Part shown: positions 1-64,000 of the stretch, piece after piece
How positions within the stretch are numbered: the stretch's first letter is position 1
Layout of the letters: each line of letters opens with the position of its first letter
Assembly (NCBI RefSeq): GCF_037042905.1
Contig: NC_087251.1
Location: 40,054,001 to 40,118,000 of the forward strand
Direction of reading: 5' to 3'
Source of the DNA: Lytechinus pictus
Lineage: Eukaryota
DNA: 64,000 bases
Position numbers and translations under genes: made by a program
Notes under the pieces: model-generated
What the model saw: only the letters and a program-made list of their open reading frames with translations
Told to the model about the DNA's origin: nothing
The model's database searches: none

Positions 1-599
1 ACAATGGCAAATTCCAACGGTCCCAGTGCCTGGGTTCGTGGGAAGGCCACACTTCCCATGTGGTAATCTCCTCAAATACCCCGCGCCTGTTGTTCTGTGA
101 ACCTTATCCAGCCAATCAGAACTCTGGATTTCTTGCAAGTACAAAATTTCAGAAATCTCGTCTTGTACCTTGGTGGGAAAAGTGTGATCTTGACCCGATT
201 AAAAGGTGCCGCATATCAAGAGTGGCATTGTGAGAAAGTACAGAAGTTCAGCTTTATGATGATATAGATATCATTGAGGCTCAAAATAAAAAGTTTTGCA
301 CAATTTGCAAAAGAAAACAGAGGAAGAAAATTCAGTTTTGAGGCACATTTTCAGGCCAGAAATTTACTTATTTAACAAAACGTTGTATACAAAATAAATG
401 ACCAATATGAAAGAGTAACTTTTACTCTACCTGATGGTGCAATAATATTTCATTTAACTTGAGGTTAAAACAGGTAAATTCTTAGAGAAAGAAAATCTCA
501 CGAATCATGAGATTTTGCAAGGAGGAGGATTCAGCCGCGAGATGATTTGGATGAATCTGGCCTTTTTGCTCATTAGCATAGGGACCTGCGGTCTGACTG
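1..599. mobile_element. Right part of the same family as 53597-57384
   Basis: Collinear similarity to 54080-54500 and 57245-57384, ending GGTCTGACTG. Confidence 0.75.
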
Positions 600-1029
600 A
601 CAATAGACATAACACATTACCTTTACATACGAGCTCGTTTGAATACATTAACCTTTTGACCTTGAATTCAACCTTTTGTGTCCAATTATTTTTGGCTGAT
701 ACGCCACATTCATAACAACCACTACCTTCTCAACAAAATATTACAAATCTGGATTTCTTGTTTGGTTTCTAGCTGTTCTAAAAGCTGGCATACATGATGC
801 TTCCAGAAAATAATACAGTTCTACACATAAGATATGAATGATGGATGTTGCTTTGACAATTGCTGTGACAATTTTTGAAGAAAATTTCTTTCTATGCAAT
901 GCAGTGTTACTGGTGCCAGATATTACTGAATAAAGCTCACAATTTAGAAAGTAGAATTGTTTTCAACACTTATCTTTTACATTCTGATCCACAAATTTAC
1001 ATTATCAATATTCAACTCGGTCACGAATC

Positions 1030-1268
1030 TTTATATGAGGCCGCCATCAATTTCAAGCTTAACCGCTCACGATGGCTGTCTCCTGCGTTCATTAAGTATT
1101 ATCATTGGTATGATTAAGTTAGGATTATGCTCACATCATTATTTTGTATATTCATCATGTATTATGATGACTATCTTGTTTATTTTATGGATTATTTTGT
1201 ATGTTGCATATAATTATGTCACATTGATATTGTATTAGTTGAATGCAGAAATAAAAGCAAACAAACAA
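1030..1268 (+). mobile_element. Probable LINE 3' end fragment
   Basis: Ends AATAAAAGCAAACAAACAA; homologous piece at 57456-57520 + 58409-58580. Confidence 0.5.
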
Positions 1269-1597
1269 TATTGAGGATTCTTTTAAGAATCTTATTTCTA
1301 ATTTTAATCATTTCTATGAACACTTGTATACTTGTACATTGTATACAAACATATCTGTTGTTAATTTTGGGGGAACATTAGGAACTATTGTCACAAAAAA
1401 TTGTGTGTCATTGGATGAGAACCGTGAGGTGCACAGCACTTTATGAAAATTTAGCTTTTTATGATGTCAATTACCCTATGTACCAAATATGAGCAAATTT
1501 TAGGATTTAGCCCAGTTGGATGAATTGACATGGAATGACCCTTTACCTTTCTGAGTGGATCATGGTTTTTGCAATCTTTTTTGTTTTGATAATTTAG

Positions 1598-1792
1598 GCT
1601 TTGTTGCTATGGTAAACAAAGAGATGAGTGCCAAGTTCACTGACCTGGTAGCGAATGCTGAGAATCTTCTTCCTCTTCTTCCATGGCCCAATGAATACGA
1701 GAAAGATACATTCCTACGACCTGACTTCACCTCCCTTGATGTATTGAGCTTTGCATCTTCAGGAATACCAGCAGGCATCAACATTCCAAATT
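1598..1792 (+). CDS. DPP3: Dipeptidyl peptidase 3 (M49), internal exon; gene starts upstream of window
   Basis: tttag|GC...AAT T|gtgag; encodes [14 protein letters not shown]...[31 protein letters not shown], characteristic DPP3 sequence. Confidence 0.96.
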
Positions 1793-2023
1793 GTGAGCGA
1801 GAATTTATTGTTAAAAACCAACATCTTAATGGGGCAATTCCCGTGAAATAATACTCTTTTTTTTCTCCAGTAGGCATTAACATTCCAAATTTTGAGCATT
1901 TATTTAATTACACATAAACATGTTAAAAGGGTGAATTCCATGAAATAATTTGCTTTTTTTCACCGGCAGGCATCAGCTTGCCAAATTGTGAGCATTTATG
2001 AAGAAATAATATAAATCTTTTAA

Positions 2024-2612
2024 AGGTCAAGTCCACCCCTGGAAAATGCTGACTTGAATAAATAAAGAAAAATCAAACTAGCATAGTGCTGAAAATTTCA
2101 TCAAAATTGGTAGAATAAGAAAGTTATGACATTTTAAAGTTTTGCTTATTTTTCACAAAACAGTGATATATGCACAGCTAGGTGAGTCAGTCGATGATGT
2201 CCATCACTCACTATTTCTTTTGTTTTTTATTGTTTGAATTATTCAATTTTTCAATTTTGTAGATTTGACAATAAGGACCAACTTGACTGAACCATATAGT
2301 ATTAAACAATGCTAATTCCACATGTTCAGGGAGGAATTAATCATTGTATCACTTGACAATGAGGAGAAAATTAGAATATTTCATATTTCATATAATAAAA
2401 TACGAAAGAAATAGTGAGTGGATGACGTCATAGTCTCCTCATTTGCATACCAGCCAGGATGTGCATATAACTGTTTTGTGAAATTAAGCGAAACTTTAAA
2501 ATGTCATAACTTTCTTATTTTACATCCGATTTTGATGAAATTTTCAGTGTTATGCTTGTTGGATTTTTCTCTTTTTATTCAAATCAACTTTTTGTTGGGG
2601 TGGACTTGTCCT
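2024..2612. mobile_element. Kolobok-like MITE (about 590 bp), copy 1
   Basis: TTAA|AGGTCAAGTCCACCCC...GGGGTGGACTTGTCCT|TTAA; other copies at 43649, 51384, 57521. Confidence 0.85.
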
Positions 2613-2904
2613 TTAAAATTACACTTAGAGCCAATAGCAACCAATAGCCTTGAAAAGTGTCACCTAAAGTCCTTAACTTCTCAATCTAGCCTGATTCCTA
2701 ACCCACAATGCAATATTCTGAGCAGTGAAGTCTTATGATATAGTCCATGTGAATAACACACTTGATAACTACTCAATGCAATTATTCTGCAATAATTATG
2801 TTACCAAGTAGTAGTAGAAGTACATTTCCCCTCAAAGCATTCCAGTTTCCCTTTATAGAAAGTAATAACACTTATTTATACTGAAATATACACTATGATA
2901 TTAA

Positions 2905-5900
2905 AGTATACATCCAAAGAAAATTCACGAAAGTGATGATTATAGACAAATTATATATGAATGGAAAGGTCTTGTCTTTTTATACACAAATATGTCACTA
3001 AAAAGTCTTATTGATGTCGTGGAAATGCAAGAAATGAAATTATTAGAGACCATTCTAAGCCCCCCAGCCGCCCCCAGACCGACAGTTCACGCAGTGAAAA
3101 CAGTCGAGAATAATGACGTCACACAATCATCGAGCTCATCATCCCTCTGTGCATAATACACTGAATCACCTTACTGACCTCTTCAATATCTTCCGAATTT
3201 ACCGTTTTCTTCATGTAATGTGACATCCGAATTCTGTTTTCGACAACTTCAGACTATAAGGGAACAAGAACTGTGTTATTTTGCCCGTTTTTTATTGAAT
3301 TGTGAACTGGAAAGATCGATTTTGTCCACTCGTCAGTCTTCGTTGTGTTACTCTACTAACTATTGAAAAACTCCAAGCTGCACGGTCCCATTCACTTGCT
3401 CCCGATGCATGTTGCAGGCTACGCTGTTTGATCCAGTCAAAAGTCAAGGTAAGCATGTTTGGAAACTGTACTTGTTCTGACGATGCATTCAGGTCAGATG
3501 ACAGATACAGATCTGATATAAGTTTAGAATCATGCATTTTGGCAACTACTATTAAAATTAAAAAGTTTTTATTTTAGAAATAATGTTTTTGCACAATTCC
3601 ACCCAAGGGCTCATTACATGCCGCCACGCACAGAAAAATCAAGCCATAGAAGTCGTGTGTTGTGGACCCAAGAAGTGAGATCCCAGACGCCTCCAGGCTA
3701 AGCACGCGCGACCCACTAGTTAGAAATCCACTGCCAAACGCGGTTCGTGGTGCGAGGTTAGTATACTTAATACGTGTGAGTGGCACAATTCCAGCAGATT
3801 TTTTCTTCAGATTTCTAAAACTGGTCAGGACTCAGGCAGGCGATTAAATTATTTAGGAGCACTGAGTGGTATGGACCATGGCTGAAAATCTGCTGTATCA
3901 GAGGAATGTTTAAGTTTTTATCATACACAGAATTATATCACCATGATGTCGATGTCATGAAGCCAGACAAATTTTCAGCAGTGATTACCCTGATTCCTGG
4001 CCAAAATCACTCACACGTATTGCGAGGTTAGTATTAGTATACTACTAGTACGTATTGCGAGGTTAGTATTAGTATACTAACCACGAACCGCGTTTGGCAG
4101 TGGATTTCTAACTAGTGGGTCGCGCGTGCTGGGATCTCACTTCTTGGGTCCACGACTTCTATGGCTTGAATTTTCTGTGCGCGGCGGCATGTAATGAACC
4201 CTTGGGTGGGCCAAAATTAGAGTCTGGTGTTTCTTTCTGATTAGAGTGTTGCTGCATATATGTATGCGTAATGCCTTCAACAATGAAGATAAATGCAATC
4301 TTTGTAATGACACAGAGACTCAGAGAGCACCGTACCTCAAGTGATGTTCGTGTAGTCTCCACTTCACTACTGGAGTACTGCTACAGCCTACACTACGCTA
4401 CACACCTACCCGGGTAGGTGTGGCGTACATGTACGGTAGTGTAGCGGTAGTGAAGTGGAGTGGGGCCTACACAAACATCACTTGAGGTAGAGCACCAGTG
4501 TTCTGAGTGGAACTTTTCAGGTGTCTAAACCTACTATCATTTGTTGTTGACCGGGAATTACATGCCACCGCACGTCATCAATCATCACGATAATTAAATT
4601 CATACTTTGATTTGATTATTTAAACTATTTCTTTTTTTCTCTCTTCTACACACAGATCTGCACACTTGCTGACTCTGGTGACTTCTGGTCTCTGCTTGCT
4701 ACCTCAATCTGGGAGATTCCATCATGTCCTTTTACTATGATTTGGGTATAGCCATTTTTTTCTTCACTCTTTCCAGGACCTACGGTTTGCAAGTTGTGGA
4801 CTGATAATGATACAAAAGAAAATTTTTCTCTATCAATCTTGGAAACAACTTTGAGCACAGTTTTGGAGAGAACTAAGAAATTTGACTTGGACAGGAATAC
4901 AGCTTGTCAAAAATAATAACACACAATTTAAACGAAAGAACAATTTTAATGTTACTAGGGCATTTTGCGAGAAATGTTATACTCAATCACACGTCCCAAA
5001 TCAAGGGTAAGTCCTTTGATTAAAAATGTAGTTGAATTGCGATTGCAACTCGACCTTATTACGCTTGAATTTGAATTTAAGACTTACGCTTGATTTGCAA
5101 TTGAAAATAAGTTTCTTGCAGTGCCCCATAATTATGTTTTGTTATCAGATATTTAACGTGCTGATTTTTCTCGAAAGGTATAATATATTTGTCCTTTTAA
5201 ACGGTATTTGAATATGGGTACGCCTTTTATTTGTTTTCCACAATATTTATTGCATGTATGAACAGAAGTGAAATATTTATTGTGAAGCACTGTGAATGTT
5301 GTGTGATGGTTCATCATTTTTGTTATAAGACTGAAAGCCTGGTGGATGTGAGGAAGTGGCCTGGATGAAAGAAAAGTGAACATGTGTCCAATTACTGATT
5401 TGCATATTCTAAGACAATTTTGTTTCTGGATAAATTTTGCTATGCATTCCCTACATTAAGAGTAAAGGAGAAGTCCACGCAATCAAAAATTCATTTGAAT
5501 TTAAAGAAAAATAACAAGATATTGCAGGAAATTTCATAAAAACTTTGATTCAAATTTATATAATTACTATTTTAACAGTTCCGTAAATATAACCTATTGT
5601 GATCAGATGAAGAGTTTCCTATCGTCAAATCTGCAAAGAATAAAAAAACAAAATGCCACAAAAAATAGAAACGAATGTGATGTGAGTGACAACTCTAATT
5701 TGCATATCATTGTTTTGTGTATATGACTGTTTTGAGTAAAAACAACAAGGGAAATTACTCTATTCAAATAATTTTTAGTTGATGTGGACTTGACTTTTAA
5801 CTCTACCCCTCCCATCCCAAATAAGAGTAGAAATAATCTAATCAAGAACTTGAAAATCAAAAGCAGCAATTAAGAAGCAAGATTTGATAAATACAGGTCT

Positions 5901-6744
5901 GAATAGAATTTCACAAGAAAATAAAAAGAGAAAAAAAAAGATGGGTAGGGACGGGGAAGGAATTAAAAAAAAATACCCAGAAAAAAAAATCCGAGTTTCG
6001 AACCAGGGTCCTCGCACATGACAAAACAATGGCCAACGCATTTGGCCACAGACCATCGCCCTAACAGGAAGGGATTTTTAAGATATATGAAAGAAAGTCC
6101 GCTCGCCGCTGTTTCCTAATAATGCTTCGGCAATTCAACTGCAATTTCAGTCATTTCGCGATGGATATTGCCGTGTTTTTTTGTGGTTCCTGACTTTGCT
6201 ACTTAATGAGATTTCATAATTTTTGTTCAGTCATAAAGAAGAATGTCTATGCTTTATATTGACTATAACGTTAATGTGACGCAAGTGTGATTTCTACGTG
6301 AAAATATGCTTTGTTTATTCACATATATTTCTTGGAAAAAAAAAAATTCTAAGCTAAATATCGGTTACCAAAATACGTTAAATGTGCACTTTTTTCACTG
6401 TTCAGTAAATTCAAACTTTTATCTATATAACAAGACCAATCTTAAGAGGAATAAACAATTCTAAGAGCAAAAAACGCTGATTGGAAAGATCGTCTCCAAT
6501 GGGCTGCTGTCAGCTCAGCAGCTCACTGCTCATTGTGTGACGTCACTCAGCTGGAGCTCGCAAGAGGACCGGTGGAAGGCAGAAATATGGCATGAAAATA
6601 AATCATTTTTGAGAGCTGATTTCTGCAATCTCTGATCACTATTTTGAAAAGTGAAGTTATATATCTGATTAGTAATACTTCCCCTTTACAATGATGACCA
6701 CATAAAGTCATTATAAAATACTTTTGATTCTTTGGATGTATACT
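2905..6744. mobile_element. 3.84-kb Kolobok-like non-autonomous DNA transposon
   Basis: Perfect 17-bp TIR AGTATACATCCAAAGAA with TTAA on both flanks; contains a degenerate nested TTAA MITE at about 5465-5799. Confidence 0.8.
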
Positions 6745-6867
6745 TTAAGAGTAATCTCAAACAGGTTTATAAGAAAAGCTTTTATAACAATGAAAGACCA
6801 CACTGTGTGGGTTAGTTTGTTCTCGTTTAAGGGGCAGTTCTTTAAAACTTCTGTGAATGTCAGAACC

Positions 6868-7609
6868 TTTTTTTTCCTGCCTGAACAAAGTTTGGAAGAG
6901 AACTAGTAGCCACTTTCTGTTAGTGCGTTGGTCTGTTGGTCCTTGAGTCTGTTAGTCTATTACAAAAATTTGCTCTCATTTCTTTATTTTACATCAATTA
7001 TGTTCATGGTTGGTACATATGATCATTGGGCAATACCACATTTGAGCCTTGGAGATTGGTGGGGTCAAGGGTCATCTAGGGGGCAAAAGGTCAAATGATA
7101 TGAGGTCATGTCCATCTTTTTTTTTTATAGTTTTTGTTCAACAACTTGCTCTTGTTTCTTTATTTCTGTATCAATTTTGTTCAGACTTGGTACATCTGAT
7201 CCTTTTTAATACCATGTGTTTGTTAATGAGGATGATGGGGTCAAAGGTCATTTAGGAGTCAACAGGTCAAGTTTTTGTTCAAACTGTTCTCATTTCTTTA
7301 TTTCTGCATCAATTATGTTTACTTGGTACATATGATTTTTTTTTGGTAATACCACTTGTGTTTTAATGAGGATTATGGGTTCAATGGTCGTCTAGGGGTC
7401 AAAAGGTCAAGTTTTTGTTCAACTGCTCTCATTTCTTTATTTCTGCATTAATTTTGATTACACTTGGTTCAAAGGATTCTTGGGTAATACCACATGTGAG
7501 CCCACGAGAATGATGGGGTCAAAGGCCATCTAGGGGTCAAAAGATCATATTGCATATTTTATTGAATGCGAAGTCAGGCGAGACTCATGGTTCGCGAACC
7601 ACCTTATTT
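6868..7609 (+). mobile_element. HINE/Tsp-like element, related family
   Basis: (GTYK)n-like microsatellite, four cores with GGGGTCAAAGGTCA, 3' CAGGCGAGAC + GGTTCGCGAACC hairpin. Confidence 0.65.
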
Positions 7610-8178
7610 CCATTCGTACTTAACTTCAAGAACTGCTCAAGCCACCATAATTTGAGAGCAAATGTTCATATGAATTAGAAAATAGAGACAAACAATTTCA
7701 GGATTCAGGAAGGTCCCGTACATGTATATAGCATGTTGGGTTTACTCTCTTAATGGAATTGCCCTAAAATATATTTACTTTTTCTCATATCACATCTTAT
7801 ACAAGGATGATTATTACTTCCTGATTGAAAATAATGACTTTTAAGTATAATTTTTTTTTCATGGCTTTTCCAATCCTTTCTGCCTGGCAAATAAGTTGGT
7901 TTAAAGTTAATGTGGTTATAGCTTGACTTGAAAAAATGAATAGATGGTGAATTCCATAAAATAATCTACCATTTTGCACATCTGATCCCCACTTTTCTTC
8001 TTTCTTTCCTCACTTCAAGAACCGCTCAAGCGAAGATCATTTGGAAGTTTTACTACTTTCCATTTAACAGAGACAATGCAATTCAGAAAGGCCTTCTGAT
8101 CCATCCAACTATAAATCATATTCTGATCCATCCAACTATAAATCATACATTTTGACAATACTTTTTTTTTTACTATAG

Positions 8179-8285
8179 ATGATGATATCCGTCAGGATGA
8201 AGGCTTCAAGAATGTATCTCTTGGTAATGTTCTATCTGCTTATGGAAAAGAGCAGAAGGTCACCTTCTTAACAGATGAAGATAAG
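8179..8285 (+). CDS. DPP3: DPP3 internal exon
   Basis: tatag|AT...AAG|gtaag; (Y)[35 protein letters not shown], phase matches previous exon. Confidence 0.96.
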
Positions 8286-10049
8286 GTAAGTGACTTTCAA
8301 GGTTGTCAAAGCCAAAAGGTCTTGAACAATAATGATTAAAAATAAAAAATAAAATGAAAAATTGAAGTCCATGCCTTCTCTACGTTTGAGATACCATGAA
8401 TTTTCATAATTAAACTGTGAAGCCAAACTACAAAGACTCATTTATCCTGGTCATTTTCTTTCACTATGTTAACCATAGTCGCTTTTTTGTCTCGCCTGCA
8501 TAGCAGAGCGAGACTATAGGCGCTGCTTTTCTGACGGTGGCAGCGTCAACATTGAAATATTAATCTAAGGTCAAGTTTTTGAAATGTTATCATAACTTAA
8601 AAAGTATATAGACCTAGTTCATGAAACTTGGACATAAGGGTAATCCACTATTACTGAACATCCTGCCTGAGTTTTAGGTCACATGATCAAGGTCAAAGGT
8701 CATTTAGGGTCAATGACCTTAGACCATGTTGGGGGTAGGGATGCCGACCGTCCAGGTCTCTCCGTATTTTTTATGGATTGGCACATATCACTCCGCAAAT
8801 ACGGTGTACAAACAAATATTTCCGGTCAAAGAAAGGGAGTAAATACTCCTTTGCATAGATCGGCACTTCCGCAAACTCACGCACCATTCGCCCACTAATC
8901 ACTAATACCATGAATGGACGGTCTACTGCCATCCTGTGCCGTACAAAAACATGTGGCTGCAGTAATTGTTGTTTCAACGTCATGCACACGGCTATGCATG
9001 GTGGGGGTAGTATGATGGCGGATAATCATGTTCGATATGCGCGCAATATCCATTCAAGCAAATAATTTGGTGGTTGAAGTTTGCGAAGTGTGAGCGCTGT
9101 ACGGTCTGTACCTGTCATAAACGCCCGGCCTAGCAGACTAGGGCTTGGCCTAAGTGCGCTGGCCGTACATGTATATTGTTCGCGGTTCATGTGTGTGGTG
9201 CATGTCATGGTGGTGTTTGCTTGAAATGGGAGTGATAGTCCGGTTCAGATTTTTAAAAAAATGTGCTCAGAAAAAGTGCTTTAGGCATTTTGTGTTAATT
9301 AATGCTGATTTATCAATTGTTTTAAGGTAATTCAGGAGTGCTAAATCCAAAAAATGCTGTTTTCCAAACTTGATTCTGACGTTTTTATCCTCAAATCAGC
9401 AAAAACAAAATGGCAGCATTTTGAATGAAGTTTCCCATATTATACAATTTTTATAGGTGATTATATTTCAGAAATTGGGGGTCTATGCCTTATTTTTGAT
9501 ACCCAGGGTTGCAAACATAATGTATCTGATTGATTCGTCAGCCATCTTTAATTCCAAGATGGCTGCCATGATTCACAGCTGCTGATTGATAAATATGGCC
9601 AAATGTTTGATAATTTTGGGGCGAAGCTGGCATAATCACATTGAGTTATTTTTGACGTGTCTGCCATTTTTTCCTCGCTTGCATAGCAGAAGCAAGACAT
9701 GGACGACGCTTTTCCGACGGCGGCGATGGCCATGGCGGCGGCGAGGTTAACATCAAGTCTTAACCAAGGTTAAGTTTTTGAAATTATATTACTTTTAGGG
9801 TATAGATGTGTATTTCATGAAACTTATGATTAAACAAAGTCTATTGAGACAGGTTATAGTTACAAAAGGTCGTCAAGGGTACCTGGAAATCCAACATAGC
9901 GTCCAAAACGGCAGTTGCTGTACCATCAACTCCAAAAATTAAAGTAAATCATCAAAATCAAAATCATCAAAAAGCTTTCAAGCCAAATAATGAATCAGGA
10001 CATGTTTACAAGATAGTGAATGTGTCGGAGAATCCAAGATGACCTTCCA

Positions 10050-11455
10050 AAATTCTTCAACAGCGGATTGTAGCCTGGCTGTCCTTGAGGAATCCTGTCA
10101 TCGTTGTCTACAAAATGGACCATTGTGTGCAGGAGTTGGTACCTGCTAAAATAAACAAAGATAAAGTAATCAGTTGAATGAACAGACATTGTACATTGAA
10201 GAAAAAAGTTTGGCCTGAGTCATATCTATTATTTTGTAAACTGTAGTTCACTGGCTCTGCTCCAGTCAAACCCGGTGCATCTATGAAGTTGCAACGTGCA
10301 CACTGATAAGAAAATTTCAATGTAAAAAAAGATTAAGATATATCAATTTTTTAAATTAAATTTAATCTTGAATATTGTTGATTTGATGGAATTTTCCTTC
10401 CTAGAAATAGATATATTGAAAATATATACGAGTAAGATCTTTTACAATGTCATTATCTTATTACTGTGCACTTCCAAAGTTCATCAATACTCTAGTTTTA
10501 CCTAATTTAAAAAAAAAAGATGTTTTATTGTTTTTCTCTCAAATTTAATTCATACAATGCAGTTTACAAAGTAACAATTGTAAAGAATAATTCGAACAAA
10601 TTACTTTACAAAATACATTATGATGAGTGTGACTCACAAATATCAGAGAAAAAAAAACTTATAAAAGTATATGCGGTTGTACCTGCGCCCTCCTTACCCA
10701 CCATCCCCCCTTTCCTCCGCAAACACCCACACTTCACACCCTCAAACACTCACACATCATACGCCCTTGCATACGTTGCCCGTGCTCCGTTTGAAACAAG
10801 AAAAACACCATAATTAATGAACATAAATAGTGTTGGCCCTCGATCAATCACAGGTTTCAAAATGATATGATTCTGGCTTTAAAAATAAACACAAATAGTG
10901 TCAAGGGAATTTCTGATATAAATGATTTGAAACATTCAAAAGAAGAGCAAAACTCATATATGATGTAGAAAACTTAATATATTACACCTATAAACAAATT
11001 TGTTACAACATATTAGAATTTACATAAAAATAAATAATACCTACTTTTATCTTGTTTCAAATTATTTGATTCTTATTGCTTATAATAGAATTTTGCTCAA
11101 CAAAAACACTAACAAGTTCAAAGTCTTCAAAATGGGACATTGACATAAAATTTCAATCTTGAAATGAAATTAACTATAATCTATCTTTGCCTCTGTAATA
11201 ATAATAAAAACTTTATGTTGATTTTGGTTATATTATGATTAAAAAATCAATGTTATAACTCAATAACTGACCTATTTCTGCTCATGACAGTGGGAAATCC
11301 TTGGGGTTCCTGGCAGCCAGTCCTCCTCTCAATACATTTCAACAGCTGGCTTGGTAACAAGGCCCATAGCTATTTGAAGGGCAGTGAATGCTTTCATCTC
11401 TGTAACTCTGGTCTCAGTCCACTTTCTCAACCATGAATGTGGCTGCAGCACACCC
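10050..11455 (-). pseudogene. Decayed piggyBac (PGBD4-like) transposase fragment split by an intron
   Basis: 11455-11272 gives WTETRVTEMKAFTALQIAMGLVTKPAVEMY*EEDWL..TPGFPTVMSRN (one stop, one frameshift); AG|GT at 11271, tttagcag| at 10143, then (R)YQLLHTMVHFVDNDDRIPQGQPGYNPLLK. Confidence 0.85.
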
Positions 11456-13177
11456 AACCCCAAACAAAAATAAATATCACATCAAATTTGCTTCATAGTA
11501 TTGAAACAAAAAAGGGCAGATTACATACTATTTGATGCTATAATCAACAGCTGCCCTCACACGTGACGAAAATATAAACAGGTGCCCACAAATCATAATA
11601 GCAGAAAACATAAACATTCTACACATGCACAAACAAATTTAAATGGAATTAAATGAGCTGAAGTCTACTTTTCATAACCTTAAAAAGATAAATATAGTAT
11701 AGACTATATTTTACTCAGTCTCAGCGAAAAAGAAATATTCAGTCAAAATAATTTATTTGGGTTCAGGCTCTGACGCGGGTGGAGCTTAGTATGGAGCGAA
11801 ATTCGATTAAGTCGAGCATGCAGAGTGTAAGAAAAAGTTGCAACTGACAGGGAAAACACTCGCGAAAAAACTTTTTTATCTCTTTCCCGTCATCAAATTT
11901 CACTAATTTTTTTTTAACAGAGTAAACATGAAACATTGAGAAATCAGAAAATGAAATTTAAAATATTCATCAAACATTTGACCATTTATTAGTTTATCGA
12001 TTTTCTAAGAGATTCAATCTGCGACTTGTCTCTCTTTTTGGTGTGAGCTGTCACATATGTATTCTTCTGTAGCTCTAAAAACCAGATCTGAAACCAATCT
12101 CTTTCTGTCATGCTGGAACCTATCTGCCTAGAGTTCAGATGTGAACCTTTTTATAATGGTTGGTCAAGACTCTACAGCTGTTAGTCAGCCTTGAGCCATT
12201 GACCAAAACATTCTGTATGTCATAACTTTACTCTGAAGTCTGAACTAGGGGAGTGGACCTTTTAGAGAGAAGAATTAATGTAGTGAATAAGAAACCCATA
12301 AAATGTGTGTGCGTCAGAAGTTTAGCTGGAAGAAGAATGAGTATTATAAATACTTTCCAAAGAAAGTTGGAATTGGTAAACATTACAACAAGGTTGATTA
12401 TTTTATGGAAATGCTCCTTTGTGGTTAGCTTGTTTGGTTGTTAAACATTACTCTTGAAAATCAGCTATACATGTATATGATTGTTGATTGTTAAAGGGAA
12501 AGAATACTAATGGTAATGGCAAATAAATCCTACTGAAAACTAGTATCGTATTTCTATGCATGCCAAAAGGATGTGTGTGATATGATGCGACATTCCTCCC
12601 ATGAATTCTAGTGATTTTTTTTTTGTGACTATGCGATACCCCGCGACTTAAAATGTGTGTGCGTCAGAAGTTTAGCTGGAAGAAGAATGAGTATTATAAA
12701 TACTTTCCAAAGAAAGTTGGAATTGGTAAACATTACAATTTCCTGTTATACTTCCTGTATAAGTATTGATTAAGTATGGAATATGTGAGATATGTCTTAT
12801 AATCACATAACAGTAGAGATTGTACAAGAGGCTAAATGGTTATTTATTGAATGTGAAATTTGTTGGCTATAATTTCTTACTGTACATTTGTGTGTGAAAT
12901 GATACTTGATTTTGGATTTGCAGGAACTGCACAAGATGAATGGTTATTTATTGAGTGTGAAAAGGGGGTAATGTTGTGTTTGCGGTAATTGTCCAAGAAA
13001 CTATAATCAGTAATCCCTGTGCTCTTTTATTTGCATTGTACAAGAAATTGAAGGATTATCTGTCAAGTGACATGGGTGATCTCTATGTTCTAGTATTTGC
13101 AGTAGTTGTACAAGAAACTATAGGGTTGTTAATCGAGTGTGAAATGGATCATCTCTATTTTCTTGTTGAATTTGCAG

Positions 13178-13333
13178 GAATTGTACAAGAAATTAAAGGG
13201 TCCATCCTTTGAGGTCCAGGTTGGTCTTCATGAGTTGCTTGGACATGGCAGTGGAAAGCTCTTTATGCAAGATAGCAAGGGAGAGGTCAATTTTGATAGA
13301 GAGAGTGTGAAGCATACAGAAACTGGTGAGAAG
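13178..13333 (+). CDS. DPP3: DPP3 exon with HELLGH zinc-binding motif and ETGE motif
   Basis: tgcag|GAA...AAG|gtaag; [29 protein letters not shown]...HTETGEK; HEXXGH at 13229-13246. Confidence 0.98.
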
Positions 13334-13472
13334 GTAAGCTTGGTTTTTGATTTACTTGCTCTACTAGCAAATGGTCTAATTCTTAGATCGTCTATTAAAT
13401 GCACATTATAGCTGAAGTCATTTGGTCTACTGTATATTTGATCCAGTCGCTATTTGGTCAAATAATCACTTG

Positions 13473-13784
13473 GGCCCGTATTCTGAAGTCAGGTTTAACT
13501 TAGACCATGGTGTAACTCTGTGCTAAAATTATGGAGAGCCAAAAGTGTCAAATTTTTTAATTAAGTTGCATGTTTCTTATGTTTACTGTGCTCTTTCCTG
13601 ATTCATCGGTGGTGAGGACAATCATCTATTTATACTTCCTAGACAATTATTAGACAATGATTTGAGAGCCAAATGAGCTGAAATATATCTCTACTGTTAG
13701 TGATTATGTAACAATTGGCTGTCCATACTTAAACCACAACTTTAAACCTGAGTTTATGTTAAACCCGACTTCAGAATACGGGCC
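13473..13784. mobile_element. Harbinger-like MITE
   Basis: TTG|GGCCCGTATTCTGAAGTC...GACTTCAGAATACGGGCC|TTG. Confidence 0.8.
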
Positions 13785-15470
13785 TTGGTCTATTGTTCAC
13801 TTATGTTAAGTTTCATTTAGTCTAATGCCCAGTACCGGCTGCACGGAAACGCTGTTAGTGGTAGTCCCGGGGAGCCACTTCCATTGACGAGTGGATACCA
13901 TGCGTGGCCATGGGGTTTTGAAAAGCACCCTAAACAAGTATTTTCCATGTTTTGAAAATGCACCCTTAACAAGTATTGGCGTGTGAAACCCTACCCTTAA
14001 CAAGTATTGAAAACAAAATGGTACCCTTGACTGGTATTCCCCGAATTGACCCCTTAAACAAGTACAACGATATCTTAATTGTTATGTCACGAACGTGTTC
14101 ACAGACGTTGGCTTTACCTATACTTCGATTGGGTTTAGTACCACCTCACACACCTCGCTCAAATTGGACCCTAAACATGTAGTGTTCGGCAAATTGAGGC
14201 AACAAGTACATCCTTTATAAAGTATTTTAGTCTTTTTATACCGTCGCAAATAGGGCTGTAATTTTAGCGTGCGCAGACGGGCCGATCGTCTTGACTGTCC
14301 ATCTGGATTATCCAGTCTGATACTGGTGGTTTATTCCACGTTCCTTTTCCCCTTGCGATGACCACTGTGCAGTAACAGTGCTTAATTTTGATACTCAATC
14401 TGTGAAATTAATAGTTTACCAATATCTCAATATGTTCAGAATATACCTGACACATAAATGATTTCATTTTCAAGAATTATTATTTCTTTCCTGAATTACA
14501 AAAAGTCTAACTTTAGTAGGTCAGGAACGTGTAACATTGACTGAAACTATTTTAAAAATTACAAAATTGTCAAGGTTTGGGAGATATCGGCTAAGTTTGC
14601 CCAATGTCATCAGTAACTCAATGTAATGCTTAACAGAAAATATAGGATAGGTTTATATTTTGTATAAAATTATTCCCCAGCCGCCTCCATGAACATGAAG
14701 CCGACCCTGCCCGCCCCTGATTTGTTAAAATCAAAGTAATGGCAATGTTTACAATAATTTTGAATCATGCAACTGCGATATTACCAGGGTCTCGTGATTC
14801 AGCGAATGGGTTCTATAACCCTTGCAAAAAAGCAAAACATAGGATTTTGTAATGACCTGGCCACGCGAGAAATTTCATGATTTTAGACTTTTGGCCATGC
14901 AATTTAAAGGGATGGTCCAGGCTGAATTTGGTACCCAGAGGCAAAATGTGGGCAGGGTCATTGTTGCCATGATAATTTCATTTATTTGTCAAATTTCCGT
15001 GTGAGCTCTATATATCACAATGATGGATGATGTGGGTTCGGGGGATACATGTGCTCGGCCGCGCGACCCGACGAGCATTTCTAGTTGACCCTTTACAAAA
15101 GCTTAATAGCTGACTTTCAAGCAATTTGTAAAGTGAAGTAAAAGTGCATCAAAATGGGGTATAAAAAAAGGTTGATTATTTTATGGAAATGCTCCTTTGT
15201 GGTTAGCTTGTTTGGTTGTTAAACATTACTCTTGAAAATCAGCTATACATGTATATGATTGTTGATTGTTAAAGGGAAAGAATACTAATGGTAATGGCAA
15301 ATAAATCCTACTGAAAACTAGTATCGTATTTCTATGCATGCCAAAAGGATGTGTGTGATATGATGCGACATTCCTCCCATGAATTCTAGTGATTTTTTTT
15401 TTGTGACTATGCGATACCCCGCGACTTAAGTGATAGAGTCCTCAATGCTGACAAGCTCAGAATTAAATGA

Positions 15471-16043
15471 CCAGGGGGGGGGGACTTACATTGACGAGTG
15501 GATACCATGCGCAACCAAAAAACATGTAAAAAGGATGTCTTTTTCAAGATAGGGCATGTTACATATGTAACGTAATAAGGGTGTCAAAAACACTGACATA
15601 TTGAAAAAAGGGTATCTATTTGGCTAGGAGAGCTACGTGTTTAGGGTCAAATTTGCGAGGGTATAAAAAAAGACTAAAATGTTTTATAAAGGATGTACTT
15701 TTTGCCCCAACAGTATTTAGAGTCTGATTTGCGTGAGGTGTGGGAGGTGGCTTGGGGCTGTACTAAACCCAATGATGTAGGTAAAGGTAAAACCGACGTC
15801 CATGACATATAATTAAAATATCGCTGTACTTGTTTAGGGGTTCAATTCAGGCAATACTTGAGAAGGAGGGTATCGTTTTGTTTCCAATACTTGTTAAGGG
15901 TAGGGTTTCATACGCCAATACTTGTTAAGGGGTGCATTTTCAGAATATGGAAAATACTTGTTTAGGGTGCTTTTCGAGACCCCATGGTTGCGCATGGTAT
16001 CCACTTGTCGATGGAAGTGGCCCCCCCCCCCCCCCCCCCCGGG
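15471..16043. mobile_element. CCCGGGGG-terminated MITE family
   Basis: TIR G-run + ACTT(A/C)CATTGACGAGTGGATACCATGCGC; copies at 41677-42237 and partial inverted 13866-14250. Confidence 0.8.
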
Positions 16044-16233
16044 TAAATGACAAAGTGCTTCCTTTACTTACACGTGTAAATTGGATTTTTATTATGTTAA
16101 CTGTGTGTTGCTACTTGAAACTGAAATGAATACTGCGGAGAGACAAAGTTTGTTTTATTATAGTTGCTCAAATTAAGGGTGAATGTATTTTGATTTATTC
16201 AAGATATTATGTTTGAACTCAATATCATTCCAG

Positions 16234-16405
16234 GTGGGTGTTTCATAAAGCTGTTCGTAAGTTAAGAGCAACTTTAAGAACGACTGGTGACCCCTTCTTG
16301 CTGTAAGTGGTATATTGAATCAGCGATGGTTTACCGCGTAAGAAAGGATCACCAGTCGTTCTTAAAGTCGCTCTTAACTTACGAACAGCTTTATGAAACG
16401 GCCCC
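16234..16405. mobile_element. Foldback MITE, Harbinger-like
   Basis: Near-perfect arms of about 55 bp (GTTTCATAAAGCTGTTCGTAAGTTAAGAGC...), CAG/CTG flanks. Confidence 0.75.
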
Positions 16406-16468
16406 CTGCTGACAAACTAGTTGGAAGAATCAGTACAAGCCTTCTTTATTAACATTGCTTTAATGTAG

Positions 16469-16593
16469 ATCTCATCGTGGTACATGCCAGGAGAGGTGTG
16501 GGATTCTAAGTTTCCTGTGATTGCATCACCCTACGAAGAATGTAGAGCAGAGTGTGTTGGAATTTATCTCTCTCTTTCGAGAGAGGCACTCAA
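16469..16593 (+). CDS. DPP3: DPP3 exon with EECRAE motif
   Basis: tgtag|ATC...AA|gtaag; [36 protein letters not shown]. Confidence 0.97.
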
Positions 16594-16845
16594 GTAAGTA
16601 CAACTTCACAGAACTTGAAGGACTTTACTAGGGTCTCAAATAAGAAAAGCTTTGCCACTCAATGATGATTGATTTTGTGGCACTAAAAGCATCAATTCAG
16701 GTACAACATTTGATGCTGTATTCCTTATTTTCCAAGTTATATTGATTTCCATCCACTATTCACATAGAGCCATTTGAAAAGGCCAATATACATTACTGCT
16801 CTAGGGCATGAGGTAGAAAAACATACACGAGGTACCTGTACATGT

Positions 16846-18013
16846 ATAACAGTTCTAACATGCCTGATACATAGCCGAGGTCATATGGACTGTTTCCTTT
16901 ATAACAGTTCTAACATGCCTGATACATAGCCGAGGTCATATGGACTGTTTCCTTTATAACAGTTCTAACATGCCTGATACATAGCCGAGGTCATATGGAC
17001 TGTTTCCTTTATAACAGTTCTAACATGCCTGATACATAGCCGAGGTCATATGGACTGTTTCCATTATAACAGTTCTAACATGCCTGATACATAGCCGAGG
17101 TCATATGGACTGTTTCCTTTATAACAGTTCTAACATGCGTGATACATAGCCGAGGTCATGTAGACTCTTTCCATTATAACAGTTCTAACATGCGTGATAC
17201 ATAGCCGAGGTCATGTAGACTCTTTCCATTATAACAGTTGTAACATGCGTGATACATAGCCGAGGTCATGTAGACTCTTTCCATTATAACAGTTCTAACA
17301 TGCCTGATACATAGCCGAGGTCATATGGACTGTTTCCTTTATAACAGTTCTAACATGCCTGATACATAGCCGAGGTCATATGGACTGTTTCCTTTATAAC
17401 AGTTCTAACATGCGTGATACATAGCCGAGGTCATGTAGACTCTTTCCATTATAACAGTTCTAACATGCCTGATACATAGCCGAGGTCATGTAGACTCTTT
17501 CCATTATAACAATTCTAACATGTGTGATACATAGCCGAGGTCATGTAGACTCTTTCCATTATAACAGTTCTAACATGCGTGATACATAGCCGAGGTCATG
17601 TAGACTCTTTCCATTATAACAGTTCTAACATGCGTGATACATAGCCGAGGTCATGTAGACTCTTTCCATTATAACAGTTCTAACATGTGTGATACATAGC
17701 CGAGGTCATGTAGACTCTTTCCATTATAACAGTTCTAACATGCCTGATACATAGCCAAGGTCATATGGACTGTTTCCTTTATAACAGTTCTAACATGCCT
17801 GATACATAGCCGAGGTCATATGGACTGTTTCCTTTATAACAGTTCTAACATGCCTGATACATAGCCGAGGTCATATGGACTGTTTCCTTTATAACAGTTC
17901 TAACATGCCTGATACATAGCCGAGGTCATATGGACTGTTTCCTTTATAACAGTTCTAACATGCCTGATACATAGCCGAGGTCATATGGACTGTTTCCTTT
18001 ATAACAGTTCTAA
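16846..18013. repeat. 55-bp minisatellite, 21 full copies
   Basis: ATAACAGTTCTAACATGCCTGATACATAGCCGAGGTCATATGGACTGTTTCCTTT recurring every 55 bp from 16846 to 18001. Confidence 0.98.
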
Positions 18014-19144
18014 GCAGGTGATTTTTAAAACTTGTGATAATAGCTTTGCAAGTGATACCATTGGGAAGCGGAACTCTTCCAGATCTCAGAACACTATGAA
18101 TTTTTGAAAATTGAGCAAACAAGTCATTAGTTATGCCCAATTATGTTTCCGCAATTGGTCATTAATATTTGACCATAGGTCATTCTTTTGTTTTACTTTG
18201 TTGTAAAAATTATACTATACAAAACCTGACATCATATTTTCAAACTTTTGTTATTCTAATGTTTTGTGTATTGCAGTTATGAAACTTGGCAGGATGTTAT
18301 ATTGTATTTTGCTTTTATGTATTTTTTTTTTCATGGTCAGGTCAATAATAATGAATTTATGAAATAACAAATCATAATTTGTGCATATTTTTCAAAATTT
18401 TTGCCTTGTCAATTACTGCAGATAGTTTTTGTTGAATGTGCTCTCTAATGCTATTTCAAAGTATGAAAATATATTTTTTGACCACTACGTAGTTAGGGTA
18501 TTTTTTTTTTCCAAAGCTTTTTTTTCTAAGACTAGCCAAACGTGTTTAGGTTATTTTTTTTCCCCAAGCTTTTTCCCCGGGGCTTTTTCCTCCTAGTTTC
18601 TGAAAAGTGTTCAGGTTCTTCCTGATTGTGGTATTTTAACCCTAACTTCACTGGGGGTATGCAATACCCATGAATATAATTTTGTCTATATTTAAATATA
18701 TTAGCAAGAAGACAAAACTTGTTTAGGAGTCATATTCTGGCGACAACTTGTTTTGGGCCAAAATGTGTTAATGAAGCTCCCAAAAAACTTGTTTAGGGGG
18801 TTATTTTGCACACAGAGAAAAACTCGTTTAGGGGGTGTTTGGAAATAATTTGGCCACGCGTGTTAATACATTTGACTGCCCCCCCCCCACCTGGGGTTGA
18901 TGTAACCCTTACTGAATATCTCCATTTTCATTTTTTCACCCTTGGGTATCATTTTTCATGGAATCGCTGCAATGATATACCATTTAGTTGTTTTGAAATG
19001 GTTTTTAATTTTTTTTTTAATTATGTATCTTATTGATTATTCTGAGAGTAAAAGTACCAAGTGATATTCCAAATCTGTTTGTCAACTTGTTGAGTTTTGT
19101 ATTAGTTTGTATATAATGCTGATGATTCTCAATCTTATGTTTAG

Positions 19145-19265
19145 GATCTTTGGACATGAAGGTTCTGCAGCAGAGGATATTCTCTATGTTAACTGGCTTA
19201 ACATGGTCCGAGCTGGAATCCTTGGTCTAGAGTTCTATACACCAGAAACTAAAACATGGAGACAG
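19145..19265 (+). CDS. DPP3: DPP3 internal exon
   Basis: ttag|G...CAG|gtacg; IFGHEGSAAEDILYVNWLNMVRAGILGLEFYTPETKTWRQ. Confidence 0.96.
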
Positions 19266-20031
19266 GTACGTACAGGTTCTTAAAAAGCAAATGTTGCAAA
19301 TACTTTTGTTGGTTTTATGGGGGTATAAAATTTATTTTTGCTATATAATAGATTTTTTATCTTGAAATAATTGACTTGTAAACTCCATGAAGATTGGGCA
19401 GAACCTTTCTTAAATTTAAGATATTGTATTAAATATATTGCAACATGCATACCGGTATTATAAAAACTCTAGAAATATATAATTTTTGTCTCTCCTGCAT
19501 AGCAGAGCAAGACTATAGGCGCCGCTTTTCCTACGGTGGCATCGTCAACATTGAAATCTTAATCAAGGTTAAGTTTTTGAAATGTCATCATAACTTAGAA
19601 ATTAAATGGAGCTAGTTCGTGAAACTTAGACATAAGGGTAATGATGTATCACTAAAGATCCTGCCTGAGTTTCAGGTCACATGACCAATGTCAAAGGTCA
19701 CTTAGGGTCAACAAACTTTAGCCATGTTTGGCATGGGCGTCGATGCGCTTTCTATTCATTAGGGGGATGGCACTTTGTATTATTACGTATTACGGTGAAT
19801 AGAACTTTCTGCGGATCGACACCATTAACATTTAGGGTATTTGTAGAATTGTCATCATAACTTACAAATTTTATGGATTTAGTTCATGAAACTTGGAAAT
19901 AAGAGCAATCAATTATCCCTGAATATCCTGTGCATGTTTCAGGTCACATGACCAAGATCAAAGGTCATAGATGAACTTTGGCCTTGTTGGGGGTATCTAG
20001 TTTATGAAACACACATACGGGTAATCAAATA

Positions 20032-21043
20032 CTGTAGAAGCTGTTATTTTCGCGTACAGAATTTTTCGCGAATCGCGGGGGTCCCAACATTTTCGCGGGT
20101 TGTTAAATTCGCGATCGGAAGATGTAGAAAACATTTCCACAGCATTTAACAGAAGCAAAACTAGTGCTAATCACGTGCAAATCACTTCTCTTCAAGGTTT
20201 CCATGCTGATGTGTCTCTTATACATAAATATGTACCTGTAAAAACAGTTACAAACTGTGGAAAAAGGTGGTTTAAATTTCAATTTTTTTACCTTTAGATC
20301 TGAAAATTCATCATGCCACAGTTTGATCTGTAATTTATAGGGTTAAGCAATCTTTAGAATTTGTGTTTTGTTCTATTAATTTTTCAAAAAGTTGGTAAAA
20401 GTGCAAAAATGTGGAATTTTGTGAACAGAATCTTCACCTGTAAAAGCTCTGGTCATGTGACTTATGAATATTAATGAGTATGCAAATAGCTGCCAATACG
20501 TGTGTAATATAGTCAATCAGATGACAAAAATATCAAATTATTTCGTGGAAAATACATTTTAATATTACAATGAGTGTATAGATATCGATAAAATAATGTT
20601 AGAAAATACTTAAGGCTCTGATTTTGTTTGAGAAATTAAAAAAAGTGAAATTCTAGCTAACTTTTTGAATCACTAACTGTACTTTCTAAGCCTTATTTTT
20701 TGTACATATAGAGGTGCATATCTCCATTTGGGCGTTGTGGCGTGCGCCTGTAATCCAAGCTGTGGGGAAGTTACAAATTGATGCAGAGGTTCGAGGTTCG
20801 ATCCCTGGTCACGTCTTTCGGATGGTGACGTTAAAGGTCGGTCCCAGACGTAAATAATCATATCTGATTGATACACGTCTGACAAAACTCAAATACACAC
20901 ACATTTTCTCAGTCTACAGTATGTTTTCAATAGCAAAACTTTGCTGTTGGGGACATTGGCACTGACTAACAATTGTGTCAATATTTTCGCGTGTTGTTAA
21001 ATTCGCGGCCGATCGGTAATTCGCGAAATTACAGCTTATACAG
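20032..21043. mobile_element. Tc1/mariner-like MITE
   Basis: TA|CTGTAGAAGCTGTTATTTTCGCG...CGCGAAATTACAGCTTATACAG|TA. Confidence 0.75.
20730..20901 (+). mobile_element. Chimeric SINE: 7SL-like head + tRNA B-box + Deu/Nin-like core
   Basis: GGGCGTTGTGGCGTGCGCCTGTAATCCAAGCT; GGTTCGATCC; CTTTCGGATGGTGACGTTAAAGGTCGGTCCC; 3' hairpin CAGACGT...ACGTCTG; (AC)n tail; CATTT on both flanks. Confidence 0.72.
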
Positions 21044-21764
21044 TATTCTTTTGCACATGTCTTAGGTCACATGATCATGGTCAAAAGTCATTTTGGGTCA
21101 ATGAACATAGTATTTTATTATCATATGAATGTTTTTTTTTGTAAATTATTCAATAGCTGTTTTCAAAGTCAGCACTGCTGCTATATTGAATTGTGTAATG
21201 CAGAAAGAGACTGCCAGAGGCGTTCTACTTGTTATTCTTGGTACCTCTAATGAAAGTATTTTTGAAGAAAATGTTAGTGGTGTGCCCTTATTTTTGTTTC
21301 ATGTCTTGCCTGCACACCAGAGCAAGACTATACACTGTAGGTGCCGCTTTTCCGAACGCGGCAACAGGGACAGCGATGGCGTCGACATCAAATCTTAACC
21401 GAAGGTTAAGTTTTTGAAATGACAACATAACTTTGAAAGTATATGGACCTAGTTCATGAAACTTGGCCATAAGGGTAATCAAGTATTATTGAACATCCTG
21501 CTTGAGTTTCAAGTCACATGACCGAGGTAAAAGGTCATTTAGGGTCAATGAACTTTGACCAAGTTGGGGGTATTTGTTGAGTTACCATAACTTTAAATGT
21601 TTTTGGATCTGATTCATAAAACTTGGACATAAGAGTAATCAAGTATCACTCAACATCCTTTGCAAGTTTCAGGTCACATGACTAAGGTCAAAGGTCATTT
21701 AAGGTCAATGAACTTTGGCCATGTGGGGGTATTTGTTGAATAACCATCATAATTGAAAGTTTAT

Positions 21765-22062
21765 AGCGAGATGCGTTATCTTGCCAAGTCGACTTCTACA
21801 AACTTATCTGTCGACATGGCGAGAAACATTATCTCGCCATTTTAAACAATTATATGTCGACTTATAAGTCGACATGGGGAGATATATTATCTTGCCAATT
21901 TGATTTATAAAAAGTTATATGTCAACATGGCGAGATTTTCTATCTTGCCAAGTCGACTTATAAAAAGTTATATGTTAACATGGCTATATGTTAACATGGT
22001 GAGATATTTTATCTTGCCAAGTCGACTTATAAAAAGTTATATGTCAACATGGCGAGATTCCG
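21765..22062. repeat. Tandem imperfect hairpin repeats built on GTCGAC
   Basis: About five units of TATCTTGCCAAGTCGACTTATAAAAAGTTATATGTC(G/A)ACATGGCGAGA. Confidence 0.8.
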
Positions 22063-22125
22063 GATTCTCGCTGGGACTTGTAACAGCTGATTTATTCTCT
22101 CTGTTTATATGTTGTTATTGATCAG

Positions 22126-22305
22126 GCTCACATGCAAGCACGCTTTGTTATCTTGAGAGTATTAGTAGAAGCAGGACAAGGCTTAGTAACTATCACCAGG
22201 ACAACAGGGGATGATGGGAAGCCCGATGTCGTCATTCAAATTGACCGTAGTAAGATAGAGACAGTAGGAAAGGAGGCCATTGGGAATTTCCTCAGGAAAC
22301 TACAG
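22126..22305 (+). CDS. DPP3: DPP3 internal exon
   Basis: atcag|GCT...CAG|gtatg; [17 protein letters not shown]...IGNFLRKLQ. Confidence 0.97.
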
Positions 22306-22997
22306 GTATGTAGTTTTTAATGATCTTTGTTGCATCTCAAGCTTTCATTTAATTGATTTTCCTCTTTGTGGATAGAATATATTTTGTATTGGTTAACCAT
22401 GAGAATTCTTACAATCAGTTAATCACCTTCCAGTCCTTTCACTTTACATGAGAATAAAAATAAAATCTGCTTATGTAATGATAATATCAAGTGTCGGGGG
22501 AGGGGGGCTGTCAAATATATTGCTGTACACATGCATGACCAAAATAATGCGTTTAATGGGGTGATTTACTATCAATAACTGGGATACATTTCTTTAATCT
22601 ATTGCTCTTCATCCACATGAATGGCTACACCGAAGACAATAACTCACAAATTCCTTGCGCGGCACGTCCAGTCACTCATGCAAAGAGACTCCATCATCTT
22701 TTCATTTCGCGCTCACCGAGTTGGGACGTCTCGTAGATAAGTGCTCTTATTTACCATCAATATCCCATAAGTCACTTTTCAACCAAACTTGGATGGTAAA
22801 TGTACTTTGGGGACCTGCATGTTATGCTGCAGTCAGAGGTCACATGTTAAGGTCAAAGGTCATTTTCAGGTCAACGTTTATAAAGTTTATGTGCAAGACT
22901 GTCTTACGACACATAATTCAGCAACCGTAAGTCACTTTTATACCAAATTTGGATTGTAGATGTACTTAGGAGACCTGCATGTTATTGTGTTTGGAGG

Positions 22998-23505
22998 CCC
23001 GGGGGGGGAGGGGGGGGGGTACTCGACAAAAAAAGTGGTAGGTATGTGCTGCGGACTTATTGTAAAAGGAGGGTCCTCGGAACAGGCTTCGGAACTACAA
23101 ATGTTTGTGAAAACGGGGGTCCTTGGAACGGGTCGCCTGCGTGTGCATCCCTATGGAACGGGCATACGTGTATGCAGCTAGCCCAGCGGCACGGGCGCCG
23201 GGTGCGCTCGCGCAGAGGCGATGGTCGGAGAGCGCTCTGCGGCCGCTTTTCACCAAAATTGCAGCTCATTGTGGCGGATCAATGCGACCGGAACGGCGTA
23301 ACGAAAAATATGCGAAGCTTTGGAGCGGATTTCTTTCTTCTTTTCTCTCGATAATAAGAAAATGCTATGCTTCAGAGCGGCTTTCTTAGTTCTTTTTCTC
23401 AATAAGATGAAAATGATATGCCCTGGAACGGAAATTTGAGTGTAAAAATGGGGGTCCCCTCCGCGGCACATACCCACTATGCATTATATACTGAGTGCCC
23501 CCCGG
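22998..23505. mobile_element. CCCGGGG-terminated MITE, different family
   Basis: CCCGGGGG...GTACTC...GTGGTAGGTATGTGCTGCGG versus CCGCGGCACATACCCAC...GAGTGCCCCCCGG. Confidence 0.65.
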
Positions 23506-23778
23506 TTCGGAGGTCACATGGTATGGTCAAGGTTCATTTTGAGGTCAACATTAAAGTTTACGTTAAAGACTCTTATGACAAGTGTTATCCCATCCCAGTC
23601 ATTTCGCAATGAAGTTTTGATACAATTCTGTTGCGTGCCCTCGCAATAACAATATTTCTGGTTATAGTAGGCGAGACACAAAATCGCTTGTGCCTTGTCT
23701 TGAAGTGTCATTCCATTGGTTATTTAATAAGCATGCATACAGGAGTTTTGTAACCATTCAACATGTTTGTTTATATAG

Positions 23779-23944
23779 GTTTACAAGTCGACTGGAGATT
23801 ATACTTCAGGCAAGGCCATGTTTAATGGTTACTCAGCTGTTAATGATGATTCTGTAGACCAGTTTCTGTCACTGCGTCAGACTGTCCTTGATCGCAAGCA
23901 ACCCAGACGTATGTTTGTGCAATGCAATACTTCCATTGGAACAG
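23779..23944 (+). CDS. DPP3: DPP3 penultimate coding exon
   Basis: tatag|GTT...G|gtaaa; VYKSTGDYTSGKAMFNGYSAV...LRQTVLDRKQPRRMFVQCNT. Confidence 0.96.
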
Positions 23945-24055
23945 GTAAAAGTGAATACATTTCATTATGTTAATATGTGATTAAATTTAAATTGTTTTGC
24001 TTAAAATCAGGGCTAACTTTGATTCTCGGTGCTATTCTTTATTAGTGTGTTGCTA

Positions 24056-25737
24056 TTTTTGTCTCGCTTTCATAGCAGAGCGAGACTCTAGGCGCCACTT
24101 TTCCGATAGCAGATTTTTCTCTTTCCTCTAAAAACAAGTGTTTTATTTGGTTTGGATTCCCCTTTAACTTGGAAAGCATATGGACCTAGTTCATGAAACT
24201 TTGGACATATTTAATCAAGTATATGTATTACTGAATATCCTGCCTGAGTTTCAGGTCACATGACCAATGTCAAAGGTCATTATGGGTCAATGAACTTAGA
24301 CCATGTCGGCGGAATCAACATCAAAATCTTAACCAAGATAAAGTTCTTGAAATGTCGTCATAACTTTGAAAGTTAATGGATCTAATTCATGAAACTAGGA
24401 CACAAGTGTAATGGTGTATCACTGAACATGCTGCCTGAATTTCGGGTCATATGACCAAGGTCAATGGTCATTTAGGGGGAACAAATTTTGTTCATATTTT
24501 TACCATTATCATTTTATTCTGCATAATCAAACATATAAACAATATATATAAACAATAGGATGCTGGGAAAGGAAAAAGATTAACTAAATAACTATAATTT
24601 ACATTTAGTGCAATCATTTTCAATTTGATAATCCCTATTCATTTTCTGATGCGATCATTTTCATGCAAATTTTACCAGTATATCCAGTGCATCGGTTGGT
24701 TGGGCGGAGGGACCATTAGGTCACAGTGATTAAGTTTGCTCTCCTCTTCCCTGGCCACCAACTGATGCACTGGGCAAACTGCTATCAAATATTGCACGTA
24801 CCTGTATGATTTTTATGTCATTTTATGTAATGTTCGATATTGCTTTGTAAATTATCTTAAATATGTTTGAAGTGCCAAATAAATAATAAATAAATAAATA
24901 AATAAATAACCCGAAGGTCTTCCTTTCCAATCCATGTGACTTTACAAAAATAACATACATGATATACATAATGATCACAAAACATTAGAATCATACACAG
25001 TTTGATATTACAAAGGAATCTAGAGTTTAAAGATAAAAAGTAAATGTTGGTCATGTTGGGGTTATTTGTAAAATTGCCATCATAACTTTTTAACATTTTA
25101 TGGATCTAGTTCATGAAACTTAGCTATAAGTGTAATCAAGTGTCTTTGAACATGTTGCCTGAGTTTCAGGTCACATGGTCAAAGTCGATTGTCATTAAAG
25201 AGAAATTCCAGTAGTTGCAGTAAACACTGATTTCATGAGAAAGTCTGTAAAACCAGGCTTAATTGTCAGTATATCATCGAGGATCTAGATCTGGTACAGT
25301 TACATAACTGAACTTTGTGAAATCTTGAAATCTACGCTGAAAAATGTTCAGACTGAACTTCCCCAACACAGATAAGCGCACGTGGGACAGTGTATAATTA
25401 TTGCTTTGAGCGTCGGGCCCGACGCTCTACCCGAATCGTGTGCTTATTTGCTGATTTCTCAGCAATTACACAATTTCTTCCAGAATCCTTTGGCACATGC
25501 GTTTTATTTATACAAACAGACACTTTGGTGGTCATTTCATCGGATTCTGTACGAACTCATTTTGATATCGTTACCAAAACTAGCATTTACCTTTAAGGGT
25601 CAATTGACATAGTAGTTTGCTGTCATATGGATGTTGTTTTTTGTGAATAATTATTAAATAAATGTTTTTAAAGTCAACACTGCTGCTATATTGAATCATG
25701 TAATCCAGGCGAGACTGCCAGAGGCATTCCACTTGTT
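24056..25737 (+). mobile_element. HINE/Tsp-like element, same family, with nested insertions
   Basis: Subterminal IR GTCTCGC / GCGAGAC, 3' stem-loop, T-rich insertion site. Confidence 0.7.
25199..25592. mobile_element. Kolobok-like MITE, second family
   Basis: TTAA|AGAGAAATTCCAG...CTAGCATTTACCT|TTAA interrupting a HINE-like core repeat. Confidence 0.7.
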
Positions 25738-25972
25738 ATTAGGGGTTTTGGAGTGGCAGAATGGTATTTTTTATAGGAATAGGGCAAGAAAACTTAACTT
25801 GATTAACAGAGCTAATATATAGTATGCTTCAAATAAAAACAAACAGAAGTTGGCAGATCTGACAACTTCCTTGTCAGATGACAAATGTTGATGAAATTTT
25901 TCCCAGATTTAAGCAGATCAGAGGAATTTATAATGAAACTGGACCCCTTTTGTCCCCTCTCTCCTTTCCTAG

Positions 25973-26118
25973 ATGGTGAAGTTGTCCTCCATGAGTATGA
26001 ATCATCAGCAGCAGGCATGATCCAGTCTTTCATTGACAGGTATAGTGAAGATGAGGTCGAGAGGAATGTCAGAGAACTATGGCAGAAAGACAGACAACAC
26101 TTCCCTTCCATACAATAA
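25973..26118 (+). CDS. DPP3: DPP3 last coding exon
   Basis: Pyrimidine tract + cctag|AT; (D)GEVVLHEYESSAAGMIQSFIDRY...LWQKDRQHFPSIQ* TAA. Confidence 0.94.
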
Positions 26119-27329
26119 ATGTAACACTGATGCCTTCACAGATTCAGGGGATGCAAGGTACAGCAATGTGTAGGTAAATACCCTCGGAACAATTCCGTAA
26201 AATATGTACATCCAACCCCTTTTTTTCTGGGACCTTCCCGAAGTAATTTATGTCTGATTTCTAGGTTGTTATGCTCTGAAATTATCATGGCTTGAGTAGT
26301 TCATGTCGTGAAAGAAGAATTGAGAAAATCAGAAGTCAAAAATCAAAAGTGTTTATTATTTATTGTCCCTCAATATTAGTAGGTATGCCTCATATGCCTT
26401 ATCATTCAAAAGCAGAACTGTAAATTGGTCTATCTAAAATATAGAGCTCTTTAAACCATAAGATGAAATGATAAAATGGTTTAACGAGAAGATAAGACCA
26501 TTTTACCATAGTATGGCAAAAGTGTTCATGGTCTATCTACAAACGATACCATTTTACCATCTTTAAAGTAATTTTGTCTCAGAACAGCGATTTTCAAGAC
26601 TGTTTTACCATTTGACGGCCTTACTGCCGATAACTGAAATAACAATAACTTGTTATCACTATATAAAGGCTTGCAAAGAAAATCTGTTAAATTTTGTTTT
26701 ATTACCAGTAATTTATTAATGCAGGACTTTATAAGTGTCCTTTGAATCAGATTTAAGTACTTTTTAGTAGAACATTATTTTTGTTTGTTTACCCTGACAA
26801 AAAGTTTATTGTAAAAATAGAAAAAATAGAAAAATATATTGGTGAAGGTTTAAGGAAAGTCCATCAAAGATTAAAAAAGTTATATCTTTTTTTATATTTG
26901 TGACATGATATGCCAGCAGCTTCCTCTGTATCTTGAATTAAGAGTCAATGAAATGTAATTTCTCAGAATTTTTTTTATTTTTTTATTTACCTCCAGTATA
27001 TAAAAAAAAAGTTATTTCACACCCTCTCCTAAAAGAAAGAAAAATTCCGTCTTCATGAATCATTAACTAGTTTAAGTTCATGCATTTTATATTACACAAC
27101 ATATGGGGCAGCTGCTTGTTTATGACATCACAAATATTTTCATGGTGAACTTCCCCCTTAAACATCCTGTGCATATGAATATTATTATTCCATGGCCTGT
27201 GTGAAAACAAAATCATTATTTTGACTGTTTGTGTGACTGTGTTATTCTATACATTTCAATTTGATTGATAAATGGCATTTTCTATATACACACACACACA
27301 CAAGTGACAGTAAAAAGTAGTAAAATCTA

Positions 27330-27335
27330 AATAAA
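27330..27335 (+). terminator. Candidate DPP3 polyadenylation signal
   Basis: AATAAA about 1.2 kb after the stop, just before repeat-derived DNA resumes; AT-rich context makes it weak. Confidence 0.3.
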
Positions 27336-27592
27336 TAATATGAATTCTGTAAAATGAAAATATAACCATCTTTGTCAGCTATTTTTTTTCTTTCTGTAAC
27401 TTGCTCTGAAGTGCCTTGACCATCTAATTAAGATTGAAAGTGCACTATATAAATTCTATGTATTATTGGTATTATGTAGTTAATTAGTTATCCTGGATTT
27501 TATCAGACTATACACTTATTTCATTACAAAAATGTTAAAGATTTTGTTCGACTCGCTCACATTTCTTTATTTGTGCATCAATTGTGTTCAGT

Positions 27593-28464
27593 TAGTATAG
27601 TCACGTGTTGTATTACTGGACACTCATGATTCCGGACGCGCATATTACTGCGTTCAAAAATTTTTTTGTACCATAAGACTTCTGCAATTCAATTTCACAG
27701 AGCCACATAGAAAAAGATTGCAAAATCAAGGCGAAAAAAATCAAACTTTTACGTTATTTATCTCTAAAATGACAGAAAATGCTTAAAATATCATATAACA
27801 TAGTTTTGCATTAATGATTGATATATTTTCTGACGGAAATATGGGCCTGATTTGCCGAATTTCAATCTCGTCCGCTCCTTCGATCGAATGATGAGGTGTG
27901 GTGTATTGTGGGTGATCGTCAACGGCTAGTTAGTCCTCAAGGTACCTGTGCGCGAGGTTTACCGTGAGTAGAGCCGTCGACGATTGGCAGCGCATCGATA
28001 GAAATTGATGAGCATCACAATACGAATAAGCATAATGTTGGAAAGTGTCATGGAAAAAATAGAATAAGTTATCAAACACGAATTTATTACCAACATCCGC
28101 TCAGATTCGATATGAAAAAAGCAAACAAAAGCTTAGAATTTATGCATGATGTGGTATATGAAGAAAAAATCACACAAATTCTTTCTCACATCATTATTAT
28201 GAAGAATATCTTTAACCGTCCGGCGCGCGCCCAAAATCTTGATGTAATTTGTCATGCACGAAAATAACTGTTTTTCGTGGAGGGGTATGCGACAAGTGCG
28301 AGGCAAAGAAAAGGGTTGGTAAATATAAAATGATTTTATCATATTCATAATTTTCATAATATTTAGAATAGCAAGTGCAAATTTTTTTCTTGATTGTATT
28401 GTCTCTAGTTGTCATTTTTAAAGCACTGAAATAAAGGTGTCCGGTAATAGGATACACTGCCATA
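27593..28464. mobile_element. DNA element of about 870 bp, copy 1
   Basis: Imperfect TIR containing TATTAC(C/T)GGACAC; reverse complement of 49464-50354. Confidence 0.8.
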
Positions 28465-28546
28465 TATATCATCTTGGGTGATTGTGTGATAATTTTTGAA
28501 GGTTTCCATGGTGGTTTGAACAATCGTGGAAGGAGTTTACAGCATA

Positions 28547-29053
28547 CCATGTGTAAAGTCCTGGAAGGACCGAGATAAAATGTGGACAGAGATAGAAGGG
28601 AAATGGAAAGGCAAGAAAGAAGTTGAGAAGTAAAGTATTCTTTTTTTTGGAATGAGTGTTGGACTGTAAACCAGAAGGGGTGGAAAGCTAAGTTTCAGGC
28701 AGGGTGAGAGGCTTGAGTAGGAGGCTGGTTGGGTTGGAGAGGTGAGAAAGGCTGAGTAGATGAGAGAAGGCTGGCTTGAGTTGGCAAATGGAGTTGTATA
28801 GCAGGAGGGAAGATTCGAGGTTTCGGGCAGGTTGACTGTCTGTCTTCAGGAGTTTCCTAATAAGACCTACCCAACCAGCCTTCTACTCACGACGCTCACC
28901 CTGCCTACTACTCAGCTTTTCACTCCTGGTTACAATACAGTCCTAGCAGACTAAACTCATTCCAAAAACAATACTCTACTTCCCAACCTCCACTTTCTCA
29001 CCTTCCATATCTCTATCCTCTTTTCTTAGTCCTTCCCGGGACTTTTCACATGG
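28547..29053. mobile_element. Old foldback element with purine/pyrimidine arms of about 190 bp
   Basis: CCATGTGTAAAGTCCTGGAAGGAC... versus ...GTCCTTCCCGGGACTTTTCACATGG. Confidence 0.65.
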
Positions 29054-29144
29054 AGTACATAAACCAAATCCACAAAAGTATACTTGATCTTGGAAATTCA
29101 TATGTATTACATCTTGTAATAAATGATGAGAAATACTGTTATAT

Positions 29145-31473
29145 GGGCATTTTCACGGTAACTGACATTACACGGCACAATGTTTTCACACCTTTCATTG
29201 TGTGTATCTCTAAAACACCAAATGATGGGAGTTTGCTTTTGATAGAGTTAATAAAGTGAACCTTGCTGTATACTCTGATACTAAGTTTTCCTATGTAGCC
29301 TCATTTTTTTACGCATCAGCAAGCAAAAATGTGTCGGTAACTGACATTACGCAAAAGGACATGCAATTTCAGGGTGTTCATTAAAATTGAAATATCTCAT
29401 GTCCCTGAGTAGATAGAGCAATAATTTGAATATGAAAATATACCTCCGTTACTAGGTTAAGATGTGTCAAAATATTAAACAATTCGTTTTTGTCTTTTGG
29501 GGGCTATGATAATTTTTCCACAACCATGCTGGTAACTGACATTACGGTAACTGACATTACACTTAATTTGCCATAGAGATAACACATGGAAGTCAAATGT
29601 GTGGAATCATTGCATTGTATCTTCTGTGCAGGGCTTCACATAAAAGTGAGCTTGATGTGGAAGTATACCCGAGTTTCTAGGAACATTTCAATGAAAAAAC
29701 TTTTTCTTTTTCTTAATTCCTTTCTTTGATTTGAACATTTTTATCATTACTAGTCGGTAACTGACAATACACATTAACATTTACCAGTGCTATATGATTT
29801 TCAAAGGCATAATTTTCTTGGTACTTGTATGTAAGGCTTTTTTAAATCATAAAAGTTTCATAATACTTCACATTTTTAATTATCAAAAGATAAGAAATGT
29901 ATGTTTTACTTACTGGGGGGGGGGGGGGGGTCATAGCAGCTACATGTTTTCCTATAGTAATTTAATATTGCATTGACTGTACACATGGATTTTTCTGACT
30001 ATACACCCATAATATATTCATCAGTTTTATATTGACTTTTTAAACCTTTTCCTTCTCCAACCTCCCCCTCCCCTCAAAAAAGGCAAAATAAATAAGGGTC
30101 TCCTCCCCTAGGCAACACGTACCCCTCGTCCCCTCCCCCGAATCTCATGCAGCCATGTAGTTTTATTGATTTCTATTCTGGTCAGTGCAAGCAATGCTTG
30201 TTCATATCTGTCGGATTTCAATTCTCTTCATAATTTGTTAAATCATTTTCTTTGCTAATTTCTTTTTTAAGCTGTCAACAAAAAATAAACTCCAGCTTCT
30301 AAACTGAAACTGAACTATTTGTAAATTAGAAAAAAAAAACAGTTTTAGTAGATCCATGCAACATTGATCAGAACTGTCAAATTTCACTTTTCATCTATAT
30401 TTGTAAACCAAAAAAAAATTGTATCACACATCCACACTACTAACAGGTATAAAAACCAGGAATTTACTTTTAGCGAGGCAATGCTCAAAAGAATCCTAGA
30501 AACTAAAAAAGGGACCCTGGAAATCCCCTTCATCACAATGTTAAGCTTAAAAAATGTTGCAGATTTAGGCAATAGGTTGGGAAAAGTACCCCCTCCCCCC
30601 CCCGAAAACCAAACAAAAAATTGTCTGATACTAACAATTAGGTACTTGGTAAGTGCATGTACTGTACAAAACAATTTCATAGTAATTTTTTTTTGCACGA
30701 TGGGAATGCAACTTCCTTCATAATTTCATATAGTATTCCTTGTGAACTATACCTTTTAAAAGTCAATAGCAAGCTCCTTCTGGTGTGACTTTTAAAGTGA
30801 AAGACTTAAATAACAAGTATACAATATTTCTTCACCATAAAATTGACCACATATTTGCATTTCAATATTGGTACCAACGTTTTATCATGGTAACTGACAT
30901 TACATCTCGGTAACTGACATTACATTTTCCACTTGGTAACTGACATTACATATATTTAATGGTACCCTATGGCTTCATTGTTAATTGGTAATCTTTAATT
31001 TTGGTGTAGAAGGGAGGGGTGTTACCTAGAGAGGAAATCTACCAAGTTTCATATAATATATCCTCTTTTCCAGGAAATGAGAAAAAAAAGTTCATGTTTT
31101 CGGTAACTGACATTACATACCATATCACATACTTCATCAATGTTTTTTTATCAGATGAATGAATTACTGGTGTTTCTTTCTGTGGGATTTTGAAAAGTGT
31201 TATAATAGCAAGCTAAATCACAGGCGAAAACATCATGATCAAACCTGTTCTTTAAAAATCTGTCAAAACAAAATATGTATCAATATACTATTTTCAACAC
31301 TAATTTGTATCCATACTTTGGCAGCCATTTTGAAATAAAAAATGGCGGCCAGAGTCGGAAACAATTTTTGTCTCAGCAACTTCAGGTCTTGTTTTATTTA
31401 AAAACATAAAGCATTTGACATGAATATCAACTTGATTTTTTTGCCTCTGTGTCCATCTGTGGTGAAAATGCCC
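29145..31473. mobile_element. Sola-like non-autonomous DNA transposon
   Basis: 12-bp TIR GGGCATTTTCAC, 4-bp TSD ATAT, nine internal direct copies of GGTAACTGACA(T/A)TAC. Confidence 0.75.
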
Positions 31474-34400
31474 ATATGATGATAAGTCCTAATCTCACAT
31501 ATTCAGTAATATATCAATACATAATCAATACTTCAACAGGAAGTGTAGCAGTTCCTTTAAAGTATTGCTGTATTCATTCTTCTTGTATGGGTTTCTTATT
31601 CACTACACATTCCCCCCTTCTCACTAACTGGTCCACTCCCCCAATTCAGAGTAAAATTATGACATACAGATTGTGATGGTCAGGTACTCAAGGTTGACCG
31701 ACAGCAAGGTGTTTTGACCATTGACCGGACAGTTATGAAAAGTGTTCATTTCTCACCTCCATTCAGATTGGTCACGGAATAGGTGTTGAGATTAAATTAG
31801 AAATTAGAGATTAAGATTAAATTAGAAATTAAGCAGTTTTCATCATGAGTAAAGTCACCATTAGATTTACTCTTATTTACTGTTATCATTGCGACTGTTT
31901 CATACTCAATAAATATTTTGAACTGTATCCTTACATCTTGTCTTGTGCTTTCATTATAAGACTGGTTGAAAGTAAATGTGCAGCGATCAAGGCCCAAATT
32001 GCAACATAATACTATTGCAAATCATGAAAAAAAAAAGCATCTTGTCTTTTTTGTGTCTGAGCTCATGGTGTATTTCTTTACTACCAACTGGGATACATCC
32101 CGTTAATCTATGCTATTCATCCACGTGAATGGCTACACTGAAGACAAAAAAAAAATTCCTTGCGCGGCATTCATATGTTACAGGGGCCCTGCCGTTAATA
32201 TGATGTGTAGATAAAATTTATTTATCAATATAATTTATTGTCACAAATAATTATGTCAGAAATATCAAATTCCGTTTGTATTCAGTCTTCTCCTATTCCA
32301 TACAGAGATTGAATTTGATAACATAAATTGTTATTCACATGACGGTAAACTGTGGATTGACATATTATGACTGCAATTTGCAATGTTTTACAGTGATGTT
32401 AGAATGATTTTGTATAGGCAAAATGTGTGAATTTTGGTTTAAATTTGTGTTTCTTTGCCATTATACCCCCTCCCCTAACACACACATTCAAACATTTTTC
32501 ACTTTTTTCAGGGCTTAAATTAATCCATCTGTTGCCCTATAGAGTAGCCTGGTATATTAGTTGTGCCCCTTTTCAATTTTTTATTTTTGTGCTGTTCCAA
32601 AAAAAAAAAAGTGCAATGCATGCAAAAAGGGGCCTTGCCCTAAAATAAAAAGAAAACAGAAATGTAAATTTTGGCATTTTATTATGTTTCAAAAATAATA
32701 TCTATATATTAAAAAAATATAATGTTGTGGTCTGGTGCACCTTGAGTAAACTCTGAAAACCAATAACAATAGAAAGTAGAGTTGATTATAAAATTAAAAT
32801 GTTTGTTTCCTGTTTGAATGTCAGACATATTGGTAATTACTGTGTGGCTGGATCTTTAAGCCAATTACTGAGTCATGGGGTGTGGTTCTATAATGTGGCT
32901 TTACGCGATGTCAATATTTCACCAACATGATTTCACACACCAGGCACTCATTCATGAACATTTTAGACGAGTACACAACATTCATTTAAAGGAACCATCA
33001 ACCTTAAAATGTCACTGAAATCAAAGTAATAATATAAAACTTTAAAAAAAAAAGTTGAATACCAGTAAATTTAATTGCGTTAGAAAATTAATTATAGTTC
33101 TCAGTTTAAGACTACAAAATGTTGCCATTCTAAGTTTATTAATACAGGGCTCAAACAGAACAAAATACCTTTCGGAGATCTGAAAATTCAGATAAAAATG
33201 AATATGGCAATAATTCAAGAATACATGATGTGTACAATATCAGATACGGTATGCCATGAGTTGATAAACAAAAACTCAAACTGGAAAAAAATCAATAACA
33301 AATTGCAACCTGTTCACACTGGATTACCTGTCCAAATCAGGGGTCGGGGGAGGGGGGGGGGGAGCAACAAATTTCCCGGTCATAGGGGGCCAGATATGGC
33401 CTATAGAGCAAATTTTTTTTAAAGTTGCGAGCGAGCCAAAATTTTGAATTTTTTGTTACAAAAATCTAATTTTGGGATAAATTTTGACAAATTATCTTTC
33501 CTTTAAAAAATTGCCATTAATGAATGGAAAATAAATCCAGGAACCAATTGAGTCTTTCAGACTATAGTAATTACCAGTTGCGACACCAATGGGATGGTAA
33601 TGAGACACGTAAAGATATTTCACGTCAAATGCTGATTCAAAGTAAAATTCAAACACATCTGGAAACATAAATTTCTATGGTACTGATCTGATACCGGTAA
33701 TAGAGTGAACAGTCGACACTGTTTAAAAGTATACCTTAATTAATCCAGGGACGTCCCTCTCACGTCCCTGATTAATCTCAAAACAAAACATTTAATACAT
33801 GCACCCAATTGGGTGCAGGGAATTCAGTAGTTCATAAACTTTGTCAGTGAAAATCATTGTTTTTTTTCATGAAGTGCTTCTCAAATGTCATGGGCAAATA
33901 ACAGGGCAGCATACATTGTACTCACTGTACATAGTCCAGGGGATCATTTCATGAATTGCTAGATGTTAGGAGCTATGGCAAATCCTACATGTAGCATCTG
34001 ATTTCCTTAGTACACATTTGTCAGTGAAATCACTAACAAAACTTTTCATGAAATACACCCCATATGTTAATTCACAATGAAATAATCACATCATGTACAT
34101 GTAAGTTACCAGCATAAACATGTGTTGAATTAGTAAACCATTATGCTTTGATGGTGAGTGAAGGAATATTTAACCCTTCAACATTTACAACAAAGATTGG
34201 AGACTAATCCCTCAATATATTAAAGTAATGTTAAAAAAAAGAATCATTTTGTTGATGGTGGAAATCAATAGTAATATATTGCGTTGAGAAAAACAAATGT
34301 GTAAGTCTCCATCAAAATGTTCCATAAAAATTGTAGAGTTTAGCCCTGTCTGTCAGTCTGTTTTATCATAAGAAATAACCCTTCATTTTCATAATTTAAA

Positions 34401-35714
34401 AAAAATAATTAAAATAGTATACATGTATTGCATGCTGTGTGGAATTATTCTCTGCTTCATTATATACACAAGTTCCTGAGCAACGCCCGACTCCATGAAG
34501 GCCTCATATACATGCAGATAAAATATGCCACTTTTCTTTACAGCTTTATTTATAACATCACATATCAATTCACATCAAAAGTTATCATGATACCATCATT
34601 TTAGTATCTAGGCAAGAAAGTAAATTCATCATTTCCTCACTTTTTCAAGTACATGTAGGTTTGATTTGTCTCTCTGTCAATGTATCATTAGGTCTTTTCA
34701 CTGATTAGACCGAATGTGTATGGACTAAATGGCTATTGAACCTATTGGCAATGAGACAATGTGGAAAGTGGACGAACTGATGGTAGACCAAATGATAGGA
34801 AACGAGTTGGTAATTGAATGAATTGGCATTAGACCAATTGGAAATAGACCCATTTGACTTGGGCGTTCAATTCTTTGAAATGAAATAAAAACATGCCATT
34901 CTTGAGAGCTAAACACAAAATTTGGCAAATTTTCAAATTGCACCAACCTCAAAATACAGCAACGGCACATCATTGCTTGCTTACATGCAGTGCAATTTAA
35001 ATCAATTGCAATAAGATTTTTACATACTGTAAACAAATCTTTATAGACAGTTTTAATTTGTTATTTACTAAATTTTAGAAATCAACAAAACTCATGATCT
35101 TAAGAAGACGGGGGCTGAAAGGTCACGGAAGCTCCGCCCCCAAAAGATGTTTTGGAGGTCAAGCCTTTCACACGCAAAATTTGTTCCGTAATTTGAGTGA
35201 AACTTAACTGGAATTCACCTCCGGAGTGGATTTTGAATTTGTGATTAGCGTTTCGTGATTCTAATCATGTTCTAGTTTGGTTTCACACGTGCTAAAAATT
35301 CATCATTAGCCTTATTTTTCACTGGAATCATCATTCAAATTATGTTTTTTTTTTACTGTGTGAAAGGGCGGTCAGTTGGGTCATTATAAAACGTATTTAG
35401 CTTCAGTAAAATGAAAATACTCCTGTTTAACAACACCAGTCGATAGAAGTACAAAACTGCTTCACAGCCTGGTGGAAACTACATGTGAACATAAATTTCA
35501 CTTTGAAAGAAGAATGGATGTGTGCTTGTACACTTTAGGTTACTTTATTCTTCCAATAAATTCTTCAATCTCCATAGCAAAATAACCATCTTTCCATCCT
35601 TCAATCTTCACAGCCTTATCACAAATTAGGAATGCAAAGGAAATGTCAAAATGCAATAAATAGCGAGATGGAATATTTGGAATGTCTTTAACTGAACATA
35701 AAGAAAAAAAAACA

Positions 35715-36347
35715 TCACAAAGGAGGCTGAAGTTGTTGCAAAATGCTGTCTATTTCCAGAACAGACTTGATTATATAATCTGCTTTGACATAGTCTGAGC
35801 TTGGTTGTTTCCCGTAAGGATTAATCCACACTGTAGCGAGGACCTTGGCATTAACGCCACCCTGGATATCTGTCTCCTGGCTATCACCAACCATGATGCA
35901 CTGTGAAGCTTCTACACCAAGTAGTTTACAAGATGTCTTGAAGATAGATGGATGTGGCTTTGGTTCGGGATGGTCTCCACTGATAACAATTTCATCAAAG
36001 AAATCTTCGGCCCCGATCTGATCAACTTTTTCTCGTTGAACTTTACTGTCTCCATTTGTTAAGAGAAGTAATTTATATTTCAACCGTAACTGCTTAAGAA
36101 GGGCCTTCACCTCTTCATCAAAATACAACCCCTCAAGCCGTAGTTTCTTCCAGAGTTGATAAACTCTTGAAGCCAACTCTTCGTTCTGGTTGGAATTTAG
36201 TGCAGTTTTCCACAGTCGGGTCCTCCATTCATCAATGGGAATCTTGTTTTCTGGATCTTTCTCTGCAGACTGTAACAACTTCCTGAAGTTTGAGACAATG
36301 CTTTCGGCATTACAGCTCGGAAATTCTTTCTGGATGAATCTTGTCAC
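35715..36347 (-). CDS. NANP: NANP coding exon 2; total protein 237 aa
   Basis: tgcag|GTG in phase 0; LLLLTNGD (motif II), EPKPHPSIF (III), MVGDSQETDIQGG (IV); TGA stop. Confidence 0.93.
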   Translation of the reverse strand: MTRFIQKEFPSCNAESIVSNFRKLLQSAEKDPENKIPIDEWRTRLWKTALNSNQNEELASRVYQLWKKLRLEGLYFDEEVKALLKQLRLKYKLLLLTNGDSKVQREKVDQIGAEDFFDEIVISGDHPEPKPHPSIFKTSCKLLGVEASQCIMVGDSQETDIQGGVNAKVLATVWINPYGKQPSSDYVKADYIIKSVLEIDSILQQLQPPL

Positions 36348-37256
36348 CTGCAGAGGATCAGATATGAAGTTGTAAAGTGAAGTTTAACATCTATTCACGA
36401 GCCACGAGGGTTGATTCAATTATCATGGTACAAAAGTCAACGGCAATGACGATGCAGATTTAATATTGTATTATCGTGCTTCATTTCCAGCATGAATTTA
36501 GGACCAGGCCTTTGCCTTGAAAAAACAAGGTTAAGTCCATTTTCTACAGAGCCTATACTCTGTAGTCTAGATAGGCCTAGCCTGGGTAACGTATAGTGAG
36601 TGATTGTATTACCGACCAGCCTTGACTTGTATTACCGAACACGCGCATCGTACGCGTCAGAAAATAATTTCATACGCTCAAAATTTTGCAACATCCTTCC
36701 AAAGACTCAAAGAGAACTTGAATAGAAAGATGACGAAAGATGGTCAAAAACACATTTTCAAAGTCTTATATTCTAAAAATAATAAAATATGGTCAAAATA
36801 GCTCATCAGTGATTTTGTTGTTTTCTCAACTTTTCCCATAGAAAACACACGTTCGGTAATATGATACCTTTTTCAAGTGACCAAAATATTTAACATGCGA
36901 AGAGGGGTCCGATTTGAAGCTAATATCGTAAAAAGGAAAAACGATTTCGGCAAAAATTTTACATACCGGTATTAATATTTTGTTGGTAATTGTGTATTTA
37001 TGGTGAAAGTTTGGTGAATTTTATGAGAATAGTGTGTTTGATATGATTGAATTAGAGAAACCCAGCTGCAGCAAAACCTATGCCGGCCGCTCAGCCTCGG
37101 CGCCATCGCAGGGCATCGGCTAAGTCTGCGGGCCGCCCGGGCGCCGGGTAGCCATCATGGCATGCCCATGTTGGCGGCAAGATGCCGGTCCAAAATTCCA
37201 AAAAGGGTGTAACATTAGGCCTAGAATAACCTCTTATATACACAAATGAAACTTAC

Positions 37257-37337
37257 CTGCACATAGGCATTAGCATCAGATTGTTTCGTCCATATTAAAG
37301 TATTATCTAGGTCGAAAATAATTGCCGCTATCCCCAT
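37257..37337 (-). CDS. NANP: N-acylneuraminate-9-phosphatase (HDHD4), coding exon 1
   Basis: ATG at 37337; MGIAAIIFDLDNTLIWTKQSDANAYVQ (HAD motif I DxDNT) followed by CAG|GTAAGT donor. Confidence 0.93.
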
Positions 37338-38131
37338 TTTAAAGTGTTAATATTACTATTGAAGAGAGTAATCACACCAACGTGACGCGTACGCCGGAGG
37401 CTGAGCTAAGAACGTCTGTTCGTACCGTATATGGCAAGCCATTTGTCCCATAATGACGATAAACTCAGTTTATCATCGAAAAACTCAATCTATCCATGGA
37501 TCCTACTATAGGGGCCTACAAGAGAAGGATCTACAGTATAAAGTATAATGCATAAACTAAGTTTTTCGCCGATAAACTAAGTTTATCGCTTGAAAAACTA
37601 GGTTTATCAAGAAAAACAAAGTTTTTCTACCGATGAACAGGGTTTTGTTTGATAAACTTAGTTTTCACTTGGAAATCAGAGTTTCTCGAAAAACTCTGTT
37701 TATCAATTGATACTTACTTTTTTTTATAAGTTTTTCTCTTAAAAAACTCAGTTTGTCGACTGCATAATAAACAGAGTTTTTCAAGCGATAAACTAGCTTT
37801 TTCAATTTCGATAAACTACGTTTTTCGAATTTGAAAGTTATATAGGGTTTATGTAATTGCCATGGTAACCAAATATAATAATGTAGAGCAGGTTGTATAT
37901 TCCTGAAACAAAGTGCAATTATTTGATAAATGTTAATTCATATGGGCGCTATTCTAATTTGAAGATTGACTTTATTGTTAGCTATTTACATAGACACGAA
38001 AAGCAGAGGATATTGTTCCCAACTGGAATTATGATGATAAATATTACTATGCTATAGTCATATTTATCATCATAATAATAGTAATGCTATTTGAAGTTTT
38101 GAACCAGGATTTAATTTATGTGGGATATAAT

Positions 38132-38442
38132 GGCCCGTATTTTGAAGTCAGGTTTAAGTTAGACCCAGGTTTAAAGTTGTGGTTTAAGTATGGATGGCCA
38201 ATTGTTACATAAAGCACTAACAGTAGAGATATCATATTTCAGCTCATTTGGCTTTTAAATCATTCATAATTATCTAGGAAGTATAAATAGATGATTGTCT
38301 TCACCATCGATGAATCAGAAAAGAGCAGAGTAAACATAAGAAACGTACAACTTAATAAAAAAATTGATACGTTTGGCTTCCCATACTTAAACCACAACTT
38401 TAAACCTGAGTTTAAGTTAAACCCAACTTCAGAATACGGGCC
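38132..38442. mobile_element. Harbinger-like MITE, inverted copy of 13473-13784
   Basis: Same TIR; body is the reverse complement. Confidence 0.8.
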
Positions 38443-38780
38443 TATATCTTTTATATACACCTAAGTTCAATATGTGTTACTATGTAATTTTACATCTGAT
38501 CAAGTTTTCATTATAAAACCCACTTAACTCCAAAGAAGTATTTTGAATATTGGGTTTTATCACTATTGTGTATCCCTTTTCCCGCTGAACATTTATCTTT
38601 TGGAGATGGGTTCCATGACATTTGCTCTGACGACAATTGCTCCGCTGTAAATTCCACAAACTAATCTTATGACCAGCTTCATCCCCTAAACCTACACATT
38701 AATTGCAATCCTATAACCAGCTATCTTAGACAAAATTAAGCCCAGGGCAATTGTTGCAGGAGCAAATGTTGTGTCGCCTG

Positions 38781-39038
38781 GGCCTCGTCTCACAAAGACT
38801 TACGATTGATCCGATCAATCGTAACTCTATGGAAATCCACCAACGTCATAATTGCACAATGTCCTTCGTATATGCAAAGAGAAGCACGGTGAATTTTCAA
38901 GAAAACAATGAATGCAAGAATATAAATCATAGCTAGAAAATATTTTGAACAAACATGCATAATAGATGTTGACGTTGCTGGCAGTCCATAGTTGTGATTG
39001 ATCAGATCAATTGTAACTCTTTGTAAATAGACGGGGCC
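38781..39038. mobile_element. Harbinger-like MITE
   Basis: CTG|GGCCTCGTCT...AGACGGGGCC|CAG with extended imperfect arms. Confidence 0.7.
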
Positions 39039-39047
39039 CAGGTAATC

Positions 39048-41672
39048 AGATGGAGATGATTGGAGAGATGAAGATAAAATGTGGGGGGGGGGTGGAGATG
39101 ATGAAAGGTGGGATGGCCCGGGCCCCGGGGGGATGGCCATATGAGGATGGAGTTAATGAGAGGGGTGGAGATGATGAGTGGATGGAGATGCTGAGAGGAG
39201 GGATGGGGATGATGCAAGGATTGATGGAGATGATGTGGGGAGGAGCAGGGGCGGATCCAGCCTTCGTCACTGCATGGGGGGGGGGGGGGCCGGAATTTTT
39301 TTCAGCCATATTTTCCCCGATCGGCCGCTCGAAGATGATTTTTTTTTTGTTTCTTTGAAGGGGGTAGTCCTATAAGTCACTTCTTAGCTTTATTCTTTAA
39401 ATCAACATAAATATATAATATCATAATCCTTATTTCATAATGCGAGCGCGAAGCGAGAGCAAATTTTTTTTAAAATTAAATGTATTTTTTCCTAAAGTTT
39501 GAACATTCTGAAAAAATGATGTGCCTGCAATAATTACTATGAACGCGAAGTGCGAACAGAAATTTTTGATACACGTTTTGAACTGATCGGAAAGGTAGGC
39601 CTACCTGTTAAAGCTTTTTGCAGTTAGCCATGACGTTGCATATTTCAACAATCAAATAATGCGAGCGCGAAGCGCGAACTGTAAAATTTTGACATTTCTA
39701 CATAAACAATAGAAAATTTTAATCAATTTTTGTAATCATGAACAGGATAGCTATATAACTAAATAATTGATGCGAGCGCGAAGCGCGAGCGGAAAATTGT
39801 AGTTTTAGACCTAGAACGGGACTCTATTTATTTTTTGTAAATCATGAAAAGGATGAGTAAGAGGGGATCTTCCTACATTATTAATGCGAGCGCAAAGCGC
39901 GAGCAGAAAATGTTTGTATACGTTTTGAACTGATCGAAAAGTGCCTTTTAAGGACTGCTTGCACTTAGCCATGAAGACGTTACATATTTCAACAATCAAA
40001 TAATGCGAGCGCGAAGCGCGAGTGGAAAAAATCGAGATTTAGACCTAGAACAGGACACTCTATTCATGTTTGTAAATCATGAAAGGGGTGAGAAAGGGGG
40101 GATATTCCTACATTAATAATTCGAGCACAAAGGGCGAGCAGAAAATGAACCAAATGAACATGCGCGCGCGTGTTTCAGATTTAGACCTAGAATCTAGGCA
40201 TTCTAAATACATCTTTAATCATTAAAATATTTGATATTCCGATCTGAAAAGGGGGGTCAATTTCAGCTTTATATTTCAAACACTTTGTAGGAAAATTGTA
40301 AGGTGGATATAAATCGCACTTGATAAAGAGCTGATATTTTTCATTATTACTTTGAGTTTGAGACATAGGACCGTTACATCCTTAGGACATGTTATCATAT
40401 GAATATGATGACTATATATCTTCCTATTCATCTTGCTAAGCGCAAATTTAAACAAAAGGGACAATTTAATTATTAAATTGATATCTTATTTGTTAATCAA
40501 TGCATAATGAGGGCGCAGAATCTCATGATATTTTGTCCTAAACACTGTACATTTCAAGTACTGTTTTATTATGAATAGGATTCATCAGTAATCAGTTGAT
40601 ATATTTTTAACCATTAATGCGAGCGCAAATCGCGAGCCGAAATTTTTGATAAACTGTCATGAAAAGGGGATTTTAAATAGTTTGATATATAATCGATATT
40701 GAGACATACATAACCCACCAATCAAAATGCAAGCATGGCAGCGCTAGCTGATACGTTTTGACAATCAGACCTGAAAAGGGATATTTTAAAAACTTTATGG
40801 AATACATGAAAATAATAGGTACCTGATAAATAAAAATTCGCGAGCGCGCAGCGAGAGCGGAAAATGTTAATATAAACTGACATTTTTACAGAGCACTTTT
40901 TAAAAATCAATTTGTAAATCAGTCAAATTAATGAAAGTTCGATTTCCGAGGAGAAATATGTTTTGTATATTGACTTCCAAATTTGATATTTAAGCTCCAT
41001 GTTGAACAAGATATGTGAATCACTTAACAGGCAATGCGAGTGCGAAGCGCGAGCGAAAATTTTATATAGTGACATGAAATATTTTTTTTCCAAGTCTTCC
41101 TCTCATCTTATTTTATTCACTCGTCTTCCTCCTCTTCTTTTTTCTCTTTTCTTTTCCTTCCTTTTTTCTTTCTTTCCCTTTTTTTTTCTGATTTTGCTCC
41201 GCCAATAGGGGGGGGGGGGGGGGGGCGGGCCCCACGGGTCCCCACCTGGATCCGCCTATGGAGGAGGGATGGAGATGATATAAGGTTTATAGAGATGAGG
41301 GGGTTACAATTAAGAGACGAGGGGGGAGATGTTGAGGAGTGGTGAAGATGATGAGGAGTGGGGAGATGCATGAGAGGAATAGGATGATGAGGTGGATGGA
41401 GATGATGTGGAAGGGTTGGCATGAGGAAGCGTGGAGATGATGAGAGGAGGGATTGAGATGAAAGGTGGATGGAGATGCGAAAATGGTTGGAGATGACGGG
41501 AATGGAGATGATGAGGAGGGTGGAGATATAAGGGGGGAATAGAGATGAAAAGGGGGTGATTATCATCACAAACATCACCTCCAGCACCAACTTCATCATC
41601 ATTATCATCGCCACCACCATCATCATCATTATCATGAGTCACTGATCATGACCATATCATAATCACCATCAT
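39048..41672. repeat. GGAGATGAT / CATCAT low-complexity tract, split by the 39246-41260 insertion
   Basis: Purine-rich degenerate repeats on both sides of the insertion, followed by (CAT/CAC)n. Confidence 0.8.
39246..41260. mobile_element. hAT-like element with GCGAAGC-bearing tandem repeats
   Basis: CAGGGGCGGATCCAG...CTGGATCCGCCTATG, GAGGAG on both flanks, splitting a GA-rich tract. Confidence 0.78.
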
Positions 41673-41676
41673 ATTA

Positions 41677-42237
41677 CCCGGGGGCCACTTACACTGACGA
41701 GTGGATACCATGCGCGACCAAAAAAAAACACGTAAAAAGGATGTAAAAAAGATAGGGTACGTTACGTATGCGTATCGTGATAAGGGTGTCAAAAAATAAT
41801 GAAAAAAGGGTATTTATTTTGCTAGGAAAGCTATACGTGTTTAGGGTCAAATTTGGGAGGATGATAAAACAAAATTAAAATGTTTTAATGTTAGGTGGGC
41901 CCCATAGAGATGTATACTAATTACGCTAATTAGTATACATCTCTATGGTGGGGCCGTACTAAACCAAATGGTGTGTAAAGGTAAAACCGACGACCGACGG
42001 ACCCGTGACATTATAATAAAATATCGCTGTACTTGTTTAGGGGTTCATTTCAGGGAATACCTGTCAAGAGTATCGTTTTGTTTCAAATACTTGTTAAGGG
42101 TAGGGTTTCAGACGCCAATACTTGTTAAGGGGTGCATTTTCAGAATAATGGAAAATGCGTGTCAGTTTAGGGTGCTTTTCGAGACCCCATGGTTGCGCAT
42201 GGTATCCACTCGTCAATGGAAGTGCCCCCCCCCCGGG
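41677..42237. mobile_element. CCCGGGGG-terminated MITE, second full copy
   Basis: Collinear with 15471-16043; carries a 45-bp hairpin insertion at 41903. Confidence 0.8.
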
Positions 42238-42849
42238 TCATGAACACCAATTATATAGCGGAATATCAGAATTGCGAGACACGACAAACTGGAAAGCTGC
42301 CATAGCCAAGAAGTCATTGCAATTCCATGGCTTTTCCATGACCAAAATCACCTTTCCATGACTTTTCACCAATTTTTTCGAATTCCTTGACTTTCCATGA
42401 CCACAAAATTTTCCAGGATTTTCCATGACTGTGGGAACCCTGCATATATTTCTGATCGACAGCTATAGTCGGCACCCATTATGCTTGATGCTACGTCCTG
42501 GGGAGTGTTTCATAAACATTTTTTGTCGGACAAGTTGTCAGATCTGACAACTTTCCTTAATTCTGATTGGCTCGAGGCACTGTTACGTAACTGTCGGATA
42601 AAACAGCAGTGGCATAACAGGCGGGGGGCAGGGGGGCAAGATGCCCCCCTGGCGGAGTTCACCGGGGAAATAAAAAAACGGGAAAAAGAAAGAAAGGGGG
42701 AGAAAGAAAGAAAGAAAGGGAAAGGGTAGGAAAAAAGGAAAGGGGAAAAGGAAAGGAAAAGAAAAACTAAGGAAAAACATGAAAATAGAAAACGGAAAAC
42801 GGGAAAAGGAAGGAAAGAAAAACATGTGAGAAAGAACAATTCTCTTCGA

Positions 42850-44659
42850 CAGTGGCGTACCGTGGGTCACGGCATTGGGGGGCACCAGCAAATATTTTGA
42901 GTCACTTAGAGAGCGCGCAAAGCGCGCTCAGTTGCCAGGTATACTGACATAATAGAGACATTTTAAGGACAGTGCCATTAAACGGATATGTATCTCACTG
43001 ATCACATAATGCGAGCGCGAAGCGCGAGCTGAAATTTTTTAAAATTCAGACCTAAAAAGGGACATTATAAACAAATTTTTGTAATCATAATACGTACCTG
43101 TCTCACTAAACAAACAATGCGAGCGCAAAGCGCGAGCTGAAAGTTTTGTATATGTTGACCCCAAACAAGGACAGTTTAAGGACTATATTTTGGGAATCCA
43201 ATAAGAGTATACATATCTCACCATAGTCATCTAATGCGAGTGCTAAGCGCTTGCTGACTTTGTTTGAATAATATACATCTAAACACATGAAGCACTTTTT
43301 GTAGTCATTATAATCATGATCATCATATGCATCTCGATCACTAGTCAAATATTAAGAGCGCGAAGCGCGAGCTGAAAATTTAGGAAATTTAGACCTGAAG
43401 AGGGGCATTCTAAGGCCTGCTTGTAGGAATTCACGAAAACCATGCTTATTTTACTAACCAAATGATGCGAGCGCGAAGCGCAAGATGAAATTTTTTAATA
43501 TTCAGATCAGAAAAAGGGACATTTTAAGGTCTGATTTTAGGAATTCATGAAGAACATACATATCTCACCAATCCACGAATGCAAACGTAAGCACGGACAG
43601 GAAATGGTTTATATTAAGACCTTAAAATGGGGCAATCACTTTAATTAAAGGTCAAGTCCACCCCAGAAAATTGTTGATTTGAATCGATAGAGAAAAATCA
43701 AACAAACATAACGCTGAAAATTTCATCGAAATCAGATGTAAAACAAGAAAGTTATGACATTTTTAAGTTTCGCTTATTTTTCACAAAACAGTTAAATGCA
43801 CAACTCAGCGATATGCAAATGAGAGAGTCGATGATGTCCATCACTCACTATTTCTTTTGTTTTTTATTGTTTGAATAATACAATATTTCAATATTTACAA
43901 ATTTGACAAAAAGGACCAACTTAACTTAACCATAAACTGTTAAAATAATGACAATTCTACATGTTCAGGGAGAAATAAAACTTTGTTTCACTTGAAAAGG
44001 AGGAGAAATTTAGAATATTTCATATTCAATATAATAAAATACAAAAGAAATAGTGAGTGGGTGACGTCATCAGTCTGCCAATTTGCATACCGACCAGGAT
44101 GTGCATATAACTGTTTTGTGAAATTAAGCGAAACTTTAAAATGCCATAACTTTCTTATTTTGCATCCGATTTTGATGAAATTTTCAGTGTTTTGCTTGTT
44201 GGATTTTTCTCCTTTTTTTCAAATCTACTTTTTGTTGGGGTGGACTTGTCCTTTAAGTAGTCATGAAAAAGAAGCATATGTCAATACATAAAACAATAAT
44301 AATTTGAAGTGCGAGGAAATATATTTTGTGTATATTGACTTGAAAACGGGAGGTTTTAGTACAACAGGATTATATATCTTGTTAAACAGACAATGCGAGG
44401 ACCAGGAACAATGAAGACATAGCCTAGGCCCTGCGCAAATTAGGCCTATGTTTCATAAATTTATGATTTTTTAATGTAATATAACATAACATAATTATAA
44501 TATGATATAACATTATAATTAGCAATAATTTATTCTTTCCCCAGTATGTTTCTCTCCCTTTCTCCCTCTTTTTCTCTTTTCCCCCGTTTTTTTTTTGGCC
44601 AGCCGATTGGGGGGGGGGGGCACGTGCCCCCCATGCCCCCCCCCGTAGTTACGCCACTG
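42850..44659. mobile_element. hAT-like element nested in the composite
   Basis: CAGTGGCGTA...TACGCCACTG, TSD CTCTTCGA/CTCCTCGA; internal repeats of about 120 bp with GCGCGAAGCGC. Confidence 0.85.
43649..44252. mobile_element. Kolobok-like MITE copy 2, nested in hAT-like element
   Basis: Same TIRs and body as 2024-2612; TTAA both sides. Confidence 0.85.
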
Positions 44660-47600
44660 CTCCTCGATACACAAATAAATACAATAGCATGATTAGCAAG
44701 ACGGAAATAAATTAAAGATGACAAAAAGGCAAACAACAGCTGAAAATGAAGGTAGAATGGAATGAGTCAAAATATAAATTGGAAAATAAAGAAAAGGAAC
44801 AAGACATTAACACTGCCGGGCTGCCGAGGATTGAAGATAACGAGCGGGAAGAAAGATGGATAATGTCGTATGAAAGTCTGTTATTACTTGCTAGATCTCC
44901 AAAGCTACCGGGGGCTCTATCCAAGAGCCCATGTAAAAATCAAATTTTGTGATAGATTTTGACATAATGTTAAAAAGATAATATCATATTCACCCTCCTC
45001 TCTTTCCTTTTTTCTCTCTTTTTTTGTACGCCACGGTGAACAGGATTTTTGTTATGATTGTGAGCATCAGGGCGAAGCTCTATATGCTCGAGTATGGCGC
45101 GCTTCTGGCAAGAAGTAGCTTAATATAGGTCCCGAGCGAGCGAAGCGAGCGAGATAAAAAAAATCACCTTTTCATGAGAATCTAACATAAAGATAGATTT
45201 TAACGTGATATTCAGAAAAATATAATACACTTTCCTTTCTTTCCTTATTTTTTGTTTGGTTGTAGAACTTTTGGGGGCCTTGGTCCAAACTCATCCATAT
45301 AACAGTGCTTTATGGGTGGGGTCCAGGGCAGAGCCCCGGAACCTCTTGATATCAAATCCATTTTAAACCCGTTACAGATGGCCACTTATTTTAATCAAAT
45401 TGCGTGTATATTTATATAGCTGTAACACAACACATAAATTCAATGCAGTTGTGTATCGTAATCATCCAAATATTGTGAAGGGCACACCAAAGCAAATGTG
45501 GGAAAATTTGTAAAAAGTCGCCAGCGAGCGAAGCGAGCCAGAAAAAAAAATGGCCTGTTAAAATGAAATTCTAATTATGTGATAGATTTTTACATCATTA
45601 TAGCAAATATCATGTCATATATTTTTTTTTTCATTCATCTCATTTCGCTGCCTCCTTTATTTTCTTTTATTTCCCCTTGGCTGAGGAACCACCCCCGGTA
45701 CGCCAGTCATTCAATGTAAAGCTTAATGCAGGAAGGGTCCATATAGGGGCCCGTTATAGAACCCATTAAAGGTTACAGATGAAGAGCCCCCACTGCACGG
45801 GAGATTGGAGATTTAGCAAGTTTATGATAGACTTTCATACGACATTATGCTATATACCATCCATTTTTCTTCCCGCTCGTTATCTCAATCCTCGGCAGCC
45901 CGGTAGTGTACGTTATCTTGTCCCTATTCTTTATTTTCCAATTTAGATTTTGGCTAATTCCATTCTGCCTTTATTTCCCGCTTTTGTTTGCCTTTTTGTC
46001 ATCTTCAATTTATTTCCCTGTCTTACTAATCATGCTAATGTATTTGTATATCGGGGCGAATTTTTCTTTCTCACTTGTTCTTTTTTCCTTCCTTTTCCCG
46101 TTATCTTTCCGTTTTCCCTTTTTTTATGTATTTTCTTAGTTTTCTTTTCCCCTTCCCCTTTCCCCTTTTTTCTTTCCTTTCCCTTTCCCTTTCTTCCCCC
46201 CCCCTTTTTTTTCTTTTTCCCTTTTTTTTTAATTTTCCCGGTGAGCTCCGCCAGGGGGGGCAGCTTGCCCCCCCTGCCCCCCCGCCTGTTACGCCACTGC
46301 CTTTAAAGGGCTCTATAACGGGCCCCTATATGGACCCTTCCTGCATTAAGCTTTATGTTGAAGCACTGGCGTACCCGGGGGGGGGGGGGTACCACAGCCA
46401 AGGGAATATAAAAGAAAATAAAGGAGGCAGCGAAATGAGATGAATGAAAAAAAATATGTATATGACATGATATTTGTTATGATGTAAAAATCTATCACAA
46501 TTACAATTTCATTTCAAAAGGCCATTTGCTATGTGTGCCCCCTCAAAATATTTGGATTATTACGGTACATAACCGCACTGGATTTATGTGTTGTGTGCCC
46601 TTGTGTGAAAGCTATATGAATATAAACGCAATTTGATTAAAATTAGTGGCCATCTGTAAGGTTTAAAATGGCTTTTATATCAAGAGGTTCTGGGGCGCAC
46701 TGTTTTATGGATAAATTGGACCATGGCCCCCAAAGTTCTACAACTAACCACCCCCCCAAAAAAAAAAGAGGAAAGAAAGAAAAGCATGCAAGCCAAAGGA
46801 AAACTGTATTATATACTTTTTTTAATATATCACGTCCAAATCTTTCATGTTAGATTCTCATATGAAAAGGTTTTTTTTTTTTATCTCGCTCGCTTCGCTC
46901 TCTCGGGACTTAAAAGGAAAGAGAGAAGGATGAAATATGATATTATGTCAAAATCTATCACAAAATTTGATTTTTGCAATAAAATTATCAAAATTTTTGC
47001 TCGCTCGCATTTATATTTCTTTGTACGATACACCATACCACCCCCTCAAAATTTTTGCCTCATGACGCCATTGCCTGTTCCATGATATGACCGGGAAATT
47101 TTTGGCTCTTGCCCCCCCCCCCCCCCCCCCTCCCCGGCCACCAACCCCTGTTACGCCCCTGTAAAACAGGACTTGTCGGATACAAGTCCTTCATGAAACT
47201 CCCTTGCTTTGTTGTAGTTCCAATTTAGGGCCTAAGTTTTCATTTCAGATGGTAACCTTACAAGATACCATATTATATAAATACGGATGACTAATCGCCA
47301 CTCCCAACATAACAACAAGAAGAGAAGTTATTTCATTTAGACGATTCCATTTTAATTATAGGGGTTATCTTGTAGATGATGATTATTATTATTATTTTTA
47401 ACTTGGTTTAGCCATATCCATGAAAGTAATTTTTGAAAAAAATAATGAATATTTTTCACAGTTTTATTTCAGATAGTATTATTTCTATTTTTTTTTTTCT
47501 TAGAAAGACTTATAAAAATCTGATAGACCCTATGGGCAGGCGCCTATGCCCCGAAAATATTTGCAAGCTCCAGCTAGCTCCAGATATGCAGATCCAGCCA

Positions 47601-48128
47601 GCGCGCGTTCTACAAATTTTGGTAACTGCCCTGTAATTCACGGCATAATTAACCTCGCAAGACCGACGTATTTTCACACTTTCAAAGAGAAATCAGAGGT
47701 GATATTTAATGATTTATTAAACCTTGTTATTGTTTTCATTTGTGTTATGATCTTTCATTACTCTCAGCTTTCTTCACTTCTTCATTACTTTTAATCTTAT
47801 TCACTTCTTGTGTCTGTCTGACGTGTTCACCAACCATTTTCTTGCCATCGGCATCGCACTGACTGGCCGCACAAGGGACAAGCAGCCTACGGTATATCGG
47901 TAGGGTGTCTGAAGCCACACTGAAAAGTGTCAGCATAAAACAGGCTGATTTAGGGGAAAATATGGCACATTTTTTCGGGGAAGTTCAGGCTACTAGAAAA
48001 ATGTGATCTGAATTGATTATTAACTTGTGTTTGGCATGTATGGAAAGAGAAAATTCAGGGGCTTCTTTTGACAGTAAGGACAAGTTTATATATATGATCA
48101 TTTTAAATAAGGAATAAAGGATCATTTA

Positions 48129-48739
48129 CCGTAAGGGTACTAGTATTCAACCCGTTTGGAGAGTTTCCTCAAATATATAGAAATATAGAATTTACCTGAA
48201 TTTCAGACCCGTCTTATTTCCAAGAGCAAATGCTGGTTATTCTTTTTCCGTTATTTTTTTCTTCAACCAGTTGACTGTGTGCGCGGGCGATCGAATTATA
48301 CGGCGACGGATTTTAGTACTAGTATTCAACCCGTCGGCACTAGTATTCAACCTAGCGATGAAAGATGGCCCTGTCTCTCAATCTGCCCTTGTCCCATCCG
48401 ACTATGGACTAGACCATTTGAGATGAGACCAAACAGGGAATTAATCAAAGCCAGAGACTTACATAGATCTAGATCTAATTTAGCAATCTAAACCCTTTTG
48501 AGATTTGCTATCAATCCTCACTAGGTTGAATACTAGTACCATTCAGTGCAAAAGGCCATCGCCGCATAATTCGATCCTCCGCGCATACAGTCGACAGATT
48601 GATAAAGAAAATACCGACAACAGATTACCCTGGACATAACAAAGGTATGAAATTAAGATAAATTCCCTATTTCTAAATATTTTGGGGAATATGTCAAAAT
48701 CTTTGAATTATGCCGGGTTGAATACTAGTACCCATACGG
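48129..48739. mobile_element. Tc1/mariner(pogo)-like foldback MITE
   Basis: TA|CCGTAAGGGTACTAGTATTCAACCCG...CGGGTTGAATACTAGTACCCATACGG|TA; internal copies of the motif. Confidence 0.78.
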
Positions 48740-49463
48740 TACTAGACTTAGACTTAGAGGTAAATTGCAACCCCTTATTTTTGTGTGTGTTGAGATTGCC
48801 ATTTCTCCATGCGTTTTCTATGGGAAAATGAAATTTCTGTTTTGCACAATTTTTTTCACTTTGTCGCAATTTTTCATTGTGATCTGGTTTCCAAATCTTT
48901 ATAAAAATCATACCATCAGATAGAGCATAAAAAATCCTATTCATTTATTGGACTCTAATTATGGACAGGTTTTTGGCATTAATAATAAATTTATAATTAA
49001 CAGCTCTCGGAAGCTAAAAATTTGGATTTGTGTGTGTCCATTTCTTAACTACACAGTCTATGGCAGAGAAATGCTGAAAATTTACCTAATTTCATTCTTC
49101 TTTTTTGCAGCCAATAATTGGATTTTTTTCAAAAATGTTACATTTCTGTCAGTCTGAAGGTCATTTCTCTTCAAATTCACAAAGAAAATGTGATATTTTC
49201 TTGAAATAAGAAAAATAATTTTTTTCTCCAGACACCCTAAATTTTCTAATAGCGGTACCCCTCGGCTCTCCACGAAAAACAATTATTTTCGTGCGCGACA
49301 AATTATGATTCCAGACGCGCGTCGGACGGGTGAAGATATTAAACAAATACCGGTATATCAGGCTTTGAGAAAGTATAGTGGAATTATTTATCCGAGGTTG
49401 GTCTGACAACTACTAAATACTATTTTTCCCGAGGGGCGAAGCCCCGAAGGAAATAGTAATTAG

Positions 49464-50354
49464 TATGGCAGTGTATCCTATTACCGGACACCTTTATTTC
49501 AGTGCTTTAAAAATGAAAAACTAGAGGAAATACAATCAAGAAATATTTGCACTTGCTATTCCAAATATTATGAAAATTATGAATATGATAAAATTATTTC
49601 ATATTTACCAACCGTTTTCTTTGCATCGCAATTGTCGCATACCCCTCCACGAAAAAGTTATTTTCGCGCGTGACAAATTACATCATGATTCCGGACGCGC
49701 GCCGGACGGGTAAAGATATTCTTCATTATAATGATGTAAGAAAGAATTTGTGTGAATTTTTCTTCATATATCATATCATGCATAAATTCTAAGCTTATGT
49801 TTTGTTTTTTTTCACATCAAATCTGAGCAGATGTTGGTAATAAATTTGTGTTTGATAAATTTTATTTTGACTTCTCAGCTGCATGTTCCATGCCCATGGC
49901 ACTTTCCAATACTATGCTCGTTCGTATCGTAACGCTCATCAGGTTTGATGCGCTGTCGATCGATGGTCGACGGCTATAGTCACGGTAAACCTCGGGCACG
50001 GTATACCTCGAGTCTAGCCGTCGGCGATTAACCACAATACACCACACTTCATCATTCGATCGAAGGAGAGGACGGGACTGAAATTCGGCAAAATCAGGCC
50101 CATTTTTCCATCAGAAAATATATCAATTGTTAATGCAAAACTACGTTATATGATATTTAAATCATTTTCTGTCATTTTAGAGATAAATAAGGTAAAAATT
50201 GGATTTTTTCGCCTTGTTTTAGCAATCTTGTTCTATGAATTGCTCTGTGAAATTGAATTGCGGAAGTCTTACGGTACAAAATTGTTTTCGTACGCAGTAC
50301 TATGCGCGTCCGGAATCATAATAGTGTCCGGTAATACAATACGTAACTGTACTA
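49464..50354. mobile_element. DNA element of about 890 bp, copy 2 (inverted)
   Basis: Collinear reverse complement of 27593-28464; TAG on both flanks. Confidence 0.8.
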
Positions 50355-50499
50355 TAGTTTTGCCAGCGCGCGCCAGTCCAACCGAGTATTAATAATTCCC
50401 ACTACTCACTAGGCCTATATATTTCTATGCTTTCGAATGAAACGCCTGATATATTTGTTTTATATCCTACTTTTGATAATTTATAACCAAAATCTATGC

Positions 50500-51318
50500 G
50501 CTGAGCTTGCAAAGTCCGGTTACTTGCGTCAAATTACCTACTTTTCTCCGAGCCACCGCGCTCAGCGGAACGCAGATTAGTGCCTGCACCGACGCATCGC
50601 GGGATTTGCCCTGGAGTCTGGACTCGGGAGAGAGAGCTCGCTGGCCGGTGCGCCCGAGAGTTTAGCTAAATAACCAGTTTTCTGAAATAATGATGTCAGA
50701 AATATTGGTATAGCAAAAAATATATTGAGGTTTGACGTCACGCAACATCATAGTTGAAATATATTCGCTGACTCATTCATTATTGACCTGGGGGTGGTGG
50801 CTCAACTTGCCCCTAAAGGCCCTATGCTCAACTTACCCCGCCTTCCCCTATGCATACGGAGCGCTATTTTACTAAAGAACTTACGAAGATAAATTGTTTT
50901 ATCACTCACTATTTGACGTCATTTTGGCAAGAAAGTGTTTGAGTTTAATTGCATCAATTGATAAAGTATAGACCTTAACACACATAATCAACTCATATAG
51001 CCTATTTCGTCAACAAGATTCTGTTCAATGTCAATGATGGGTCACTGAAAAGGCTTTCCTTTTTTTTGTAATTATAATTTTATATGAAGGCTCTCCTTTT
51101 TTTCCTTGTTGAGGTAACGTCATCTTTACCTCTGCCATAATTACCATTGCCATTTTTGTCTCTGCCATTTTACCTCTGCCATTTTTTATCTCTGCCATTA
51201 TTACCTCTACTATTTTTGCACATCAAATTTGTGTACTAATTATTCGGGAGCGAGTTATTAGACAAGAACTCGCAAATCAAATACACGCATCCAGTTATCT
51301 TGTAAATAAGAAAATCAG
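50500..51318 (+). promoter_or_regulatory. Candidate RAD51 promoter and non-coding first exon
   Basis: CpG-rich patch 50520-50660, two TGACGTCA palindromes (50733, 50914), and CAG|GCAAGT donor-like site at 51318 upstream of the 52163 acceptor. Confidence 0.35.
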
Positions 51319-51383
51319 GCAAGTATTTTCATAATTGGTAATACCCACCTCCAAAGAGACACTGCGGCAAAAAAAAAGTTTAA

Positions 51384-51893
51384 TGGTCAAGTCCACCCCT
51401 GCAAAATGTTGATTTGAATAAATAGAGAAAAATCAAACTAGCATAACACTGAAAATTTCATCAAAATCAGATGTAAAATAAGAAAGTTATGGCATTTAAA
51501 GTTTCGCTTATTTTTGACAAAACAGTGATATGCACAACTCAGTGACATGCAAATGAGTCAGTTTATGATGTCCATCACTCACTATTTCTTTTGTTTTTTA
51601 TTGTTTGAATTATACAATATTTCATTTTTTACAGATTTACTTGACAATGAGGAGAAAATTATAATATTTCATATGATAAAATACAACAGAAATAGTGAGT
51701 GGATGACGTCATCAATCTCCTCATTTGCATACGGACCAGGATGTGCATATAACTGTTTTGTTAAATAAAGCAAAACTTTAAAATGTCATTAACTTTCTTA
51801 TTTTACATCCGATTTTGATGGAATTTTCAGTGTTTTGCTTGTTGGATTTTTCTCTTTTTATTCAATTTTTTTTGTTGGGGGTGGACTTGTCCT
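51384..51893. mobile_element. Kolobok-like MITE copy 3, internally deleted
   Basis: Same TIRs/body as 2024-2612 with a central deletion; TTAA flanks. Confidence 0.85.
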
Positions 51894-52181
51894 TTAAAGT
51901 AGACATGTGTACACGTATGGAGGTGCAGACCCTGAATTAAAAAGGTGAGACTGGATTTGCTAGAACAGCTTCCATTCTCTTTGTGGCCATTGACGGGATA
52001 TGATCTTTCTTCTTTGTATGTTGTCAGCATACATGATCACACACAGAGACACTACAAGGGGTAGGAAGACTGGAGACTTCAGCGTGTTCAGAATTTGCTA
52101 CCTGTAAAGATGTATCTTTTGTATTTTTTAAATTTTATTGAATGTTTTTAATGACTCCTTCAGGTTCATTCAAGAGTAACC

Positions 52182-52256
52182 ATGGCAATGCAAATGCACA
52201 ATGCTGAGCAGGAAGTTTCTGAGGAATTCGGACCACTAGGTATCAGCAGACTTGAA
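52182..52256 (+). CDS. RAD51: RAD51 first coding exon (acceptor at 52163 implies an upstream UTR exon)
   Basis: accATGG context; MAMQMHNAEQEVSEEFGPLGISRLE then gtaagc donor. Confidence 0.93.
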
Positions 52257-53340
52257 GTAAGCATCGACGGCTTTTAATATTATCATATCCCCCAAACTGT
52301 ACTATTTTTCATTTTTTCCTTTTGAAATAAAGTCCTTAACTATCTTCATTAGGAGTAGGGTATCATTGGAATCCCCTGTGTATAAGCATCATTTTTAAAG
52401 ATTAACTCTAGTACTGGTAACAACAGAAAATAAAATGTTCACATAATTGAAAAAAAAACTTAGAATTATAACATAAAAATATAATCAAATGATATCTGCC
52501 AAACCATTTTCAGGAAAAATGTAATAAGTACAGAGTAATGAGCAAATGAAGATCAGAACAATTACTTAAAAGTACAGATCTGTTTATAGTCTTAGCCCAC
52601 ATTTCATGTGAAAGCTACACCAGGAAAAGCAAGTGAAAAAAAATGAATGTAAATTTGAAGCAAGCCTGAATTCTAAAATAACTTTGTTGTAAATTTAATA
52701 GATTTTTTCATTATAACTTGAACTTAGCATGAAGTGCTTTGTAGGTGCATGTACATGCTGTTACCCCTGTCATAAAAAAATACATTCAATTATATAGTCT
52801 TTCAATTATTAGAATTATTGGAAAATTAAAGAACTTAAAAATTGTAAAAAAACTAGGACACACTTTGCAAGTAATTTCTGAATCCATGCTAGATTTTGTC
52901 CAGGATTATAAAATAAAAATCAATGATTTAGCTGCTTATTATGAAATCATAATTGCTCCGCATTAAATTCACCACACTAATCGAATGGCCAACTTCTATT
53001 CTGGGTTTAACACTATGCCCTAACATAAACCATGTTAACATAAAAATATAAACCCCCACAAAATCCTATTACAACCCTAACCCTACATCTTAGACGAAAT
53101 TAAGCCTGGAGCAATTGTCGCATCGGCAAATGTCATGTCACCCATAATTCAGGTGAGACAGGAATAACCAGAGCTTTATTACCCAAGTGATTATTTATTA
53201 TTTCAGATACAATGAATTCCATTTGATTCAACACTTAATCCTTAGAAGCAAATTTTCTACTTTCTTCAAAGCTTATTCCTACCTTTAAGCTTCCTTGAAT
53301 TTTTTAAAGATGCATGTATTGTGAATTTTGTCTCCTGCAG

Positions 53341-53478
53341 AGTAGCGGAATAAGTTCCAATGATGTGAAGAAGCTAGAGGAAGCAGGCATGCACACTGTG
53401 GAATCAGTGGCTTATTCAACCAAGAAAGAACTATGTGCTGTTAAAGGTATCAGTGAGGCCAAGGCAGATAAGATCCTG
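53341..53478 (+). CDS. RAD51: RAD51 coding exon 2 (N-terminal HhH domain)
   Basis: ctgcag|AGT...CTG|gtaag; [44 protein letters not shown], 138 nt. Confidence 0.98.
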
Positions 53479-53596
53479 GTAAGATGTTTGAGACATTGAA
53501 TACAATTTGCAGAATATGAGTCCAGAGAGGGTGGGGTAGGGTGACTAGGGTCTGGGGTTAGGGGAGAGAGTGAAAGAATCAGGGCAGTATAGTTTG

Positions 53597-56500
53597 CAGT
53601 CAGTCGGCAAGCCCTGAAGCTTCTTTTATCCAAGTGATATTCATGACTAGAGGGTTTTTGCATTGTTAATGAGCTTGGTGCGGACCAAAACACCTCTTTT
53701 TATTCGGCCATTGCTGCTCTAAATATTGACCAAATTTCATGTTTTTGGTATCTTTGTAAAGAAGAAGAATCATTCTTTCAGGTCATGTGTTTGGATTTTT
53801 AAAAGGATTTTGTAATATAGGGGAAACTTTTGATCTAAAACATGAAACAAAATAATTATTTTCATGTAACAAAAGTTGTTGTTTTCAAACTTGATTTCTG
53901 TTTGAGCACAAATGATTTTTAGATTATGATAAAGCTGAAGAACTAAGCTTTAATATGCTATAATTTTTATAAGAAGATGTATTTTAGATGGGTCAGCAGC
54001 CAGCTTTTTATAGGCCAAGTACATTTAGCAGCTCAAAAATAAGAATACTGCGCTCTGATTGGTCATAGAGACCACACACCCATGCAAATTCCAATGTTCC
54101 CACACTGGGCCTCTGCAAGGTCACATTCACCATGTGGTAATCTCTTCAAATTACCCGCGCCTGTTTGTCTTGAAAACAGTATTCAGCCAATCAGAACTCT
54201 GGATTTTATGCTACTCAGAAATTTCAGAAATCTCGTCTTGCATTTTGGTGGAAAAAGCTGGCTGCTGACCCATCTAAAAGATGCCACATATCAAGAGTGA
54301 CATTGTAAGAAAGCATAGAGTTTGAGCTTTCTGATGATATAAATGATGTTTGTGCCTAAAACACATGATGTTGCACAATTTGCAAGTGAAAACAGAGGAA
54401 GAAAATTCTGTTTGAGGCATCTTTTCAGGTCAAAAATTAACTTATTTATCAAAATATTTTATTCAAAAGAAATAACCAATATAAAAGCTTACAATTCTCT
54501 GACCATTCTTGTCTGACCATAAAGATCAAAATTAAAATCATATTAGTACCCAAATCATCTGAATCATTGATTCTGATTTTGAAGAATCCTAGACAAATAG
54601 ATAAAGTTACTGATGTACAAATTGATGATTTGTACATGGTACAAAAATAATCAATATTAGAGCGTGATCGGTTCATCATGGACGGACATTTGATAGATTT
54701 AGGAAATTTTGAAGGCTTAGGAATAAGATGAACAAGGTTCCTTTGCGTTTTATAGAGAAGGGTAGGACAAAGTATGCTGAATGATAAAAAAAGTTTGTTG
54801 CCATGGTTACCTACAAACATAGATATCCAGTAAATGTGCCATATCACGGACGGACATGATAGAAATGTGGTTTTCAGAATTTTTGTACATTTTTATTGTT
54901 TCTATCTAAACAGCTTAACATTGACCAATAATTGTTAATGCAACTAACACTCAGGTATGTTAGCTTCTATGTTCAGCATATTGAATTCTTAACCAATATC
55001 AAACTTCTGAGAGAATTGCAAATATTTTCCATCACGGACGGACATCTCGGACGGACATCACGGACGGACACAATTAAAATACATTGGAAGTACCTTGTAA
55101 GAAGTTCTTATTACTTTTTTTTGGGAATGAATGCTATTTTATTGATGATTTGTACATTTTTAAATATGATTTAACAGTATTAGTTGCACAATCAAGTTGC
55201 TACAACTTGATTTAAGTTGTAGCAACTTGATTTCTATGCTAGACGCACAGTATAATCTAGACATATGATTGCTTTCAACACAGCTCTTGTCAAAATCAAA
55301 TGTAAAGAATGTCCTAATGCATATTGTCTTCTTTTCAAATTATAGAATACTAGTAGGTACCAAATCAACATCTAGTTGATCAATGATCATATTGATACAA
55401 CTATTTTTATGATATATCATGATGATACATGTTAATACATTTTTAGGCATTAATTTTCCAAGAGCAAAGATGTTTTTAGGTTCATTAACTAAATACAAAA
55501 GATTCAAAGGTTGCTGATCCTTATGCTTGTTTGGTGGATCAACTCATCAAGTATGACCACAACACTTGTCAGAGGCTCTCTTCAAATTCATCTTTTGTCC
55601 ATATTAAAGTGGAGACACCCCATAACATCAACAGCCCTCATGTATTTAGGCTCTGACCGAATCCAAAATTGAAATTGATAATTCATATACCAATCAAAAG
55701 CTTATTATGCTTCTAAACACTGCAGTGCAAGCTTTAAAATAGTATGCATTTTAACAGTTTACCAGATAAGCAATTTGCTTAAAATTAGCTCCAAAATGGA
55801 CTTCGAAAAAAGGTATTCTTGTCCTTTTCACAAGCCTCATGACCGTGATGTCATGTTCTGTTAGAATTATTGTGAATCCATAGGTTTGTACATGGAAAAA
55901 TTGAAGATTTTTCTACTTATCAGATTATGCATTCTACTTTCTTCTTTTCCATCACTTTCTGCAAGCTTGAATAGATTAAATCTACAGCTTTGGACTTGTT
56001 CTTGCCATATTTTATTTCCTGCTTTTTTGACACACATGTACATGTACCTTTCCAACTCTATCTGCATTCCAATTATGTTTAACAATTTTTCCTGACAACA
56101 ATTTAGCCCCAATAACATCCAAACAAAGATACCACAAAAGAATTGTGAAAGAGTTGTAGGTTTCCATCCATTTGAGTTCTGAATAATTCTCAGTGACATT
56201 TTTCACTGCAAATTGAAACTAAAGTTAAATTCATAATCTGCTCAGCAAAGTTTCCCATTTGCATGGATCATTCCACAGTATTAGCAGTATTTGCGTATAT
56301 TGCTCACTTGTCCGTCCGTGATCATTTCTTATTGATTTATGATATGCGTAAAATGTATGGATTTTAGCTATGTTCAAATAAAATGATGTACAGTGTCTAG
56401 TGAAATACTTCTACACACTTTTATGTTTGTTTCTATTTGATAAAGAATAAAAAGCTGAATCCATACATATTATCCATATAAAAAACTGATCACGGACGGA

Positions 56501-57384
56501 CATTAATTTCATCACGGACACATCTACCAGAAAAATTTACTTCCTATATTTTTTTTCTACCAATTTATGTTTGATGATAGATTAATGTTAAGAGTGCAAG
56601 AAAATCCAAACCAAATTGGAGTAACTTTGAAAACAACAAAACTAGAGTGAATTGAATTTGAATAAATTTACTTTGTCCGTCCGTGATGAAATTAATGTCC
56701 GTCCGTGATGATTTTGGATTGAGTTTATGATATGGATAAAATGTATGGATTTCAGCTATGTTCAAATAAAATAATGTACAGTGTTTAGTGAGATACCTCT
56801 ACACCTTTTTATTTTTTATTTCTATTCTGATAAAGAATAAAAAAACTTTTCATCTTTTTTTTCATCACGGACGGAAATTTCAAAATGGAAATGTTAACAC
56901 CTACCAAAAAAAATTAGTTCCCAATATTTTTTTCCTACTAATTTATGTTTGATAATAGATTAATGTTCAGAGTGCAAGAACATCCAAACCAAATTAGAGT
57001 AACTTTAAAAACAACAAAACTAGAGTGGATTTAATTTGAGTAAAAATGTCCGTCCGTGATGAGAGGTAATAGCACCCCCATGAATAAAATGGACTATTCC
57101 AGTACTTTCGGAATCATCAATCTTCATGAAACTAAGTTCTTTGAAACCTGAGATATCAAAGATTAATTTAAAAGCAATTTTGATAGAAATACCTTTAAAA
57201 AAAATTTTCACCTCAATGCTAACCCTTAACCGATCATGCTCATTACTCAAGAAGAAAGTGGTTAAATTCTTTGAGAAAGAAAGTCTCACAATTCACGAGA
57301 TTTTGCAGGGACATGAATTCAGCCACGAGAGGACTTGGATAAATCTTGCTCATTGCTCATTAACACGGGCTTGCAGACTGACTG
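53597..57384. mobile_element. DNA transposon with CAGTCAGTC termini and 4-bp TSD (possibly Academ-like)
   Basis: CAGTCAGTCGGCAAGCCC...GGGCTTGCAGACTGACTG flanked by TTTG; right half homologous to 1-599; left-end fragment near 62265. Confidence 0.75.
54660..57241. mobile_element. Sola-like element nested in the 53597-57384 element
   Basis: TIR GAGCGTGATCGGTT / AACCGATCATGCTC, TSD ATTA, repeated TCACGGACGGAC in both orientations, internal tandem duplication of about 380 bp (56308-57060). Confidence 0.78.
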
Positions 57385-57520
57385 TTTGAGCATACCATAT
57401 TGCTAATTTTGTTGAGAGCCTATTATTTTTATTATAAAAAAAAACAAGTCCACACATGAGGCAGCCATCAATTTCAAGTTTAACCGCTCACAATGGCGGT
57501 CTTCTGCATTTATTAATTAA

Positions 57521-58408
57521 AGGTCAAGTTCAACCCAGAAAAATGTTGATTTGGATAAATAGAGAAAATAGAGAAAAAATCAAACAAGCACAAAACTGAA
57601 AATTTCATCAAAATCGGAAGTTATGACATTTTAAATATTTTGCTTATTTTTCGCATAACAGTTATACAACGAAGTGATATGCAAATGAGGCAGCCGATGA
57701 TGTCCCTCACTCACTATTTCTTTTGTTTTTAATTTTTTGAATTGTACAAAATTTTATTTTTACCAATGTGACAATAAGGACCAACTTGACTGAGCCATAA
57801 ATTTTAATACAATGGTAATACTACATGTTCAGGAAGGAACAAAACATTGTTTTACAGGACAATGAGGAAAAATGAGAATATTTCATGTTTCATTTAATAA
57901 AACACAAAAGAAATAGTGAATGGGTTACGTTATCAGTCACCTCATTTGCGTGACAACCAGGATGTGCATATAACTGTTTTGGGGTGTTGTAGTAGGGGTG
58001 TTGTGGCTCAGTGGATAAGTCTCTGGACTTTGAACTACAGGGTCCGGGTTTCAATTCCCACCGCAGCACTAGCGTCCTTTGGCAAGGCTTTAATCTACAT
58101 TTGCCACTCTCCACCCAGGTGTAGTAAATGGGTACCCGGTAGGAAGAAATTTCTTTAATGCTCGAGCGTCCAATCAGGATAGCCATGCTAAAGCCGAGAT
58201 AATAGTATGCAGCGCTTAGAGACAAAGCGCTATGTAAATGTTGCATATTATTATCATTATTTTGTGAAATTAAGCGTAACTTCAGAATATCATAACTTTC
58301 TTATTTACATTACATGTACATCTAATATTGATGAAATTTTCAGTGTTACGTTTGTTAGATTTTTCTCTTTTTATTCAAATCAATTTTTTGTTGAGGTGGA
58401 CTTGTGCT
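57521..58408. mobile_element. Kolobok-like MITE copy 4, interrupted by a SINE
   Basis: TTAA|AGGTCAAGTT...GTGGACTTGTGCT|TTAA; body resumes after 58260. Confidence 0.82.
57982..58259 (+). mobile_element. tRNA-derived SINE with L2-type tail
   Basis: A-box TGGCTCAGTGG, B-box-like GGTTTCAATTCC, core CCACCCAGGTGTAGTAAATGGGTACC, tail AAGCGCTATGTAAATG...(TTA)n; TTTTG duplicated at flanks; empty site visible in the other MITE copies. Confidence 0.85.
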
Positions 58409-58594
58409 TTAATGTTGTTTTTCATTATTAAAAAGTAAAGTATATATATGCTCACATCAAATTTTTGTTTATTATGTACTATGATTATATTGTATATATT
58501 ATGGATTATTTTGTATACAAACAATGAAAATACATTTGGTATTGTATTATTTTGAACGTAGTAATAAAAATAAAACAAACACATAGTTATAAAG

Positions 58595-58753
58595 AAGGCG
58601 TATAGCATTTTCATTTACTTGAATGTAGGATAAAAAGGCAATGTTCAATGCCTTGCTCACGGCCATTAGTGCCATGGCCAGGATAGAATTTCAAACTGGA
58701 ATGTGTCTACATGTAGCAGGTGACTTAGACCACTCGGCCACGGCACCTCCACA
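58595..58753 (-). mobile_element. Degenerate tRNA-derived SINE
   Basis: Minus strand GGTGCCGTGGCCGAGTGGTCTAAG (A-box) ... GTGAGCAAGGCATTGAAC. Confidence 0.6.
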
Positions 58754-59009
58754 CTAACTAATTTGCTTCAAAACATGCTTTCAATTATCAAACTCAACTT
58801 GATTTTCCACCAATAGGAATGGACATTCTAATTTTTATTGAGACTTCCATTTCATTTAGAAGTTGTATTTTAGCTAATCTTGTTTGTTAGTTTTTGTATA
58901 AGCTAAGATGTTACATTCAAATACTTATGAGTATAAATTAGTACTATGCAATCTGCACCATTGATCTTTCAGAACCCCACCCTATCCTAAAATGAATAAT
59001 AACATGATA

Positions 59010-59422
59010 CAGGGTGCTACATAACTTTTTAGAAGCACTTGCCCGGTCGGGCAAGTATATTTTTAAATAGTTGGAATATACTTGCCCAAAAATCTATTTC
59101 ACTTGCCCGAAAAAAATCATTGAAAAAAAAAATTACCTCTTCAAAACAAAGTTTTGCGGTTTTATAAACCATTGACCTTTTTCTCTCTTTTGACATGAAC
59201 CGATCTACTTTGTCATTCTTTGTTCAAAGTGATTTTTATTTTGCCTGCCATGACAAAAATTAGGGTCAATATATCATATCGACTCTAATTTTGGTCATTC
59301 TACTGTGAGAATTTTGCTTGCACAATTCGGGCAAGTAGTTTTGGTCTTTACTTCAAAACACTTGCCCGACTCTAACTTTCACTTGCCCTGGGCAATCGGG
59401 CAAGTGCTTATGTAGCACCTTG
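59010..59422. mobile_element. hAT-like MITE with 6-bp TSD
   Basis: ATGATA|CAGGGTGCTACATAA...TTATGTAGCACCTTG|ATGATA; multiple ACTTGCCCG subterminal motifs. Confidence 0.8.
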
Positions 59423-59466
59423 ATGATATTCTCTAAACTAAAACAAAACTCTATTCACTCAAACAG

Positions 59467-59584
59467 AATGAGGCTCAGAAGCTTGTTCCAATGGGTTTCA
59501 CCACTGCTACTCAGTTCCATCAACAGAGGTCAGAGATTATTCAGGTCACAACTGGCTCGAAGGAACTTGATAAACTTCTGCAAG
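59467..59584 (+). CDS. RAD51: RAD51 coding exon 3
   Basis: aacag|AAT...G|gtatg; [39 protein letters not shown] (FxxA polymerisation motif), 118 nt. Confidence 0.98.
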
Positions 59585-61941
59585 GTATGGAACACCATTT
59601 TTTTTACACTTGCAGGTAATTCTTGAGTTGAAACTGTTTGTTCAGGATTTATATGGTAGGTCCTGTTCACTGATAGGGTCCACTTTTTGTCAACCTAGGT
59701 GTCAAATTTTCAACCCATTTAAACATATTTTTTGTTTTTCAATAAATCTTCATGAAAAATTACTTCTGGACCTTAATCCATCTGCTAATGTATACCTCGT
59801 ACTATACCCAATCTCCTGAACTTAAAGCAATATTTTTCACAAAAGTGGTAAGAGAATTTTTTAATGAAGGAATGGACTTGCATGTATGCCAATTCTTCTT
59901 TGAGTACTTAAAGCACATCATTTTTGCTACACAAGAAAATGAAGATCCAAATGTGAATGTTTTTTTGTGGAGATTTGCCAATTTTGCAATGCTTTTATGC
60001 CGTATTTTCAGTTAAAAATTATGAATGTGAGTTGCAAAAGTTTTGTTTATACTTTAATACAAGACCAGACGAAAAGACTATAATATGTCATTGGTAATGT
60101 ACTCTTCCCACAGTGATGACTCACAGCGAATATTAGCTCAATTCTTTTACTGTTTGTAAAAGTACAGATTTGATACTTTTATAGGCAGGACGTGACAGAT
60201 TGATTTGAACGGAAATCTAAACTAGTAAACTAGTACTTAAACAAACAGAACAAGCTTATTTGGCTGATTTTATGGTTGGACTAGAGATTAATGTTATTAA
60301 TTTTGTTTTTGTTATTTTGTTGTGTTTGTTTGATGAGGGTATTGAGGGACTATAATTTACTGAAGTATGCAAAACAAAGTAAAATGTTGCGCAAGAATCT
60401 GTTTTATCTCATTATTTGTCCAATTTTTCAGTGTTTGTGTTGCTTTATAAGGGTTTGGCTTTGCATTTGGTTTGATTTTATTTTATTTACCAACAAAACA
60501 ATACATATAAAATTACAACGTAATATAATACATGATAAAATAACATTGGATGGATCGTCCTACTCAGCTGCGCCATTACAGCACAACTGTTCTGCCGAGG
60601 GGTCCAGCAATATTAAATAAACAAGATGATGAAATGATGATGAAAATGAAATGATGAAAATCCATATTTTATTGTTCGAAATAGACATGAAATGAAATAC
60701 TCCAAAAATTTGCTCTGCCCAATTGATCGTGGGCATGGCAGTCGCTGTGCAGCGCCAGATCAACAAGGCTCTATCCCTTTATGATGAAATTCATATCACA
60801 AAATAAATTCATTAACAAATTTGTATAACATAGAAGAAACACCAGTTATAGGGAGAAAGAACAGAAGACCAACATTAAAACAAAGAATGTTTGCGAATAA
60901 TCTGGAAAATATTAGAAAATATAAAGTGAAGCATATCAAAACGTGTATAAATTTCTATTCACATTTGCTGTCATGTCCTGCCACTTCAAGGTTAGTTAAC
61001 TGCACATTTCACATTTAGTAATAAACAAAAAGTTAAAAGCACATATTTTGTTCTTTTACCAATGCAGTTAACTGCAAACATATTACAAATCACTGTGAAT
61101 TTATTGAACTATATTTGCTATAAAGGAACTCCTGATTGTGTAGCCTAATGAACTGTGCTTATAAATAATATCAAATGGATCCATTGTTGAGCACTATCAC
61201 TAACAGGCTCCAAGCAAAAATGGCAGGACGTGACAAAATTGTGAACAACGATTAAGTCCTGCACAACTTCATCAATGTCAATGATTGGGCAATGATTTTT
61301 GGTACATAAACTCTCTATGTTCTACATGTATGTAATATTTTTGCATGGTTAATGATACCATTTAGTGTCAATGTCTTCTAAAAGCCCACAGACTTGATAA
61401 CACTCAAATGTGAATGGAAAATGTCACGTCCTGCCTAAAAATCATACTTTAGAGGTTTCTGTTTATGTGAATTATATATGATATTCAAGGACATAAATGC
61501 CATTCTTGAGGTTGACAACATACATGTAAGTGCTCGCTTTGGCCACACTTAAACTATTTTTACACCCACACCCAAAGGAAACGGAGAATGAATCCAGTTT
61601 AAGCTAGTGGAGGTAGGACCTATTGGATTTAACTAACAACAATGATAGTTATAAATTCTCTAACTCATTTATTTTTGGGCATGGGGCTTATAAATGGAAA
61701 AAAAGTTAAAAGTGAACCCTAACCGTGAACAGGACAGGTAGGAACTTGATCATTTAAGGTTATGTCTTTACATGTACATTATATTTGGCCTTGTCCTCAT
61801 TGCTTCAGATCTTGTTGATGCCTGATGGAAGAGCTTGATTGGTCTACTGACTACATATTTTGTAAAAATTAAAAAAAGTTCATTATGTTTTAAGATGTGA
61901 AATTGAAACTAATGATATGAATCCACTTTGGCCTTGTATAG

Positions 61942-62033
61942 GTGGTATAGAGACTGGTTCTATCACTGAAATCTTTGGAGAGTTCAGAACTGGAAAGACT
62001 CAACTCTGTCATACTATGGCTGTTACTTGTCAG
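61942..62033 (+). CDS. RAD51: RAD51 coding exon 4 (Walker A)
   Basis: tatag|GT...CAG|gtaaa; [31 protein letters not shown], 92 nt. Confidence 0.98.
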
Positions 62034-63116
62034 GTAAAACTTGCTTTTCATTTACTAGAAAGGAGTCAATTTCATAGAAATGAGATAATAGAGAAGAGCA
62101 TCAAAATCAGTTTGGAAATGAGAAATGTTTAAAAAAAAATTCTCTTTTCACTTTCTATGGTGATCCTCAAATTGGCAATGTTGCTTCAAAGTGACTGATG
62201 TAGCAGTACACCCTTCTCTATGTTTTGTACTCTAAATTTGTTAGTTACCCTAGTATCTCTCAAGAGTCAGTAGGCGGGTCCCCAAAAAGTTAATGAGTGT
62301 GATGCAGACCAAAACACCCCTTTTCATTCGGTCATTGTTGACCATCTGGTAGAGCTACATGAGGGTCACCTAACTTCCACACAGAATTTTGAAATTTTGA
62401 CTAGAAAATTATTTATGCGACTAGAAAATTATTTATGCTAATTTTTGCAACCTTTATTCATAAATCACAAAATATGCCTTTTCTCCTTTATTTGTTGATC
62501 AATTTCAATTTTATTTGCTATATATGATAGCTCTAGGTGGGGATAAACAATTTATTTGCAGAATTTTGAAACTCATTAAATATGCTAATTTGTACATATT
62601 TTTCAAAACTCACAAAAAATGCTACTTATTTATTTGTTGACTGATTTTTATTTATTTATTTTTGTTCCATCTGAGAGCCACAGAAGTTTAACCAAGGTTC
62701 TAAACAGAATTCAGAAATTTTTTACTAGAAAAATTATTTATGCTAATTTATACAAAATTTATTCATAAATCACAAAAAATGCTTCTTATCGGTCATTTCT
62801 TCAGCAATTTCAATTCTGGTTCCTCAATTTAGGTCACCAATATAATTCATTACAGTGTCAACTTGGCTGAAATTATAAAGTGTGTTTAATTTCGTTCCAA
62901 GGTGCAGGATGAGCTCCACATCATTGAAGTGCTAGTTATCTTTCCTTTTTTAAAAAGAGTTTGTGTATAAAAATCAACCAGTAATAGTATCTGCTTAACA
63001 ACACTGATGCAAGCTGATGCAACCTGACCAAGTATAGTTAGAACTCAAAGCCAATTCAAACATTTATTTTTAATCCATCTCTGATATTAATCCATCTTTG
63101 ATATTTTGCCATTCAG

Positions 63117-63211
63117 CTTCCTATCGATATGGGTGGAGGAGAAGGAAAATGTTTGTACATAGATACAGAGGGTACATTCCGACCGGAGAGACTAATTGCT
63201 GTAGCAGATAG
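63117..63211 (+). CDS. RAD51: RAD51 coding exon 5; gene continues beyond window
   Basis: ttcag|CTT...AG|gtgagt; [32 protein letters not shown], 95 nt. Confidence 0.98.
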
Positions 63212-63258
63212 GTGAGTGTCAGAAGGTCACTGAGCCATTAGCCCTAACCAGACCAGGC

Positions 63259-63556
63259 TTTTTTATTATACGCCCGTCTCGACGGGATGTATTATGGTAT
63301 CACACTCGGTGTCCGTCCGTCTGTCTGTCCGTCCGTCCGTTAACTTTTCCTTGTAGATGCGATAACTTCAGTTTAACTTAATCTAGGCTCGTATATTCAT
63401 GATACTCATGATACTAGCATGAATCCCAGGAAGCCTATTGAGTTTAAGGTCAAAGGTGAAGTCGCCTCCTTCCACTTTTCTTGCTTAACTAACAACTCCA
63501 TTTTCCGTGTTACAGGCGGGCATATTATGTGCTTGCCTTAGCGACACTCTTGTTTA
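63259..63556 (+). mobile_element. Compact HINE/DINE-like element
   Basis: TATACGCCCGTCTCGACGGG, (GTCY)n microsatellite, GGCGGGCATAT subterminal IR, 3' stem-loop, TT flanks. Confidence 0.75.
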
Positions 63557-64000
63557 TTATTTTTTCTGCTATTTTTACCACAAACTTTTCCTCAGGGTGA
63601 ACTTCCCCTTTAGCCAAAATCTTAAAGTGGGTTGTACATGTACATAACAAATAGCGAATAGGCATGAGTTTGATGGTACAAGATTTTGCACGAGGTGAAA
63701 GAAAGATTCTCAATTCAACAAGGCTACGCCTCGTTGAATTGAGGTGTCTCTTTCACTGAATGCGAAATTTCGCACCATTGCAAGATCTAGAATATTTGCT
63801 ATTTTTGTTGTATAACTCTTCAGATGTAAGCTAAAATACGAAAAATAATTTATTTTTTTCTTATGTTTATCTTGCTGGCAAAATCCCTCTGCAGCAGCAA
63901 TGCGCATTTAGCCAGCAAGCCCTACGCGTATTGCACCTACGTTTATTTACCAAGCGCAATGAATTGAATCGTATTATGACGTCTAGACTGTGCAATGGTA

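Follow-up and report, generated by a model that had tools for sequence, protein, structure and literature searches.

SINEs headed by 7SL RNA have been described from few animals. In the available text of the sources, their hosts are given as primates, rodents, and hagfishes (PMC10886601), the hagfish element is termed the first evident SINE1 outside Euarchontoglires (PMC7245038), and a 2026 paper places 7SL-derived SINEs only in supraprimates, hagfish, and the shrew mole, all with a two-part 7SL layout (PMC13023118). As far as this text goes, the printed record is confined to mammals and hagfish, in agreement with the rarity that an earlier interpretation of the locus studied here, made from the letters without database searches (the sequence-only reading), had ascribed to such elements. 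Alu, FLAM, and B1 in Euarchontoglires, like Urop in the shrew mole, keep a 5′ and a 3′ part of 7SL around a central deletion and have a 7SL-derived B box, a poly(A) tail, and L1 as their partner; every 7SL SINE described in the accessible parts of these papers retains the 3′ Alu strand (PMC13023118, PMC7245038). The hagfish SINE1-1_EBu gained its 7SL head independently, on an older tRNA-headed SINE with a microsatellite tail and a non-L1 partner. As excerpted, its 7SL sequence, 96 nt from the 5′ part together with the 3′ strand, takes the place of the whole tRNA head, and it has an RTE-derived body and duplications of about 17 nt (PMC7245038). In tree-shrew Tu SINEs, 7SL and tRNA origins meet in one element, which is multimeric, descends from a mammalian SINE1 ancestor, and is described in the same partial texts without a Deu-like body (PMC13023118, PMC7245038).

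Head capture is also known among DeuSINEs. AmnSINE1, SINE3, and OS-SINE1 bear a foreign Pol III RNA, 5S rRNA, upstream of a partly kept tRNA head and a Deu-type body (PMC4758252, PMC3747384, as excerpted). The sequence-only reading had named a DeuSINE from amphioxus with 7SL and tRNA parts as a precedent; this was not upheld, since BflSINE1 appears in the available listing as tRNA-headed (PMC3747384) and the head capture known for DeuSINEs is that of 5S rRNA (PMC4758252). The sea-urchin SINE2-3_SP, a DeuSINE with a CR1 partner, and the Inv/alpha SINEs of echinoderms and hemichordates have a Deu/Nin-type body under a tRNA head, according to the accessible descriptions (PMC3747384, PMC5804259).

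Here we describe a 172-nt element (20730–20901, plus strand) in an intron of the dipeptidyl-peptidase-3 (DPP3) gene of the sea urchin Lytechinus pictus, within a 64,000-nt stretch of contig NC_087251.1 (the window). We consider it probable that this is one copy of a chimeric SINE in which the 5′ domain of 7SL RNA was grafted onto a tRNA-type SINE body. The extent and order of its parts agree with what had been read from the letters alone (Table 1).

Table 1. Parts of the chimeric SINE and the elements that enclose it (positions in the window).
Feature	Position	Strand	Basis and remarks
Left 5-nt flanking repeat, candidate target-site duplication	20725–20729	+	Sequence; chance 0.15–6.4%
7SL-like head (model positions 4 to ~45, the 5′ Alu domain)	20730–20771	+	Rfam Metazoa_SRP; clear up to 20761, weak after
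Linker between head and T-arm	20772–20787	+	Without significant likeness to the heads of L001–L003
tRNA-type T-arm, B box 20795–20805	20788–20807	+	Perfect B-box consensus; B boxes of L001 and L002 at the same position
Conserved body, 5′ part of Deu/Nin domain (Inv/alpha-like)	20808–20845	+	By-eye likeness to bivalve and hagfish SINEs
3′ stem-loop, candidate LINE recognition signal	20845–20881	+	z −2.99
Spacer rich in A, followed by a short (AC)n tail	20882–20901	+	Sequence
Right 5-nt flanking repeat	20902–20906	+	Sequence; first T4 run, a possible Pol III stop, from 20904
MITE-like element containing the SINE	20032–21043		Terminal inverted repeats (I5); TA on both sides (20030–20031, 21044–21045)
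Host repeat with core units of ~160–270 nt around the MITE, HINE-like according to the sequence-only reading	~19487–21240		Repeat families D1, D3, D12, D14
Two consecutive DPP3 coding exons and the intron holding all nested elements	19098–22307	+	Pfam Peptidase_M49, profile positions 362–415 and 414–476

Unlike Alu, FLAM, B1, and Urop, the urchin element has only the 5′ domain of 7SL, without the 3′ Alu strand, and it combines this with a tRNA-type B box, a Deu-like body, a hairpin, and an (AC)n tail. With SINE1-1_EBu it shares the independent 7SL head on an older tRNA-headed SINE, the microsatellite tail, and, presumably, a partner other than L1, but it has about 45 nt of 7SL, keeps the tRNA T-arm, and is flanked by a 5-nt repeat. 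Like the Tu SINEs, it joins 7SL and tRNA origins. Its plan also resembles that of the 5S-headed DeuSINEs, although the captured RNA is 7SL rather than 5S and the Deu/Nin domain is represented by no more than its initial ~38 nt. The Deu/Nin-type body is shared with SINE2-3_SP and the Inv/alpha SINEs, families known here by description, to which the body and tail may belong.

The head matches the Rfam family Metazoa_SRP at 20727–20779 (24.8 bits; E 4.8e-4 for 1.6 kb searched with 4227 families); across the whole window the same match has an E-value of 0.019 and is the best of two at E ≤ 1. The score lies below the family's gathering score of 70, as expected because the head is only a fragment of 7SL. 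From 20730 to 20761 the element is identical to the Metazoa_SRP consensus, which is that of the family and not the host 7SL gene, at 28 of 32 nt (model positions 4–34, with one inserted base), bearing out a by-eye count of about 26/32 against the human sequence. Beyond this, only 5 of 11 nt match over model positions 35–45. Model positions 1–3 are absent, and nothing was matched after about position 45, where the linker and the tRNA-type arm take over.

In the Rfam alignment, the first hairpin of the Alu domain retains six standard pairs and one consensus G-G, with one pair broken, and the second retains all three of its pairs. The junction between the hairpins and the starts of both loops are identical to the consensus; these are the places in the Alu domain where SRP9/14 binds and where the two loops make contact. 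Flank bases 20727–20729 pair with model positions 42–44 (~20768–20770), both sides deviating from the SRP consensus. Thus the closing helix forms only with bases of the flanking repeat: either this copy lacks it, or the element truly starts 3 nt to the left. Judged from this one copy, the SINE may begin at 20727 rather than 20730, overlapping the supposed duplication.

A tRNA D-arm, the competing source for the head named in the sequence-only reading, did not give the better alignment: no tRNA family matched the element at E ≤ 10 (Rfam, 1.6 kb), and ARAGORN found no tRNA gene in the 64-kb window. A mir-1268 match across the head (E 6.3) was not significant. When the linker was compared with the heads of the three related sequences described below (L001–L003), 331–1655 of 2000 shuffles scored as well; an apparent likeness to L003 was discarded after the shuffle control (331/2000 as good).

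Both Pol III box motifs of general SINE anatomy are present when judged by consensus motifs. A putative A-box-like site with two mismatches starts at 20730, the first base of the element, and lies 65 nt from a perfect B-box consensus at 20795, which occurs nowhere else on either strand of the window and confirms the T-arm and B box proposed earlier.

The body matches the row of the bivalve BivaMD-SINE1 (supplement of PMC4824008) at 30 of 38 nt in exact blocks, counted by eye, and, likewise by eye, resembles the hagfish SINE2-7B_EBu (supplement of PMC7245038). Because both rows run on with domain sequence that is absent here, only the 5′ part of Deu/Nin is present. The Deu/Nin core of the sequence-only reading therefore holds as a Deu/Nin-like piece, shortened to the 5′ ~38 nt matched by eye; a full Deu domain, reported in the accessible text as 330 nt in vertebrates with a 70–120 nt core elsewhere (PMC4824008), is lacking. 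The Nin domain's 5′ part is termed Inv/alpha, and the position and extent of our body fit this domain as it is described in the available text, that is, by description only (PMC5804259, PMC4758252).

Downstream, the 3′ hairpin has a folding energy of −13 kcal/mol, which gives z −2.99 and was equalled by 3 of 200 shuffles, and together with the (AC)n tail it stands as first described; the fold of the whole element is no better than that of shuffles (z −0.22). The tail hairpin has z −3.37 in L002 and −2.15 in L003, and is not significant in L001 (−0.36); none of the 21 pairs of the consensus fold shows a compensatory change. A LINE sharing this 3′ end was not found within the window.

Searching with an exact 20-nt pattern from the body retrieved three metagenome contigs (L001–L003) that carry the body and tail from the B-box region onward, with 83, 90, and 90 of 101 aligned bases identical to the SINE. 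Each copy sits in a different flank and ends in a short repeat, which is (AC)n in L002 and a tetranucleotide repeat in L003. Positions 20814–20849 are invariant in all four sequences, partly by selection since the search pattern lies within them. Upstream of the B box the contigs resemble neither the SINE nor 7SL, and they show no SRP-like head at E ≤ 5. In L002 the A and B boxes are 43 nt apart, which is tRNA spacing; in L003 they are separated by 69 nt, the A box being good and the B box weak. Since Rfam calls neither head a tRNA (no match at E ≤ 10; ARAGORN finds none in any of the three contigs), a tRNA origin for the L002 and L003 heads is suggested by the box motifs. The same body and tail under different heads are direct evidence of a mobile module with exchangeable heads, on which the 7SL piece is a graft, and so substantiate the chimeric origin proposed earlier. 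Conservation of the module is strong, and its bearers may be marine animals that are only distantly related. It extends over 290–486 of L001 and 325–489 of L002, beneath two further heads; L003 (150–370) has a longer head and a tail hairpin whose loop holds a 9-nt insertion that spares the stem. The pattern gave no match in viral contigs, and two matches in prokaryote genomes were dropped, being 23-nt coincidences in bacterial DNA that shared nothing more with the element.

Against published definitions the element is a mixed case. Its head is 7SL-derived, as in SINE1, when measured against the family consensus (28/32, E 4.8e-4), and it lacks the two-part 7SL layout common to Alu, B1, Urop, and SINE1-1_EBu. 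SINEBase, in the accessible part of its description, asks for 100 or more dispersed copies per genome and for an overlap of 60 nt or more with tRNA, 5S, or 7SL at an identity of 60% or higher (PMC3531059); the head, pieced together from 32–45 nt of 7SL and about 20 nt of tRNA-like sequence, falls short of the 60-nt overlap. As judged from its sequence, the element would work like an Alu-headed SINE, and its head places it with SINE1, though without the two-part layout, the full Deu domain, or the SINEBase overlap.

The SINE lies on the sense strand of the DPP3 intron, inside a MITE-like element that is itself inserted in a host repeat. When the two flanks of the MITE are joined, they align to all four neighboring core repeats with scores of 69–95 (shuffle maxima 29–34), restoring one core unit, which indicates that the MITE inserted into the host repeat. 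A search of the putatively HINE-like host repeat for subterminal inverted repeats gave a weak local score only, and a second element related to it begins near 21300. No second copy of the MITE was found in the window. The sequence-only reading had the SINE nested in the MITE, the MITE in the host repeat, and the SINE moving later than both: the nesting is seen, and the SINE likely moved later than the MITE, a judgment based on its position and on the 5-nt flanking repeat; it may have entered the MITE before or after the latter came to this site. This repeat (CATTT), taken earlier for a target-site duplication, is real, but among 20,000 random position pairs per setting it arises by chance in 0.15% of cases with exact ends and in 1.3–6.4% with 1–3 nt of slack, so that as a duplication it is only suggestive. 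Just within both MITE ends is a 29-nt direct repeat, 93% alike (20085–20113 and 20979–21007; D13). Between the host repeat and the downstream DPP3 exon, an array of 53–69-nt units that are also mutual inverted repeats runs from 21752 to 22059 and ends right before the exon (D2, I1, I2).

Neither blastn nor nhmmer found a second copy of the SINE in the window, and with a profile of the body the next best hit had an E-value of 13. Fourteen of 24 listed sequencing runs, all from one organism and 7 studies (one of which may be the source of the assembly), contain 11–13 of 15 sampled 31-mers of the element. Its presence across these studies identifies the sequence as the organism's own and makes contamination or a misassembly improbable. 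Of the 14 runs, five are small and guessed to be RNA; finding the words there seems more in keeping with a repeat than with one lone sequence in an intron and hints at many copies. Six metagenome RNA runs hold a fraction of 0.20–0.27 of the words (under 5 words) and are no evidence either way.

Several origins of the head other than a working Alu domain have to be weighed. The Alu-like character of the head would be explained by an assembly artefact or by contamination with human Alu sequence, but only its first 32–45 nt are Alu-like, they are joined to a non-mammalian body, the whole lies in a nested repeat within a sea-urchin intron, and the 14 runs from 7 studies hold its words; we regard this origin as extremely improbable. 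It is very unlikely, if less so, that the head is a drifted 5′ half of a tRNA that resembles 7SL by chance, both having an A box. The match is indeed short and its bit score far under the gathering threshold, but it is significant across 4227 families, its 28 identities extend 20 nt beyond the A box, and no tRNA matches; moreover, the A-box-like site stands at the very first base, without the acceptor strand that would precede it, and 65 nt from the B box. The single copy in the 64-kb window, and the fact that only one of the four sequences compared has a 7SL head, would suit a one-off retrocopy, produced by a single template switch from the RNA of a tRNA-type SINE to 7SL RNA and never amplified. 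Against this speak the deviation of the 3′ part of the head from the SRP consensus, the linker, which is found in none of the three relatives, and the near-identical words in the five small RNA-like runs, and we consider such an event unlikely.

More serious is the possibility that a 7SL-headed SINE family does exist but that its head serves as A-box donor only, the Alu fold and SRP9/14 playing no part; the anatomy would be the same and the mechanism another. In favor of this are the fading of the match past model position 34, the missing positions 1–3, the broken pair, and a tail that has its own hairpin and has spread with relatives under heads other than 7SL. On the other side, both hairpins and their junction are kept well past the A box, over a length near that of the 46-nt minimal domain. 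On balance we lean against it while giving it considerable weight. A family with a 7SL head, which is part of the explanation preferred here, is in our judgment rather probable; a real role of SRP9/14 for that head is plausible, yet held with less than even confidence.

Under the explanation that we prefer, a chimeric SINE family with a 7SL head, the ancestor would have been a SINE of the ordinary tRNA-headed kind, whose short body was Deu/Nin-derived (Inv/alpha-like) and was followed by a 3′ hairpin and a microsatellite tail. The 5′ part of this tRNA head may have given way to the initial ~45 nt of 7SL RNA, with a template switch during reverse transcription as the simplest route, and the exchange would have been independent of the origins of Alu/B1, Urop, and the hagfish element. 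Pol III could transcribe the product from a hybrid promoter, with the 7SL A box and the tRNA B box 65 nt apart, up to a possible stop at the first T4 run (20904). At its 5′ end the RNA would take on the two-hairpin fold of the Alu 5′ domain; it may bind SRP9/14 there and in this way reach ribosomes translating a LINE. By analogy, a stringent-type LINE (CR1/L2-like) would read the 3′ hairpin and the short repeat and insert a copy with a short duplication; SINEs of this kind in S. purpuratus are listed with CR1/L2 partners in the available part of PMC3747384.

A 46-nt 5′ Alu domain has been found to bind SRP9/14 and to support retrotransposition in HeLa cells at ~86% of full Alu activity, according to the accessible text of PMC12199147. 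The length of 7SL kept in the urchin SINE is close to this minimal domain as given there, and both hairpins are largely kept, in one copy with one pair broken and a closing helix that uses flank bases. We propose, tentatively and as something short of probable, that the element is a natural counterpart of this minimal domain. On this view a tRNA-type SINE would have taken up nothing of 7SL but the 5′ domain that binds SRP9/14, retained the B box of its tRNA, and reached ribosomes for a stringent, hairpin-reading LINE rather than L1, founding the first invertebrate family of 7SL-headed SINEs.

No echinoderm 7SL SINE was found in the literature by title and start of abstract, in a coverage that has most subscription journals and Repbase Reports outside it, and an uncurated or unpublished repeat-database entry for the SINE is possible. 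Provided that it is one of a family of many copies, this would be the first report of a 7SL-headed SINE from an invertebrate. The echinoderm case would add another independent origin, and one of different construction, having only the 5′ Alu domain and a body and tail that also occur under other heads. If the minimal-domain interpretation is true, the SRP9/14 trick is modular and not bound to poly(A) and L1, and the tRNA-headed sisters provide a built-in control. A tail shared between 7SL- and tRNA-headed forms permits a direct test of whether SRP9/14 recruitment itself gives SINEs an advantage; the relevant contrasts are copy number, selection on the fold, and retrotransposition.

Other features were seen elsewhere in the window. 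Two near-identical segments ~2.8 kb apart in DPP3 introns (12448–12663 and 15226–15441) have matching reading frames and are probably a young repeat. On the minus strand, a coding exon of more than 200 codons (35715–36383) belongs to an N-acylneuraminate-9-phosphatase; its 211-aa product (35718–36350) is 96% identical to the cluster of this enzyme from Lytechinus variegatus, the next being that of Diadema at 82%. This places the window in Lytechinus or a near relative and agrees with the probable sea urchin of the sequence-only reading. A Rad51-family exon lies at 61866–62132 on the plus strand.
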